DNA of 64,000 bases, from NCBI GenBank assembly GCA_965213705.1, contig OZ243913.1:608001-672000 (forward strand), in the 5' to 3' direction. This document shows positions 1 through 64,000 of the stretch, one piece after another. Both the position numbers and the translations under genes were made by a program. Under the pieces are notes generated by a model. The model ran no database searches, had not been told where the DNA came from, and saw only the letters and a list, made by a program, of their open reading frames with translations. Source of the DNA: Trueperaceae bacterium (GTDB taxonomy: Bacteria; Deinococcota; Deinococci; Deinococcales; Trueperaceae). Within the stretch, counting starts at the first letter, position 1; each line of letters begins with the position of its first letter.

Positions 1-2
1 TG

Positions 3-371
3 CAAACATCGCCTCTTCCTTCTCAGACGGAAATGGTCGTGCAACGTCTTAGCGAAAACGGGGCCGTCGATCCAAACTTCGGGCAGGGTGGGGTCGCGGT
101 GGTTGGCAGGGGAGGATACAGAACCTTGAAGGATTTAGCCGTGCAGCCCGACGGTAAAGTTGTTGTTTTGGATTACAACGCACTGGTGGCCCGGCTCAGC
201 GCGGACGGCGCTTTAGAGGCCAGTACCGTGGGCACTTCCGAAACCGCCGTAACCACTTTGGTGACGCAAGACAACGCTATCCTCATCGTCGGTTCCGTCT
301 CGAGCCGAAACGAGCACAAGTTCGCCCTCGCAAAGTTTCTGCCGCAAGCCGCCGGGGTTGAACGGCGCTGA
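3..371 (+). CDS. delta-60 repeat (beta-propeller) protein, C-terminal part; truncated by the window start
   Basis: Motifs RLSENGAVDPNFGQGG, LAVQPDGKVVV and ARLSADGALE; the frame is open back to base 3. Confidence 0.75.
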   Translation, partial: QTSPLPSQTEMVVQRLSENGAVDPNFGQGGVAVVGRGGYRTLKDLAVQPDGKVVVLDYNALVARLSADGALEASTVGTSETAVTTLVTQDNAILIVGSVSSRNEHKFALAKFLPQAAGVERR

Positions 372-433
372 CTCGAGCCTGAGTAGTTCGTCTCCGAAAA
401 GTTTTCAGGCTGTCCGCTCCAACCGGCTTACCG

Positions 434-724
434 TCAACCCAACTGCTTCTCCAGCTCGGCGGCGGCGTGGTCGAACTGGTCGGTGAGCCTTCGCAACGCT
501 TCTAGATCCTGCGCCTCGTTCAAAAACGTTTCAAAATAGCTCGCCAGCAGTTTGTGCGTCTCGCCGCTGGCCCTGACCGTGTCCATGCCCAGCGCTCTCA
601 GCGCGGCGTAGCGGTTGAGCGCGGTTTCTTTGAGAAGTTCTGTAAAAACCTGTTGCGTGTCCACGTGTACTCCTGTCTTGCTCGTGGGGTTGTCAGGGTT
701 GTTTTGTCGAGGTTGTTTTGTCAA
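434..724 (-). CDS. hypothetical helical protein, 96 aa
   Basis: ORF directly downstream of 744-1043 on the same strand; natural-looking composition. Confidence 0.6.
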   Translation of the reverse strand: MTKQPRQNNPDNPTSKTGVHVDTQQVFTELLKETALNRYAALRALGMDTVRASGETHKLLASYFETFLNEAQDLEALRRLTDQFDHAAAELEKQLG

Positions 725-743
725 GGTTGCTTGGCAGCGCGGC

Positions 744-1043
744 TCACCGGGCGTCTCGAGCGAGAAGCTGTTCGGCTACGCTTTCCCACTCCGACTCTAA
801 ACCCACCTCGGGGAGGGTTGCCCCGGCGCGCTCGTACCAGTAGCGCGCGTTCGCGTCGTCGCCTTCTTTGCGGTGGAGGTAGGCGTGGACGAGCGCGGCG
901 TCCCGGCCGTCATCATCTTGAGCGAAGGTGTGTGCGGCCTGCCAGTTGCCGAACCCATCGGCCCACAGGGCTTTCAGGGCGGGGCTGAGGTCGTCGGGCA
1001 CGGTTTGGCGTGAGAGGCTGTCTTTGAACTCCGGTAGCGTCAT
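744..1043 (-). CDS. conserved hypothetical TPR-like protein
   Basis: Widespread motif WxxAHxxAQ...VHAYLHRKEGDxxNAxYWYxRAG. Confidence 0.8.
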   Translation of the reverse strand: MTLPEFKDSLSRQTVPDDLSPALKALWADGFGNWQAAHTFAQDDDGRDAALVHAYLHRKEGDDANARYWYERAGATLPEVGLESEWESVAEQLLARDAR

Positions 1044-1051
1044 AGCTCAGT

Positions 1052-2542
1052 TTAGACGCCCAAGCTTGGCACAAACTGCGGGGGCTGACGCACTTGCGTG
1101 GCTTGCTCTAAAGCGTAGGCGAACCCGAGCAGCGTGGCCTCCCGGTACGCCGCGCCGAAAAAAGAGATCCCCACGGGCAAACCGTCGACGTAGCCCGCAG
1201 GCACGGTGAGGTTCGGGTAACCCGCCACCGCCGCGAACGACGAGCTGCTGCCCAGGTAACGGTCGCCGTTGACGAGGTCGGTCGTCCAGGCGGGGCCGTT
1301 GGACGGCGCGACGAGGGCGTCGAGCTTGTGTTTCTCCAACACTGCGTCGATGCCCTCGGCGCGGGTCAGGCGGTGGTTGTCGCGCAGGGCTTGCAGGTAG
1401 GTTTTATCGGTCAGGGGACCTTTTTCAAGGGCTTTCTCGAGGTGCTTCTGGTCGAAATACTTCAACATCGCGCCGCTGTTTTCCCGGTTGAAGGCGATGA
1501 CATCCTCGAGACTTTTGATCGGCGCGTCCGGCCCCAAACTTTCAAAGTAAGCGTTCAGGCCGTGTTTGTACTCGTAGAGCATCACCTCGTACTCGCTTTC
1601 CTCGAACTTGCCCTTGGTCTCGAGGTTGGCATCCTCGACCAACTCTGCGCCCAAACTTTTCATGACCTCGAGGGCGTTTTCAACCACGGCGTCGGCCCGG
1701 TGGTGAAACCCGAACAGGTTGCGCGCCACGCCGATGCGCGCGCCTTGCAGGCCGTTGGTGCTCAAGCCGCTCGTGTAGTCGCTGAGCGCTTTGCCGTCGC
1801 TGTTTTGAGTGGCGGGGTCCGCGGGGTCGACGCCCGTCATGGCTCCCAACAAAATCGCCGCGTCCATCACGCTACGCGCCATCGGCCCGGCGGTGTCCTG
1901 CGAGGACGAGATAGGGATAATTCCGCTGCGGCTGACCAGGCCCACAGTGGGTTTTAAGCCGACGACGCCGTTGACCGACGCCGGGCAGGTTATCGAGCCG
2001 TCGGTTTCGGTGCCGACGGCCGCCGCACACAGGTTCGCCGCCACCGCCACGCCCGAGCCCGACGAGGAGCCGCAGGGGTTGCGGTCTAGGACGTACGGGT
2101 TTTTGGTCTGCCCGCCGCGGCTGCTCCAGCCGCTGCTCGAGAACGACGCCCGAAAGTTCGCCCACTCGCTCAGGTTCGTCTTGCCGAGGATTACCGCGCC
2201 CGCCGCGCGGAGTTGGGTAACCAAAAAAGCGTCTTGCAGGGGCGTTGAGCCCTCCAGCGCCAGCGAGCCCGCGGTGGTCGTCATGTCGGCGGTGTCGATG
2301 TTGTCCTTGAGCATCACGGGCACGCCGTGGAGGAGTCCGCGCACCCGGCCCATACCTCGCTCAGCGTCGAGTGCGTCGGCTACGGCAAGCGCCTCGTCGT
2401 TGAGTTCGATGACCGAGTTGAGGGTGGGGCCGTTTTTGTCGAGCCGTTCGATGCGCTCCAAGTACGCCTCGGTGACGGTACGCGCGGTCAGTTCGCCGGA
2501 GGCCATTTTTTCTTGCAGTTGCGAGATGCCGAGTTCTTCCAT
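1052..2542 (-). CDS. amidase-signature family amidase
   Basis: KDNIDT, GKTNLSEWAN, GSSSGS and GTETDGSI motifs. Confidence 0.95.
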   Translation of the reverse strand: MEELGISQLQEKMASGELTARTVTEAYLERIERLDKNGPTLNSVIELNDEALAVADALDAERGMGRVRGLLHGVPVMLKDNIDTADMTTTAGSLALEGSTPLQDAFLVTQLRAAGAVILGKTNLSEWANFRASFSSSGWSSRGGQTKNPYVLDRNPCGSSSGSGVAVAANLCAAAVGTETDGSITCPASVNGVVGLKPTVGLVSRSGIIPISSSQDTAGPMARSVMDAAILLGAMTGVDPADPATQNSDGKALSDYTSGLSTNGLQGARIGVARNLFGFHHRADAVVENALEVMKSLGAELVEDANLETKGKFEESEYEVMLYEYKHGLNAYFESLGPDAPIKSLEDVIAFNRENSGAMLKYFDQKHLEKALEKGPLTDKTYLQALRDNHRLTRAEGIDAVLEKHKLDALVAPSNGPAWTTDLVNGDRYLGSSSSFAAVAGYPNLTVPAGYVDGLPVGISFFGAAYREATLLGFAYALEQATQVRQPPQFVPSLGV

Positions 2543-2623
2543 AGGCGAGTTTACCGCCTCGAAAAAGACACAGCTTGGGGTCTCGAGCGCTGCCGCCGAA
2601 GCCAGGACATTTGTACCGGCTTT

Positions 2624-2650
2624 ATGAATGAACGTTCACTATAATACTTT
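2624..2650 (+). promoter_or_regulatory. palindromic TetR operator abutting a -10 box (leaderless tetR)
   Basis: TGAACGTTCA palindrome at 2629-2638; TATAAT at 2640-2645, 5 nt before the ATG at 2651. Confidence 0.7.
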
Positions 2651-3229
2651 ATGTTTACACAAAAAGTACCCCCTGAACCCACGCGTCGCGAACGACTGCT
2701 GGAGAGCGCCCTCGAGCTTTTCGCCGAGCGCGGGTACGCCGGAACCAGCGTCAAGGCCATCGCCGAGCGTGCCGGCGTTTCCCAAGGGCTGCTTTATGTC
2801 CACTTCGCCGACAAGCAAGCCCTGCTCGCGGCGCTGTTCGCAAAAGGGATGAGCGACGTCCGCTCGACACTCGTCTCCGACACGGCCGACTCAACCCTTA
2901 CCGGGGTGGGGCGCTTGGCGGCGCTTTTAGACAAAACGTACAAGCTTGTGCAGACCGGTCGGCCTTTCTGGCAACTGTTTTACACCCTGCGCTTTCAGAT
3001 GGCGGCGCTTGAGGCGCTCGGTTCCACCTTGCAAACCGGGTTGGCGGCCCTCCGGGGTGAGTTGGAAAGCGTGTGCAAAGACCTGAACTTGCCCGAGCCC
3101 GAGTTGGAGGCGCGGCTTCTTTTCGCAACCATCGACGGCGTCTGCCAACACGCCACCGTAGAGCCCGACTACCCTTTCAAAGAGGTTTTCGAACACCTGC
3201 TCAGCACCTATCAGGAGGTACCGTCATGA
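2651..3229 (+). CDS. TetR/AcrR family regulator
   Basis: N-terminal HTH: ALELFAERGYAGTSVKAIAERAGVSQGLLYVHF. Confidence 0.95.
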   Translation: MFTQKVPPEPTRRERLLESALELFAERGYAGTSVKAIAERAGVSQGLLYVHFADKQALLAALFAKGMSDVRSTLVSDTADSTLTGVGRLAALLDKTYKLVQTGRPFWQLFYTLRFQMAALEALGSTLQTGLAALRGELESVCKDLNLPEPELEARLLFATIDGVCQHATVEPDYPFKEVFEHLLSTYQEVPS

Positions 3230-4080
3230 CCCGACCCCCGTGGCTCGACACGTCGCTTTATCCCTTCGCCTCACATCGGCTCGAGGTCGGTCCGGGGCGT
3301 ATGCACTACGTCGACGAAGGCGCGGGCACCCCCGTCGTCATGGTCCACGGCACGCCGAGCTGGTCGTTTTTGTACCGGCACCTTATCAAAGAGGTGTCGC
3401 CGGAGTACCGCTGCGTCGCGCCCGACAACCTCGGCTTCGGCTTATCGGACAAACCCGAAGGATTTCCTTACACGCCCGCGGCGCACGCTGCAAACCTAGA
3501 AACCCTCATCGACACGCTCGGTCTCAAAGACATCGTCTTGGTCGTCCACGACTTCGGCGGCCCCATCGGTTTGTCGTACGCGCTTCAGCACCCCGAGAAC
3601 GTGCGGGCGCTGGTGGTGATGAACACGTGGCTGTGGCACAACCGCCCGCTCGAGCGAGCGGGGGGGCTGCTCGCCAACAGGTTCGGCAGGTTTCTTTACA
3701 GACAGCTCAACTTCGAAGCGCTGATACTGCGCTCGGTCTTTGCGGACGAGGTCTTGACGAAAGAACTTCTCCGGCACTACCTCGGCCCGTTCCCGACGCC
3801 TGCGAGCCGGGAACCGCTCTTCGCTTTTCTCGACACGATTCACGCTTCCAACACCTGGTTCGAATCGCTGTGGGCCGAACGTGAGGCTATCGCCGACAAA
3901 CCGGCGCTGCTGCTGTGGGGCGTGAAAGACAGGCTCGTACCGCCGAGCTTTTTGGCGCGCTGGCAAGAACTGTTGACGAACGCGAAAACCCTCGAGCTTG
4001 ACGCGGGCCACTTCGTCCAGGAAGAGGCGAGCGAGCGGGTCGCGCGGGCCGTCGGAGATTTTTTGAGGTCGGTGGCTTAA
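3226..4080 (+). CDS. alpha/beta hydrolase (haloalkane dehalogenase/OleB-like)
   Basis: HGTPSWS and HDFGG motifs plus catalytic GHF; ATGA overlap with tetR; GGAGG SD. Confidence 0.9.
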   Translation: MTRPPWLDTSLYPFASHRLEVGPGRMHYVDEGAGTPVVMVHGTPSWSFLYRHLIKEVSPEYRCVAPDNLGFGLSDKPEGFPYTPAAHAANLETLIDTLGLKDIVLVVHDFGGPIGLSYALQHPENVRALVVMNTWLWHNRPLERAGGLLANRFGRFLYRQLNFEALILRSVFADEVLTKELLRHYLGPFPTPASREPLFAFLDTIHASNTWFESLWAEREAIADKPALLLWGVKDRLVPPSFLARWQELLTNAKTLELDAGHFVQEEASERVARAVGDFLRSVA

Positions 4081-4115
4081 CTTAGGCGGGCGCTCGGTAA
4101 AAGTCGGCCGTTCGG

Positions 4116-4985
4116 TCAAGGCGCTCGACTTGTGCTTGCACCGCCTTTTAGCCCTTGCAACTCTCCGAACGTCACCAGCCGAATCCCGCACGCCTCGACT
4201 TTACGCCGCATCCGCGGGTCGGTCAGTGCGCGCAACTCGGTTTCGCGGCCCCGGTAGGCGTCGGCGGGCACGTCCAGGTAACCGGGGTGGCAGACCAACT
4301 CGGTGACGCCGTGAGGCAGCGCGCCCAGAATACGCAGCAGCGTCTCGGGCGTCGCGCCGCGGTCGAAAAAGCGCACCTCCAGGGCGTCGGGTTCCAGGGA
4401 GACGCGCGCGTACACGCCCATAAACGTCCCCGTCGACCAGCTTTTGAACAGTGAGGCGGCGGTGTGGCCGCCCACGCTCGGCTCGCGCTCGACGCGCAAA
4501 CCCGGCAGACCGCCGCGGCGGACGGGCAGAGCGTGGGCGTCGGCTAAGTCGAGCATCACCGCGCGGCAGACCGGGCTGAGCGAGCCGACGAGCTGGTGCG
4601 AGTCGAGGTGGTCGGGGAGAACACCCGCGAGTTCGACGAAGCGCGCCAACTGCGCTTCCAGCTCGAGCCGCACCTGCGCTAAGTGCCAGCGGCGCGTAGA
4701 AAAAAAGCCCCGCGTCACCCCGACGAACCGCCCGCCCGCGTCCACCAAACTCGGCACTTGCTCGGGTGGCAGCAGCGGCCGGCCGAAGGTGAGGTTGAGG
4801 TGCAACCCCAAACCCAGCGCGGGCGCGCGCCGCTGCACCAGCGCTATCCCCGCCGCCGCACCCGGCAGGTTGGCGAGCACGGTCGTCGAGGTGACGATGC
4901 CGCGCTCGTGCGCCTCTAAAATGCCCCGGTCAACCCCCGACGACAGCCCGAGGTCGTCGGCGTTGACGATCAAAAACTTGCTCAC
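4116..4985 (-). CDS. ChbG/YdjC/HpnK family deacetylase
   Basis: LIVNADDLG, GLHLNL, HLDSH and ELVCHPG motifs. Confidence 0.92.
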   Translation of the reverse strand: MSKFLIVNADDLGLSSGVDRGILEAHERGIVTSTTVLANLPGAAAGIALVQRRAPALGLGLHLNLTFGRPLLPPEQVPSLVDAGGRFVGVTRGFFSTRRWHLAQVRLELEAQLARFVELAGVLPDHLDSHQLVGSLSPVCRAVMLDLADAHALPVRRGGLPGLRVEREPSVGGHTAASLFKSWSTGTFMGVYARVSLEPDALEVRFFDRGATPETLLRILGALPHGVTELVCHPGYLDVPADAYRGRETELRALTDPRMRRKVEACGIRLVTFGELQGLKGGASTSRAP

Positions 4986-4988
4986 CGT

Positions 4989-5783
4989 TTATTCACTGGG
5001 CTGAGACGTGGTCGGCGGTAAGCCACTGCGGATAAGGGTTGAAAAGTCCGAACTGTCCCGGTAATGCCTGGCCGCCGCCTTGACGTTGTAGCGTTCGCGC
5101 AGCGCCTCGAGCGGCAAAGTCGTGTCGACGAACCCGCGCCGGTAGAGCGCTTTGTCCGACCAACCCGGCAACACCTTGGCGGGCAGGAGCGCCGGGAATG
5201 CGCCGGGGACGACCCTGTTCAAGTGCTCGAACAAGTTGGTCGTGCAGTTGTCGGTGACGCTGTTGTAAAACCGGGGCCGCTCGGCGAGCCGGTTGGCTTC
5301 AACCAACACGTCGAGGAGGAGCGCCCGCACCTTGGCGGGCGGCAGCTTGAGGGGGTAGAGGTAAACGTCGTGGTCGAGGTAGTGCGTGCGGCGCAGCACG
5401 AAGTCGCGTTCGGTGCCGAACAGGTACATCAGCTCGAACTCGCGCTGCAAACCCTTGACAATCGAGTAGCTTTCGCCCCGCTCCCGCCGCGCCTCGACCG
5501 ACAGGGCCAAGACCTCGCCACCCGCAAACTCGAAGCTGAAAAAAGTGTGGGCGATGGCCTGAAGCGCGCTGAACGACTCGATGACGAACCACAGACGCTT
5601 GACTCTGGACAGGTCGTAGGTGCGGTCGGTAACCGTGACTTTGTAGAGGGTGCCGGGGTCGCCGTAGGTCGTGTCGCGCACGTTGCTGAGGTGCAGTTCG
5701 TCGCCCTGCAAGGTCGCGCGGCTGAGCGCGGCCATGTCGGGGTCCCAGGTGCGGTCGTTGGAGGGCGTTTTGCGCTCAAACAT
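4989..5783 (-). CDS. DUF4105 (Lnb N-terminal-like) protein
   Basis: PSNDRxW, AHTFFSF, SVEARRE and FYNSVTDNCTT motifs. Confidence 0.85.
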   Translation of the reverse strand: MFERKTPSNDRTWDPDMAALSRATLQGDELHLSNVRDTTYGDPGTLYKVTVTDRTYDLSRVKRLWFVIESFSALQAIAHTFFSFEFAGGEVLALSVEARRERGESYSIVKGLQREFELMYLFGTERDFVLRRTHYLDHDVYLYPLKLPPAKVRALLLDVLVEANRLAERPRFYNSVTDNCTTNLFEHLNRVVPGAFPALLPAKVLPGWSDKALYRRGFVDTTLPLEALRERYNVKAAARHYRDSSDFSTLIRSGLPPTTSQPSE

Positions 5784-5986
5784 GCTTCAGCCTAGCTTAC
5801 CAAAGCCGCTCGGTGCGCTCGGTAAAGCGGCAGGACGACTGCTCTAGGTTCCAAGTTCGCTTTGCGAGTTGAGCTTGCCGGGACGACATTGTCAAGACGA
5901 CTTTGGTTCAGAAGCCAGTTTCTCATTGCGAGAGGTGTTAACGTTTGCGGTCGCGCGTAAACAGTTTGCGCAAGAAAGGACAAGAC

Positions 5987-7108
5987 ATGACACACGCTCG
6001 AGGTTTTTACCTTTTGGCAACCCTGCTGGTAGCGAGCTTGCTAGGCTTGGCAACGGCTCAAGACGACACTGTTCAAGGCGACCCGGTCGTCCTGCGGCTC
6101 GGCGACAGGGTCGAGACGCGGAGCGCCTTTGACGACAGCTTCGAAGTCGCCATGCGGGGCGTCGCTTCGCAACAGGGCGCGGAGTTGGACGACGCCCTGC
6201 GCGAACAGCTCAGCGTTTTTAAACCGCAGTTTTTAGAACAGCGGGCCACCGAACTCGCCCTCGTCGCCGAGGCCGAGCTGCGCGGCTTGAGCGTCAGTGA
6301 CGAAGAACTAGAGACGGAAGTCACGGCCTTGGAAGACAGCTTGAACGAGGACGAAACGCTTTCCACCGTCGTCACCGAAGCCGGGTTCAGGGACGAGGCG
6401 GCGCTCCGCGCTTACTTGAGTGAGCGTTTGCTGGTGCAAAAAGTCGTCGCCGCGCTCCGCGAGGAAGCCGCGCCGAGCGACGACGAGGTGCAAGCCGCTT
6501 ACGACGCTCGAGCCGAAACCTTCACCCAACCCGAGCAGGTCTGCGCCCGCCACATCCTCGTCGACAGCGAAGAAAAAGCCCAAACCATCCTCGAGCAGCT
6601 CGAAAACGGCGCGGACTTTGCCGAACTCGCCACTTCTGAGAGCACCGACCCCGGCTCGGGCGCGAACGGCGGCGACTTAGGCTGCTTCGAACAAGCGAGC
6701 ATGGTCGAACCCTTCGGTGAGGCGGCCTTTGCGGCCGAACTGAACACGCCCGTCGGGCCGGTGCAGACCCAGTTCGGTTACCACCTTATCGAAGTTTACG
6801 ACCGCCAAGAAGCCGGGCAACTCTCCCTGGACGAGGTACGTCCGCAGCTCGAGCAAGAGTTGGCCCAAGAAAAGTTCGGCACCGAAATCGAAACCCTCCG
6901 CGCCGACTCCGGCGTCGAAGTTTTCCCCGAAGCCGCGGGCCTCAATCCTGAAACCCAGCCTGATGGTAGCGAAACTGGGGGCGAAACCGGTGGCGCAACC
7001 GGCAGCGAGACGGGTGGGGCGCAAGACGGTGAGACGGGCGGCGCTCAGGGTCAAGAAACCGGCGGCAGTGCCCAGGACGGCGAAACGGGTGGGGCGGACG
7101 GGCAGTAA
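5987..7108 (+). CDS. secreted parvulin-type peptidyl-prolyl isomerase (PrsA/SurA-like) with a Gly-rich repeat tail
   Basis: Signal peptide; ARHILV, STDPGSxxNGGDLG and TQFGYHLI motifs; SD GAAAGGA before ATG 5987. Confidence 0.92.
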   Translation: MTHARGFYLLATLLVASLLGLATAQDDTVQGDPVVLRLGDRVETRSAFDDSFEVAMRGVASQQGAELDDALREQLSVFKPQFLEQRATELALVAEAELRGLSVSDEELETEVTALEDSLNEDETLSTVVTEAGFRDEAALRAYLSERLLVQKVVAALREEAAPSDDEVQAAYDARAETFTQPEQVCARHILVDSEEKAQTILEQLENGADFAELATSESTDPGSGANGGDLGCFEQASMVEPFGEAAFAAELNTPVGPVQTQFGYHLIEVYDRQEAGQLSLDEVRPQLEQELAQEKFGTEIETLRADSGVEVFPEAAGLNPETQPDGSETGGETGGATGSETGGAQDGETGGAQGQETGGSAQDGETGGADGQ

Positions 7109-7402
7109 ACAGAAAATGAGATAAAGAGTGGGAGGGTCGCGAGTTGACTCTCCCACTTTACTTTTGCGGCGTCGGCTGTGGCTATGACTTTGATGAGGGC
7201 TCGAGGCGCACCGAGACAGTTTAGATGAGTCGGGTTGCAGACCAACGTTGCAGACCGACGTTGTACGGAATCCTGGGGGTGAGGTGGTGAAACGCTGCTT
7301 GTCACTTTTGGTTCAAGTCCGACTAATGGAAAACTCTCTACCTTGGTGAGTCCAATTTCAACCCAGTGAATTTTGAAGCAGTTTGGTAGGGAGTGTTTTA
7401 GC

Positions 7403-7435
7403 TTGCCATTTTGACCAACTATGACCATAATGGTT
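7403..7435 (+). promoter_or_regulatory. toxin-antitoxin operon promoter with probable operator repeats
   Basis: TTGCCA-N17-CATAAT; TGACCA repeated twice; near-palindrome ACCATAATGGT. Confidence 0.5.
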
Positions 7436-7453
7436 TAGTGAGGTGTTGCGGAA

Positions 7454-7711
7454 ATGTCAACAACGAATGTAGCCGAGGCTAAAGCTCACCTGTCCATGTT
7501 GATTGAGAAAGCACTGGCCGGGGAGGAAGTGGTGATCAGCAAGCACGGAAAGCCGATGGTAAAGCTCATTCCTTATGAACGCGACACTCGGCCCCGTGAT
7601 ATGAGCGTTCGTATCTGGGAGGGTGAAGTCTTTATGGCAGAAGACTTTGACGAGCTGCCCGCCGAGCTTGTGGAGGCCTTTACAGGCGCGTTAGATGAAC
7701 CTGCTGCTTGA
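7454..7711 (+). CDS. Phd/YefM family antitoxin
   Basis: NVAEAKAHLSxLIE...GEEVVISKHGKP. Confidence 0.93.
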   Translation: MSTTNVAEAKAHLSMLIEKALAGEEVVISKHGKPMVKLIPYERDTRPRDMSVRIWEGEVFMAEDFDELPAELVEAFTGALDEPAA

Positions 7712-8072
7712 TACTCACACCCTAATCTGGGTGTTCGACAACAACCCTACTCTGTCTAAAGCCGCTAGCGAAGCGATAGCCGATGGTCAGAATGAGGTGT
7801 TTGTCAGCGCGGTCACTGTGTGGGAAATCGCTATCAAACGCGGCCTGAAGAAGTTGGAACTGAAGGGTGACTACCAGCGCGGTCTCGAAATCTACCGCTT
7901 TACGCCCCTCCCAATCAGCACAGAACACGCTCTTGCCGTGGAGCACTTGCCCCAGCACCATACTGACCCCTTTGACCGCTTGCTGGTAGCTCAGGCTCAG
8001 CTCGAGACGCTGACCCTTGTTACGAGGGATGAGCGCTTCAAAGATTACGGCGTCACAACGATAGGGGCATAG
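7695..8072 (+). CDS. PIN-domain (VapC-like) toxin
   Basis: LLLDTH, SAVTVWEI, HTDPFDRLLVAQA and LVTRD motifs; overlaps the antitoxin gene. Confidence 0.93.
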   Translation: MNLLLDTHTLIWVFDNNPTLSKAASEAIADGQNEVFVSAVTVWEIAIKRGLKKLELKGDYQRGLEIYRFTPLPISTEHALAVEHLPQHHTDPFDRLLVAQAQLETLTLVTRDERFKDYGVTTIGA

Positions 8073-8082
8073 GGGGGAGTTG

Positions 8083-8318
8083 ATGAAAACCAGTGACAAA
8101 GATTTTACCCTCAGCAGCGGTAATATATTTGCTGACCTTGGGTTTCCCAACGCTAAAGAGTTGAAAACTAAAACCAACCTCATCCTGCTTATCATGCGGA
8201 CTATTAAGCAGCGGGGCTGGACTCAGCAGCAGGCCGCCGATGCACTCGGTATCAAGCAACCGGACGTGTCAGCGCTGAGCTGAGGGAAAAACTCGAGCAC
8301 TATTCGGTCGATGCGTTT
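8083..8318 (+). pseudogene. XRE/HigA-like HTH antitoxin remnant
   Basis: SSGNIFADLGF...WTQQQAADALGIKQPDVSAL, then TGA at 8281; the expected LEHYSVD continues in another frame after an A5 run. Confidence 0.75.
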
Positions 8319-8390
8319 CGAGCCACCCGTTCAGTTGGTCCACAGCAAAAGACAACGTCCTGCATCCGGGTTCTGCGTTTCTACCCTCAC

Positions 8391-9023
8391 CTAAGGTGCC
8401 AACCGCTCCACCCGCCACCCCTCACCCTCTCTGACGTAGCGCAACCGGTCGTGCAGCCGGTTGGGTCGGCCTTGCCAAAACTCTATTCGGTCAGGCTCGA
8501 GCGCGTACCCGCCCCAATCCTCAGGCAGCGGGACTTCTTCGGGATATTTTTCCTCCAAGGCCTCGAGCTTTTCCTGCAACACCTCACGACTCTCGACAAC
8601 TTCGCTCTGCGGCGAGGCGAGCGCGCCTAAGCGGCTGCCGTAGGGGCGGCTGTCGAAGTAGGCCTTCGACGCCTCGCGCGACACCTTGCTCACCCGGCCT
8701 TCGACGCGCACTTGGCGCTCGAGCGCGTCCCAGTAAAAGGACAGCGCGGCTTGCGGGTTTTCAGCCAACTCGCGGCCCTTGCGGCTGGCGTAGTTGCTGT
8801 AAAAGATAAAGCCGCGTTCGTCTAAGCCTTTGAGTAATACCAGGCGGCTCGAGGGCTGCCCCGCAGCGCTGGCGGTGGCGAGCGTCATGGCGGTGGGCTC
8901 GCGCAGACTGCTGGCGAGCGCCTCGTCCAGCCAAGTTCGAAACTGCTCGATGGGGTCAGGTTTGACCTTGGCCTCGTCAAGCGCGCCCGCCTCGTAACTT
9001 TTGCGAATATCGGAAAGAGCCAT
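8391..9023 (-). CDS. pdxH: pyridoxamine 5'-phosphate oxidase
   Basis: RLVLLKG, SRKG, ERQVRVEG and EFWQGRPNRLHDR motifs; start placed 7 nt after TAAAGT. Confidence 0.96.
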   Translation of the reverse strand: MALSDIRKSYEAGALDEAKVKPDPIEQFRTWLDEALASSLREPTAMTLATASAAGQPSSRLVLLKGLDERGFIFYSNYASRKGRELAENPQAALSFYWDALERQVRVEGRVSKVSREASKAYFDSRPYGSRLGALASPQSEVVESREVLQEKLEALEEKYPEEVPLPEDWGGYALEPDRIEFWQGRPNRLHDRLRYVREGEGWRVERLAP

Positions 9024-9337
9024 GCCCCACACTTTAAGGGCTTTGCCATGGCGCTTCAGAGGTCGACGCCACGCTTTGGCAGGTCAGTTTTTTGTGAGAA
9101 GGCCGTAAGGAATTTGTGTGAGACCGTCCCTATACTTGAGGGGTGCGCTGAAACTACCCTCGCAACGTCCCCTTCACCGTCTTACGCTTTCTCTCAGCGC
9201 ACTTTATTTGTCAACGTTTATACGCCAACGCGGTGAGCTTGTAAACTCGCGTCGTTTGTTGCTCGAGCACGTTTATTTGAGAGTGCAATACAGTCAGCCG
9301 CGCCCCCGTCTCCTAGAGTGAATCAGGAGGCACCAAC

Positions 9338-9631
9338 ATGGACAACGACAGCACTGCACGCTACGGGCACCGCCCCGAGCACATCAGCGACGACGACCAG
9401 CGCGAGCGCGACGGGGTTTACCCAACCGAGTACGACCTTGAAGGTGAAGAAGCGATGGCCCAACGCGACGAACTGGAACGGCAAGTCGCAACCCTCATCC
9501 AAGACGCCGAGGACTGGCTGCAAAATTCCAACGAGCCCGACGCGCAGGAGATTTACAACCTTATGATGGAGTTGCACGAACGGCTCGGCAACCCGCCCGA
9601 AGAGGGCCAAGCCATCGTCACCGGCCCATGA
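9338..9631 (+). CDS. small acidic hypothetical protein
   Basis: AGGAGG SD; 97-aa ORF directly upstream of the YyaL-like gene. Confidence 0.65.
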
Positions 9632-9641
9632 TTACCGGCCC

Positions 9642-11693
9642 GTGAACAGGCTCGCCCACGAGACGAGCCCCTACCTGCTACAGCACGCTGAGAACCCGGT
9701 GGACTGGTTTCCCTGGGGCGAGGCGGCTTTTCAAAAAGCCGAAGACGAGGACAAACCCGTCCTGCTCTCGGTCGGCTACTCGGCTTGTCACTGGTGCCAC
9801 GTGATGGCCCACGAGTCGTTCGAGGACGTGGGTACGGCCGAGTACATGAACGCGCACTTCGTCAACGTCAAGGTTGACCGCGAAGAGCGTCCGGACGTCG
9901 ACGCGGTCTACATGAACGCGGTGCAGGCCATGACCGGGCACGGCGGCTGGCCGATGACGGTGGTCATGACGCCGGACGGGCAGCCCTTTTTCGGCGGCAC
10001 TTACTTTCCCCTGAACGAGCGCTACGGGCAACCGTCGTTCATGCGGGTACTTGCAAGCCTCGCCGACGCTTGGCAAAACCGCCGCGCGGAAGTGTTGGAA
10101 AGCGCGCAGAGTGCCACGCAGTACCTGCGCGCCCTCGGCAACGTGTCGCCCACAGGCGAACTCGGCGCGGACGTTTTGCAAGAAGCCCTCACCACCTTGA
10201 TGGCCGCCTACGACCCACAAAACGGCGGTTTCGGCGGTGCCCCGAAGTTCCCGCCGCACAGCGTTTTGCGCTTTTTGTTGCAACGGGACGACGCGGAAAC
10301 CCTGTCCCGGCAGATGGCCGAAACGACGCTTGTCAAAATGGCGGGTGGTGGCCTGTACGACCACCTGGGCGGCGGTTTCGCCCGCTACAGCGTGGACGCG
10401 ACGTGGCTGGTGCCGCACTTTGAAAAAATGCTCTACGACAACGCCCAGCTCGTGCAGCGCTACGCCGAAGCCTACGCGCTGACGGGCAAAGCGCTTTTCA
10501 AGACCGTCGTTGAAGACACCCTCGCCTGGGTCGAGCGCGAGATGACGAGTCCGGAAAGCGGGTTTTACAGCGCCCTGGACGCCGACTCCGAAGGTGAAGA
10601 GGGCAAGTTTTACGTGTGGGACGAAGCCGAAGTCGACGCGCTGCTCGGTGAAACTTTGAGCGCCGAAGAGGTCGAAACAGTCAAAACTTACTTCGACGTG
10701 TCGACTACGGGCAATTTCGAGGGCAAAACGATTCTTAACCTGCCGCGCCCGCCTGCGGAGGTCGCGGCGGCCTTCGGTTTGAGCGCGGACGACCTCGAGG
10801 CCACAGTCGCCGCAGCTAAAAAGACCTTGTTCGAGGCTCGTTCGGCACGCGTCCACCCCGGCTTGGACGACAAGATTCTCACCTCCTGGAACGGACTCAT
10901 GCTCGCCGCCTACGCCGACGCAGGGAGAATGTTGGGTCGGCCGGACTACGTGGAGACGGCCGTCAAAAACGCCGAATTTGTCCGCGCCAACCTCTACGAG
11001 GACGGGCGCTTTTTGCACAGCTACAAAGACGGCGCGGCGAAGATTGGCGGGTTGCTCGAGGACTACGCCTACTACGGCCTGGGCTTGCTCGCCCTTTACC
11101 GCGCGACGCTCGACGCGCAGTGGCTGCGGTGGGCTGTGGAGATTGCCGAAACGGTTCTCGCTCACTTTCAAGACGATAAAAACGGCGGCTTTTTCAGCAC
11201 GCCCGACGACGGCGAAGTGCTCATCACCCGACCCAAAAACTACTTCGACTCGCCTAACCCGAGCGAGAACGCGGTGACGGCGGAGTTGCTGCTCGTGACA
11301 GCCCGCCTGACCGGCCGTGACGAATGGGAAACTTTAGCCGCCGACACGCTGAAACCTATGGCCGAGGCCATGCGCAAACACCCCAGCGGTTTCGGAACGA
11401 TGTTGTACGTGCTCGAGGGTTTGCTGACGCCGCCCCGCGAAATCGCGCTTTTCGGCCGTCTCGAAGAATCGGAGACCCAAGCTCTCGTCGACGAGGTGCA
11501 GCGTCACTTTTTGCCCCACACGGTTGTGGCACTCGCCGCGGACAAACATGACCCGCTCGTCGCCCTCGTCCCCTTTTTGCAAAACCGGGGCCGCGTGAAC
11601 GCTCGAGCCACCGCCTACGTTTGCGAAGGCGGCGCTTGCAAGCTGCCCGTGACGGAGGTCGGGGCCTTGCGGGAGCAGTTGAGGTCGCTGTAG
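9642..11693 (+). CDS. thioredoxin-domain/glycosidase-like protein (YyaL/SPATA20 family)
   Basis: [21 protein letters not shown], CHWCHVM and [11 protein letters not shown] motifs. Confidence 0.95.
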
Positions 11694-11732
11694 CTCGAGT
11701 GGGGAAGAGCGAAGTTGAAATCTTTCAATTTA

Positions 11733-11750
11733 CACTCGGTCCTCGGTACT
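11733..11750 (+). repeat. heptamer-built intergenic repeat, copy 1
   Basis: CACTCGGTCCTCGGTACT, identical to 16026-16043 (-) and 50938-50955 (+). Confidence 0.8.
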
Positions 11751-11810
11751 TTTCACCCCCATGTCCGCCCCACCGCAAAAACTCCTGGCCCCCTGCGCTA
11801 TCCTCTCTTT

Positions 11811-12365
11811 GTGGCAAACTTAGAAACCGCAACGCTCGGCGCGGGCTGTTTTTGGTGCGTCGAAGCCGTTTTTCAAGACCTGAAGGGCGTTCACAGCGTC
11901 GTGTCCGGTTACACGGGCGGCGCGATGTTCAACCCGACTTACGAGCAAGTCTGCAGAGGCACAACCGGCCACGCCGAAGTCGCGCAAGTCCGTTTTGAGC
12001 CCGAAGTGGTTTCGTTCGAAGACCTGCTTTACGTGTTCTGGCGCACCCACGACCCGACCACGCTCAACCGGCAAGGCAACGACGTCGGCACGCAGTACCG
12101 CAGCGCGATTTTTTACCACGACGACGAGCAGCGCCGCCTGGCCGAACGCTCCAAAGCCGACACCGAAGCCTCGGGCTTGTGGCCCAACCCAATCGTCACT
12201 GAAATCGCGCCGCTGGAAGATTTTTACCAAGCTGAGGGCTACCACCAGGACTTTTACCGGCTGAACCCGAACCAGCCCTACTGCCGCTTCGTCGTCGCTC
12301 CAAAGGTGAAAAAGTTCCGCAGGGCGTTTGGGGACCAGTTGAAGGAGACGGCGCGCAAACCCTAA
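11811..12365 (+). CDS. msrA: peptide methionine sulfoxide reductase A
   Basis: GCFWC and HDPTTLNRQGNDVGTQYRS motifs; GTG 6 nt after TATCCT. Confidence 0.96.
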   Translation: MANLETATLGAGCFWCVEAVFQDLKGVHSVVSGYTGGAMFNPTYEQVCRGTTGHAEVAQVRFEPEVVSFEDLLYVFWRTHDPTTLNRQGNDVGTQYRSAIFYHDDEQRRLAERSKADTEASGLWPNPIVTEIAPLEDFYQAEGYHQDFYRLNPNQPYCRFVVAPKVKKFRRAFGDQLKETARKP

Positions 12366-12383
12366 CGCGTCGCCGGTTTTAAG

Positions 12384-12845
12384 TTACTGCCCCGGCACCG
12401 TCACGCTCAGTTCGGTGCTCGTTTGTTCACCGCTGGGCAAAGTAGCGACGGCGGTCAGCAGCCAGTCGCCCGCCATGGTGAACTCGAAAGCTTCGGCGCG
12501 GTAGAGGCCGGGCTCGGTCTCTGTAGCTTGGGCGGTGACCGGGGCCATGCCCGCGTGGGTCATGTCGCCCGTGACCTCGACCGTCGCCCCGTCGATGCCC
12601 TCGCCGTTTTCCAAAATGTAGACCACCACCGGCACCGCACCGACCGCGAGGTCGCCGTCGGTTTCTAAACGCATCAGCAAGCCGGAAGCGGGCGTCGGTG
12701 CGGTCGGTGTCGAGCCGGTCGGCGTGGGCGTCGGTGCAACTGGGGCCGCTACGGGTATGGGCGTAGGTTCCGGTGCCGCTTGGGGTTGGGGTCGGCAGGC
12801 GGAGAGGAGTAAGCTGAGGAGAAGCGCGTAAAGGATGCGAGTCAT
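12384..12845 (-). CDS. FixH/YtkA-like lipoprotein
   Basis: Lipobox LLSAC, Pro/Thr linker, GDMTHAGM and FTMAGDW motifs. Confidence 0.85.
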   Translation of the reverse strand: MTRILYALLLSLLLSACRPQPQAAPEPTPIPVAAPVAPTPTPTGSTPTAPTPASGLLMRLETDGDLAVGAVPVVVYILENGEGIDGATVEVTGDMTHAGMAPVTAQATETEPGLYRAEAFEFTMAGDWLLTAVATLPSGEQTSTELSVTVPGQ

Positions 12846-12886
12846 AGCCGCCAAGCTAGCACGCGGGGCCGGGTACGGATGTCCCT

Positions 12887-13444
12887 CTACAAAACGCTTT
12901 CGTGCAGAAGTTCGTGAACCGCGCCGGACGGTTTGAGCGTGCTCGAGTACAGCCCCACACTTTCCACGCGCCACGCGACCGGCGGATACTCCGGCGCGGT
13001 TGCAAGCGCCGCCGTCACCTCGGCCTGACGCCCGAAGCGTTTGACGCGGCCCAGGGTCAGGTGCGGCTTGAAGACGCGTTCGTCCTTGTACAAGCCCTCG
13101 AGCTGCCTCACGATTCCGCCGTGCAGCGTGCGCAACGCCTCGGTCTCGCCCCCGACCCCGGTCCAGAGCACGCTCGGGCGGTCACGGCTCGGGAACGCGC
13201 CCAGGGCGGCGGTGTGCAGCTCTACGGGTTCGGCCCGGCGGCAGGCGAAGTCTAACCCTTGCCGCACGACGCCCAGGTTCAGCGTCGGCACCTCGCCCAA
13301 AAACACGAGCGTGAGGTGTGTCGTCGCGGGGTCGGTCCAGCGCACCAGGTCGGCGGGAAGCTTTGCCCTGAGGTCGTCTTGCTGCCGTGCCAGCAGCGTT
13401 TTGACCCCGTCCGGCACGCTCGTAGCGATGAACAACCGGCTCAT
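12887..13444 (-). CDS. thpR: RNA 2',3'-cyclic phosphodiesterase (2H family)
   Basis: RLFIA and two HLTL motifs. Confidence 0.92.
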   Translation of the reverse strand: MSRLFIATSVPDGVKTLLARQQDDLRAKLPADLVRWTDPATTHLTLVFLGEVPTLNLGVVRQGLDFACRRAEPVELHTAALGAFPSRDRPSVLWTGVGGETEALRTLHGGIVRQLEGLYKDERVFKPHLTLGRVKRFGRQAEVTAALATAPEYPPVAWRVESVGLYSSTLKPSGAVHELLHESVL

Positions 13445-14202
13445 CTTTGGGCACTGACCGTCAGGCGTCCCTCGGCTTGCAGGTAACTCATAATGCCGCG
13501 TTTCAGCGCGAAGGCGGGGTTGACGGGGTTTTGCATAAACTTTAAATCGTCCGGGTTGCTGATGTACCCCAACTCCACGATGACCGCGGGCGTGTCGGGC
13601 GCGACCGCGTGGCGAAAGCGTTTGCTGTTGAAGGCGTAGTACTCGAGCATACTGCCTGAAACGTTCGCGTCGTCGTCGGGCAGGCCGGCGTAGTAAAAGT
13701 AAGCCTCGTCGAGGTGGGCTTTTAAGACGGGCTCAAGGTCGTTGCGCGGCTCGTAAAAGTAAGCGCTCTTGTAGCCGCGCCGCGCTTCGTCGGGACTCGC
13801 GTCGGCGTGAATCGACACCACCAGGTCGGCGCGGTAGCCCTCGGGCACGGTGGCCGGCAACAAGTCGACCTCAACACCGTCGAGTTCCAAACTTTCTTTG
13901 AGCTGCCGAGCGACGGCCAAGTTGATGTCGACCTCGTTGACGTCGCCCCAGCGGCCCCCGGTGTTGACGCGCAACTTGGCGAGTTCTTCGGGGTGGAGGC
14001 CGGCGTCCAAGTGCCCGACCTGTAGCCCGACGCGGACCGGACCGGGCGCGGGCCGCAACACGGCGGCCAAGGTTTCGCCGAGCCCGCCCGCCGCCCGCTG
14101 CCAACTGAGCCCGACGAACAGGATGGTAGCGACCACGAGGCCGACCAGCAGCAAGCGTCGCCGCCGTTTGGCGCTCTCAGACGTGTCGAACGACCGTTTC
14201 AC
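13441..14202 (-). CDS. N-acetylmuramoyl-L-alanine amidase (Amidase_3), membrane-anchored
   Basis: LQVGH, EVDIN, SIHAD and IVELGYISN motifs; N-terminal TM segment; GTG 7 nt after TAGGCT. Confidence 0.88.
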   Translation of the reverse strand: MKRSFDTSESAKRRRRLLLVGLVVATILFVGLSWQRAAGGLGETLAAVLRPAPGPVRVGLQVGHLDAGLHPEELAKLRVNTGGRWGDVNEVDINLAVARQLKESLELDGVEVDLLPATVPEGYRADLVVSIHADASPDEARRGYKSAYFYEPRNDLEPVLKAHLDEAYFYYAGLPDDDANVSGSMLEYYAFNSKRFRHAVAPDTPAVIVELGYISNPDDLKFMQNPVNPAFALKRGIMSYLQAEGRLTVSAQR

Positions 14203-14352
14203 ACCAGCCAGCCTACACGAAACTTTTAGGCGGGGTGCAAAAAGGCGCAACCTCGCCAAGCGTCTTCGGCCTGGTGAGAAAGCTGTAACGGCGGGCTCGA
14301 GCAACCGAGGCACGCCGGCTCGAGGGCTGCTCGAAATCTTCGGTCGAAAATC

Positions 14353-14507
14353 TTACGTCAGGAGTGCGGCCGGGTCGTGACCCAACCGGGCGACCGACGG
14401 GCTGGCGTAGGTGACGACGCCGCCCTGAACCACGAACACAAAACCCGGCAGGTGCTCGAGGGCGCGCTGCGTTGGAGCGAGGGGTTGGGCGGGGCCGAAT
14501 CGTTCAT
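14353..14507 (-). pseudogene. frameshifted PAS-domain fragment
   Basis: ATG at 14507 followed, in a shifted frame, by ALEHLPGFVFVVQGGVVTYASPSVARLGHDPAALLT*. Confidence 0.55.
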
Positions 14508-14686
14508 AAGGGGGTCTTTTTACCGAGCCTCAGCCTAGCACGGCAGGGTTTTGGGACTAAATGAAAATTTTCCGGTGCGCCGTCACGGCCCAGGCTTCAC
14601 ACAAGGCGAGTGTGCCGACACAGGTTTAAAGCGAGTACGAGCGAATTTGGCAGAGGTTTGGGGACTCGAGCGAACCGGCGAGGTAA

Positions 14687-15355
14687 CTACAAGTATTGCG
14701 GCAGCACCTCGGTCCACAACCCGAACACGCCGATGCCGAGCAGCAGCGCGCCCGAGACGCGGGTGAGGAGTTTGTAGTTTTGGGTCAGCCAGCCCGTCGC
14801 GCGGCGCTGCAAGGGCAGCGCGAACAGCGGCAACAGCACGAGCGGCCAACCGAAACCGAGGCCGAAAAAAAGAAAGTAGGCCAAGCCGTCCAGTAGGGAC
14901 GTGAGGCTGGTCGAGCCCAGCAGCACCCCGCTTAAGAAAAACGGCCCCGTGCAGGGCAGCGTCATCGGGCCGAGCGCCAGGCCGTACAGGTAGGCCGTCA
15001 GGTACGGGTTTTTCAACACCGGCGTTTGAAACCCCGCCAAGCGGTTGAACGGGTTGAAGCCCAGCAGCATGGCAAAGCCCAAGCCCACGACCGTGAGATA
15101 AATCAGCGGCACCAACCAGGGCAAGATGGAGCCGAACGAACTCTTCAAAACGAACAGCAGCGTCCCGACCGCGACCATCAAGGTCAGGACGCCCCCCAAA
15201 ACCAGCACGCCGAGCGAACCCGTCGCGCGCTGCGAGCGTTCGCTGCCGGCGCTGCCCGCCAAAAACGCGATGAGACCGGGGTATAGCGGCAGCAAACAGA
15301 CGTTCGTCAGAATCGAGCTGTTGCCCAACAAGAAGGCCTCGAGCAGTTGCCCCAC
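14687..15355 (-). CDS. ccdA: CcdA/DsbD-type transmembrane electron transporter
   Basis: VCLLPLYP and LPCTGP cysteines; about 6 TM segments. Confidence 0.85.
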   Translation of the reverse strand: MGQLLEAFLLGNSSILTNVCLLPLYPGLIAFLAGSAGSERSQRATGSLGVLVLGGVLTLMVAVGTLLFVLKSSFGSILPWLVPLIYLTVVGLGFAMLLGFNPFNRLAGFQTPVLKNPYLTAYLYGLALGPMTLPCTGPFFLSGVLLGSTSLTSLLDGLAYFLFFGLGFGWPLVLLPLFALPLQRRATGWLTQNYKLLTRVSGALLLGIGVFGLWTEVLPQYL

Positions 15356-15358
15356 GTC

Positions 15359-15874
15359 TTAGTCGGTCGGCGCGAGTTGGGCCAGGAGTTCTTCGGGCGT
15401 CTCGAAACCCGTGACCAGGTCGGTCGTCGTGCCGTCGGGCCGGATGATGAAGTGCGGGGTCGAGGGCGGGCTGGTGATGGGGCGGCCGAACTCGGCCACG
15501 AGCGCCTGAATAAGTTCCGGCGTCGCTACGGTAAAGGTGAAGTCGAAACCTTCTTTTTGAGCGTACTGCGCCAACGTTTCAACGGGCAGGTTCCCTTCCA
15601 CGCTCAAGGCCACGAAGACAACTCCGTCGTCGTCCTGAGCGTCCAGCTGGGCCTTGGCCTGGGCGACGTTGTTCAACTGCTTGCGGCAGTTGCTGCACCA
15701 CGTCGCCATCGGCTCGACGTAGACGGTTTTGCCCTCAAAACCGCCCAGCGTAAACGTTTCGCCGGTCGCTACGTCGGTGAGTTCCAAGCTTTGCCAAGCC
15801 GGGCGCTCACCCTGAGCAAGTGCGAGGCCGAGGGTCAAAAGGAGAACGAAGCCGAAAAGTTTCAGGTGGGTCAT
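15359..15874 (-). CDS. exported thioredoxin-like (TlpA/ResA) protein
   Basis: Signal peptide; ATWCSNC motif; immediately upstream of ccdA. Confidence 0.88.
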   Translation of the reverse strand: MTHLKLFGFVLLLTLGLALAQGERPAWQSLELTDVATGETFTLGGFEGKTVYVEPMATWCSNCRKQLNNVAQAKAQLDAQDDDGVVFVALSVEGNLPVETLAQYAQKEGFDFTFTVATPELIQALVAEFGRPITSPPSTPHFIIRPDGTTTDLVTGFETPEELLAQLAPTD

Positions 15875-16020
15875 GGTTGGGTTCCTTTCTGAACTGAGGT
15901 ATTCAGGTCTCGAGTATGGCGCCAAACCTTCACAGGCGTGTCACGCGGAGGTCGCACCTTTGCGGTGTAAATGACAGTGTAAGTGAGGCTCGAGCGCGCT
16001 CGCATCAACTGTTTTACACG

Positions 16021-16059
16021 CAAAAAGTACCGAGGACCGAGTGAAAAGTCAAAAGTAAA
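16021..16059 (-). repeat. heptamer-built intergenic repeat, copy 2
   Basis: Reverse complement is TTTACTTTTGACTTTTCACTCGGTCCTCGGTACTTTT, nearly identical to 50922-50960. Confidence 0.8.
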
Positions 16060-16201
16060 GGCTTCTTCCCTCTGTTGTGAAGGCTCAACCTGCGGCTCGA
16101 GCCGCCCCCGAGTAAGCCGCCCTGCGCCGTGCAAGCTCGTCTTGTCGTAAGGTTGCGCTTGTGCAACGAGGCTCAGCATAACCCCGCCCCCCACCCCGCC
16201 C

Positions 16202-17443
16202 GTGCAGCGTAGCCGCGTGGTCGAACGCTCGCCCGTCTACTACGGCTGGATTATCCTGTTCGCCGGAACCCTTGGCCTGGCGCTGACGACGCCGGGCCAA
16301 ACGGTCGGCGTGTCGGTGTTTTTGGACAAAATCATCGCCGACCTCGGATTATCGCGCGGCCAAGTGTCCCTGATGTACACGCTCGGCACGCTCGCCGCCT
16401 CGTTCGCGCTGCCCTTCGTGGGGCGCTTTATCGACCGGCGCGGGCCGCGGCTGGCGGTGGCAATCATCGCGGCGCTGTTCGCGCTCGCTTGTGTGTGGAT
16501 GGGTTTTGTAAGCAACCTGGTGACGTTGTTCTTCGGGTTTTTGCTCATCCGGGGCTTGGGCCAGGGCTCGCTCAGTCTGGTGAGTTTGTACGTCGTCAAC
16601 GTTTGGTTCGTGCGGCGGCGCGGGCTGGCGGTCGGGATGACCGGCCTCGGCTTCGCGGTGGCGACGGCGTTTTTTCCGCTGCTTATCGAGGCGCTCATCG
16701 CGCAGTTCGGCTGGCGCACGGCCTACATGTTGCTCGGCGGGATGGTCGCCGTGACGATTTTGCCGCTCGGCGCGCTGCTGTTCCGCGGCCACCCGGAGCG
16801 CTTCGGTTTGCGGCCCGACAGCGGCCGGGTCACGGTGGCAGACACCCTCACCGAAACCAACCTGTCCCTCGCCGAGGCGCGGCGCACGGCGACGTTTTGG
16901 TTGTTCGTGGCGGGGGGCGTGTGCGTGGCGGCGCTCTCGACCGGGCTCGTTTTTCACCACTACTCGATTATGGCGGAGGGCGGTTTGGACCGCCTAGCCG
17001 CGGCGACGGTGTTTTTGGCCTTGGGATTCATCGTCGCGGGCGCGAACCTGACGACCGGGGTGCTCGTCGACCGGGTGCCGCCGCGTTTTTTACTGAGCGT
17101 GGCGATGGGCGGCATGACGGCGGCGCTCCTCATGGCGACGCACGTTTCGGGGCGGCCCACCCTGTTGCTGTACGGCGCGCTGCTCGGGCTCACCCAGGGC
17201 ATGAACGGGGCGCTGAGCGCGAGCGTGTTCGCTTACTACTTCGGACGCAAGCACATCGGCAGCATCAAGGGTTTTGTGACGACCATGACGGTTGCGGGCA
17301 CGGCCTTTGGGCCGTTTTTGTTCGCGCTCGGTTTCGAGCGGGCGGGCGGTTACGCGCCCGTGCTGCTCCTGTCGGCGGCGGTGCCGGTGGTTATCGGCGT
17401 CGGGGCGCTGTTTTTGCGGCCGAGAATGGCGGGCTCGAGCTAG
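16202..17443 (+). CDS. MFS transporter
   Basis: YYGW start, GRFIDRRGPR motif A, about 12 TM segments. Confidence 0.93.
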   Translation: MQRSRVVERSPVYYGWIILFAGTLGLALTTPGQTVGVSVFLDKIIADLGLSRGQVSLMYTLGTLAASFALPFVGRFIDRRGPRLAVAIIAALFALACVWMGFVSNLVTLFFGFLLIRGLGQGSLSLVSLYVVNVWFVRRRGLAVGMTGLGFAVATAFFPLLIEALIAQFGWRTAYMLLGGMVAVTILPLGALLFRGHPERFGLRPDSGRVTVADTLTETNLSLAEARRTATFWLFVAGGVCVAALSTGLVFHHYSIMAEGGLDRLAAATVFLALGFIVAGANLTTGVLVDRVPPRFLLSVAMGGMTAALLMATHVSGRPTLLLYGALLGLTQGMNGALSASVFAYYFGRKHIGSIKGFVTTMTVAGTAFGPFLFALGFERAGGYAPVLLLSAAVPVVIGVGALFLRPRMAGSS

Positions 17444-17553
17444 GCGTTTTCTTTTGTCTCGAGGCTTCCGCTCCACTTTTCAGTTTGGTGTGACACGTGC
17501 TCGCTCTCGCTCGGTCGGGTCAGACTTGACAACGCTCAGAATTTGCAAGATGC

Positions 17554-17952
17554 TCAGGCCTCAGCTTCTGCGGACCGGACGTAAACTAGCAGCGACGCGC
17601 GCACCTCGTCCGGCAGCGGCTTTGGGCGCTGCGCTTTGTAATCGAAATGCACCACGACCGACCTTATCTCGGCCGCCGTTTCGCCCGCGGCGTAAACCTC
17701 CTGGTAAAGCGTGACGCTGCTGGTCCCGACCTTGTCGACCCAGGTGGCGACGCTCACCTCGTCCTGAAAGCGAACCTGTTTGCGGAAGTCGATAGCCAAG
17801 TGCGCCAGGATGAGCGAACTCACTTCGGTTTGGGTCGCGCGCAAAAACTCGAGCCGCGCCAGTTCTGCATAAACGGCGTAGGCGGTGTTGTTGAGGTGGC
17901 CGAGGGCGTCGGTGTCGACAAAGCGGACCTGAACGGGCGTGTGGTGGGTCAT
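17554..17952 (-). CDS. acyl-CoA thioesterase (4HBT/YbgC family)
   Basis: VRFxDTDALGHLNN motif. Confidence 0.92.
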   Translation of the reverse strand: MTHHTPVQVRFVDTDALGHLNNTAYAVYAELARLEFLRATQTEVSSLILAHLAIDFRKQVRFQDEVSVATWVDKVGTSSVTLYQEVYAAGETAAEIRSVVVHFDYKAQRPKPLPDEVRASLLVYVRSAEAEA

Positions 17953-17968
17953 CGGGTCAGGGTAGCAC

Positions 17969-18154
17969 TCAGGTCTCGTCTATACCGAGCAGTCCCGCCA
18001 ACTTTTGCACTTCTTCCGCGTAGTTCGAGGGAAGTGCCGCCAGGACGGCCTGGACAACCCACTCGCCCTCGCTCGCCCCGGCGGCGCGGGCGGCGGTTCG
18101 GACCCGCTCGAGCACGTCGGGCGGAAACTCGATGGTGAGCGGCGTCGGTTTCAT
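17969..18154 (-). CDS. small ribbon-helix-helix-like protein
   Basis: LTIEFPPDVLERVRTAA...SEGEWVVQAV pattern; TAAACT 6 nt before ATG. Confidence 0.6.
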   Translation of the reverse strand: MKPTPLTIEFPPDVLERVRTAARAAGASEGEWVVQAVLAALPSNYAEEVQKLAGLLGIDET

Positions 18155-18241
18155 CCCCGGAGTTTACCCGACATCTTCTTAGATGAACTCAATCTTAAAA
18201 TTTGTAACGTTTTTGTAAGACGCGGTGGTTTAAGATGAAAC

Positions 18242-18577
18242 ATGGACGAGGTCGAACTTTTGTTAGAGGTCAGCGACCGGCACAGCGACCACCTGGTCTA
18301 CGCGGGCGAGTACCGTCTGCTCGGCGCTGCCAAATCCGCCCTGAAAAACATCTTCGACGACTGGCGTCAGCGCGTCTACCGTTTTGAAAACGACTTAGGC
18401 GCGTCAGTGGTGTTTTATCAACCCCTCAGCAAACCCCACATGACCTGGGACCTGGTCGCAGCCAGGTTCGTCGGCGACGACCCCTTCGACTTTCGCTACG
18501 CCGACGGGGTGAGTAGCAACTTGCGCTGGCTGGAAGTGCAGCAGTTTTTAGACCGCATCAAGACCGGGCGGCTTTAG
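18242..18577 (+). CDS. hypothetical protein
   Basis: 111-aa ORF; TAAGAT 5 nt before ATG. Confidence 0.7.
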   Translation: MDEVELLLEVSDRHSDHLVYAGEYRLLGAAKSALKNIFDDWRQRVYRFENDLGASVVFYQPLSKPHMTWDLVAARFVGDDPFDFRYADGVSSNLRWLEVQQFLDRIKTGRL

Positions 18578-19026
18578 CGGTACAGGTTTAGAAGTGCTCG
18601 GTCGATGGGGTCAAGCTCGAGCCCCTCACCCGGCCACAGGGCGACGGCCTCAATCTCGTCGTTGGGCGTGAAAGGGATAAGCTCGAGCACTTCACAGCCG
18701 AATATCGCCCCCACGATAATGTGATTTTTAGCAGGCTCCTCGACACGAATCCTTCCGAGGAAGCGCACGTTCTCCGCCGTCTGCCCAGACTCTTCAAAAA
18801 ACTCACGGACAGCTGCCACGCGGGGCGCTTCACCGGGCTCGACAAGCCCGCCGGGAATCTCCCAGCACTTCCGCCAAGCGTTGTAAACGAGCAGAAACTT
18901 GTCCTCGTGTTTGGCAATCATCAGCGCCAGAAAAACAGAGTCGAGGTGTGCTTCTTTAACGTGAGTGAACTCGAGCAAGCGGTTGCCCTTGTTGTTGACG
19001 ACAGGAAAAGCAAGCTCAGACGGCAC
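18574..19026 (-). CDS. NUDIX hydrolase
   Basis: Nudix box GGLVEPGEAPRVAAVREFFEESG; start uncertain. Confidence 0.88.
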   Translation of the reverse strand: MPSELAFPVVNNKGNRLLEFTHVKEAHLDSVFLALMIAKHEDKFLLVYNAWRKCWEIPGGLVEPGEAPRVAAVREFFEESGQTAENVRFLGRIRVEEPAKNHIIVGAIFGCEVLELIPFTPNDEIEAVALWPGEGLELDPIDRALLNLYR

Positions 19027-19300
19027 GCTTGAACGGGTAAATCTCGAAACTTTGCCACACGCCGCCCGTGGTATAGAGGTCGTTTTCAACAAAGGCTCGA
19101 GCCTCTTCTTCGCTGGCGGCGTCCAAGAGCATCACCGAGCCCGTCATGTCGCCCTTGCCGTTGAGAAGCGCGCCGCCGAGTTGCACGAAGCCACTCTCGA
19201 TGGCGGGTTTGATGGCTTCCAGGTGCGCGTCGCGTACTTTGTGACGGCGTTCCAAAGCGCCTTCGTCGGTTCCGTCTTTGGCGATGACGATGTAGAGCAC
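19016..19300 (-). CDS. YciI family protein
   Basis: RxxVRDAHL, GGAL, GSVM and ENDLY motifs. Confidence 0.9.
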   Translation of the reverse strand: MLYIVIAKDGTDEGALERRHKVRDAHLEAIKPAIESGFVQLGGALLNGKGDMTGSVMLLDAASEEEARAFVENDLYTTGGVWQSFEIYPFKRAV

Positions 19301-19607
19301 ACTAATCTCCTTCTCTGATTTCTTTACCCGTCTTTCCAGATTTGAACAACCTTATAACTCGTTGGGCTTCTTTTTTATTGGTAACAATTCCATCTTTATG
19401 CAGTTGATATAGCTGGTTAATGGACACATCATATAGTGTGTCGAGAGGTATTTCCCATTTATCTACATATAAACTGATAACTTTTCTAAATTTCGATACA
19501 TATGTCTTGTTAATAAAGGATTCGGTGATTCCGTACTCATTTCTGTATCTTTCTATTTCGTCGACAAGATTTTGGTAGTGGTTTAGCAAAGACTGATAAG
19601 CTAAGGA

Positions 19608-19886
19608 ATGGTCACCAAAGTTGTACGTTGCTGCCACTGCGAGAGCGAAGAGCTTGTCAAGAACGGTCATGCACCAAACGGCAAGCAAAAGTACCTGTGT
19701 CGAGCGTGCGGCAAGTCCAGTCGCGAGAACGCGAGCACTAAAGGGTACAGCGAAGCGAAGAAAGATGAGATACTGAAGTCGTATCAGGAGCGCTCTAGTA
19801 TGCGTGGGCTGACCAGAACATTCGGCGTGTCCCGCACCACAATAGCGAAATGGCTCAAAAAAAGCCGCGACGACACCGCCGCTTAG
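19608..19886 (+). CDS. insA: IS1 InsA (Zn ribbon plus HTH)
   Basis: CxxC...KNG...QKYLCxxC; HTH SMRGLTRTFGVSRTTIAKW. Confidence 0.92.
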   Translation: MVTKVVRCCHCESEELVKNGHAPNGKQKYLCRACGKSSRENASTKGYSEAKKDEILKSYQERSSMRGLTRTFGVSRTTIAKWLKKSRDDTAA

Positions 19887-20337
19887 CGCCACACTGGTTA
19901 CGCCCGAGAACCCTGAAGCGGTGCAACTCGAACTCGACGAGATGTGGTCATTTGTTCGATGTAGACGTAACAAACGGTGGGCCTGGATAGCGCTTTGTAA
20001 GCAGACACGCCAGGTGGTCGCTTGTGTTGTAGGTGGACGTGGCATTGCTACTTGTCAAAAACTTTGGCGTAACATCCCAGATGCTTATAAACAAGGCACG
20101 GTGTTTAGTGACTTCTGGGAAGCTTATCAGGCCGTCGTTCCCGATGAACAGCATCAAGCTGTTGGTAAAGACTCAGGGCTTACAGCACACGTCGAGCGCT
20201 TTAACAATACTATCCGCCAACGCCTAGCGCGCTTTGTCAGAAAGACCTTATCCTTCTCCAAGTCCGAACACATGCACCTCATTTGCTTGCATCTGTTCTT
20301 GGTCCGCTACAATCTTGAGCGTGCTGCTGTCAGTTGA
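19864..20337 (+). CDS. insB: IS1 InsB (DDE catalytic part), reached by frameshift at the A7 run
   Basis: ELDEMWSFV, SDFWEAY and VERFNNTIRQRLARFVRKTLSFSK motifs; frame open from 19864. Confidence 0.92.
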   Translation, partial: AATTPPLSATLVTPENPEAVQLELDEMWSFVRCRRNKRWAWIALCKQTRQVVACVVGGRGIATCQKLWRNIPDAYKQGTVFSDFWEAYQAVVPDEQHQAVGKDSGLTAHVERFNNTIRQRLARFVRKTLSFSKSEHMHLICLHLFLVRYNLERAAVS

Positions 20338-20655
20338 TGGTGGGCCACTACCAAGATTTTGAACTACCCCTCCACCATTAGCTATATCAACAGCTTTACG
20401 GCCAATCTCATAGTTGATCTTATTCCCCCGCACGTAACGAACAGCTATCTCTTCCCACTCTTCCCTTGAAAGATAATTGCCTTCCCAATCAGATTCAGCA
20501 ATTGTTCTTTTAGCTCGTAGAGCCTCAAGGACTTCTTGGTCTGGTTGGGAAATTTTTAACTCAGACGTTTTTTGCAGCTCTTCTTTTACAACCTTTCTAA
20601 CTGAGTCTTCAATCACTTGTTTTAAGTAAGCCTCAATCATAACTTCTCCTTAATT

Positions 20656-20716
20656 GTTTCTTACAAAAAACATGTTTTTTGTAAGAAACTTTAATATAGC
20701 TTTGCTAGTTTGTCAA
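20656..20716 (-). promoter_or_regulatory. promoter of the orphan gene with a perfect 34-bp palindromic operator
   Basis: TTGACA(20716-20711)-N17-TAAAGT(20693-20688); GTTTCTTACAAAAAACATGTTTTTTGTAAGAAAC at 20656-20689. Confidence 0.75.
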
Positions 20717-20737
20717 CTTGATACAACCACACTCAAA
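20717..20737. promoter_or_regulatory. HAIR-like (HspR) operator
   Basis: CTTGAta-N7-ACTCAAa versus consensus CTTGAGT-N7-ACTCAAG, just upstream of the dnaK -35. Confidence 0.75.
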
Positions 20738-20741
20738 TCCA

Positions 20742-20770
20742 TTGACAACAACTTCTATTTCTGCTATCTT
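20742..20770 (+). promoter_or_regulatory. dnaK promoter
   Basis: TTGACA-N17-TATCTT with an extended TGn. Confidence 0.8.
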
Positions 20771-20845
20771 TTTACAGGCATAAATCTGCGCCTGGTCATA
20801 TCAGATTTTTGGCGCATAACGTAAACAAACCCAAAGGAGAACCCA

Positions 20846-22747
20846 ATGGCAAAAGCAGTCGGAATCGACTTAGGCACGACCAACAGCGTCATCGCCGTGA
20901 TGGAAGGCGGTGAGCCGACCGTCTTGGTGAACACCGAGGGCAACCGGACGACGCCGTCGGTGGTGGCGTTCAAAGACGGCAACCGCATGGTCGGCCAGGT
21001 GGCGAAGCGTCAAGCGGTGCTGAACGCGCAGAATACCTTGTTCGAGGTCAAGCGCTACATCGGCCGCACCTGGGACGAAGTGAAAGAAGAAGCCGAGCGC
21101 TCGCCCTACGAAGTGGTGCGCGGCGACGACGGCGGCGTCCGTTTCGTCGCGGGCGGCAAAAAGTACACCCCGGAAGAGGTGTCCGCGATGGTGCTGCAAA
21201 AGCTCGTCGAGGACGCCAGCGCGACCTTGGGCGAGAAAATTACCAAGGCCGTCATCACCGTGCCCGCCTACTTCAACAACTCGCAGCGCGAGGCGACGCA
21301 GAACGCCGGTAAGATTGCCGGGTTGGAAGTTCTGCGAATTGTCAACGAGCCCACCGCGGCGGCGCTGGCTTACGGCTTGGAGAAAAAAGGCAACGAAACC
21401 GTGCTGGTTTTCGACCTGGGCGGCGGCACCTTCGACGTGTCGGTCTTGGAAGTCGGCGACGGTGTCTTCGAGGTGCGTTCGACCTCGGGCGACACCCACT
21501 TGGGCGGCTCGGATTTCGACTACGCGGTCGTGAACTGGCTCGCCGACGACTTTCAAAAGGAATACAACGTCGACTTGCGCAAAGACAAGCAAGCCCTGCA
21601 GCGTTTAATCGAAGCGGCCGAAAAAGCCAAAATTGAACTCTCCGGAATTCCCGAGACGACCATCAGCCTGCCGTTTATCGCGATGGACCCCGGCTCGAAC
21701 GCGCCGCTGTACTTGGAGAAAAAACTCACCCGTAGCAAGTTTGAAGACATCATCCGGCCCCTTTTAAACCGCATCAAAGGCCCAGTCGAGCAGGCGCTCA
21801 AGGACGCCAAGGTATCCAAGACCGACATCGACGAGGTCATTCTGGTGGGCGGCTCGACTCGAGTCCCCGCGGTGAAAAACATCGTTAAGGACGTCCTCGG
21901 CAAGGAGCCGAACCAGTCGGTCAACCCTGACGAGGTCGTGGCGCTCGGTGCCGCGGTGCAAGCGGGCGTGCTGACCGGCGACGTAGACGACATCGTCCTC
22001 CTGGACGTGACGCCGCTGAGTTTGGGCGTCGAAACCAAGGGCGGCGTGTTCACCAAGCTCATCGACCGCAACACCACCGTGCCGGTCCGCAAGAGCGAGA
22101 CCTTTACGACCGCCGAGAGCAACCAGACCGGCGTCGAGGTTCACGTGCTGCAGGGCGAGCGGTCGATGGCGAACGACAACAAGTCTTTGGGCCGCTTCAA
22201 GCTCGACGGCATTCCGCCGATGCCCGCGGGGATGCCGCAGGTCGAAATCACCTATGACATCGACGCCAACGGCGTGCTCCACGTGACGGCCAAGGAAAAG
22301 TCCACCGGCAAAGAGGCCAACATCACCATCCAGAACACCACCACTTTGGGTGAGGACGAGGTCGAGCGCATGGTGCAGGACGCGCAGAAAAACGCTGACG
22401 CCGACCGCAAAGCCAAAGAGATGGCTGAAGCGCGCAACGGGCTCGATACCCTGCGTTCGCAAGCGCAGCAAGTCGTCAACGAGAATGAAGGGGCTCCCGC
22501 CGAAGCCAAGCAGCCGGTGATGGACGCGGTAAACGCGGCTGAAAAAGCCCTCAACGACGGCAGCACCACCAAAGAGCGCTTCGAAGAACTCGGCCAGGAA
22601 CTCGCCGACAAGCTGCAAGCGTTCCAGCAAGCGCAAGCCCAACAAGCCGCCGCCGGTGCCGACCCCGAAGCCAACGTCGCCGCGAGTCCCGACGGTGTCG
22701 GCGAGGACGAAGACGTCATCGACGCCGACTTCAAACCGGCAGGTTAA
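20846..22747 (+). CDS. dnaK: chaperone DnaK
   Basis: [17 protein letters not shown] and LVGGSTR motifs; C-terminal VIDADF. Confidence 0.99.
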
Positions 22748-22750
22748 CCG

Positions 22751-23317
22751 ATGAGCGACAGCGTCGAAGACATGAACCCTACTGCAGCACCCGATGAAGG
22801 GGTGGAGCAAACCTCCACTCCCGACGGGGACGAGACCGAGATTTTGCGAAGTGAACTCGTCAAGGCGCACGCGCACGCGACCGACCTGCAAACGCAAGCT
22901 GACGATTTTAAGAACAAGTGGCTGCGCTCGAGGGCCGAGATGGACAACTACCGCCGCCGCGCCGCGCAAGACGTCGACCGCGCGCGTGAAGCCGGGATGG
23001 ACAGCGCGCTCCTCACGGTGATGTCGGTGTACGACGACCTGGGCCGCGCGCTCACCGCCGCCGACGGGGCCGACCCGAGCAAAATCGTCCCCGGCATCCG
23101 GGCGGTGCGCGACTCGTTGGAGCGCAACTTAGACACCCTCGGACTTAAAAAGGTCGGCAAGGTCGGCGAAGCGTTCGACCCCGACGTTCACGAGGCGCTG
23201 ACCGCGATGCCGACCGACAACCCCGAACAGGCGGGCAAAATCGCCGACGTGTTCGAGGTCGGGTTTACCAAGGGCGAGCGCCTGGTGCGGCCCGCTCGAG
23301 TTGTCGTCTACCAATGA
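22751..23317 (+). CDS. grpE: nucleotide exchange factor GrpE
   Basis: AEMDNYRRR, FDPDVHEA and RPARV motifs. Confidence 0.97.
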   Translation: MSDSVEDMNPTAAPDEGVEQTSTPDGDETEILRSELVKAHAHATDLQTQADDFKNKWLRSRAEMDNYRRRAAQDVDRAREAGMDSALLTVMSVYDDLGRALTAADGADPSKIVPGIRAVRDSLERNLDTLGLKKVGKVGEAFDPDVHEALTAMPTDNPEQAGKIADVFEVGFTKGERLVRPARVVVYQ

Positions 23318-23339
23318 AAAGCTAGACGGGAGGTGAAGC

Positions 23340-24269
23340 GTGGCTGCTTACAAAGACTATTACGACGTTTTGGGCGTACCTAAAACGGCCAGCCAGAAAG
23401 AAATCCGCGCGGCGTTCCGCAAGAAAGCGGCCAAGCTCCACCCCGACCGCAACCCGGACGACGCCACCGCCGAAGAAAAGTTCAAAGAGGTCAACGAGGC
23501 CTACACCGTCTTGTCGGACGAGGAAAAACGCAAGTTTTACGACCAGTTCGGCACCGAAGGCGGCCGGCCGCCCTTCAACCCGGGTACGGGTGGGGGCGGC
23601 GGCTACACAAACGTCAACCCCGAAGACTTCGCGAACTTCAGCGATTTTTTCCAGGGTTTGTTCGGTGGAGGTGGCTTCAACACGGGCGGCTTTACGACGG
23701 GCTACAGCACACGCGGCGGCGACCCGTTTGCCGACTTTCGAGCCCAGGAACGGCGGCAACCGCGGCTGCAAAATGCCGAGGCGACGCTCGAGATAGACCT
23801 TTTCACGGCCTACCGTGGGGGTGCGACTACTATTTCTATCAACGACCGCCGCATCGACGTGACCATTCCCAAAGGCACCCGTGACGGCGCGAAGTTGCGC
23901 CTCAAGGGTCAAGCGCCGGGCGGGGGCGACCTTTACTTGATTGTCAAGCTCGAGGCCCATCCGGTGTTCAAGCTCGAGGGCGACCAGGTGCGCGTGACCG
24001 TGGACGCGCCCGACTACAAGGCCGTGTTGGGCGGCACCGTGCGCGTGCCGACGCTCGACGGCGACGTGGAAATGACGCTGCCCGAGGGCAGCCAAACCGG
24101 GCGTGTGCTGCGTTTGCGCGGCCAGGGCTGGCCGAAGCGCGACGGCACGCGCGGCGACGAACTCGCGTCGGTGCGCGTCGTCATTCCGGTTGCGCCGAGT
24201 GAGGCGCAACGTGAGCTGTACGAACAGCTCCGGCGAGCCTCCGAAGCCGAGGTTACGGCGGCGGATTGA
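23340..24269 (+). CDS. dnaJ: DnaJ/CbpA-type co-chaperone lacking the Zn finger
   Basis: J domain with HPD, G/F region and C-terminal domain; no CxxCxGxG repeats. Confidence 0.93.
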
Positions 24270-24299
24270 ACAAGGTACAAAAACGAAGTAGCACACGAC

Positions 24300-24324
24300 G
24301 ACCGGCTCTACAGGCCGGTCTTTT
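24300..24324 (+). terminator. intrinsic terminator of the dnaK operon
   Basis: GACCGGC-7 nt-GCCGGTC followed by TTTT. Confidence 0.7.
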
Positions 24325-24358
24325 GTCGCTACGTCCCTCAAAGCTCCACGCCGTTTTG

Positions 24359-24394
24359 TTGACGCCCTCGGTGACATTGTGTAAATTGATACAA
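24359..24394 (+). promoter_or_regulatory. ABC operon promoter with an overlapping imperfect palindrome
   Basis: TTGACG-N17-TAAATT; TTGTGTAAATTGATACAA at 24377-24394 (14/18 symmetric). Confidence 0.55.
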
Positions 24395-24527
24395 CCTTTG
24401 CGAATTCTGAACCTCACAAAGGCAAGTTGATACCGGCTGCTGCATAGGTCTTCGTTGGGGGTGCGTGTCGGGCTGAAACAACCGAGCGCGACGGGGTTGT
24501 ACGAGAACACACAGGAAAGAGGCGAAC

Positions 24528-26141
24528 ATGACGAAAAAAGCGCGTGTCCCTTTGCTCGAGACTCTAACTTCCCGTAGACAGTTTTTGAAATACAGCCTAG
24601 CGACCGGCAGCGCCGCCTGGGCCGCCTCGCACTTGAGCCTGGCAAGCGCTCAAAGCGGCGGCACAATGGTCTGGCTCGGCCATCAAGAGGTCGCCGGGCT
24701 CGGCCCCGACGACACCGGCCCGACCGTGCAGGCGGTCGTCATCTACAACATCTTGAACCCGCTGTTTCACGTCGATTACCTCACCGAACTCAGACCCATC
24801 CTGGCCGAGTCCTACGAAGTCGCTGAGGACGGCCTGACCTACACCTTCAAGCTGCGCGACGGCGTCAAGTTTCACGACGGCACCACGCTCACCGCGGCGG
24901 ACGTGAAGTACACCTATGACTACTACCGCGACCCGGAAAACGCGACCTCCATCGCCAACGACTTCTTAAACGTCGAATCGGTCGAAGCGCCGGACGACCT
25001 CACTGTAGTCGTCAACATGTCCGACGTGAACGCGGCCTTTCTGACGAGCGGCGCGGAAACGCCCATCGTCCCCGCCGCCTACCACGCCGAAGTGGGCGAG
25101 GAAACGTTCCGCACCCAGCCCATCGGCACCGGCGCGTTCAAGCTGCGCGAGTGGCGCGCGGCCGAGTTTACCGAGATGGAGGCGTTCGAGGACCACTTTC
25201 GCGGTCGACCCAACTATGACGTGCTCAGGCTCGAGGTCGTCCCCGAAGCCTCGGTGCGCTACATCGCGCTGCAAACGGGCGAGGCACAGTCCTCGGTGTG
25301 GCCCCTGTTGGTCGAGGACAGCCTCGCCTTCGAGGGTGACCCGAACTTCCGCGTGATGCGCACGCTTGCCAACTCGGTTAAGCACTTTCCGCTGAACAAC
25401 CAACTGCCGCAACTGAGTGACAAGCGCGTCCGCCAAGCGCTGATGCACGCGCTCGACCGGCAGCGCATTATCGACGACCTCTGGAACGGCACCGCGCAAA
25501 TCGCGCACTCGAACCTGAGTCCCAAAAACGTCTTTTACTACAACCCGAACCTCAAACAGTACGAATACGACCCCGAGACGGCTCAGACGATGCTTGACGA
25601 GGCGGGTTGGACTGTGGGCGCGGACGGTGTCCGTGAAAAAGACGGCGTCAAGCTCTCGTTCACCACCACCACCATCACGGGCGACCAGGCGCGGCGGCCC
25701 ATCGCGGAGTTGGCCCAACAGATGCTGCGCGAGGTCGGCGTCGACATGCAACTTGCCGAAGCGCCGGTCGCCTCGATTTTGGAGGGCCTGACCCAGGGGA
25801 CTTTGGAGTCGGGGTTATTCAACTGGACCTACGGCAGTACGCCCGAGCCCGACCCGTCGGCGACGCTCCGTTCGGACGGCGGCAACAACTTCAACAACTT
25901 CCGCAGCGAGGAGATGGACCGCCTTATCGACCAGGGGCTCGCCACCGTCGACCCCGAGGAGCGCCAGGCAATTTACTACCAGATTCAAGAAATTTTCGTC
26001 GAGGAGGTGCCTGCCCTGTACCTCCAGTTCGACGAGTGGATCAACGTCTGGAACGTGGGCGAGGTTGCCGGTCTACCCGAAACCGTGCTGAGTGGCGACC
26101 CGGTTTACTACATCGACAACTACGAATTTACGCTTGAATAA
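24528..26141 (+). CDS. peptide/nickel ABC substrate-binding protein (family 5), Tat-exported
   Basis: SRRQFLK Tat motif; YTFKLRDGVKFHDG and IGTGAF motifs. Confidence 0.95.
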   Translation: MTKKARVPLLETLTSRRQFLKYSLATGSAAWAASHLSLASAQSGGTMVWLGHQEVAGLGPDDTGPTVQAVVIYNILNPLFHVDYLTELRPILAESYEVAEDGLTYTFKLRDGVKFHDGTTLTAADVKYTYDYYRDPENATSIANDFLNVESVEAPDDLTVVVNMSDVNAAFLTSGAETPIVPAAYHAEVGEETFRTQPIGTGAFKLREWRAAEFTEMEAFEDHFRGRPNYDVLRLEVVPEASVRYIALQTGEAQSSVWPLLVEDSLAFEGDPNFRVMRTLANSVKHFPLNNQLPQLSDKRVRQALMHALDRQRIIDDLWNGTAQIAHSNLSPKNVFYYNPNLKQYEYDPETAQTMLDEAGWTVGADGVREKDGVKLSFTTTTITGDQARRPIAELAQQMLREVGVDMQLAEAPVASILEGLTQGTLESGLFNWTYGSTPEPDPSATLRSDGGNNFNNFRSEEMDRLIDQGLATVDPEERQAIYYQIQEIFVEEVPALYLQFDEWINVWNVGEVAGLPETVLSGDPVYYIDNYEFTLE

Positions 26142-26160
26142 GCTGGCTGTAATGAAGGTG

Positions 26161-26187
26161 GGGGGCTCGAGCCAAGCTCGAGCCCCC
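26161..26187 (+). terminator. intercistronic stem-loop after the substrate-binding gene
   Basis: GGGGGCTCGAGC-caa-GCTCGAGCCCCC; no U-tract on +, so probably a stabilising or attenuating hairpin. Confidence 0.6.
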
Positions 26188-26201
26188 TCAAAAGGCAGCT
26201 C

Positions 26202-27164
26202 ATGTCCGGCTACCTGACCTTCCGCCTGCTCCGCGGCGCGCTCGTCATCGTTTTAATCAGCGTCATGACTTTCGTCATCATGCGGCTTATGCCGGGCGAC
26301 CCGGTCTACTTGCTGCTCGGTGAGGGGCAGGTGCAAATCACCGAAGCGCAAATCGCGGCAATTCGGCAAAAGTGGGGCCTCGACCTGCCCTACTACCAGC
26401 AGTATTTCGTCTGGGCCGGAAACTTGTTGCGCGGCGACTTCGGCACCTCGCTTATTCGCTCGGGCGTGCCGGTGCGGCAGATTATTTTCGAGGCGATGCC
26501 GGTCACGGCGCTCCTCAACTTTTACGCGCTCGGCCTGGCGCTGCTGGTCGCGGTGCCGCTCGGCATCGCCTCGGCGACGCGGCGCAACAGCCCGGTCGAC
26601 TACGCGACCTCGGTGGGTTCGGCCCTCGGCATCGCCACGCCCAACTTCTGGCTCGGACTCATGCTCATCGTACTGTTCGCGCTGTACGTGCCGCGCTGGT
26701 TCGGGGAGATTCCCTTGATTGGGCGCATCCCGCCGTTCGGAGTGCGGAGCTGGCAGGGGTATATTTTGCCGGTCCTGGTTTTGGCTGCCGAGCAGATGGC
26801 GGTGTTGGTGCGCATTATGCGGAGTGCGGTCTTGGAAGTTTTGCCGCAAGACTTCGTGCGCACGGCGCGGGGCAAGGGCTTACCGCGCAGGCGTGTCGTT
26901 TGGCGGCACGTCGTTTCCAACGCGCTGTTGCCGGTCATCACCGTCATTGGCTTTCGCATCGCTTTTCTGCTGTCCGGGACCATCATCATCGAAACTGTGT
27001 TCGCCGTGCCGGGCATCGGGCGGCTGTTTACCGACTCGGTGATGCGGCTGGACTACCAGGTGGTGCAGTCGCTGGTCGTCGTGTTCGCCGTGCTAGTGGT
27101 GGTCGTCAACCTGCTCACCGACCTCGTCTACGCGCTGGTCGACCCGCGCATCCGTATCGCTTAG
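26202..27164 (+). CDS. ABC permease (DppB/OppB-like)
   Basis: PGDP, GDFGTS, DFVRTARGKG and DPRIR motifs. Confidence 0.95.
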   Translation: MSGYLTFRLLRGALVIVLISVMTFVIMRLMPGDPVYLLLGEGQVQITEAQIAAIRQKWGLDLPYYQQYFVWAGNLLRGDFGTSLIRSGVPVRQIIFEAMPVTALLNFYALGLALLVAVPLGIASATRRNSPVDYATSVGSALGIATPNFWLGLMLIVLFALYVPRWFGEIPLIGRIPPFGVRSWQGYILPVLVLAAEQMAVLVRIMRSAVLEVLPQDFVRTARGKGLPRRRVVWRHVVSNALLPVITVIGFRIAFLLSGTIIIETVFAVPGIGRLFTDSVMRLDYQVVQSLVVVFAVLVVVVNLLTDLVYALVDPRIRIA

Positions 27165-27171
27165 GCGCGCC

Positions 27172-28065
27172 GTGGCTATCCCTCGAGCCGACCCCATCAC
27201 GCCCGCCGCGAAACCCGAGAGGCGCAGCGGGGGCAGCCGCGCCTGGAAGCGCTTCGCCGCCAACCGGATGGCGCTCGTCGGACTCGTTATTTTCGTCGGG
27301 CTCTGCCTGGTCGCTGTCTTCGCGCCGCTGCTCACGCCCTACCACCCGACGCAAGATATTTTCCGCGGGATGCGCGGCGTCGCCCCGAGTTGGGAACACC
27401 CGCTCGGCTTCGACCACTTGGGGCGCGACCTGCTCTCGCGGATTTTGTACGGGTCCAGGGTCGCGCTTTTAGTGGGCCTCAGCGCCTCGGTCATCGCGGT
27501 CGTCATCGGCGTGACCGTCGGCGCGGTGGCGGGGTACTTCGGCGGTTGGGTGGACGAGGTGCTGTCCTTAATCATCGACACGCTCATGGCGTTTCCGCTC
27601 ATCGCCCTTCTCATCGTGCTGGCCGCCGTCATCGGTCCTAGCCTCGGCACCACCATCATTGTGATAGGCGCGACCGTGTGGGCGCGCTACGCCCGCGTGG
27701 TGCGCGCCGAGGTGATGAGCCTGCGCCAACGCGACTACGTGGTGGCGGCTCGAGCGCTCGGCTCTCGCGACGGCCGCGTCATCTGGAAACACGTGATTCC
27801 GAATGTGCTCGGTTCGGTTATCGTTTTAGCCTCGCTGCAAATCGGCAGCATCATCATTCTGGAGTCGTCGTTGTCCTTTTTGGGCTTAGGCGTGCGCCCG
27901 CCGACGCCGACCTGGGGCGGCATTTTGGCCGATGGCCGCGCTTTTATCCTGCGCTATCCGCACATCGCGATTTTTCCGGGTTTGATGATTGTGATTACGG
28001 TGCTGGCGTTCAACTTTATCGGCGACGGCTTGCGCGACGCGCTCGACCCACACGAGAAAGACTGA
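27172..28065 (+). CDS. ABC permease (DppC/OppC-like)
   Basis: HPLGFDHLGRD, SLSFLGLG and GDGLRDALDP motifs. Confidence 0.95.
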   Translation: MAIPRADPITPAAKPERRSGGSRAWKRFAANRMALVGLVIFVGLCLVAVFAPLLTPYHPTQDIFRGMRGVAPSWEHPLGFDHLGRDLLSRILYGSRVALLVGLSASVIAVVIGVTVGAVAGYFGGWVDEVLSLIIDTLMAFPLIALLIVLAAVIGPSLGTTIIVIGATVWARYARVVRAEVMSLRQRDYVVAARALGSRDGRVIWKHVIPNVLGSVIVLASLQIGSIIILESSLSFLGLGVRPPTPTWGGILADGRAFILRYPHIAIFPGLMIVITVLAFNFIGDGLRDALDPHEKD

Positions 28066-28208
28066 TATTTTTACGAGTTAGCGAAGTCATAGAAAATGTG
28101 CTGGGAAGCGTGAAGAATGCAGGAGGAAGAATAGAGGAGATTTGTTCTCTCGCCTGAGTTTTTTTGAGGGGCTCGAGGGAGGACAGAGTTTATGAATTTG
28201 GTGACCGT

Positions 28209-28883
28209 GTGAACCGGAGACAGATAACTGTCGTGATGCTGCTGCTTTCCAAGCCTATCAACGTTGGACTCGTGAGCGACGTGCTGGTGCAGGCGCAGAA
28301 CGCATCACAAGAAGACGATGTGGTTATTGAAGAAATTATCGGCTCGGAGGGAGGCAATTTGGGCAAAAAACTGTACAAGGATACTTCAGACAGGTTGTTG
28401 TCAAGTGGTTATGCAACAGCCGTTATTCGAGAAGGAGCTTTGAAGAGTGAGGCACTCGTTGAGTTCACTATTTTGCCGGAGAACACCACAGCTTATCCAG
28501 ATGCCGTTTTTCTCCAGAGCCTATATCCAACTGATAAGCTCGACTACATCGGCCCTTTAGTGATGCTTGAACTCCCTTCCGCATCCCTCAACTTAAACTC
28601 AGCTGATGACCAACTCCTTTTCGGAATTGTGTCTTCTTTTTACGAAGGCGCACTTGACAGAGTTCAGAAGCGGGATATTCGTTTAGAAGTTCGTATAGAC
28701 CTTAAAAATGGAGACATTGCTTTCCACACTCTGCGCTTCGGCTACGTGGGCGAGGCTCCCATCTGGAGTGAATTTTTGAAAGCCAGTTACGGTGACGACT
28801 TACCTGAAACCGTAAAAGTCAGCGTTCAAGCGGTGGACATCAGTCGCGCCCTGCTGAATCCCGACGATTATTTGGGGCCGTAG
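28209..28883 (+). CDS. hypothetical, possibly secreted protein with lower GC; start uncertain
   Basis: Long ORF in an AT-richer patch; N-terminus NRRQITVVMLLL...VQAQ resembles a signal peptide. Confidence 0.6.
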   Translation: MNRRQITVVMLLLSKPINVGLVSDVLVQAQNASQEDDVVIEEIIGSEGGNLGKKLYKDTSDRLLSSGYATAVIREGALKSEALVEFTILPENTTAYPDAVFLQSLYPTDKLDYIGPLVMLELPSASLNLNSADDQLLFGIVSSFYEGALDRVQKRDIRLEVRIDLKNGDIAFHTLRFGYVGEAPIWSEFLKASYGDDLPETVKVSVQAVDISRALLNPDDYLGP

Positions 28884-28906
28884 AACAATCGTAAAGTTTC
28901 GAGCCT

Positions 28907-29929
28907 CTAAACATCCGGTCCTGCGGAAACGGGGTCGTCCGCAGGGGCCAGGGTGAACGCTTCTTTCAGACCTGCCTGCGCAGTCTCGAGCGCCTCGAGC
29001 GGCGCATAGTCCAGCGCCAGCACGCCCCGGTAAGCGCGCGTCGCGGCGTCGCGGCGGTCTGCCAAGTCGTAGAGTTGGCCCAAGCGCGCAAGCAGGTAGC
29101 CGGGTAGGTAGTAAGGCTGCGAAAAGTCGCCACGGCTGGCATTTTCTAAAACGTCTAACGCTTCCAAAAAGTGGCTGTTCGCGGTGAGCAGGTTCGCCTC
29201 GTGGTAGCGGGCCTCTGTCGCCTTCACCTCGCGCAGCTTGGCGAGCAGCGGTCCGGGCTCGGGAACATCGACGCGGAACGCGAAGTCGAGCAGGCTGCGC
29301 TCACGCGTCTCCTCGGTCGGCTCGGGTGATACAGGTTCTAAGAGTTCAGCTTTGTTCTCCAAAAAGTCTTGCAAAAACGGCACATGGTCCACGCTGGCGA
29401 GGACGGCGACGCGCTCGAAGGGTAGAGCTAAAATCTCCTCAGCCATCTTCTTTACACGCTCTCTCAACCAGTCGGTGCCGGGGCCGTCTTGAAGCGTTTC
29501 TTCTTGAAACGTCTGGTGCTCGAGCAACAGGGGCACGACCTCTTGCCGGATACGTTTCAGGGTGAGGGGTTGTTCGAGGAGCGCGTTCAGCGGCCTCAGT
29601 TTCGTGTCTACGCGCTGCACGGCTTCACGAAGTTTTGGATACTGCGCGGCGTAGCGGCGAAAGTCGTCCAGGGCGGCAGGGTCGGGGCTGGGCACGTGAA
29701 CGCCGTAAACCGGAATGTCCCGCCGCCGCGCCCAGGGTATGACGGTGTGGGGCAGCACGATTTCGGGCGTGTCTTGCCAGCGGGGCGTGTCCAGGGCGCC
29801 GGGCGCTAAAGCGGTGGCCGCTATAGCTTCGGGCTGAAAAGCCGCCACCGCGTCGCGCACACTCACCGCGTTGTAAAGCGGATAGCGCAGGTGAAAGGGA
29901 CCCATGAGCGGGATGAGGGTAAGTTGCAT
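28907..29929 (-). CDS. hypothetical protein with a C-terminal TPR-like region
   Basis: 340-aa ORF with host codon usage; LARLGQLYDLADRRDAA...Y TPR pattern. Confidence 0.8.
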   Translation of the reverse strand: MQLTLIPLMGPFHLRYPLYNAVSVRDAVAAFQPEAIAATALAPGALDTPRWQDTPEIVLPHTVIPWARRRDIPVYGVHVPSPDPAALDDFRRYAAQYPKLREAVQRVDTKLRPLNALLEQPLTLKRIRQEVVPLLLEHQTFQEETLQDGPGTDWLRERVKKMAEEILALPFERVAVLASVDHVPFLQDFLENKAELLEPVSPEPTEETRERSLLDFAFRVDVPEPGPLLAKLREVKATEARYHEANLLTANSHFLEALDVLENASRGDFSQPYYLPGYLLARLGQLYDLADRRDAATRAYRGVLALDYAPLEALETAQAGLKEAFTLAPADDPVSAGPDV

Positions 29930-30054
29930 AGGTCAGTATGGCGCGTTCAGCGGGTGGCGACCAGGCACACCGAAACAATCGGGCTTAGGTGAGCATGACT
30001 TTTTTCCGACTCGAGGGTGTTGCAACGCCGTCTTTGAAGTTTCGGTGCAACCTC

Positions 30055-30119
30055 TTGACGAATAGCGTATATCGGGCTATACTATCTTTTATCAGCGCTT
30101 ACCAGGCGCTTCTTTTTTT
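30055..30119 (+). promoter_or_regulatory. near-consensus promoter immediately followed by a terminator-like hairpin
   Basis: TTGACG-N17-TATACT at 30055-30083; AGCGC-ttaccag-GCGCT-TCTTTTTTT at 30094-30119. Confidence 0.55.
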
Positions 30120-30221
30120 GTCTTAAACTTTTTTCGACAAAGCCGAGCGGCTCGAGGATTTTTCCTTGGGCCGCTTGTTTTTGAGCTTGGCGCACGCTGA
30201 GGGGCTCGAGCGCTTTTTGCC

Positions 30222-31400
30222 TCAGCCATGCGGTAAGAAATCTTTGACAAAGCGCGCGGTGTAGTCTGCCAGCAAAGTTTCCACCTTTTCGAAACTCTCC
30301 GAGCCGACGATCAGGCTCGCAAACTCGGCTGAGCGGGGCCGAAAAACGATTTCTGGCTCGGTGTAGTGCGCGGTGTCGGCGAATGGAAGCTGGGACGGAC
30401 AGGCGATGAGCCCGGCGTAGTCGTCGCGGAGCGGGGGCAGGCTGTACGCTTCGTCCTTGGCATGGGCGAGTTCCAGGCGCGCCGCCTCCCGCCAGGGCTC
30501 GAGCCCGGTCGCCGCTTCGACGAGCCACTCGATGTTGCCGCCGCCGACCCGGGCCGCCGTTTCCAAAAAGTAAAACTGCCCGTCTTCAGCGCGAATGAAC
30601 TCGCTGTGGCTGGGGCCGTAGTCGCGGTTGAAACTTTTCAAAAGGTCGTTCGTCAGACGGGTGAGCACCTGCGTGTCGGGGTGAGCGCGGGGCAGGACTC
30701 GAGTGGTAAAAATACCGCGCCCCTGCAACACGGCCAGGGGCGGCGCGCCGTACTTGCTCACGAGTGAGAAGACTGTTTCACCCTGCCAACTGAGCGTGTC
30801 CACGTGGTAAACGTCGCCGGGCACGAAACTTTCCAACAGGTAGTAAGACCTCCGGTCGCCGAGCGTGTCGAGCAGCCGCCACAGGCTTTCCGCGTCGTAG
30901 AGTTTGTGGATGCCTTCCGAACCGGCCAGGGTACGCGGTTTAAACACCCAGGGCGGTGGCACGTTGCGCACGAAGTCACGCAAGTCGTCGTAGTTGAAAA
31001 TGCCGGTAAAGTCCGGCACCGGCAAACTCCGCTCCTGCGCGCGCACCCGCATGGCGAGCTTGTCGCGGAACAGCCGCGCCGCCGAATCGCCCAGGCCACT
31101 TATGCGCAAGTGCTCGCGCAGCGCGGCGGCGGTCTCCACGTCGTAGTCGTCCAGACCCACGATTCGGTCGATGTGGCGGTCTCGAGCCAGGTAGCTCACT
31201 GCGTACGTGATGTCGGGCTGGGCACGAACGCTTCTCATCGTAAAGTGCTCGTCGATGCTGGTCCAGGGCCAGGGTTCGTTCACGAGCTTGTCGTCCATCA
31301 CCACGACGACGCGGCAACCCTGACGGTGGCACTCTTCTAAAAACGGCACGCCTTTGAGTTCGCTGGCGAGGGCCAAGACGGTAAGCGGTCGAGAAGCCAT
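30222..31400 (-). CDS. ATP-grasp domain protein
   Basis: FRDKLAMR, KPR..AGS.GI, HSEFI and FLETAARVGG motifs; TACAAT 7 nt before ATG 31400. Confidence 0.92.
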   Translation of the reverse strand: MASRPLTVLALASELKGVPFLEECHRQGCRVVVVMDDKLVNEPWPWTSIDEHFTMRSVRAQPDITYAVSYLARDRHIDRIVGLDDYDVETAAALREHLRISGLGDSAARLFRDKLAMRVRAQERSLPVPDFTGIFNYDDLRDFVRNVPPPWVFKPRTLAGSEGIHKLYDAESLWRLLDTLGDRRSYYLLESFVPGDVYHVDTLSWQGETVFSLVSKYGAPPLAVLQGRGIFTTRVLPRAHPDTQVLTRLTNDLLKSFNRDYGPSHSEFIRAEDGQFYFLETAARVGGGNIEWLVEAATGLEPWREAARLELAHAKDEAYSLPPLRDDYAGLIACPSQLPFADTAHYTEPEIVFRPRSAEFASLIVGSESFEKVETLLADYTARFVKDFLPHG

Positions 31401-31445
31401 AAAGGGTATTGTAACGGCACGGCGCGCGCCGTGAACGTTGGACTC

Positions 31446-31503
31446 TGCTGAACTTTGCGCTGTTGAGCTTTGCGCTGTCAAACTTTGTGCAGTTAAACTC
31501 CGC
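31446..31503. repeat. imperfect 15-bp tandem repeat, about 4 copies
   Basis: TGCTGAACTTTGCGC / TGTTGAGCTTTGCGC / TGTCAAACTTTGTGC / AGTTAAACTCCGC. Confidence 0.75.
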
Positions 31504-31526
31504 TTAGCCAGCCCGAGGGAGCACCC

Positions 31527-32366
31527 ATGCAGTTTTATACCGTCAACGGACAGTTGCTGCCCGCCGCCCAAGCCCACTTACACGTGAGCGACCTCGGGCT
31601 GTTGCGCGGCTACGCGGTGTTCGACTATTTCCGCGTTCTGGGTTTTACGCCGCTGTTTATCGAGGATTACTTGGCGCGCTTCGAGCGCTCGGCGCGCTGT
31701 TTGAACTTGGAGTTGCCTGTAAAACCCGCGGAGTTGCAACGTCAAGTCGACAACCTCGTCCGCGCCAACTCCGTTCCCGACGCGGGCGTGCAGCTACTGT
31801 TGACCGGCGGCTACACGCCGGACGGTTTTACCCCGACCGAGCCTAATTTGCTCGTGCTCGAGCGCCCTCTCAACCCGCTCGAGCCCGCTCTTTACGAGCG
31901 CGGCGCAAAACTCATCACGCACGAGTACCGCCGCGACATTCCCGCCGCCAAGACGACGAACTACGCGGTCGCTATCCAACTGCTGCCGCGCCAGCGGGCG
32001 GCGGGCGCGGTCGACGTGCTCTACCACCGGGACGGCGTCGTCACCGAAACGGCGCGCTCGAACGTGTTCGTCGTGCGCGACGGCGTGGTCATAACGCCGG
32101 GAGAAAACATTTTGCCAGGCGTGACGCGCAAGCAAGTTTTAGAACTCGCGCGGCGACACTACGAAACCCGCGAGACCGAGGTCGGCCTGCAGGACGTGCT
32201 GAACGCCGAAGAAGTGTTCATCACCAGCACGCTCAAGGGTGTGCTGCCCATCGTCTTGGTCGAGGGCCGTCCTATCGGCAGCGGCACCCCCGGCCCAGTC
32301 GCGCAGCACCTGGGCAAATTGTTCGAGGCGCACGTCGAAGCCTACTTGTCCGTCGCTTCACGCTGA
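31527..32366 (+). CDS. PLP fold-type IV aminotransferase (D-amino-acid/branched-chain family)
   Basis: DLGLLRGY, KTTNY, ETARSNVF, ILPGVTR and EVFITST motifs. Confidence 0.93.
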   Translation: MQFYTVNGQLLPAAQAHLHVSDLGLLRGYAVFDYFRVLGFTPLFIEDYLARFERSARCLNLELPVKPAELQRQVDNLVRANSVPDAGVQLLLTGGYTPDGFTPTEPNLLVLERPLNPLEPALYERGAKLITHEYRRDIPAAKTTNYAVAIQLLPRQRAAGAVDVLYHRDGVVTETARSNVFVVRDGVVITPGENILPGVTRKQVLELARRHYETRETEVGLQDVLNAEEVFITSTLKGVLPIVLVEGRPIGSGTPGPVAQHLGKLFEAHVEAYLSVASR

Positions 32367-32397
32367 CGCCTTCAACTCGAGCCTCGTTGTAAAAAAC

Positions 32398-33843
<1,446 letters not shown>

Positions 33844-33912
33844 TTAACAAGCCTAGCAGAGAAATGACGAGTCGAAGCGTTTCCCGCTCGAGCCGTTTGC
33901 TACAATGCCGGT

Positions 33913-34467
33913 ATGGACGTCTCAAAAGCTTGGTACCGGGTCAGCCTGGAAGACTATCTCGAGGGCGAGAAAGACGCCCCCGTCAGGCATGAGTATGTGG
34001 ATGGCGAGGTCTTTGCGATGGCGGGGGGCAGCCGTGTGCACAACACCGTCTCTGGCAACGTCCACACCGCGCTCAATTTGGCAGCGAGGCGCTCGAATTG
34101 CCGAGCTTACATCAATGACATGAAAGTCTCAATTGACGAAAACATCTTTTATTATCCCGATGTTGTATTCGATTGCGAGGACGGTTCCGACGATTACTAT
34201 GTCACTAAACCCTGTGTCATCGTCGAAGTCATCAGCCCCTCAACTGTACGCACCGACATGAACGAAAAGCGTTACGCCTACTTAACTTTGCCGAGCCTGC
34301 AGCTCTACCTGCTCGTTGACAGCCGCAAACAGTTCGTGCTCGGCTACTACCGAACCAAAAAGGGCTGGGAAGAACGGCACTTCGACGAGGGCGAAACGGT
34401 GCCCGTTCCTTGCGCCGACTTAGAGCTGACGTTTGAAGACATTTATATCCAAACGCCCTACCTCTGA
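33913..34467 (+). CDS. Uma2 family (DUF820) endonuclease-fold protein
   Basis: RHEYVDGEVFAMAGGS, YPDV and VEVISPST motifs. Confidence 0.93.
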   Translation: MDVSKAWYRVSLEDYLEGEKDAPVRHEYVDGEVFAMAGGSRVHNTVSGNVHTALNLAARRSNCRAYINDMKVSIDENIFYYPDVVFDCEDGSDDYYVTKPCVIVEVISPSTVRTDMNEKRYAYLTLPSLQLYLLVDSRKQFVLGYYRTKKGWEERHFDEGETVPVPCADLELTFEDIYIQTPYL

Positions 34468-34504
34468 ACGTTTTCCCCACCCTGGGCACGGTTCCCAGGG
34501 ACGC

Positions 34505-34801
34505 TCAGGGCTGCGCGGCTTTCTCTTTTTGCGCGAGCATCAAGCCCTGCGGGTTTGAAACCGCGTGCCGGGCGGCGGCCCAGGTTTTTTTGAGGTCGGC
34601 ACCCTCCTCGTCCAAACTGCTTGCCGAGACCGAGGCGTAGTATTCGACCTCGTCGGCTTTGGCTTTGAGGAGTTGGTTGAGCACCGCGTGGAGCGAGTCG
34701 CGCACCGCCAAACCCTCTTTGAGCATGTCTTGCGCTTCCAACAGCCGCGTCACGAGTTCGTCATGGCTCATCGAAAGCAGTTGGTCTTTCGTTCGCTGCA
34801 T
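34505..34801 (-). CDS. hypothetical helical protein
   Basis: 98-aa ORF with GAGG SD. Confidence 0.65.
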   Translation of the reverse strand: MQRTKDQLLSMSHDELVTRLLEAQDMLKEGLAVRDSLHAVLNQLLKAKADEVEYYASVSASSLDEEGADLKKTWAAARHAVSNPQGLMLAQKEKAAQP

Positions 34802-34874
34802 TCTTGTACCTCTCCGGGCGCGCTATCCCGAACCCACTTTAACGCGTTTGCTGATGCCGTGTATGCTTGAAGGC

Positions 34875-36227
34875 ATGGACCCGACCCGTTTGTCCGTGCT
34901 CGAGCTTGGCGCAGCCTACCGCGCCAAAGAGTTAAGTCCCGTCGAGGTTACGGAGAGCTACCTGAGCAAGCTCGAGGCGGGCGACGTGTACCGGGTCGTG
35001 ACGGGCGAACGGGCCCGCGCGCAAGCTGCTCGAGCCGAGCGCTTGTTCGCTCGAGGCGCGGCCCTGGGGCCGCTGCAAGGCGTACCCGTCGCCCTAAAAG
35101 ACCTTATCGACACCGTCGGCGAGGTCACGGCGGCAGGCTCGAAAGTTTTAGCCGAGGGCGCAGCCGCCACAGAAGACGCGCCCGTCGCCGCCCGACTCGA
35201 CGCGGCGGGCGCGGTTTTTTTGGGCAAAACCAACATGACCGAGCTTGCCTTTTCGGGCCTCGGGCTCAACCCGCACTTCGGGACGCCTCCCAACGCGCTG
35301 GTCCCCGCGCGGGTTCCGGGGGGGTCGTCGTCGGGCTCGGCGGTGGCGGTCGCGCGCGGTTTGGCTTGCGCGGCGGTGGGCTCGGACACGGGTGGCTCGG
35401 TGCGGATTCCGGCGGCGTTCAACGGTTTGGTCGGCCTCAAAACGACCGACGGAGCTATTCCCAGCGACGGCTGCACCGCGCTCTCGACCACGCTCGACAC
35501 GCTCGGCCCACTGACGCGCAACGTCGACGACGCTTGGGCGCTGTGGTTGGCGCTCGCCGCCAAGCCGTATAAAAAGCTCGAGCCCAAGCTGCCCGCCACC
35601 CTCAAGCTGCTGGTTCCGACGAACGTGGTGCTCGAGGAAGCGGACACCGAAGTGCTCGAGGCTTTCGAAAAAGCGCTCACAACTTTTGAAACTCAGGGCC
35701 ACACGCTCGAGCGGCGTACCGTGCCCGAACTGCAAACCATCCGCGACCTTTACGTCCGCTACGGCAGCTTTGCGAGCCACGAATCGTTTGCGCTCTACGA
35801 GGACGTGCTGACGCGGCGCGGCAATGACATAGACCCGCGGGTGGCGCGGCGGATTCTCGAGTACAAGACGCGCCCGGCCAGCGACTACTTGCGCCTCGTG
35901 TACGCGCGGCGCGACCTGGTGCGCGCTTTCTGGGAGCGTTACCGCCCTTACGACGCCGTCCTCGCGCCGACCGTCGCCATTCTGCCGCCGCGCACCGACG
36001 CGCTCGTCGAAGACGGCGCTTACTTCGCGGCGAACAGCCTCGTTTTGCGCAACACCATGCTCTTCAACTTTTTGAGCGGCGCGGCCGTGAGCGTCCCCTG
36101 CGCGAGTACACCCGAAGGGCTGTCGGTCGGGTTGATGGTGGCGACCGCGCCGCATACGGAGGCCTTGGCCCTTGGCGTCGCCGCGCTCGTCCAACCAGGG
36201 AAAGCGCAAAAACACTCGGTCGAGTAA
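34875..36227 (+). CDS. amidase-signature family amidase (GatA-like)
   Basis: LKDL, GKTNMTE, GGSSSGS and GSDTGGSVRIPA motifs; TATGCT 7 nt before ATG. Confidence 0.94.
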   Translation: MDPTRLSVLELGAAYRAKELSPVEVTESYLSKLEAGDVYRVVTGERARAQAARAERLFARGAALGPLQGVPVALKDLIDTVGEVTAAGSKVLAEGAAATEDAPVAARLDAAGAVFLGKTNMTELAFSGLGLNPHFGTPPNALVPARVPGGSSSGSAVAVARGLACAAVGSDTGGSVRIPAAFNGLVGLKTTDGAIPSDGCTALSTTLDTLGPLTRNVDDAWALWLALAAKPYKKLEPKLPATLKLLVPTNVVLEEADTEVLEAFEKALTTFETQGHTLERRTVPELQTIRDLYVRYGSFASHESFALYEDVLTRRGNDIDPRVARRILEYKTRPASDYLRLVYARRDLVRAFWERYRPYDAVLAPTVAILPPRTDALVEDGAYFAANSLVLRNTMLFNFLSGAAVSVPCASTPEGLSVGLMVATAPHTEALALGVAALVQPGKAQKHSVE

Positions 36228-36282
36228 ACACACACGCAGCACGGGTTTAGGTAGTTTCGAACATCGTCCAAAAGGCTTGTAG

Positions 36283-37827
36283 CTACGCCGCACTCGAGGC
36301 ACTGTCGAACGTACCCATTGCCGCGCCCCGCCGTCCATACTGCAGCGCTTCATCTTCCAAAGACCCGTAGCGGAGCGCAGCGATGTCCTGAAAATAGCTT
36401 TGGTAGATGACCCAAGGCCTCGACTCGCCCTGCTTGGGCAACAGGTGTTCCGAGCGCCGGATGTAGCCCGAAGTCAGGTTGACGGCGGGCCGCGTCTGCA
36501 GGTCACCGCTCGGCGCTCGAGGGGTGCAGCTGTCGTAGCCTTGGGCGTCCATGTAACTTAGCAGACGACACACGAACTTGGAAATCAGCTCGCACTTGAG
36601 CGTCCAAGAGGCGTTCGTGTAGCCCACGGCCGAGGCGAAGTTCGGGAGGCCGCTGTACAGCGCCCCCTTGTAAGAAAGGCACTTGGACACCTCCACAGGT
36701 TTACCGTCCACAGAAAGCTGTGCGCCGCCCACCACCTTAAGTTGCAGCCCCGTCGCGCTGACAACGATGTCCGCGTCCAAACCTTCACCTGAAGCGAGGC
36801 ACAGCCCCGTCTCGGTAAAGGTGTCGATTTCGTCGGTGACGATTGAAGCGCGGCCGGACTTGACGGCCTTGAAAAAGTCGCCGTCGGGCGCTAGGCACAA
36901 GCGCTGGTCCCAGGGGTCGTAGCGCGGGGTAAAGTGTTTTTCGACGTCGTAGTCGGGGCCGAGTTCGTCCTGGACTTGCTTGAGGAGCGACCGCTTGACC
37001 AGTTCCGGCTGCCAGCGCGCCATCCGGTAGACGTAGGTGCCGTAGAGCACGTTTTTCCAGCGCACCAAACCGTGGGCGAGGCGCGCGGGCAGCGCGCGGT
37101 GCAGCCGCTTCGCCAAGCGGTCTTCGGCGGGCAGCGCGGCGATGTACGAGGGCGAACGCTGCAGCATGGTGACCTGCGCCCCCGAAGCAGCGAGTTCGGG
37201 TACCAGCGTTACCGCCGTCGCGCCGCTGCCTACGATGACGACTTTTTTGTCCTCGACCGAGAGATTTTCGGGCCACGCCTGCGGGTGGACGAGGTGGCCC
37301 TTGAACTCGTCCATACCCGGCCACTGCGGCGTGTAACCCGCGTCGTAGTCGTAGTAGCCGCTGCACATGTACAAAAAATTGCAGGTGTAGGGCGTGGGTG
37401 CGCCCTCGACGCAGAGCCGCCACCGCGCCTCCTCGGAAGACCAGGCGGCGCTGGTCAACTTGTGGTGGTAGCGAATGTGTTTTTCGATGTCGAAGGCCGC
37501 GGCGGTCTCTTTGATGTAGGACAGAATCGTCGGCCCGTCGGAGATGGACTTGTCGCTCGTCCAAGGTCGAAAGCTGAAGCCGAGCGTTTCCATGTCCGAG
37601 TCCGAGCGGATGCCGGGGTAGCGGAACAGGTCCCAGGTGCCGCCGACGCTGCCGCGCGCCTCCAAAACGGCAAAACTCTTGTCCGGGAGGAGCCGCTGCA
37701 AGTAGCAGGCCGCGCCGATGCCTGAGAGCCCCGCGCCGACGATGACGACGTCGAAGTGTTGGGCGGGACGCTGTTCGCGTTGCTGGGTGAGTGAGGTGGG
37801 CTCGAGGGTCACTGTCGGTAGGGTCAC
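36283..37827 (-). CDS. flavin-containing Baeyer-Villiger-type monooxygenase (EthA-like)
   Basis: GAGLSG, GGTWDLFRYPGIRSDSD, FxGxxVHPQxWP and GSGATAVT motifs. Confidence 0.95.
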   Translation of the reverse strand: MTLPTVTLEPTSLTQQREQRPAQHFDVVIVGAGLSGIGAACYLQRLLPDKSFAVLEARGSVGGTWDLFRYPGIRSDSDMETLGFSFRPWTSDKSISDGPTILSYIKETAAAFDIEKHIRYHHKLTSAAWSSEEARWRLCVEGAPTPYTCNFLYMCSGYYDYDAGYTPQWPGMDEFKGHLVHPQAWPENLSVEDKKVVIVGSGATAVTLVPELAASGAQVTMLQRSPSYIAALPAEDRLAKRLHRALPARLAHGLVRWKNVLYGTYVYRMARWQPELVKRSLLKQVQDELGPDYDVEKHFTPRYDPWDQRLCLAPDGDFFKAVKSGRASIVTDEIDTFTETGLCLASGEGLDADIVVSATGLQLKVVGGAQLSVDGKPVEVSKCLSYKGALYSGLPNFASAVGYTNASWTLKCELISKFVCRLLSYMDAQGYDSCTPRAPSGDLQTRPAVNLTSGYIRRSEHLLPKQGESRPWVIYQSYFQDIAALRYGSLEDEALQYGRRGAAMGTFDSASSAA

Positions 37828-37932
37828 TGTCGGTCTCCTTTACAGGTCGTTGTAAAATGTTCAGGTAAATTTTTTGGTCTTTAGTGCAACTTTCAAATCT
37901 GTCGTAACGATAACCGGGGACCACCCGCCACC

Positions 37933-38802
37933 TCACGCACCGCCCGACTTTTGCTTGCTCGCCCTTTTGGGGGTTTTGGCACCGAGGTTGCGTTCGAATT
38001 CCCTTTTCAGGAGGCGCCAGTAGGCGACCGGAGCGGCGCGCTGCACCGCTTCGATCATGCGCGCGTCCGAGCCGATGAGCACGCGGCCGCGCCGCCGCCG
38101 AACAGCCTCCAAAATAGCGGCGGCGGCCACCTCGGGCGTGGTTTTGACGTTTTCGGCGAAGCGCTGCATCCCCTGACGTGCCGCTTCTTGGTCGGCGGCG
38201 GCGGCAACCCGCGCGCCCAGCGCGATGTTCGTCTTGACGCCGCCCGGATGAACCACCGTCACCCCGACCCGGCCGGCGAGTTCGTGTCGCAGCGCCTCGG
38301 TAAAGCCGCGCACGGCGAACTTGCTCGCCGCGTAGGCCACGTTGCCCGGCGGCGCGATGACGCCGAAGATGCTCGAGAGGTTCACCAGGTGCGACCCCGG
38401 CTCGCTGAGCAAACTAGGCAAACAGCTTTTGGTGAGGGTGACGACCGCGCGGAAGTTGATGTTCATGAGCCATTCGAACTCTTCTAAGGTAACCTCTTCG
38501 AAGGTACCCTCGAGGCCTGCGCCCGCGTTGTTGACGAGCAGCGTGACGCGCCTGTGTGCGGCTAGGACCTCTTCGACCAGTTCGAAAATAGCCTCTTGCC
38601 GGGCGAGGTCGACGGTGTGCGTGCTGGTCTCCGCGCCGAGCTGCCGCGTTCGCGTGGCGACCTCCGCCAAACCCGCCTCGTTCCGGTCTGCCAGGGCGAG
38701 GCGGCAACCCCGCGCCGCTAGGTCCGTTGCGAGCGCGCGCCCGATGCCGCTCGCCGCGCCCGTAAGAAGTGCGACGCTGTCTTGAAAAATGAATGGTTTC
38801 AC
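37933..38802 (-). CDS. short-chain dehydrogenase/reductase
   Basis: TGAASGIG, NNAG and YAASK motifs. Confidence 0.95.
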   Translation of the reverse strand: MKPFIFQDSVALLTGAASGIGRALATDLAARGCRLALADRNEAGLAEVATRTRQLGAETSTHTVDLARQEAIFELVEEVLAAHRRVTLLVNNAGAGLEGTFEEVTLEEFEWLMNINFRAVVTLTKSCLPSLLSEPGSHLVNLSSIFGVIAPPGNVAYAASKFAVRGFTEALRHELAGRVGVTVVHPGGVKTNIALGARVAAAADQEAARQGMQRFAENVKTTPEVAAAAILEAVRRRRGRVLIGSDARMIEAVQRAAPVAYWRLLKREFERNLGAKTPKRASKQKSGGA

Positions 38803-38980
38803 AAATTCCCCCGGCACGCTGGCAAGCTGCCGGAAAGCGTTGCAAGGCGCTCCAGCCCCGTCTTCGTCAGCCGCTTACCCACGCGCTCCTCCTCGGCTTC
38901 ACTCCGAACCCGACCTCGTTCCAAAAGGTGCGAACCGGCAAGGCGTTTTGCGGTCGTTGCCTGTAGCCTGCCGGGCAGAG

Positions 38981-39061
38981 TTGACAAGACGCGCGCCACC
39001 CCTTAGGCTTATCCGATACTGTTATTGGATAAAGTTTAAGGGGGGAGCAGGGGTTTGTCAA
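38981..39061. promoter_or_regulatory. face-to-face promoters with a central palindromic operator
   Basis: + strand TTGACA(38981)-N17-TAGGCT; - strand TTGACA(39061)-N17-TAAACT; TTATCCgATA-N4-TATtGGATAA at 39009-39032. Confidence 0.75.
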
Positions 39062-39260
39062 TCGTCGACAGGTCGGCACACCTTCTGCGGGGTCTTTGAC
39101 GTGAGGTTCTTGACTGAGGAGTCCCGAGTGAGCCTGAGAGCGAGAAGCCGGTGATGAGGGGCGCTGGTGACCGTGTCATGGAGGTGTCGGAAGTGTGCAG
39201 GCGAGAAGACCTCGAGCACCTTGGACCCTCCCAAGCCTCGGTGGGGACTGAAAACAGCTC

Positions 39261-40655
39261 ATGAGCGCTCGAGCCGCCATCTCACCGCTCGCCCCACACC
39301 TCACCCGCTTGACGCGGGGGGCCAAGCTCGCCTACGGGACGGGCGACATGGCGGGGTCGGTGGTCGTCACGCTGACGGGCTTTTTCTTGCAGGCGTTTTT
39401 GCTGGACGTCGCGGGGCTCAGGCCGGCCGCCGTGGGCGTCATCTTTTTCGTCTCGAGCGTCTGGGACGCCGTGACCGACCCCATGATGGGGGTCATAAGC
39501 GACCGCACCCGCACGCGCTGGGGCGCGAAGCGGCCGTGGCTGCTGTTTGGGGCCGTTCCCTTCGGGGTTGCTTATTTTTTGCACTGGCTAGTACCCGACC
39601 TGGGTCCGGCGGGACTGTTCGCGTACTACCTCGCCGTCTCGCTGCTGCTCAAGACGGCCTACACGGTTGTCAACGTGCCCTACGCCGCCCTCACCCCGGC
39701 GCTGACCCAGGACTACGACGAGCGCACGCAGCTCAACACCTACCGCTTCAGCCTCAACTTGTTCGGCAGCTTATTGGCGGTCGTCCTGCACCCTGTTTTG
39801 GTAAATCTAGCCGGTGACGACGTGGCGCGCGGCTACTTACTCAGCGCGGGCGTGTGGGGCGTGTTCATCGCGGCCACGGTGCTGACCGCGTTCGGCGGCA
39901 CCGCCGAGCGAACCGCGCCGAGCGTGAGCGCGGACCTCAACGTGTGGGGCGACCTGACCTCGGCGCTGCGCAACCGGGCTTTTTTGCTCGTCACGGGCAT
40001 CTACCTCTGCTCCTGGCTCGCCCTGCTGACGGTCCAGGCGAACCTGCTGCTGTTCTTTCGCTACTGGGCGGGCATCGAGGCGCAGTTTACGGGCCTCATC
40101 CTGAGTTTTCAGGTGGCGGCCATCCTGTCGCTTAGTTTGTGGGCTTACCTGAGCAGACGCATCGGCAAGCGGGCGGTGTACACGCTCGGGGCGCTGCTCT
40201 GGGCGGCCGGGCTCGCACTCTTTTTCTTTTTGCCGCCCGGCGCGGTGCTGCCGGCTTACGGGCTGGCGACGCTCATCGGGGTGGGGGCGGCGGTGGCCTA
40301 CCTCATCCCCTGGAGCATGTTGCCCGACGTGGTCGACGACGACGAACTGCGCACCGGCGAACGGCGCGAGGGCGTGTTCTACGGGATGTTCGTGTTTTTG
40401 CAGAAGCTGGGTTTGTCGCTGGGTCTGGCGGTCTCGAGCTTCGCCCTGGACGCAACCGGCTACCTCAACCCCGAGGCGGCGGGCGCGGTGGTGACGCAGC
40501 CGGACGGGGTGCTCCTCACTTTACGCCTGCTGGTGAGTTTCGTGCCCACCGCGCTGCTCCTCGTCAGCTTGCCCTTCGTTTATTATTACCCCCTCACCCG
40601 CGAACGCTACGCCGAGATTCGGGCGCGCCTGGACGCTCGCCCGTCAGATATTTAA
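39261..40655 (+). CDS. GPH family (MelB/MFSD2-like) MFS transporter
   Basis: WDAVTDPMMGVISDRTRTRWG and DELRTGERREG motifs. Confidence 0.93.
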   Translation: MSARAAISPLAPHLTRLTRGAKLAYGTGDMAGSVVVTLTGFFLQAFLLDVAGLRPAAVGVIFFVSSVWDAVTDPMMGVISDRTRTRWGAKRPWLLFGAVPFGVAYFLHWLVPDLGPAGLFAYYLAVSLLLKTAYTVVNVPYAALTPALTQDYDERTQLNTYRFSLNLFGSLLAVVLHPVLVNLAGDDVARGYLLSAGVWGVFIAATVLTAFGGTAERTAPSVSADLNVWGDLTSALRNRAFLLVTGIYLCSWLALLTVQANLLLFFRYWAGIEAQFTGLILSFQVAAILSLSLWAYLSRRIGKRAVYTLGALLWAAGLALFFFLPPGAVLPAYGLATLIGVGAAVAYLIPWSMLPDVVDDDELRTGERREGVFYGMFVFLQKLGLSLGLAVSSFALDATGYLNPEAAGAVVTQPDGVLLTLRLLVSFVPTALLLVSLPFVYYYPLTRERYAEIRARLDARPSDI

Positions 40656-40664
40656 GGAGACCCC

Positions 40665-41636
40665 ATGCGCGTTTTACGCACCCCCGACGAACGTTTTCAC
40701 AACCTGCCCGACTACCCGTTCGAGCCGCACTACCTCACCGTTTCGGACTTTGAAGGTGGCGAGTTGCGCGTTCACTACCTGGACAAAGGCCAGTCAGAAA
40801 GCCAGTCCCAACCCACCGTGCTGCTGCTACACGGCGAACCCACCTGGTCGTACCTGTACCGCCACATGATTCCGCCGCTCGTTGCCGCGGGTTTTCGGGT
40901 CGTCGCGCCCGACCTGGTCGGTTTCGGCAAGTCGGACAAGCCCGCTCAAAAGAGCGACTACACCTACCGGCGGCACGTGGCTTGGATGAAGGCCGTTTTG
41001 TTCGAGGGGCTCGAGCTTAAAGACGTCACCCTCTTCTGCCAGGACTGGGGCTCGCTCATCGGGTTGCGGCTCGTGGCGGACCAGCCCGAGCGCTTCGCGC
41101 GGGTTGTGCTCGCCAACGGCGGCTTGCCGACGGGCGACGAAGAAATGTCCAACGAGTTCAAGGTTTGGTTGGCGTTCTCAAAACTCACCCCGGTTTTGCC
41201 CGTCGGCAGGATTCTTCAAATCGGGACGATGACCGAGTTGGGACGGGACGTGCTTTCGGCCTACAACGCCCCCTTCCCGACCGAGGCCTACAAGGCGGGC
41301 GCGCACGTGTTTCCCTCGCTCGTGCCCGTCCGGCCGGACGACCCCGCCGCGCCCGCCAACCGCCGGGCGTGGGCGGTGCTGGAAAAGTTCGACAAGCCTT
41401 TTCTGACCGCGTTCAGCGACCAAGACCCAATTACGAGAGGAGCCGAGCAGGCCTTCCGAACTCGAGTGCCGGGGGCGCGGGGTCAGCCGCACGTGACGAC
41501 CAGGGGAGGCGGACACTTTTTGCAAGAGGACCGGCCCGACGACCTCGCCCGGCTCATCATCAAGTTTGTGAACGCGGGGGCTGTAGACGAGGGAACTGTG
41601 AGCGCGGGGGCGTCTCCTCTGCAAAAAACCCCGTGA
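40665..41636 (+). CDS. haloalkane dehalogenase (DhlA/DhmA-like)
   Basis: LRTPDERF, HGEPTWS, QDWG and GHFLQED motifs. Confidence 0.94.
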   Translation: MRVLRTPDERFHNLPDYPFEPHYLTVSDFEGGELRVHYLDKGQSESQSQPTVLLLHGEPTWSYLYRHMIPPLVAAGFRVVAPDLVGFGKSDKPAQKSDYTYRRHVAWMKAVLFEGLELKDVTLFCQDWGSLIGLRLVADQPERFARVVLANGGLPTGDEEMSNEFKVWLAFSKLTPVLPVGRILQIGTMTELGRDVLSAYNAPFPTEAYKAGAHVFPSLVPVRPDDPAAPANRRAWAVLEKFDKPFLTAFSDQDPITRGAEQAFRTRVPGARGQPHVTTRGGGHFLQEDRPDDLARLIIKFVNAGAVDEGTVSAGASPLQKTP

Positions 41637-42331
41637 GCGTCCGCAAGCGCAGCAACGGCCTCGCCACCTATCACCGCATGGTGCAAGCCGCCGTCACCAT
41701 CATGCGCGAAGAGGGACCGGGCGAGGTCACCACGGCGCGGCTCGCCGAAGCGTCGGGCGTTGTTCAGTCGGGCTTTTACACGCACTTCAAAAACGTGGAT
41801 GAGGCCATCGTCGCCGCCGCCGAGCAAACCGGCCAGCGCTTGCGGGAGGTCATCCGAAGTTGGCGCGCGGAAATCGTTGCGCTAGGCGGCGGCACCGTGC
41901 AGCAGCTCGCCGAGCACTACGCCGCGCTCATCAAATTGCTCCTCGACGAGCGTCACTTTACCGAACTCTACTTGCAGTACCGCCGCACGCCCAGCCGTTT
42001 GGGTGAGGTACTGCGCCACTTCGAGGCGGACGTGCTGCGCGACATCAGCGTTCATTTGGAACAGATGTTGCACCCGAGCGCACAACAGGTTGGACCCCTA
42101 CACAACCCGCCTCTACAAGCCAGGGACCGTCAGCAAGCCGAGCAGATTGTGGGCATGTTCTGGGTCGCAGTGGACCGAGCGCTCTACGCCGAAGCCGGCC
42201 CGGCCGAAGGTGACGTCGAGCGTTTGGCCCTGCAGCTTGCGGTTCTCACAAAAGCGAGCGTCGAGCTTGGTTACGGCGTGCCGGACGAACGTTTTTTGGC
42301 GCGGGTCTCGCTCGGGTTGCTGAAATCCTGA
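41633..42331 (+). CDS. TetR family regulator
   Basis: HTH VTTARLAEASGVVQSGFYTHFKN; GTGA overlap with the upstream gene. Confidence 0.88.
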   Translation: MSVRKRSNGLATYHRMVQAAVTIMREEGPGEVTTARLAEASGVVQSGFYTHFKNVDEAIVAAAEQTGQRLREVIRSWRAEIVALGGGTVQQLAEHYAALIKLLLDERHFTELYLQYRRTPSRLGEVLRHFEADVLRDISVHLEQMLHPSAQQVGPLHNPPLQARDRQQAEQIVGMFWVAVDRALYAEAGPAEGDVERLALQLAVLTKASVELGYGVPDERFLARVSLGLLKS

Positions 42332-42418
42332 GCGTTCTTGCCGAAGGTTTGCTCGGGCGGCGGCTCGGCCGTGCCGGTCAAACCCCTCAAACAACCTTTT
42401 CAGTGCCCGTTACGAAGG

Positions 42419-42456
42419 GCTACGGTTTGTCCGAAAGCTACAGTCTGTCCGAAAGC
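42419..42456. repeat. 18-bp imperfect tandem duplication
   Basis: GCTACGGTTTGTCCGAAA / GCTACAGTCTGTCCGAAA. Confidence 0.7.
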
Positions 42457-42712
42457 CCGGCGAGCTAAAAGCAAACCTCTTCTATTACATCCAATTGAAG
42501 AGCGATAGTTTCTGGTCTTACGGTTGCTGGGTTAGTCCTCATCAAGAGAAGTCTGGTCGACCGCGGGTTATCATGACGGAGCACTAATCCCCTTTCCGTT
42601 TGATTCCCTCGGAATTGAGTGCGAGCAGAGCGAGAAGAAATACGGACCAGCGACAAGGAAGCGAACAACTCTCCAAGGGAGCTGTAGCATCGGAATCCGT
42701 GTAAGGAGGAAC

Positions 42713-43855
42713 ATGAAAATTCGGCTGAGTATAGGTGTGTTGGCATTGGTGTCCTGGGTTCACGCGGGTCCCCTTGTGGCGATAGGCGGCGGCCTGACGC
42801 CCGAAAACGAAGCCGTGTACCGCACCGTCATCGACCTGGCGGGCGCGGACCCTACCTTCTGCGTGTTCGGTACTGCGAGTTCCGACCCTCAGGAGAGCGC
42901 CGCGGCCTACGTCGCGGACTTCGAAACTTATGGCGCTGCCGCCAAAGTCGTCGACATCACCACCGACAACGCCGCGACGAGCACGAGCGACGACGCGGTT
43001 TTAGAAACCATCCGCGGTTGCGACGGTTACTTTTTCACCGGCGGCGACCAGCGCCGCATCACCGAGGCTTTTCTGAAAGACGGTGCGGACACGCCGGCGC
43101 TGACCGCGCTGCGCGAACGGTTCGCGGCGGGCGCGCCCATTGCCGGGACGAGCGCCGGGCTCGCCGCGCTGAGCGACCCCATGATCAGCGGCGGCTCAAG
43201 CGTCGACACACTTTTGTCAGGCCCCGACCCCGTCACCGTGGAACCCGGTTTAGGGTTCACCGACGTGCTTTTAGACCAGCACTCGGTCGAGCGGGGCCGC
43301 TTCGGTCGGTTGTTGGGCGCACTTTTTGAGACCAACGCCGCGCTCGGCGTCGGCGTGAGCGAGGACACGGCCGTGGTGATTCCCGAAACCGGCCCCTGGC
43401 GCGTCGTCGGCGCGGGCTACGTGGTGGTCCTGGAAGTGCCCACGGACAGCACGCTCGCAGCGCCGGAGGGTGTGGCGATGAGCCTCGTCTCGAGCGGCGA
43501 CACCTTCGACCCCGCAACCGGCACCTTCAGCATCTTCGCAGGGCGCAGCGCCGAAGAGGTGGGTACTTACTACGACCCCGGCACCATCTTTGCCGTCGAC
43601 ATTTTCGGCCCCGAGGTGGTGAGCGGCGTGCTCGAGCGCCTCATCGACTCGCCCGAAACCCAAGCGAGCGGCTTAGGCTTTTTGGGCAGCGGTGAGCCGA
43701 GCTTCAGCGCCGACGGCGTCCGGCTCGTGTTCGAGAAAACGCCTCAGACCCAAGGCTACTGGGGCCGCGTCGACGGCCAAGACTACAGCGTCGTCCGCGT
43801 CGGTGTGCGTTTGGAACCGGTTGAGGTCAGCGTGTCGCCGCGCGGCAGCGACTGA
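42713..43855 (+). CDS. secreted cyanophycinase-like peptidase (S51 family)
   Basis: Signal peptide ending VHA; IGGG, TGGDQ, GTSAG, DQH...RGRFGRL and SED motifs. Confidence 0.88.
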   Translation: MKIRLSIGVLALVSWVHAGPLVAIGGGLTPENEAVYRTVIDLAGADPTFCVFGTASSDPQESAAAYVADFETYGAAAKVVDITTDNAATSTSDDAVLETIRGCDGYFFTGGDQRRITEAFLKDGADTPALTALRERFAAGAPIAGTSAGLAALSDPMISGGSSVDTLLSGPDPVTVEPGLGFTDVLLDQHSVERGRFGRLLGALFETNAALGVGVSEDTAVVIPETGPWRVVGAGYVVVLEVPTDSTLAAPEGVAMSLVSSGDTFDPATGTFSIFAGRSAEEVGTYYDPGTIFAVDIFGPEVVSGVLERLIDSPETQASGLGFLGSGEPSFSADGVRLVFEKTPQTQGYWGRVDGQDYSVVRVGVRLEPVEVSVSPRGSD

Positions 43856-44056
43856 CCTCGGCAATCGACCTCAACCAACCTCGGCAACGACCGACGTTCG
43901 ACCGACGTCGTTGGGTACGGGTCAGGGCGCGGCGTCCAACGAAACTTCATACGGATTCCGATACTACGCTAAACAAGTTCAGAAGAGGTTTTTCCGCGCC
44001 TCATCCCAATCCGTAGTCTTCTCTTCTCGTTCCACTCGGGTTCATTCTTTTAGAAA

Positions 44057-44944
44057 CTAACTGGAAACGGTATCAGGTGCAGCCCTGCCCCGCGCGCCGA
44101 GGATGCCCAGCGCGGTCACGAAACCGACCACGAGCTTGACGACAATGTCGGTGAGGACGACCTCCGTCATCCAGCCGGGCGTCGCAAACGCCTCACCGGC
44201 AAAAGCAAAAATCGTAAACACGAGCGTGTCGATGGGAATGCTCACCGCGTTCGAGGTCGCCACGCGGGTCAGCCAGCTTCTTTGAATAAAGCGCTGGTAA
44301 ACTTCCGTGTCCGCCGTCTCGGAGAGGACGATGGCGGCGAAACTCACCACGACGTAGCGCAGCGGCGTTCCCAAAAACAGCGCCGTGATGACGTTCAAAA
44401 GTGCCGCCGCAAAAATCGTCAGGTAGGCGTAGTGCCGCCCGTACTGGTGAACGCGGTCCCGCTGCGTAAAGGTCACGCCGAAAAACAGCGTACCGACGTT
44501 GACGAGGCCGTACCCAGGCAACGGTAAAAAGCTGTCCAGGGTGTAGTTGGCGAGGAGCGTGCAAACCACGTACACCGTCATCGCGGCGAGCAGGGAAGCG
44601 TGTTTTTTGAACAGCAGCGGGTAAAGTTCGGTTAACACGATAGCCGTCAGCGGTGCCAGCAAATAGAGCGAAGCGCCGGGCGCGCCGTCTCTCAGCAAAA
44701 AGGTGAGGCCGAGGTTGGCGGCGAGGGCGGCAGCCAAAGCAAACCAGCGGCGCTCGAGCCCCCGCCTCACGCCCAGCAGCGGCGCGACGAACAGCGCCCC
44801 GAAGTACAGCACCACAATGAGCGGCAACTGCGGCAGCGGACTTTGCCCGAACTGCGCTAGCTTGAACAGCAGCAGGCAGCCCGCTTGAGCGCCCAGTGTC
44901 AACAGAACGTAAAAATAAGGCGTAAGGCTTCGTTTGTCCAGCAC
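44057..44944 (-). CDS. VUT family (queuosine-precursor transporter-like) membrane protein with an extra N-terminal TM region
   Basis: LLAN, GTLFFG.TFTQRD, SETADTEVY and SNAVSIPIDT motifs. Confidence 0.85.
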   Translation of the reverse strand: MLDKRSLTPYFYVLLTLGAQAGCLLLFKLAQFGQSPLPQLPLIVVLYFGALFVAPLLGVRRGLERRWFALAAALAANLGLTFLLRDGAPGASLYLLAPLTAIVLTELYPLLFKKHASLLAAMTVYVVCTLLANYTLDSFLPLPGYGLVNVGTLFFGVTFTQRDRVHQYGRHYAYLTIFAAALLNVITALFLGTPLRYVVVSFAAIVLSETADTEVYQRFIQRSWLTRVATSNAVSIPIDTLVFTIFAFAGEAFATPGWMTEVVLTDIVVKLVVGFVTALGILGARGRAAPDTVSS

Positions 44945-45276
44945 GGGAAGTCCTCCAAAATTTCAGAGGCGGTCATGTCACCTCCCGCCGACCAGGGAAG
45001 TATAGCAAGCAGGGAAGTACCGAGTGGAAAGTACCGAGCAGGGATGCTGCGAAGTCGGCTTTGTTGCAAGGGAGCGGAAACATTGCTGCAACCTTTACAA
45101 AAGCATCGCCAAACGAGCCTCACCGCTCGAGGTTGCCACGCTTCGCTCGCAACGACGAACCTCCTTGCGCGGCTTAGCGGCTTAGCGCTCAGCCCCCGGC
45201 ACCGAATGGCTACCTACTTTCGACTCGGTACTTTTCTCTGCCCTCGAGCCCCGCCCGGATTGGCTATGCTTGAGGT

Positions 45277-45675
45277 ATGGAATCGTTTTTAGGCACGCCC
45301 CCCGACACCCTGCTCGAGACCCTGAACATCACCGTGACCGAAGCCGGCCCCGAGCGCGTCGTCGCGACCATGCCCGTCACGCCGCGGGTTCACCAACCCT
45401 TCGGCATTTTGCACGGCGGCGCGTCGGTCGTGCTCGCCGAAACCGTCGCCAGCATCGGCGCGGCTGTCAGCATCGACCTGGACAAACAGCACGCCGTGGG
45501 TTTGGAAATCAACGCCAACCACATCCGCACTGTGCGGGACGGAACGCTCACCGGCACCGCCACGCCGCTTCACAAAGGCCGCAGCACCCACGTTTGGATG
45601 GTCACCATCGAGGACGAAAGCGGCAAGTTGGTCTGCACCTCGCGCTGTACGATGGCGATTATCGCGGCGCAGTAG
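45277..45675 (+). CDS. hotdog-fold thioesterase (PaaI/MenI-like)
   Basis: QPFGILHGGASVVLAET and GLEINANH motifs. Confidence 0.93.
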   Translation: MESFLGTPPDTLLETLNITVTEAGPERVVATMPVTPRVHQPFGILHGGASVVLAETVASIGAAVSIDLDKQHAVGLEINANHIRTVRDGTLTGTATPLHKGRSTHVWMVTIEDESGKLVCTSRCTMAIIAAQ

Positions 45676-45847
45676 TTTGGGCATTCAACTTCGAACTGAG
45701 ACGGATTTGGCGTTTTTACGGTCGTTTGAAGCTCGAGTTCGACCTTCTGCCTTCGGCACTTCCTGTTCTCTCGTAACCCAACCTTCACCTTCGGCTGTCA
45801 CCACCCGTACCGAACCTTTATAATGGGTCAAACGAAAGGCGGTACTT

Positions 45848-46591
45848 TTGCGCGCAGCCCTGTTTGCGACCTGTTTGGCGGACCAGCTTTTCCCCGAGGT
45901 GGCGGTGGCCTCGGTCAAGTTACTGCGGCACCTGGGCGTCACGGTCGTTTTTCCCGAGCGGCAAACCTGTTGCGGCCAGCCCGCCTTCAACGCGGGCTAC
46001 CACCGCGAAACCGCTCAAGTGGCCGAGCATCACTTAGACGTTTTCGAAGGTTTCGAGTACGTCGTGCTGCCCTCGGGCTCGTGCGGGGCGATGGTCAAGA
46101 CGCACTACCCGGAACTCTTGAACGAAGCGCCGGAGCTGTTCGCCAGGGCTCGAGACCTCGCCAGCCGTACCTACGAACTCACGACCTTTATCACCGAGGT
46201 TTTGAAAACTGACGACGTCGGCGCGAACCTGTCGAACACGCGCGTGACCTACCACGACTCGTGCCACGCGCTCCGCTTTATGGGTGTGCGGGACGCGCCG
46301 CGCACGCTGTTAAAGGCGGCCGGGGCGGAACTGCTCGAGGCCGCCAACACTGAAGTCTGCTGCGGCTTCGGCGGTTTGTTCAGCGTCAAGATGCCCGACA
46401 TCAGCGCGGCGATGGCGCGGCAGAAGGTCGCGGGCATCCAAGCGACCGGGGCCGACGTGCTGACCTCGACCGACGGCGGTTGCCTCATGCAAATCAAGGG
46501 GACGCTGCACCGTGAACAGGTCGGCGTCAGGGTTCAGCACGTCGCGGAACTTCTCTGGGCGGGCGTCGAGCGCGCCAGAGTTGCAGCTTAG
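45848..46591 (+). CDS. lutA: lactate utilization Fe-S protein A
   Basis: TCLAD, QTCCGQP, HDSCH and CCGFGG motifs. Confidence 0.93.
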   Translation: MRAALFATCLADQLFPEVAVASVKLLRHLGVTVVFPERQTCCGQPAFNAGYHRETAQVAEHHLDVFEGFEYVVLPSGSCGAMVKTHYPELLNEAPELFARARDLASRTYELTTFITEVLKTDDVGANLSNTRVTYHDSCHALRFMGVRDAPRTLLKAAGAELLEAANTEVCCGFGGLFSVKMPDISAAMARQKVAGIQATGADVLTSTDGGCLMQIKGTLHREQVGVRVQHVAELLWAGVERARVAA

Positions 46592-46601
46592 AAAGGCGAA
46601 C

Positions 46602-48023
46602 ATGGAGATTACCACTCGAGCTTTCAAAACCAACGCTTCAGGCGCGCTGCTCGACAAGCAGTTGCAAACTGCCCTCGGCCGGGCCACGACCGCGTTCGTC
46701 GGCAAGCGCAAAGTTGCGGTGGAGGCGCTGGAGAACTTCGAAGCGCTGCGCGACTACTGCGGCGCGGTCAAAGCGCATACTCTTGAATACTTGGACGTTT
46801 ACGTGGACCAACTCGTCGAGCAAATCGAGGCTCGAGGCGGTCACGTTCACTTCGCCGCGGACGCGGAAGAGGCCACCCACATCGTCACCGACCTCGCCCT
46901 CGCCAAAGGCGTGAAAACGGTGGTGAAGTCCAAGTCGATGGTCTCGGAAGAGATTCACCTCAACCAGGCGCTCGAGCGCGCAGGCGTCGAACCTATCGAG
47001 ACCGACTTAGGCGAGTACATCCTGCAAATCGACAACGACTTCCCGAGCCACCTCATCGGCCCCGCGCTCCACAAAACGCGCGAGCAAATCACGAAGCTGT
47101 TCCACGAAAAAATCGGCACGCCCGAAAACGCCACCATCCCCGAACTCACCGCCGCCGCCCGGCGGGTGCTGCGCGAGGGTTTTTTGCGCGCCGACATGGG
47201 CATCTCGGGCGGCAACTTCGCCGTGGCCGAAACGGGCTCGGTCGTGCTGGTCGAGAACGAGGGCAACATCCGCTTCACCACGAGCTTGCCGAAGATTCAC
47301 CTGGCAATCATGGGCCTCGAGAAAGTCATCCCGCGCCTCAAAGACCTGCCAGCTTTTCTGAGCGTGCTGCCGCGGAGCGCCACCGGCCAAAAGGCGAGCA
47401 GCTACGTCTCGGTCATCACCGGGGCGAAGCGTGAAGACGACCCAGACGGCCCCGAAGAGTTTCACCTGCTCTTGGTGGATAACGGACGTAGCGCCGTACT
47501 CGCCGACCCCAAACTGCGCGACGCGTTGCGCTGCATTCGCTGCGGCGCGTGCTTGAACGCTTGCCCGGTGTACCAAAACGTGGGCGGCCACGCTTACGGC
47601 TGGGTGTATTCCGGCCCCATCGGCGCGGTCTTGAATCCGGGTTTGCTGGGCCTCGAGCACACCCACAACCTGCCCCAAGCGAGCAGCCTCTGCGGGGCCT
47701 GCGGCGAGGTCTGCCCGGTCAAAATCCCGCTGCCCGACCTGCTCATCGAACACCGCAAACGCTCCGTCGAGCGCGGTCTCACGCCCAAGACCGAGGGCGC
47801 AGGCATCGGCGCGTTCGCCTTTGTCGCCACGCATCCGGGGCTGTGGGACGCCAGCACCAAAATTGGCCGCTTCGGGTCGCAGTTTTTGAGCCGGGACGGC
47901 TTTGTGCAGGGCGACTGGCTGCCGGTGCTGAAAGAGTGGCTGCGCGAGCGCGACTTTCCGAGTCCGGCGAAAAAGTCTTTCCGGGCGCGTTGGAAGGAAG
48001 AGTTGGAGGACGACCGCTCGTGA
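46602..48023 (+). CDS. lutB: lactate utilization Fe-S protein B
   Basis: KSKSM, ETDLGE, ENEGN, CIRCGAC and SLCGAC motifs. Confidence 0.95.
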   Translation: MEITTRAFKTNASGALLDKQLQTALGRATTAFVGKRKVAVEALENFEALRDYCGAVKAHTLEYLDVYVDQLVEQIEARGGHVHFAADAEEATHIVTDLALAKGVKTVVKSKSMVSEEIHLNQALERAGVEPIETDLGEYILQIDNDFPSHLIGPALHKTREQITKLFHEKIGTPENATIPELTAAARRVLREGFLRADMGISGGNFAVAETGSVVLVENEGNIRFTTSLPKIHLAIMGLEKVIPRLKDLPAFLSVLPRSATGQKASSYVSVITGAKREDDPDGPEEFHLLLVDNGRSAVLADPKLRDALRCIRCGACLNACPVYQNVGGHAYGWVYSGPIGAVLNPGLLGLEHTHNLPQASSLCGACGEVCPVKIPLPDLLIEHRKRSVERGLTPKTEGAGIGAFAFVATHPGLWDASTKIGRFGSQFLSRDGFVQGDWLPVLKEWLRERDFPSPAKKSFRARWKEELEDDRS

Positions 48024-48631
48024 CCCATGAGGACTTCATAGGACGGATTCGCGGCGCACTGCACCGCCAGCCGGGCGACCCCCTCGAGACCCCGCCCGCC
48101 CTGCTGGTCCCCTTGACGGAGTGGGACGAAGACGTTCTCGTCGAACAGTTCAAGCTCGAGCTTGAAACCGTCGGCGGTCATGTCCACGTCGTCGCCGACG
48201 TGGCAGGGGCGAGGAAAAGGCTCGAGGCCGTGTTGAGCGAGCTTGGCGTCACCTCATTCATCCGCACCACTGACGAGGTCGTCGACGAAGTCCTGGGCGA
48301 CCTGTACCTGCCCCTGAACGACAACCCCGCCGCGGCGGACGTAGGTATCAGCGGCGCGCGTTGCGCGATTGCCAACACCGGCACCCTCGTTTTAACGAGC
48401 GAGATGGGCCGCAAAGCCTCGCTGTTGCCGATGAACCACGTCGCCATCCTCAGGGCCGAGCAAATTGTGCCGACGATGGCTGAAGCTTTGGAAACGCACC
48501 TAGACGAAATGCCGAGCGTTTGGGTGCAGGCGACCGGCCCGAGCCGCACCGCGGACATCGAACTCACCCTGACGACCGGGGTTCACGGGCCGGGCGTGAC
48601 GCACGTGATTTTGATTCAAGGAACAGCGTGA
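48020..48631 (+). CDS. lutC: lactate utilization protein C
   Basis: IANTGTL and GPSRTADIE...GVHGP motifs. Confidence 0.93.
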   Translation: MTHEDFIGRIRGALHRQPGDPLETPPALLVPLTEWDEDVLVEQFKLELETVGGHVHVVADVAGARKRLEAVLSELGVTSFIRTTDEVVDEVLGDLYLPLNDNPAAADVGISGARCAIANTGTLVLTSEMGRKASLLPMNHVAILRAEQIVPTMAEALETHLDEMPSVWVQATGPSRTADIELTLTTGVHGPGVTHVILIQGTA

Positions 48632-48852
48632 AAGACAAAATTGTCGCCGACGGAGAACGACGCTACACAGCGGCTAACCGCCAGGAGATTGAGGCCGAAC
48701 AAAAGCAAAGGGTGGCTGAAATCAGAGAGCACTATCGGGTGCAACTCCAACAGTCCGGGTTCTGGCAGCGCCCACTGTTGAAGCTGAGGATGAAGCGGGA
48801 AATTCGTGGTGTGCTCGAGTCGAGCGGTAACCTCTATTTTGAGAAAGTGTGA
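48628..48852 (+). CDS. small basic hypothetical protein
   Basis: GTGA overlap with lutC; 74 aa. Confidence 0.55.
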   Translation: MKDKIVADGERRYTAANRQEIEAEQKQRVAEIREHYRVQLQQSGFWQRPLLKLRMKREIRGVLESSGNLYFEKV

Positions 48853-48911
48853 CAGTTTTCGGTTGAGACTTTGCTCAAAAGTGACATGACGGTCGCTGTA
48901 GAGCAGGGTCT

Positions 48912-50252
48912 TCAGGTTTCCGTCCAACCCTGCTTCGCCGCGTACCGCCTCAACACCCGCTCCGCCTCCGCCCTATTGGTCACGTCCCCCACCGCCTCGG
49001 CCTCTTTCAGAAAGCGCACCGCCTCACCGACGCGCGGGCCTTCGGTCAAACCCAGCAGCGCCATCACCTCGCGGCCGCTCAAGAGGGGCGGGGACGGGGG
49101 CGGCGTCGCCTCCAACATCTCGACAATACGCGCCAGCGCCAAGCGGTAGCTCTGCCGGCTCGCCTCGGAAGACATGGGTCCCCGCGCCGCCTCGCGGTCG
49201 GCAATCATAATTCGCAGCAGGTCGGGCAACAGCTCGCGGCGGCGGTGGACGAATCTCCGGGCGGCTTTTTGCGTTTTGGGCAACTGCACCATGTGGTAGC
49301 GCACGAGTCCGGCGGCGTGTTTGACGAGAGCCGCGGGCTGCCGCAGGCGGGTGAGGACGTTTTTGGTCATTTCGGCCCCGAGTTGGTCGTGGCCGTAAAA
49401 GTGGTAGTAAGCGCCGGTCTCGTCGTAGGTTTTGGTATCCGGTTTGCCGACGTCGTGGAGCAGCGTCGCCCAGCGCAAGCCGAGACCGGCGTCGGGGAAA
49501 CCTTGCACGAGTTGGTTTAAGGCTTCAAGCGAGTGGCCCAACACGTCCAAATGGTGATAGCCGCCCTGCGTTACCCCGTCGGTTTTAGCCAGTTCGGGCA
49601 GGTACAGCTCGAGCAGCCCCACTTCACGCAGGGTCTGAAACCCGTATCCGGCCCGCGGGGATGAGATGATTTTGTCGAGTTCGTCGCGGACGCGTTCAAG
49701 CGCTGGCAGAGCGAGGTCTCCGGCAAGTTGCGCGCGGACGCACGCCTCGAGCGCCACCCTGGTCTCCCGTTCCAACTTGAAACCCAGCTCGGTCCCCAGC
49801 CGCACGCCGCGCAGGGCGCGGAGCGGGTCGTTCTGAAAGGCGTTCGGACTTACCATCCTCAAACGTTTGCGCCGCAGGTCGGCCCGGCCGCCGAGCGGGT
49901 CGTGCAAGGTGCCGTCCGCAGTGGCTGCGAGGGCGTTGACGGTAAAGTCCCGCCCGCGCAGGTTGGTTTCCAAGTCGCTGTCCAAGCGGATGTAGTCCCG
50001 TACCTCTTCGCCGTCCTCCCCACTCACCACGCGCCAGTGGCCGCGCGCCACGTCGAGCGGAAACACGCTTCCTTGCAGAGTTTCCGCCGCCGCTCGAGCC
50101 GCCCGTTCGGGGTCGGGAACGAGCCAGTCTAAGTCGTTGAAAGTGCGGCCCAAAAGCGCGTCGCGCAGCGCGCCGCCCACCAGCACGCCACCCGCGGGAA
50201 GCGGCGTAAACTGAGCCATGTCGACACGGTCATTCGTCAAGCGTTTGAACAT
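48912..50252 (-). CDS. CCA-adding/poly(A) polymerase family nucleotidyltransferase with HD domain
   Basis: VGGALRD...DLD, RDFTVNA, DPLRALR and LLHDVGKP motifs; start near 50252 or 50219. Confidence 0.93.
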   Translation of the reverse strand: MFKRLTNDRVDMAQFTPLPAGGVLVGGALRDALLGRTFNDLDWLVPDPERAARAAAETLQGSVFPLDVARGHWRVVSGEDGEEVRDYIRLDSDLETNLRGRDFTVNALAATADGTLHDPLGGRADLRRKRLRMVSPNAFQNDPLRALRGVRLGTELGFKLERETRVALEACVRAQLAGDLALPALERVRDELDKIISSPRAGYGFQTLREVGLLELYLPELAKTDGVTQGGYHHLDVLGHSLEALNQLVQGFPDAGLGLRWATLLHDVGKPDTKTYDETGAYYHFYGHDQLGAEMTKNVLTRLRQPAALVKHAAGLVRYHMVQLPKTQKAARRFVHRRRELLPDLLRIMIADREAARGPMSSEASRQSYRLALARIVEMLEATPPPSPPLLSGREVMALLGLTEGPRVGEAVRFLKEAEAVGDVTNRAEAERVLRRYAAKQGWTET

Positions 50253-50285
50253 CACGCCTCCCAGTATAAAAACCCCGAGGGTTTT

Positions 50286-50915
50286 GTGACGCTCGGGCGC
50301 AAACTCGAGGGGCGCAAACCCAAACGTGTCGGGTTGACAGGCAACATCGGCTCGGGCAAGTCGACCGTGGCCGCGCTGCTGGTAGAAAAGGGCGCGGCGC
50401 TTATCGACGCCGACGCGCTCGCCCGTACAGCGACCCAGGACCCGGACGTGCTGACCGCGATAGGCGAGCGGTTGGGCGCAGACCTCGTTGTCGACGGGCA
50501 ACTGGACCGCGCCGCAACCGCCGCTCGAGTCTTTAACGACGAGGACGCCCGCATCGTCCTTAACGGCATCATCCATCCCTGGGTGCGTCAAAGAAGCGAC
50601 GAGCGGGTAACGGCTTTGTCGAACCAAGCCGAGCCGCCCGAAGTTATCCTGCTCGACATCCCGCTGCTTTACGAAAACGGCCTCGAGACCGGCCTGGACG
50701 CCGTCATCGTGGTGAGCGCGACCCTCGAGGAGCGCGTAAAGCGCGTCGCCGCGCGCAGCGGTTTGAGCGAAAGCGACGTACAGGCCAGGGACCGCGCGCA
50801 AATGCCGCTGGAAGAAAAAGTTGAGCGCGCCGACTTCGTCGTCGACAACGACGGTAATCCGGACGCGCTCGCGCCGCAACTGGACGCGCTGTGGACGAAG
50901 CTGGTGCTCGAGTAG
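50286..50915 (+). CDS. coaE: dephospho-CoA kinase
   Basis: GLTGNIGSGKSTV, DAD, IHP and DIPLLYE motifs. Confidence 0.96.
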   Translation: MTLGRKLEGRKPKRVGLTGNIGSGKSTVAALLVEKGAALIDADALARTATQDPDVLTAIGERLGADLVVDGQLDRAATAARVFNDEDARIVLNGIIHPWVRQRSDERVTALSNQAEPPEVILLDIPLLYENGLETGLDAVIVVSATLEERVKRVAARSGLSESDVQARDRAQMPLEEKVERADFVVDNDGNPDALAPQLDALWTKLVLE

Positions 50916-50921
50916 AAAACG

Positions 50922-50960
50922 TTTACTTTCTACTTTTCACTCGGTCCTCGGTACTCTTTT
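50922..50960 (+). repeat. heptamer-built intergenic repeat, copy 3
   Basis: TTTACTTTCTACTTTTCACTCGGTCCTCGGTACTCTTTT between convergent genes. Confidence 0.8.
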
Positions 50961-52730
50961 TTACCAATCCACCTGCGTCTCGCCGTGACTGCGTATGGCA
51001 CCGTCACGCGTCTCGGTGTAAGCCGTGCTGAAGCCGAGGCGTTCGGCGACGAAACTCAGGAAGGTCTCGAGCTTGCCGGTCGCCTCGTCTACCGCGTCGA
51101 AGTCCAGGTTGGCCGCGCCGGTCAAACCCGCCGTGGCGCGCAGTTGCTCGGTGACCTGCTGCGCCGTGCTGGCGAGGGTCGCGCCGCCGTCGCTCACGCT
51201 CAAGCTGCTCGCGTCCGCGGGGGCCGTGGCGACGAGTTGCTGGAACCCGTCACCGTCTTGCAACGACGCGCCGCCCGCCCTGGCGGTAAGGACGGCCGTG
51301 AGCGCGTCTTCCGACGTCGCTATAAACGCGTACCCGTCCGCGACTGCGTAACTTAAAGAGATGTTGCCGGTTACGTTGTAGGTCGTCACGTTCACGCCCG
51401 CAACGTCTTGGGTGAGCGTTTCGGCGTTGCCCGCACCGCCGCTGGGGTCGGCGAAACTCGCCACGGTTGAACTCAGGTTTTGCAGCAGGGTTGCCAAGCC
51501 CGTTTGGGCGGCGGCCTCGTCGTCGGTCGCAATCAGGTAAACCGTGTTGCCGAGGAGGTTGCTGCTCGGCACGCCCGCCTGGGTGACCTCGCCGACCTCG
51601 GTGGTTACGCTTGTAACGCCGCTGCCGGCCCAGTTTAGAAAAGTGCCGCGCAGGTCCAACCCGAAGAAAGTTTGCAGCAAACCGTCCAGGCTGCCGCCGA
51701 GTTCGGGCGTGCTCGCGACGAGTCCGTCGAGGTAGTCCCACCAAGCCGACAGGTCCGTGTTACTGCTGCTCCAACTCAGCGCGCTCGCCGGGACGAGGGC
51801 GGCGGTGGCCGTGTCGGCGTTGGTCGGGGCGGTAAGCAACGCGTACAGTTCGGCGTCGCCACCGTTCGCGTCGGGGACTTGCAAGCCGTCGCTCTCGAGC
51901 CCGGCGTCGGTAAAACGCACCGCGCCGCTGCTCACCCCGGCGGTGCGCAGAGCTTGCGCCAAACGCGCCACGAGCTGGTCGAACCCCAAGCTTTGCGCGT
52001 AGGGCGCAAGCGTGTCGGCGACCTGCGCGTAGTCCAGGTAAGCGTAAAAGTTGCCCGCCTCCACACCACCCAAGGCCGCGCGATAGCCCGCGCTCCGGGT
52101 GAAGTTGGGGTCTTGCGAACCGCCGAGCTGCCGCAGCGCCCCGCGCAGGGTGTCGGGGTTGGTGCTCAGCAGCAACACGTCGTCCACTTGGGCGTAAGCG
52201 ACGGCCTGCACGAGCGCGCCGTCTCCCTCCAAGGCTTCTTGGTAAAACGTGTAGTCGCCCTCGTTGAGGGTTTGCACGCCCGTTTTTGAGGTTTCTTCGT
52301 TCAAGGCTGCGGCGACCTGTGCCGAGGCCTCGGGGCTGAGGCGCGCCAGCAGCGTCAACGCGGGCAGCGGGTTGACGCTCGAGACCGACAGCGCTATGAG
52401 AGCGTCTTGCCCGACGAGGTCGAGGCTGTTGAGGCCGGCAAAGCGCGTGCTCAAAGCTTCCGTCAGGGGAGCTGTCGCCTCGCCTTCGGAGGCGGGAAAA
52501 AGCCGCGTGAGCGCCGCGCCCAGGTCCAAACGCTCGAACTCGTCGATAAAGGGTTGCAGCTTGGCGGTCTGGTCGGCCAAGTCCTGCGTGCCGAGGGCCA
52601 AAAAGGTTTCCGCCGGCAGCAGGTCGGCGAGCGACTGCACAGATGTTTGAGCGAGGGCGGCGGAAACGGCGAAAAGGGCGGTCAGCGTTGTGAGCAGTTT
52701 TTTGAGGCTTTTGTTGGGCATGGTCTCCAC
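50961..52730 (-). CDS. secreted hypothetical protein (DUF3352-like)
   Basis: Signal peptide ending ALA-Q; two internal repeats starting LLPAET and LVPASA. Confidence 0.75.
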   Translation of the reverse strand: METMPNKSLKKLLTTLTALFAVSAALAQTSVQSLADLLPAETFLALGTQDLADQTAKLQPFIDEFERLDLGAALTRLFPASEGEATAPLTEALSTRFAGLNSLDLVGQDALIALSVSSVNPLPALTLLARLSPEASAQVAAALNEETSKTGVQTLNEGDYTFYQEALEGDGALVQAVAYAQVDDVLLLSTNPDTLRGALRQLGGSQDPNFTRSAGYRAALGGVEAGNFYAYLDYAQVADTLAPYAQSLGFDQLVARLAQALRTAGVSSGAVRFTDAGLESDGLQVPDANGGDAELYALLTAPTNADTATAALVPASALSWSSSNTDLSAWWDYLDGLVASTPELGGSLDGLLQTFFGLDLRGTFLNWAGSGVTSVTTEVGEVTQAGVPSSNLLGNTVYLIATDDEAAAQTGLATLLQNLSSTVASFADPSGGAGNAETLTQDVAGVNVTTYNVTGNISLSYAVADGYAFIATSEDALTAVLTARAGGASLQDGDGFQQLVATAPADASSLSVSDGGATLASTAQQVTEQLRATAGLTGAANLDFDAVDEATGKLETFLSFVAERLGFSTAYTETRDGAIRSHGETQVDW

Positions 52731-52993
52731 CTTACATGTTTCGGCAGTGAGAAAGCTTCATACTTTTGTCAGCTCGTGTTAACGCTCTGGTGCGGATGCC
52801 GACAACACACTGAACAAATTCACAAGAGGGTTTTTCGCTCCTTTTCAATATCCGTGTCTTCTTCCCGTCCTGCTCGGGTCAATCCTTTTAAAATTAATCA
52901 AAAACGGCACAAGAGAGACGCGTGGGGAAGGAACGGTTGAGTTCGGCCCAGGGTTCGCAGCCGTGTAGGCTCCGAACCTCGTGTGCGGCGCTC

Positions 52994-55027
52994 CTATTTC
53001 AGCAAACGCCGCGCCGTCTTGGCGATGTTTTCGGCGGTAAAGCCGAACTTTTCCATCACCTCGTCGCCCTCGGCGGACGCGCCGAAGCGGTCCAACCCGA
53101 TGACGGCACCCTCCAAACCGACGTACTTGTACCAGCCCTGCGTCGCCCCGGCCTCGACCGCGACCCGCGCCGTGACGTGGTGCGGCAACACGCGCTCCTT
53201 GTACTCGGCATTCTGTTTTTCAAACAGCTCGAAGCTCGGCATACTCACCACTTTGGCCTTGACGCCGGAGGCGTCCAAGCGCTCTTTGGCTTCCAAGCAC
53301 TTGTACACTTCCGAACCCGTCCCAATGAGAATCACGTCGGGCGCGCCGTCGGCGTCGGCGACGATATAGGCGCCCTTTTCGACGCTGCCGGCGGGAACTT
53401 TCAGGACGGGTAGGTTCTGGCGACTGAACACTAGGGCGGTCGGCCCCTTGTCGTTTTTCAATGCAGCTACCCAGGCCTGCGCGGTCTCGTTGGCGTCGGC
53501 GGGGCGGATGAGGGTTAGGTTGGGAATCGCTCGCAGCGCCATGAGCGCGGCGACGGGTTGGTGCGTCGGGCCGTCGCCGCCGAGCCCGATGGAGTCGTGC
53601 GTGAACACGTACACGACCGGCGCGTCCATGAGCGCGCCCAAACGCAAACTCGGGCGTAAGTAGTCCGAGAAGATGAGAAAGGTGCCGATGAAGGGCCGCA
53701 GGCCGCCGTGCATCACCATCCCGTTCGCCGTCGCCGCCATCGCGTGCTCTCGCACCCCGTAGTAAAGGTTGCGCGCCCCGTAGTTGCCGCGTTGCACAAC
53801 GCCGCCGTCGTCGATGTCGGTCTTGGTCGAGCCGGACAGGTCGGCGGAGCCGCCTATCATTTCGGGGACGTGACGAGCAAGGGCGTTCAAAACCTTGTTG
53901 GAAGCGTTGCGGGTGGCGATTTCCTTGCCCTGTTCGAAGCTCGGCAGGTCGCTGGCAAAACCTTCCGGGAGTTTGAAGGCCTGGGTGCGCTCGAGTTCCG
54001 CCGCCAACTCCGGGAACGCTTTTTTGTAACCCTCGTAAAGCTCGTTCCACGCGCGCTCAGTTTGTTCGCCGCGCTCGACGACGCCTTGAAAGTGCTCCGT
54101 CACGTCGTCCGGCACGGTAAAGGCGGGCCAGTCTATGCCGAGGTTTTCCTTAGCCTTTTTCGCGCCCTCGTCGCCGAGCGGCGAGCCGTGGACTTCCGAG
54201 GTGTTCTCGTCGGGCGCGCCGTAGCCGATGATGGTCCGCACCGCGATGATACTTGGCCGGTCAGTGACGGTTTGCGCGTTCTTCACAGCCTTTTCTATGG
54301 CCTCGACGTTGTTGCCCATCTCGACCCGGTCGGTGTGCCAGCCGTAAGCCTCGTAGCGCTGCAACACGTCTTCGCTAAAAGACACCTCGGCGGCAGCGTC
54401 TAAGGTGATGCGGTTGTCGTCGTAAAGCACGATGAGTTTGCCCAAACCCAAGTGTCCGGCGAGCGAGCCCGCCTCCGCCGTCACGCCCTCCATGACGTCG
54501 CCGTCGGACGCGATGACGTAGGTATAGTGGTCGATGATTTTGTAGTCCGGGCGGTTGTAGGTGGCGGCCAGGTGTTCTTCGGCCAGCGCGAAGCCGACCG
54601 CCGTGGCGAGGCCCTGCCCCAGCGGCCCCGTCGTCATTTCGATGCCGGGCGTGAGGTGAACCTCGGGGTGGCCGGGCGTTTTGCTCTCCCACTGGCGGTA
54701 GTTCTCTAGCTCCTTCATCGGCATGTCGTAGCCGGTTAAGTGCAGCAAGCTGTACTGGAGCATCGAGCCGTGGCCCGCCGACTGGATGTAGCGGTCGCGG
54801 TCCCACCAGGCATGGTTTTTGGGGTTGTGCTTCATGACGCGCGCGTAGAGGACGTAGCCCATCTCCGCCGCCCCCAGCGGCATTCCGGGGTGGCCCGAGC
54901 CCGCAGCTTGCGTCGCGTCGATGGTGAGCGCGCGAATCGTGTTGACCGCGCGGGTGACGGTTGCCGGGGTGTTCGCTTGGCCCTTGGTGTCGGGCAGGGT
55001 GTCCGCCTTGGTTTGAACGTCTGCCAT
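52994..55027 (-). CDS. tkt: transketolase
   Basis: [22 protein letters not shown] and DGPTHQP motifs. Confidence 0.98.
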
Positions 55028-55103
55028 AAGTCCTCCCTCGTCTCTGCCAGTATTGTGACACGCCGCCACTCTCAAAGATGCTTGCCCACACCGCTATCAA
55101 AAC

Positions 55104-55871
55104 CTAAGTCTTTTTCGCCACGAGCAGCACCGTCCGGTAAAGGCGCGTGACCAAACCGCCAAAAGCGTCTATGGTTTCAGCTATTTCTTCGTTGAAACTT
55201 TCTCGCACTCGTGGGGCCAGCGCAACGTGCGGCGAAAAGGTACTGAGCAGCTTGATGAAATCCGCTTTGCTGTAGCTTTGTTCCCACTCGAGCTTGTACA
55301 CCGCCGGTTCGCTGAACAGCGGGCTCGCGACGAGCGCCGCACGGTACGTTTCGAACGACGACGGCGGCTTGGGGCGCTCGGGGTCGTCGGGCAGGTACTT
55401 TTCGAAAAGGGGCGTGGTCGCTTTGTAAAACGCCGTGTCCTGCGACCGGTCAAGCTGCCACAGCAGGGCGAGGCTGCCCCCTTCCTTGAGCACCGCCGCA
55501 CACTTGGCGAGGCCGTATTCGACCCGTATCCAGTGAAACGCCTGCGCCGAGACGACCAGGTCGAAAGCGGTTTCTTCCGTTTGCCAGTCCTCGAAAGCAG
55601 TGGTTAGAATGGTCGCCTTTGGAAAGTTGCTAAGGTTCCGCCGCGCTACGGCGGCGAGGTTGGGGCCAAGCTCGAGGCCCAACAACTCAAACCCCCGCTC
55701 CGCCAGGGGCCGGGTGAGTTGCCCGGTGCCGGGGCCGACTTCCAAAATGCGTCCGCCCTCGGGCAAACGGGCAAGCTCGAGCAGCGCGTCGAGCACGGCG
55801 GCCGGGTAGCTGGGGCGCACCTCGTCGTACAACTCGGCAACCTCGTCAAAGGTGGCGCGGTAGTCGGTCAC
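55104..55871 (-). CDS. class I SAM-dependent methyltransferase
   Basis: LEVGPGTG and AQAFHW motifs. Confidence 0.92.
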   Translation of the reverse strand: MTDYRATFDEVAELYDEVRPSYPAAVLDALLELARLPEGGRILEVGPGTGQLTRPLAERGFELLGLELGPNLAAVARRNLSNFPKATILTTAFEDWQTEETAFDLVVSAQAFHWIRVEYGLAKCAAVLKEGGSLALLWQLDRSQDTAFYKATTPLFEKYLPDDPERPKPPSSFETYRAALVASPLFSEPAVYKLEWEQSYSKADFIKLLSTFSPHVALAPRVRESFNEEIAETIDAFGGLVTRLYRTVLLVAKKT

Positions 55872-56347
55872 GACGGCGCGTAGGCTTTTTGCCGGCGGCG
55901 CAGCAACATCGCTTCGCGCACGGCCTGGGCGACCTCGAAGTGGTGCTGTTCCAACGGCGTGTCGACCGCGAGCGCGGGCACCGGCGTCGGCTTGCCGTCC
56001 GCGCCGATGGCGACGAAGTTGAGGTGGCCGATGGTGCAGAGCCGCCGCTCACCCGAAAGCGGGTTTTCGCCGTGAACCTCGCAGCGGACAATCATGCTCG
56101 TCTTGCCGGTCCAGGCGACGCGGCTTTTGAGTTCGACAATCTCGCCCACGTAAATCGGATTGCGAAAGTCGACCGGCTCGGTCGAGGCGGTCACGACCGC
56201 GTGCCGGCAGAACCTCTGGCAAGCAATCGAGGCGTTGATGTCCATGAGTTCCAGCACCCGCCCCCCGAAGAGCGTCCCGAGCGGGTTGGCGTGGTTGGGG
56301 AAAACGATGTCGAGGGTGACGGCCCAGTCGGTAGCGGCTGCCGGCAT
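55868..56347 (-). CDS. acyl-CoA thioesterase (YciA-like hotdog fold)
   Basis: FPNHANPLGTLFGG and GKTSM motifs. Confidence 0.93.
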   Translation of the reverse strand: MPAAATDWAVTLDIVFPNHANPLGTLFGGRVLELMDINASIACQRFCRHAVVTASTEPVDFRNPIYVGEIVELKSRVAWTGKTSMIVRCEVHGENPLSGERRLCTIGHLNFVAIGADGKPTPVPALAVDTPLEQHHFEVAQAVREAMLLRRRQKAYAPS

Positions 56348-56549
56348 GGGCGTCAGAGGCCCGCGCCCACGCGGAGGTCGGCGACGCGGCCGAACAGGTC
56401 GGGCGGGTTTGTCTCGAAGCTCGAGTACGGCATAAAGCCAAGTTTAACCCTGCCGAGCCAGCGCCTTTGGGCGGCGTCCAAACATGTCGAAAATTCCCCA
56501 ACCCTCGAGCCTGCGGTTTTCTAAACTCACAGGATACTTTTTCTGGAGG

Positions 56550-58637
56550 ATGACCAATAACGTGACGCGCAAACTCGATTCCCGCTTCTTTTTGTGTGCC
56601 TTGGTGCTGTCCTTGACAGCTTTGCTAGGTGCCTGCGGCCAGTCCCAAAAGCCGGACGCCGCGGCCGGACCCGAACTGCTCGTGTTGCTGGGCGACCAGA
56701 CCCGCACGGTCACCGGCGACAGCGTCGTCGTGGTGGGCGCGGTGGGCGACGCGAACCTCAAAAGCCTCGGCTACAGCTTGAATGGGGGCGAGGTTCAAGA
56801 CGCCCTGAACGCCCTGAACGAGAAGAGTTTTCGGCTTACCGTGACCGGCTTGAAGTTGGGCGAAAACACCGTCGTGGTGACGGTTGCCGACAAGACCGGG
56901 GCCACGGCGAGCGCGTCGCTTGCAGTCGAGGTGACGTCTGCAAACCCCAACTTCCCGAAGCTCGAGGGCTCCTGGTCCGACGCCGCGGTGACGACGAGCC
57001 TGTGCGGCCAAACCGACGCCGTGACGGTGACGCTGTCGTTCGACGCGTCCAGGGCCGACGGGCTCGTGGTCGGTTTGTGGCAGGTGGTGAGCAGCGGCTA
57101 CGGCGGCCAGAGCGCGGGCTCGTTCGCGGGCACCGTGACTGCGGCGGGCAAGTTGACGGGTGTGGCGACGCTCGTTTTGGGTCAACAACCGGCCCGTTAC
57201 AACTTCGACTTCAGCGTCAGCGCCGAAAAGATTGCGGGCACCCTGACGTCCCAAGAAAACCTCGGCTGTGACAACGGCCAGCGCCAAAGCTCGAGCCTGA
57301 CGGTCACGCTCGTCCCACTCCAAGACGACGCCTTCGAACCGAACGATACGCCCGAAAAAGCGACCCAGGTCGGGTTGGACTTTGCGGCGACGCTTGAGTT
57401 GTTGGGCGGTGACGCGGACTGGTTTACCTTTACGCTGAGCGAAGCCAAACTCATGACCTTTGCGCTCAGCGGTTCGGCCAATCCCTACGCCCCGCTCGAC
57501 CTGCGCCTGCTGGACGCGTCTCTGTCGGTTCTTTTCAACACCGCGTCGTACGACGCGACCGCGTTGCAAACGGGGCTGACGGCGGGTACTTACTACGTCT
57601 CCGTGACCTCCGGGTCTTTGGCTCACCAAAGCTACAGCCTGAAGTTTACAAACGCAGCCTTGCCGGACGCTTCCTCCGAACCGAACGACACCTCGGCGCA
57701 GGCCGGCAAAGTAACCTTGCCGTTCTCGGGTGACTTTTACCTGACGCCTGGGGACGAGGACTGGTTCACCTTTACCTTGAACAAAACCCAACTCGTCACC
57801 TTGTACTTGGGCGACAATTCTTACAACCTCGAGTACGAGTTTTTGAAGGGTAACTTGACGAGCGTGAGCAGCGGCTACTACTACGGCGGCGCTGTGACCC
57901 GGTCGCTCGGGGCGGGCAGCTACTTTTTACGGGTGCGCTCACCTTTCGGTCAAACCCAAGCCTACCCCCTGACCTTGAGCACCGCGCCGCTGCCCGACGC
58001 GGAGTTTGAACCCAACGACACCTTCAACACCCCGAGCAAGGTAAGTTTGCCCTTCTCCGGCGACTTTTTTATCGACCCGCGAGACGAGGACTGGTTTGAA
58101 TTCACCTTGGGCAGCGAACAGCTCGTCACTTTCAGGACTATCGACCAGGTGAATTTACAAGCCACGCTTTTCAAGAGCAGCGGTGCCGACCCGCAAGACT
58201 TCTACCTCGGCGCAAACGGCGCGCTCGCCCTGTTGGGGGCGGGTACTTACCGGCTCAAGCTGTTCGCCGGCGAAGCTTTCGCCTACTCGCTCGCCATCAC
58301 CAAAGAAACGTCTGCGGACAAAACCTTTGAGCCCAACGACACGCGCGCCACGGCTACGCCCGTCACCCTGAACTTTGCCAAAACAAAGTTGCTTACAAGC
58401 TACCAGGACCCGGACTGGTTTACCTTTACCCTGAGCCAGGGCAAGGAGGTCGCGTTCGACCTGAGCACCGCGTCGGGCAACGCCTGGGGGTCGCTCTACA
58501 AAGGAACCGACGAGTCCTACCTGGACAACGTCTACCCCAACAGTCCCCGCTCCTACGTGCTGACGGCGGGAACTTACTACCTCAACGTGTACGGCGACAC
58601 TCTCACCAAGTACGACCTCACGATAAACGCGCCCTAA
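56550..58637 (+). CDS. large lipoprotein: Ig-like domain plus four PPC-like repeats
   Basis: Lipobox LLGAC; four copies of D-x2-3-EPNDT...DxDWFxFTL. Confidence 0.85.
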   Translation: MTNNVTRKLDSRFFLCALVLSLTALLGACGQSQKPDAAAGPELLVLLGDQTRTVTGDSVVVVGAVGDANLKSLGYSLNGGEVQDALNALNEKSFRLTVTGLKLGENTVVVTVADKTGATASASLAVEVTSANPNFPKLEGSWSDAAVTTSLCGQTDAVTVTLSFDASRADGLVVGLWQVVSSGYGGQSAGSFAGTVTAAGKLTGVATLVLGQQPARYNFDFSVSAEKIAGTLTSQENLGCDNGQRQSSSLTVTLVPLQDDAFEPNDTPEKATQVGLDFAATLELLGGDADWFTFTLSEAKLMTFALSGSANPYAPLDLRLLDASLSVLFNTASYDATALQTGLTAGTYYVSVTSGSLAHQSYSLKFTNAALPDASSEPNDTSAQAGKVTLPFSGDFYLTPGDEDWFTFTLNKTQLVTLYLGDNSYNLEYEFLKGNLTSVSSGYYYGGAVTRSLGAGSYFLRVRSPFGQTQAYPLTLSTAPLPDAEFEPNDTFNTPSKVSLPFSGDFFIDPRDEDWFEFTLGSEQLVTFRTIDQVNLQATLFKSSGADPQDFYLGANGALALLGAGTYRLKLFAGEAFAYSLAITKETSADKTFEPNDTRATATPVTLNFAKTKLLTSYQDPDWFTFTLSQGKEVAFDLSTASGNAWGSLYKGTDESYLDNVYPNSPRSYVLTAGTYYLNVYGDTLTKYDLTINAP

Positions 58638-58775
58638 ACTCAACCCGGATGGTTTACGAAAGACGCCGCGCGGCGTCGTGGCTGAACCGAGTCGAGCAAA
58701 GCGAGCTTGGGAGCGCCGGCACGACGCCCCCGACGGGTTGGGTATACTGGGTCTCGCAACTTTTCGGGAGGACAC

Positions 58776-59360
58776 ATGACGAGACCGTTACACACGCCTT
58801 TGGCCCACCGCCTGCTGCCCGGAGTCAGCCCGGTGCTCCGGGCCCTTTTGCAAATTGTCGGCGGCGTCGCGCTGCTTGCGCTGCTCGCACAAGTCCGCGT
58901 CCAAGTCGGGCCGGTGCCCCTGACCGGACAGACTTTGGGCGTGCTGCTGGTCGGGGCGGCTTACGGTACCCGCCTCGGCACGACGACCCTGGCAACCTAC
59001 CTTCTGGTGGGCGCTTTGGGTTTGCCCGTTTTTCAGGGTGCCGCGTCGGGTTGGGCTTACATGTTGGGCGGCACGGGCGGTTACCTGCTCGGCTTTGTGC
59101 TGGCTGCCGCGCTGGTAGGGTACCTGGCTGAACGCGGTTGGGACCGGCAGTTCGGGCTTGCAGCGCTCGCCATGCTGCTGGGCAACGTGCTCATCTACGT
59201 GCCCGGCCTGTTGTGGTTGAGCCGTTTCGCACCCGACTGGGCGACGACGCTGCAGTGGGGCCTGACCCCTTTCGTCGTGGGCGACCTGCTCAAGCTCGTC
59301 ATTGCCGCAGGTCTGCTGCCAACGGCCTGGAAACTGTTGGGAAGCGAAAAGGGTCGCTAA
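58776..59360 (+). CDS. bioY: biotin transporter BioY
   Basis: PVPLTGQT, GLPVF, TGGYLLGF and PFVVGD motifs. Confidence 0.95.
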   Translation: MTRPLHTPLAHRLLPGVSPVLRALLQIVGGVALLALLAQVRVQVGPVPLTGQTLGVLLVGAAYGTRLGTTTLATYLLVGALGLPVFQGAASGWAYMLGGTGGYLLGFVLAAALVGYLAERGWDRQFGLAALAMLLGNVLIYVPGLLWLSRFAPDWATTLQWGLTPFVVGDLLKLVIAAGLLPTAWKLLGSEKGR

Positions 59361-59376
59361 ACCGAGCACCCATTTT

Positions 59377-59422
59377 TACCAAAAAGGCCGACGTTTGGTA
59401 CCAAATGTCGGCCTTTTTGGTA
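59377..59422. terminator. bidirectional terminator (46-bp near-perfect palindrome)
   Basis: TACCAAAAAGGCCGACGTTTGGTACCAAATGTCGGCCTTTTTGGTA between convergent genes. Confidence 0.85.
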
Positions 59423-59433
59423 CAGCTCAACTT

Positions 59434-60474
59434 TTAGGCTTTGGCGACGACTTGGTTACCGCCGACCGTCTGAGCGCGCTCGAGCCCTTCGTCGGCCATG
59501 CGGACGAGTTCTTCGGGATTGTGCAAAAAGTGCTGAGGGTTTAAGGGCTCGTGGGAAGCCACGCCGACGCTCAGACTGAGTTTGCGCCCCGCGCCCGCCG
59601 GGTGGGGCAGGTCCAACGCGGCGACTTCGCCGACCAAACGTTCGGCGATGGCCGCCGCACCCAGGTGGTCGGTGTCGGGCAGGAGAATGGCGAAGCGGCC
59701 TTTCTCGAGTCGCGCGACAAGGTCTGTCGAGCGGTAAAGGGCCTTGTCGAGCACGCGCGCCACGGTAACAAGCGCGTCGCGGTCGCGTTGCGGGCCGATG
59801 CGGTTGTCGTGCGGTTGAAAGGCGTCGATGCTTAAGCGAAGCAGCGACAGCGGAAACACCTCGGCCTGGGCGCGCCGAAACTCGCGGCGCAGCATGTGGT
59901 CGAAGTGCTGCTGCGAGGCGAGGTTGGTCAGCGGGTCGGTCAAGGCGAAACGCACCATCGTGCGGTGGTGTTCGTCCAAACGGCGACCGAGTTCGAACTG
60001 CGTCACGGCCAAGCCGACAAACGAGGCCAGCAGGGTCATGGCTTCCACCTCGCCCTGCGAGTAAAGGCGGCTCGCCGCGTTGCGCACGCTCAGCGCGCCG
60101 CGCACGGCGCCGTCGGTCGTCACCGGCACGCCCAGAAAAGCCCCGCAGCCGTCGTCGGGAAAAACGAGCGCAAGTTCCACGTCGCGGTTGTCCAGGTCGG
60201 GTACGACCAAGGCCGCGTCGTGCTCAACAAGCCAGCGGCTGGCCGCGTCGTCGTCTTGCAGCGTGTGTACCGTGTCGCTGCCCCGAACCAGCCTGCGCTG
60301 CAGCGCGTCCTCCAGCACGAGGCAAGCGCGGTCGCTGCGGGTCCACGCCGCCGCCAGGGCGGTCAGGCGCTTAAAAAAGTTGGCGGGCTGGGCACCGTTC
60401 ACGTCACGGCAGAGCGTGCTCAGTTCGTTGAAAAAGGCCGCTTTGTCGGTCGGGGTCAGGGCTGAGTCGGTCAT
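59434..60474 (-). CDS. GAF plus degenerate GGDEF domain protein
   Basis: ALTDPLT and LSLSVGVA motifs; active site reads EKGRF; RSTD at the I-site position. Confidence 0.88.
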   Translation of the reverse strand: MTDSALTPTDKAAFFNELSTLCRDVNGAQPANFFKRLTALAAAWTRSDRACLVLEDALQRRLVRGSDTVHTLQDDDAASRWLVEHDAALVVPDLDNRDVELALVFPDDGCGAFLGVPVTTDGAVRGALSVRNAASRLYSQGEVEAMTLLASFVGLAVTQFELGRRLDEHHRTMVRFALTDPLTNLASQQHFDHMLRREFRRAQAEVFPLSLLRLSIDAFQPHDNRIGPQRDRDALVTVARVLDKALYRSTDLVARLEKGRFAILLPDTDHLGAAAIAERLVGEVAALDLPHPAGAGRKLSLSVGVASHEPLNPQHFLHNPEELVRMADEGLERAQTVGGNQVVAKA

Positions 60475-60522
60475 ACCTTTTACAGTAGCGCGTCAGGCAG
60501 AAGAACGGAGTTAAATTGTTCC

Positions 60523-60558
60523 AAAAAAACACCTCTCGAGTCCTAGACTCGAGAGGTG
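60523..60558 (-). terminator. intrinsic terminator
   Basis: CACCTCTCGAGT-ctagg-ACTCGAGAGGTG followed by TTTTTTT. Confidence 0.9.
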
Positions 60559-60686
60559 CGGATACCCGCCTGGTACTGAGGGGAACGTGGTCCCTGCCTC
60601 AGCGGAGGCGTACCTTAGTTACCCTCGACGGGTACCTCCACTGGCCTTTAAATGTTTACTAATTAGGACCACCTCCTTTCTGTGGT
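60523..60686 (-). ncRNA. candidate stand-alone structured small RNA (or micro-ORF mRNA) with an extended Shine-Dalgarno at its 5' end
   Basis: TAAACT -10 box at 60699-60694; AGAAAGGAGGTGGTCC; internal hairpins; 12-bp stem plus U7 terminator. Confidence 0.6.
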
Positions 60687-60958
60687 AAGAAACAGTTTAC
60701 ACCAAAAAACGTTTTTTTGCATGTATATCCGCTTACGTTTTGGGCCTATATTTTGGACCTACGTTTTGGACAGGAGGGTTGCAGCTTCCCAACTGGCCGC
60801 CCCGCGCCTTGTAGGTTCGGTGTAACGAAAAACGTTTACACGAACTGGTGCGTCTTTCGACCCTGGGGTACACTGGGAGTAGACTCCGAGGTAGCGGCTG
60901 TGCAGCGCGGAGACGCGTGACAACCTGTTTTCGGATACCAGTTTGTGTGGAGGCTCGA

Positions 60959-63049
60959 GTGCTCACGCTTGCAGAAAAACTTGTCTTTGTGGTGTTCGCG
61001 GCGGTGTGCTTTTACTACGCCTACACCGGTTTTAGAAAAGTCGTGCTGGCGGTGATGCGGGGCGGCGGGAGTTATTACCCCCGCTTCGACCACTTGCCGA
61101 GGCGTTTCGGCGAGGCGATCACCAGGACCGTCTCACAAGTGACCGTGTTCCGCGACCGGCCCGTCGTGAGCTTTTTTCACAGTTTTATCTTTTACGGGTT
61201 TATCTACTACTTGGTGGTCAACGTGCTCGACGGCCTCCGCGGAATGGTGCCGCCCGGTTTGTGGGAAGGCACCGAGTTCGGAGCGTTGGGCGGCCTGTTC
61301 CGTTTGGCGACGGATGTTTTGTCGGTGCTCATCCTGGTCGGCGTGGTGTTCTTTTTGGTGCGGCGCTTTTTGGCTCGTGACCCCCGCTTGGACCAGAACG
61401 AGAAAACGGTGCTCCACGAAAAAGTGAAACTCGGCAGCATCAAGCGCGACAGCCTTATCGTCGGGACGTTTATCCTGCTGCATGTGGGGTTTCGCCTGGT
61501 CGGCGAGGGCTTTTTGTTAGCGAGCGAGTACCAGCGCGACCCGTGGCAGCCGTTCGCCTCGGCGCTGGCGTCTAGCATTGGCTACGGCGACGGGCGGGTG
61601 GTCGGTTGGCACGTCGGCTGGTGGGGAGCCATCGGGCTCATCTTGCTGTTTTTGCCTTACTTCCCCCGCAGCAAGCACCTGCACCTGTTCGCGGCCACCT
61701 TTAACTTCGCTTTTGAGCGGCGGTTTGAAGACGGCAGCAAAGTGTCGACCGGCGCGCTGGCGCCCATCGACTTCGAGGACGAGTCTATAGAGCAGTACGG
61801 GGTAGCGAAGTTAGAGCAACTGCGCCAGCCGCAACTCCTAGACCCTTACGCCTGCATCCAGTGCAACCGCTGCAGCAACGTTTGTCCGGCCAACGCGACC
61901 GGCAAAGCGCTGTCCCCGGCGGCCCTGGAAATCAACAAGCGCTACGAACTCAACTCAATCCTGCCCGAGTTTGCGGCGGGCGCAGAAAGTCCGCGCGAAC
62001 TGACCGAGTTCGCCCTCAGCACCGAGGCGCTGTGGGCCTGCACGGCTTGTGGGGCCTGCATCGAAATCTGCCCGGTCGGCTGCGAGCAGATGATTGACAT
62101 CATTGACATCCGCCGCGACCAGGTGATGATGAAAGGCGAGTTTCCGAGTGAACTCAACGCGGCTTTTCGCGGCATGGAGCGCACCGGCAACCCCTGGGGC
62201 ATCTCGCAGGACAAGCGCTTGGAGTGGGCTGAAGGTTTGGACGTGCCCACGGTTCAAGACACCCCCGATTTCGAGGTACTGTTCTGGGTCGGTTGCGCGG
62301 GGAGTTACGACCCGGCGGCGCAAGCTACGACGCGGGCGTTTGTTCGGATTCTCGAGCACGCCAACATCAACTACGCGGTTCTCGGCAAGGCCGAAAAGTG
62401 TACCGGCGACCCCGCCCGGCGTGCGGGCAACGAGTACCTGTACTACGGCCTCGCTGCTGAGAACGTCGAAACCCTGAACGCGGCCCTCATCAGCGACTTA
62501 GACCCCGCCAAGAAAAAGCGTGTCGTCACGACTTGCCCCCACTGCTTCAACGCGCTGTTTAACGACTACCCGCAGCTCGGCGGCGACTACGACGTGGTTC
62601 ACCACACGCAGTTTATCGACATGTTGCAAAAAGCGGGCAAGCTGCCGCCGCTTAACGCCTCCCAAAAGCTCACCTACCACGACCCTTGTTACTTGGGCCG
62701 TCACAACGGCGTCTACGACGCGCCGCGCGACATCCTCAACAGCGGCGCGGGCACCGTCACCGAGATGCCCCGCAACCGCAACAACGCCTTTTGCTGCGGC
62801 GCGGGCGGGGCGCAGTTCTGGAAAGAGGAAGAACCCGGCACCATGCGCGTGTCCGAAAACCGCTTCCGCGAGGCGGTTTCCACCGGCGCGGCGGTCGTCG
62901 CCACCGGCTGCCCCTTCTGCCGCGTGATGCTTCAAAGCAGCGACAGCGCCGAGGCTGAGGGCGCACCCGAAGTGCACGACGTGGCCCAGCTCGTCGCCCA
63001 GAACCTGGAACGGATTCAGGCGAAGTTGGCCGCCGAACATCAAGCGTAA
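60959..63049 (+). CDS. membrane-bound Fe-S oxidoreductase (FadF/HdrD-like)
   Basis: TM domain with SKHLH; CIQCNRC, CTACGAC, HDPC and CCG motifs. Confidence 0.93.
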   Translation: MLTLAEKLVFVVFAAVCFYYAYTGFRKVVLAVMRGGGSYYPRFDHLPRRFGEAITRTVSQVTVFRDRPVVSFFHSFIFYGFIYYLVVNVLDGLRGMVPPGLWEGTEFGALGGLFRLATDVLSVLILVGVVFFLVRRFLARDPRLDQNEKTVLHEKVKLGSIKRDSLIVGTFILLHVGFRLVGEGFLLASEYQRDPWQPFASALASSIGYGDGRVVGWHVGWWGAIGLILLFLPYFPRSKHLHLFAATFNFAFERRFEDGSKVSTGALAPIDFEDESIEQYGVAKLEQLRQPQLLDPYACIQCNRCSNVCPANATGKALSPAALEINKRYELNSILPEFAAGAESPRELTEFALSTEALWACTACGACIEICPVGCEQMIDIIDIRRDQVMMKGEFPSELNAAFRGMERTGNPWGISQDKRLEWAEGLDVPTVQDTPDFEVLFWVGCAGSYDPAAQATTRAFVRILEHANINYAVLGKAEKCTGDPARRAGNEYLYYGLAAENVETLNAALISDLDPAKKKRVVTTCPHCFNALFNDYPQLGGDYDVVHHTQFIDMLQKAGKLPPLNASQKLTYHDPCYLGRHNGVYDAPRDILNSGAGTVTEMPRNRNNAFCCGAGGAQFWKEEEPGTMRVSENRFREAVSTGAAVVATGCPFCRVMLQSSDSAEAEGAPEVHDVAQLVAQNLERIQAKLAAEHQA

Positions 63050-63072
63050 AGAGCGTCTTGCTTCCTCAACAA

Positions 63073-63147
63073 GGGGAACTTGCTTCTGCGGCTACCTCTA
63101 TAGCGAGTGTGCAGAAGCAAATCCCCCAACCCCCTTGTTAAGGGGGC
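63073..63147. repeat. REP-like compound inverted repeat
   Basis: GGGGA-a-c-TTGCTTCTGC...GCAGAAGCAA-a-TCCCC, plus CCCCCTT-gtt-AAGGGGG. Confidence 0.55.
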
Positions 63148-63185
63148 TTCAACGCTGGGTTAGGCTTGGTTCTCGCCAGGTCAAA

Positions 63186-63746
63186 TCAAACGTCGCTGGG
63201 CGGTTGCTGCCAGTTCGTCGTTTTCGCCCACAGGTGCCCGCCCGCCATCAGCACGTCGAACACGGGGTCTTTGATGTCGTAATACCCCTCGACATCATCG
63301 GGAAAATAGCGGGCTAGTTGGCGCTTGACTTCGGCGTAGGCGTTCGCCGCCATCGGATGCGCGCGCAAGTAGTCGCGGCAAACGAGGGCGTAGCGCTGGT
63401 TGAAACGGCCCAGAACGCGAACATGAACGTGCAGGTGCGGCGACTCGCTCGAGAAGTAACGCTTTTCGAGCTGTTCCGGCGCTAGGTTCATTCCCGGCGG
63501 GCCGTGGTCGCGGTCGTAGGTTCGAAACGTCAAGCCTAAATCCTCAAAAGCTGCGCGAAACGGCAAACTGAAGTCCGCAACCGTCAGCTGAACGTCGATA
63601 ATGTCTTTGGCCGCCAAACCCGGCACGCTGGTCGAGCCGATGTGGTGAATCGCCAGCGCGTTGTCTCCCGCCGCTTCGCGCAAACGTGCGCCGAACGTGG
63701 CAAAGTGCTCAGGCCAACCTTCTTGATAAGGAACAATTTCAATCAC
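63186..63746 (-). CDS. GrpB family protein
   Basis: HIGSTSVPGLAAKDIID and RDYLRAHP...Y...K motifs. Confidence 0.93.
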   Translation of the reverse strand: MIEIVPYQEGWPEHFATFGARLREAAGDNALAIHHIGSTSVPGLAAKDIIDVQLTVADFSLPFRAAFEDLGLTFRTYDRDHGPPGMNLAPEQLEKRYFSSESPHLHVHVRVLGRFNQRYALVCRDYLRAHPMAANAYAEVKRQLARYFPDDVEGYYDIKDPVFDVLMAGGHLWAKTTNWQQPPSDV

Positions 63747-63773
63747 TTGAACGAGCTTAACAAGTCTCGAGCC

Positions 63774-63998
63774 TCAGTCTCGATTCTCCTCCAACCACTT
63801 CACCGCCCAATCGACCAGTGGGCGCTGCCGCAAAAAACGCGCCTCGGCCCGCCCGACGCTGCACACCGAGATGTCGTGCGCCGCCTCGTAAGCCTCGCCC
63901 AAGGCCTCGAAGTCCTCGTCGTCCCAATCAATCCGCCGGTACGCCACCCACTGCCGCACGCCGTCCACAAACACGGCCGAGCCCTCGTCCAGGTAGGT
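63774..63998 (-). CDS. AAC(3)/YokD family acetyltransferase, C-terminal part; truncated by the window end
   Basis: GSAVFVDGVRQWVAY...DFEALG...VGRAEAR...QRPLVD. Confidence 0.8.
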   Translation of the reverse strand, partial: TYLDEGSAVFVDGVRQWVAYRRIDWDDEDFEALGEAYEAAHDISVCSVGRAEARFLRQRPLVDWAVKWLEENRD

Positions 63999-64000
63999 TT

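Follow-up and report, generated by a model that had tools for sequence, protein, structure and literature searches.

A predicted stand-alone RNA with an extended Shine-Dalgarno sequence and a non-AUG micro-ORF in Trueperaceae

The element and its complement to the 16S rRNA tail

The window, a stretch of 64,000 nucleotides from the genome of a Trueperaceae bacterium (contig OZ243913.1), carries near its end a predicted small transcript flanked by a GAF-GGDEF gene and a divergent oxidoreductase gene (Table 1). The element is single-copy in its genome, folds better than its shuffled versions (z = -3.99) and is matched at contig positions 668522-668686, with 150.7 bits, by the covariance model R1, which was built from 30 copies. 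The TAAACT box is present as claimed in a preliminary description of this DNA, 7 nt ahead of the predicted 5' end (ACCAC, from 60686). A TAnnnT box occupies the corresponding position ahead of the predicted +1 in 25/25 distinct family copies, against one of 25 control windows, and a sigma70 scanner looking for two-hexamer promoters returned 0 sites at the element. The CTGAGG...CCTCAG stem was found as well, and the terminator, described as a 12-bp hairpin with U7, does have its hairpin and seven T, although the terminator scanner counts 14 pairs in the hairpin proper (60529-60559). The start of the GAF-GGDEF gene is, as had been proposed, of the leaderless type. As a prediction, a stand-alone, conserved, structured and probably ribosome-binding small transcript is thus supported.

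Table 1. Features of the element and its neighbours, in window coordinates (SD, Shine-Dalgarno)
Feature	Position	Strand	Basis
Predicted transcript, 164 nt, ACCAC to U tract	60523..60686	-	sequence, folding; covariance model R1
-10 box TAAACT (predicted promoter)	60694..60699	-	sequence; conserved TAnnnT
Extended SD (SD1) AGAAAGGAGGTGGTCC, 16-nt complement of own 16S 3' end, one G-U	60666..60681	-	
Micro-ORF, ATT start, 14 codons ISKHLKASGGTRRG + TAA	60619..60663	-	frame and AUH start conserved
Second SD-like GGAGGT (SD2)	60634..60639	-	sequence
P1 5' strand CCAC	60682..60685	-	covariation in non-Deinococcota homologs; compensatory family variants
P1 3' strand GUGG	60638..60641	-	covariation; invariant in 30/30 family copies
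P2 5' strand GGUACCCGUC, starting inside the second GGAGGU and inside the ORF	60627..60636	-	
P2 3' strand GGCGGGUAUC	60561..60570	-	
Post-stop internal anti-SD GGUACGCCUCC, can pair with SD1 or SD2	60604..60614	-	
Variable, poorly aligned internal hairpin P4, CUGAGG...CCUCAG	60576..60602	-	folding
Intrinsic terminator hairpin + U7	60523..60559	-	scanner; covariation
GAF-GGDEF gene, neighbour outside the unit, own TACTGT-N7-ATG	59434..60474	-	Pfam PF01590/PF00990
CCG/4Fe-4S oxidoreductase gene, divergent neighbour	60848..63049	+	Pfam

Elsewhere in the genome there is a look-alike of the terminator hairpin (G000:C1, 2766892-2766928, E = 0.004) and a 22-nt look-alike of the junction between the anti-SD and P4 (G000:C1, 2640501-2640522, E = 0.18). 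Within the window, a plus-strand ORF of 717 aa (56484-58637) has a lipoprotein-like N terminus and several repeated segments of the EPND... type.

The 16-nt complement with one G-U pair, proposed at first against a typical 16S 3' end, is borne out by the 16S gene of the same genome, which ends in GGATCACCTCCTTTCT. A screen of the 6335 GGAGG sites of both strands gave 16 contiguous pairs with the 16S tail only for the antisense strand of the rDNA and for the element; their duplex energies are -28.4 and -27.8 kcal/mol, respectively, and the next best site reaches -23.7 kcal/mol. Some family members have a degenerate extended SD, reaching only -19.5 kcal/mol at the weakest, and therefore the full 16-bp duplex is not required. 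In three loci of one genus (L219-L221, from G028-G030), the SD is shortened to AGTTTGGAGGTGGTCT, P1 is changed, and the ATT start and the frame are kept; this genus is a natural test of the need for a long complement.

Conservation, reading frame and folding

The 14-mer AAAGGAGGTGGTCC is found in 44 of the 128 family genomes, while controls gave 4 hits. Model R1 gives exactly one match in 113 of the 128 genomes (a tally that takes in the unpublished genome G089), and it finds the element in 73 of 79 high-quality family genomes and in 35 of 36 genera; L095, a Trueperaceae record, carries the same element. Near-invariance across 35 of the 36 genera excludes a relic, and the proviso of the preliminary description that this might be the decayed 5' end of an ordinary gene did not hold. 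In a 121-genome sample of the phylum, strong R1 matches were found in four genomes from three small genera of a sister family, probably the Deinococcaceae, and no R1 match came from the largest sister genus, probably Deinococcus, which contributes 63 genomes to the sample. Hits in 6 of 42 probable Thermaceae genomes were weak and chance-like (E from 3e-4 to 0.02), and the three of the six that were read (L287, L288, L290) resemble ordinary ribosome-binding or coding sites. Since the element was not found in the largest sister genus and none of the hits in the probable Thermaceae is convincing, it is dispensable in close relatives.

The next gene in 101 loci is a convergent bioY (27), a co-oriented thioesterase-like gene (11), a GAF-GGDEF gene (8) or another gene (54), the sequence being too short in one case. 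All eight GGDEF genes have their own leaderless-type start (TAnnnT-N5-8-RTG), and an Fe-S oxidoreductase gene lies divergently upstream in 57 of the 101 loci. Because the next gene differs between genomes and is often convergent, the element is better seen as a stand-alone unit than as an attenuation device.

We examined 102 Deinococcota loci, 98 from the Trueperaceae and 4 from the sister family, 60 of them gathered after R1 had been built, and collapsed duplicates to 91 distinct copies. Their start codons are ATT (42), ATC (25), ATA (21) and CTG (3). The CTG trio belongs to the sister family, and an AUH start and the frame are kept in all 88 distinct Trueperaceae copies. The earlier statement that no ATG follows the SD is correct for the element, where the ATT frame ISKHLKASGGTRRG is present, and no ATG was found within 4-14 nt of the SD in any of the 91 copies. 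The start sits 8 nt from GAGG in 80 of these 91, and the ORF has 11-15 codons (14 here). In the AT-rich variable segment, in-frame stops occur in 0 of 80 distinct sequences, against 19 and 47 in the other two frames; when the segments are shuffled, 28.5 ± 4.1 have an in-frame stop, with a minimum of 15 in 5000. The variable-segment spacer is a multiple of three by construction; the distance from the SD to GGA, a measure independent of how that segment is anchored, is divisible by three in 80 of 91 copies. Because of the restricted start and the absent in-frame stops, we consider translation of the micro-ORF frame to be under selection. These frame statistics strongly favour one of the options of the preliminary description, an mRNA with a non-AUG micro-ORF, and as far as sequence can tell the element is not ORF-less.

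STAB-SD elements are SD-like sites near the 5' end, without a start codon, that protect the downstream mRNA. The element resembles them in its SD-like sequence near the 5' end, but it differs in that selection acts on its start and frame, a terminator of its own closes the unit and no conserved cistron lies downstream. Binding of ribosomes without initiation, the reading first offered by analogy with STAB-SD, is contradicted by the strict conservation of both the start codon and the frame.

A second comparison is with infC, the gene for IF3, which in E. coli has an autoregulatory AUU/AUA start. The gene that we take, from a sequence motif, to be infC in the present genome appears to start with ATA 8 nt after GGAGG (G000:C1 near 3,212,130, minus strand), in the same geometry as the element, and this start has likely been missed by annotation that expects AUG. 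The strong SD with AUH at normal spacing that marks infC-type starts is present in the element as GGAGG-8 nt-AUH. Unlike in infC, the AUH start of the element leads into no protein-coding gene, so any feedback would have to go via the RNA or the micropeptide. An AUA start of infC and the control of such starts by IF3 have been described, together with their association with extended SDs and an output of ~10% of that of AUG in S. aureus (PMC13009471).

The N-terminal half of the peptide is hypervariable, and the C-terminal TSGG[AT]RRG is conserved. Silent sites are frozen in this conserved half (the last Gly codon is GGG in 83/83 copies, and Arg is CGT or CGC in 81/83), compensatory changes in P1 alter the residue (Gly to Glu in L219-L221, Gly to Arg in L222), and most Actinomycetota read the GAGGU motif in a frame that gives EV, not GG. 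Because the peptide sequence follows the RNA pairing, translation probably matters more than its product. The peptide looks secondary to the RNA, although the conserved C terminus could matter as a peptide.

RNAalifold, run on the family copies, picks the ACCAC/GUGGU stem, which is uninformative within the family because it is invariant. The 5-bp stem claimed to display the SD in its loop is not favoured, since its probability in the folded transcript is 0.00 and, outside the Deinococcota, its variable pairs form in only 60, 63 and 17 of 102 sequences. Across these non-Deinococcota homologs (102 distinct sequences), covariation links the 5' end to a block of four bases whose last is the G of GAGGU. 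The resulting helix, P1, is paired in 277 of 306 cells, against 157 ± 7 after shuffling (kinship makes the shuffle overstate significance), and slid registers give much lower values. P1 has many distinct compensatory pair types, some of them within the family (L219-L222, L224), and it loops out the SD, the start codon and initial codons. Its predicted probability is only 0.13 in the window RNA, and it is invariant in most family copies.

P2, which closes just before the terminator, is paired in 95.7% of cells in the family, with one pair changed on both sides (8 sequences); in other phyla a simple count lends it modest support (6.99 of 9 Watson-Crick pairs, against 5.87). All nine modelled pairs of the terminator have changed on both sides. 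A CCUCC-type anti-SD follows the stop codon in 68 of 83 copies; in the window RNA it pairs with SD2 with a probability of 0.66 and with SD1 with 0.17, and over 99 copies its duplex with SD1 averages -17.7, against -13.0 when shuffled. The second GGAGGT is present as had been claimed, but the stem proposed to hide it (GGAGGUACC/GGUAcgCCUCC) is only one of three near-equal conformers, which lie within 1.1 kcal/mol for the window RNA. From this modelling, a conformational switch is plausible.

Related RNAs in other phyla

Comparison with Rfam by Infernal, a check proposed in the preliminary description, gave a full-length match to Ms_IGR-5 (RF02471, model positions 1-184, E = 2.5e-5 per genome), although its 32 bits are below the 45-bit cut-off; the copy in L095 scores 29.3 bits. 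Over 121 genomes of the phylum, RF02471 had five hits, none above the cut-off, and it is insensitive here because it missed four of four other family genomes in which R1 finds the element. The two RNAs have the same order of parts: an A at the start, P1 in a common register, AAGGAGGUGGUCC, a spacer of 25-32 nt, GAGGU opening P2, a stop codon in the P2 region and then the terminator. Their alignment is gap-free over the first ~60 nt, and the Gaiella-type copies of Ms_IGR-5 have the SGG[TA] frame in common with the Trueperaceae. However, Ms_IGR-5 is annotated as non-coding, and most of its members have AUG, UUG, GUG or CUG starts and another frame (EVAAR). It also has a probable pseudoknot between GGAC and the terminator loop that is not evident in the Trueperaceae alignment, where the terminator loops are variable by eye. 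In the Actinomycetota (L069-L188), a mid-ORF GGAC is complementary to a stretch of the terminator region in 39 of 94 loci, against 8.1 after shuffling, and covaries with it in L150; this suggests a pseudoknot absent from the Rfam structure of Ms_IGR-5, whose GUCC/GGAC helix may be wrong. With an SD-less profile of five Gaiella-type loci, the element ranks 1 of 8 in its genome (E = 5.8), and with an SD-less profile of all 102 loci, 10 of 21 (E = 21). By their sequence, the five Gaiella-type loci are a bridge between the Trueperaceae and Ms_IGR-5, and we regard the element as probably homologous with Ms_IGR-5.

A GTDB scan for AAGGAGGTGGTCC-N22-32-GAGGT returned at least 120 matches. Among the matches listed, 118 of 120 were judged real (L090 and L173 were dropped as chance), and they come mostly from Actinomycetota of all classes, plus Rhodobacteraceae, Acidobacteriota and Deinococcales, with a Syntrophobacter, a planctomycete and an Eisenbacteria genome also represented. 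The matches listed have an ORF of ~11-18 codons starting 1-7 nt after GGTCC, and 8 of 20 loci tested among them pass the Ms_IGR-5 cut-off. The strict pattern occurs once each in 43 of 141 Actinomycetota genomes (four unpublished ones counted), with 2 control hits. None of 33 pattern hits in viral contigs had the architecture by inspection, and the rescored ones reached at most 13 bits. A metagenome scan with a GATC variant was too loose, with the architecture in 2 of 120 among the matches listed, and with a loose pattern in 121 Acidobacteriota genomes controls were as frequent as matches; that result was not used. Ms_IGR-5 is an sRNA of Actinobacteria expressed in Streptomyces (PMC8079986, PMC8780764), and the M. 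smegmatis IGR-5 is NAD-capped, with an A at +1, and uncharacterised (bioRxiv 2021.12.14.472595); nothing on IGR-5 was found in the accessible text of Shell et al. (PMC4633059).

CC2171 (RF01867), a Caulobacter sRNA confirmed by Northern blot in Methylorubrum (bioRxiv 2022.01.24.477521), has a layout like that of the element, in that it opens with an exact 16S-tail complement and a micro-ORF with an RTG start comes next, but it has a different fold and a longer ORF. Its model had no match at E<=10 within positions 58000-64000 of the window, and Rhodobacteraceae loci match it below the cut-off. An exact complement of the 16S tail and a micro-ORF with an RTG start are present in the alpha-proteobacterial matches of CC2171. 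A pattern search of Pseudomonadota gave matches in 37 of 251 genomes, and of 30 loci read, 29 have both features. The sequences of the two Rfam families are evidence that Ms_IGR-5 and CC2171 would also be extended-SD micro-mRNAs. CC2171 members and look-alikes (L299-L301, L439-L456) are RNAs with an extended SD and a micro-ORF of 14-31 codons, annotated as non-coding. Among the control genomes, Thermus thermophilus has a CC2171 signal, apparently below the cut-off, that could be the antisense strand of the rDNA or a real analog.

The preliminary description took the element to be undescribed; the same layout has been published as rreB/rreR (Hahn et al., RNA Biol; PMC5711450). Bradyrhizobium rreB has 165 nt, a 17-nt complement of 16S rRNA, a GUG start and 14 codons; it is mostly 30S-bound and weakly translated, and replacing its start by a stop lengthens the half-life from 10 to 37 min (PMC5711450). 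BLAST analogs are reported in that article only from four alpha-proteobacterial orders, and none of six taxa looked for is mentioned in the text of its supplement (figures aside). Like rreB and rreR, the element has a 16-17-nt complement of the 16S tail near its 5' end, a weak start codon, an ORF in the range of 14-18 codons and a terminator; from its conserved promoter and terminator signals, it is predicted to be a stand-alone RNA of ~165 nt as well. The rre complements are perfect and of at least 16 nt, and that of the element reaches 16 with one G-U. In the rre RNAs the complement runs into the GUG/AUG start, whereas in the element a 2-nt gap precedes AUU, AUC or AUA. An internal anti-SD is common to rreR and the element, but there is no peptide similarity, P1 is absent from rreR (5/18 cells), and the R1 scores of rreR loci are only 9-20 bits, where pattern hits due to chance go up to 13, so that no homology beyond the SD was found. 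By its layout, then, the element is a variant of the rre kind, one without the start overlap and without homology beyond the SD. New are the Deinococcota branch, the AUH start with infC geometry, the covarying helix that loops out the SD and the start, and the built-in anti-SD. In a literature search largely restricted to non-subscription sources, we found neither a described Deinococcota copy nor a link made between these families.

GTG frames of 14 and 18 aa among the loci examined match rreB and rreR in length and start. Loci of the rreR type (L093, L097, L098, L123, L170, L186, L295, L459-L465) carry, just upstream of the terminator, a mimic of the 16S tail with which their own SD can pair (for example GGACCACCTCCTTT, via L464), and 11 of 13 rows beat shuffles by 2 kcal/mol, one locus being counted twice. 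The ORFs of the rreB type (L457, L458) end in GCC CGC TAR (IAR-stop), many Ms_IGR-5 ORFs end in AAR-stop (L079, L107), and many branches have Arg at or beside the stop.

A proposed mechanism and its rivals

The reading we prefer, to which we give a probability of about 0.5, is that of a stand-alone rre-type micro-mRNA that traps 30S subunits with rare, IF3-gated initiation, and whose fate as an RNA is controlled by translation, which refolds P1 and P2. The parts of the element and their conservation, together with the frame, the start restriction, P1, P2 and the terminator, are established by comparison of its copies and homologs. Binding of 30S subunits by the predicted RNA is likely by analogy with rreB, and the 164-nt RNA would capture them through its 16-nt complement of the 16S tail. 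Beyond this point, we infer gating by IF3, switching and any output. Translation would be rare because the 14-codon frame starts with AUU, a codon normally expected to be rejected by IF3. In the free RNA, either P1 would hold the SD in a loop or the internal anti-SD would mask it, and 30S binding would displace either pairing. Where IF3 activity is low or the 30S is permissive, so that initiation succeeds, the ribosome would run through P1 and the 5' strand of P2, and its passage would refold the RNA and expose it to decay. The working output would probably be the state or abundance of the RNA, as a read-out of initiation stringency, with the peptide as a by-product.

Alternatively, the 14-aa peptide could be functional, with the extended SD and the AUH start serving only to hold its level very low, which seems rather improbable to us. 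The strictly kept frame and the conserved C terminus agree with such a product, and RreB and RreR have been treated as conserved small proteins (PMC5711450). Nevertheless, the N-terminal half is hypervariable, synonymous sites are frozen, residues change with P1 pairing, and the peptides and frames of Actinomycetota and alpha-proteobacteria are unrelated; moreover, synthetic RreB and RreR are unstructured (PMC5711450).

We find it unlikely that the RNA is a 30S sponge or hibernation RNA that sequesters subunits stoichiometrically, with initiation as an incidental event. The element has the strongest complement of the 16S tail in the genome outside the rDNA antisense strand and a leaderless-type start next door, and rreB is mostly 30S-bound (PMC5711450), but selection on the start and the frame is not expected of a pure sponge. 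This reading, raised in the preliminary description, is weakened by the observation that 20-fold overproduction left growth unchanged for rreB, which is far rarer than ribosomes (PMC5711450), and by analogy this argues against a simple sponge.

A similarly low probability goes to a trans-acting base-pairing sRNA, in which a ribosome at the 5' end would protect or license the molecule and the anti-SD and P4 would pair with ribosome-binding sites of target mRNAs. While the frequent post-stop anti-SD and the similar 16S-tail mimic in rreR would suit this role, the region after the stop is the most variable one, self-pairing explains the anti-SD, and an Actinomycetota-dominated set has no excess of SD1 complement (-15.0 vs -14.4). 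An action on immature 30S subunits or pre-16S rRNA, as a maturation checkpoint or a guide across the whole 3' tail, is very unlikely: the complement does reach GGAUC beside helix 45, farther than SD helices ordinarily go (12 bp, in a structure cited in PMC5711450), but the conserved start and frame would be left unexplained and the complement is degenerate in some copies. Hardly credible is attenuation of the downstream gene by a leader peptide, or the decayed gene end dismissed above, in spite of a leader ORF, alternative folds, a terminator and a co-oriented next gene in the window, given the varying next genes and the independent starts of the GGDEF genes.

The rre class was previously known from one paper and from alpha-proteobacteria only, and its layout now extends to the Deinococcota. 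Two orphan Rfam families listed as non-coding, of which one is expressed in Mycobacterium smegmatis and Streptomyces, are reinterpreted as giant-SD micro-mRNAs, and with this reinterpretation of Ms_IGR-5 and CC2171 their function becomes testable in model organisms with ribosome-profiling data. A natural SD duplex of 16-17 bp also bears on how far an mRNA reaches into the 16S tail and on how a ribosome escapes from such a site. Only tentatively do we suggest that rreB/rreR, CC2171, Ms_IGR-5 and the Deinococcota RNA form one cross-phylum class of housekeeping RNAs that sense the state of 30S and IF3 via a poor start. If true, this class would dock on the entire 16S tail and translate the stringency of initiation into a refolding of the RNA and a regulatory signal, and the Trueperaceae branch, AUH-locked like infC, would be the first non-protein-coding sensor of IF3. 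The strict AUH start leads to a specific and cheap hypothesis of IF3 gating.
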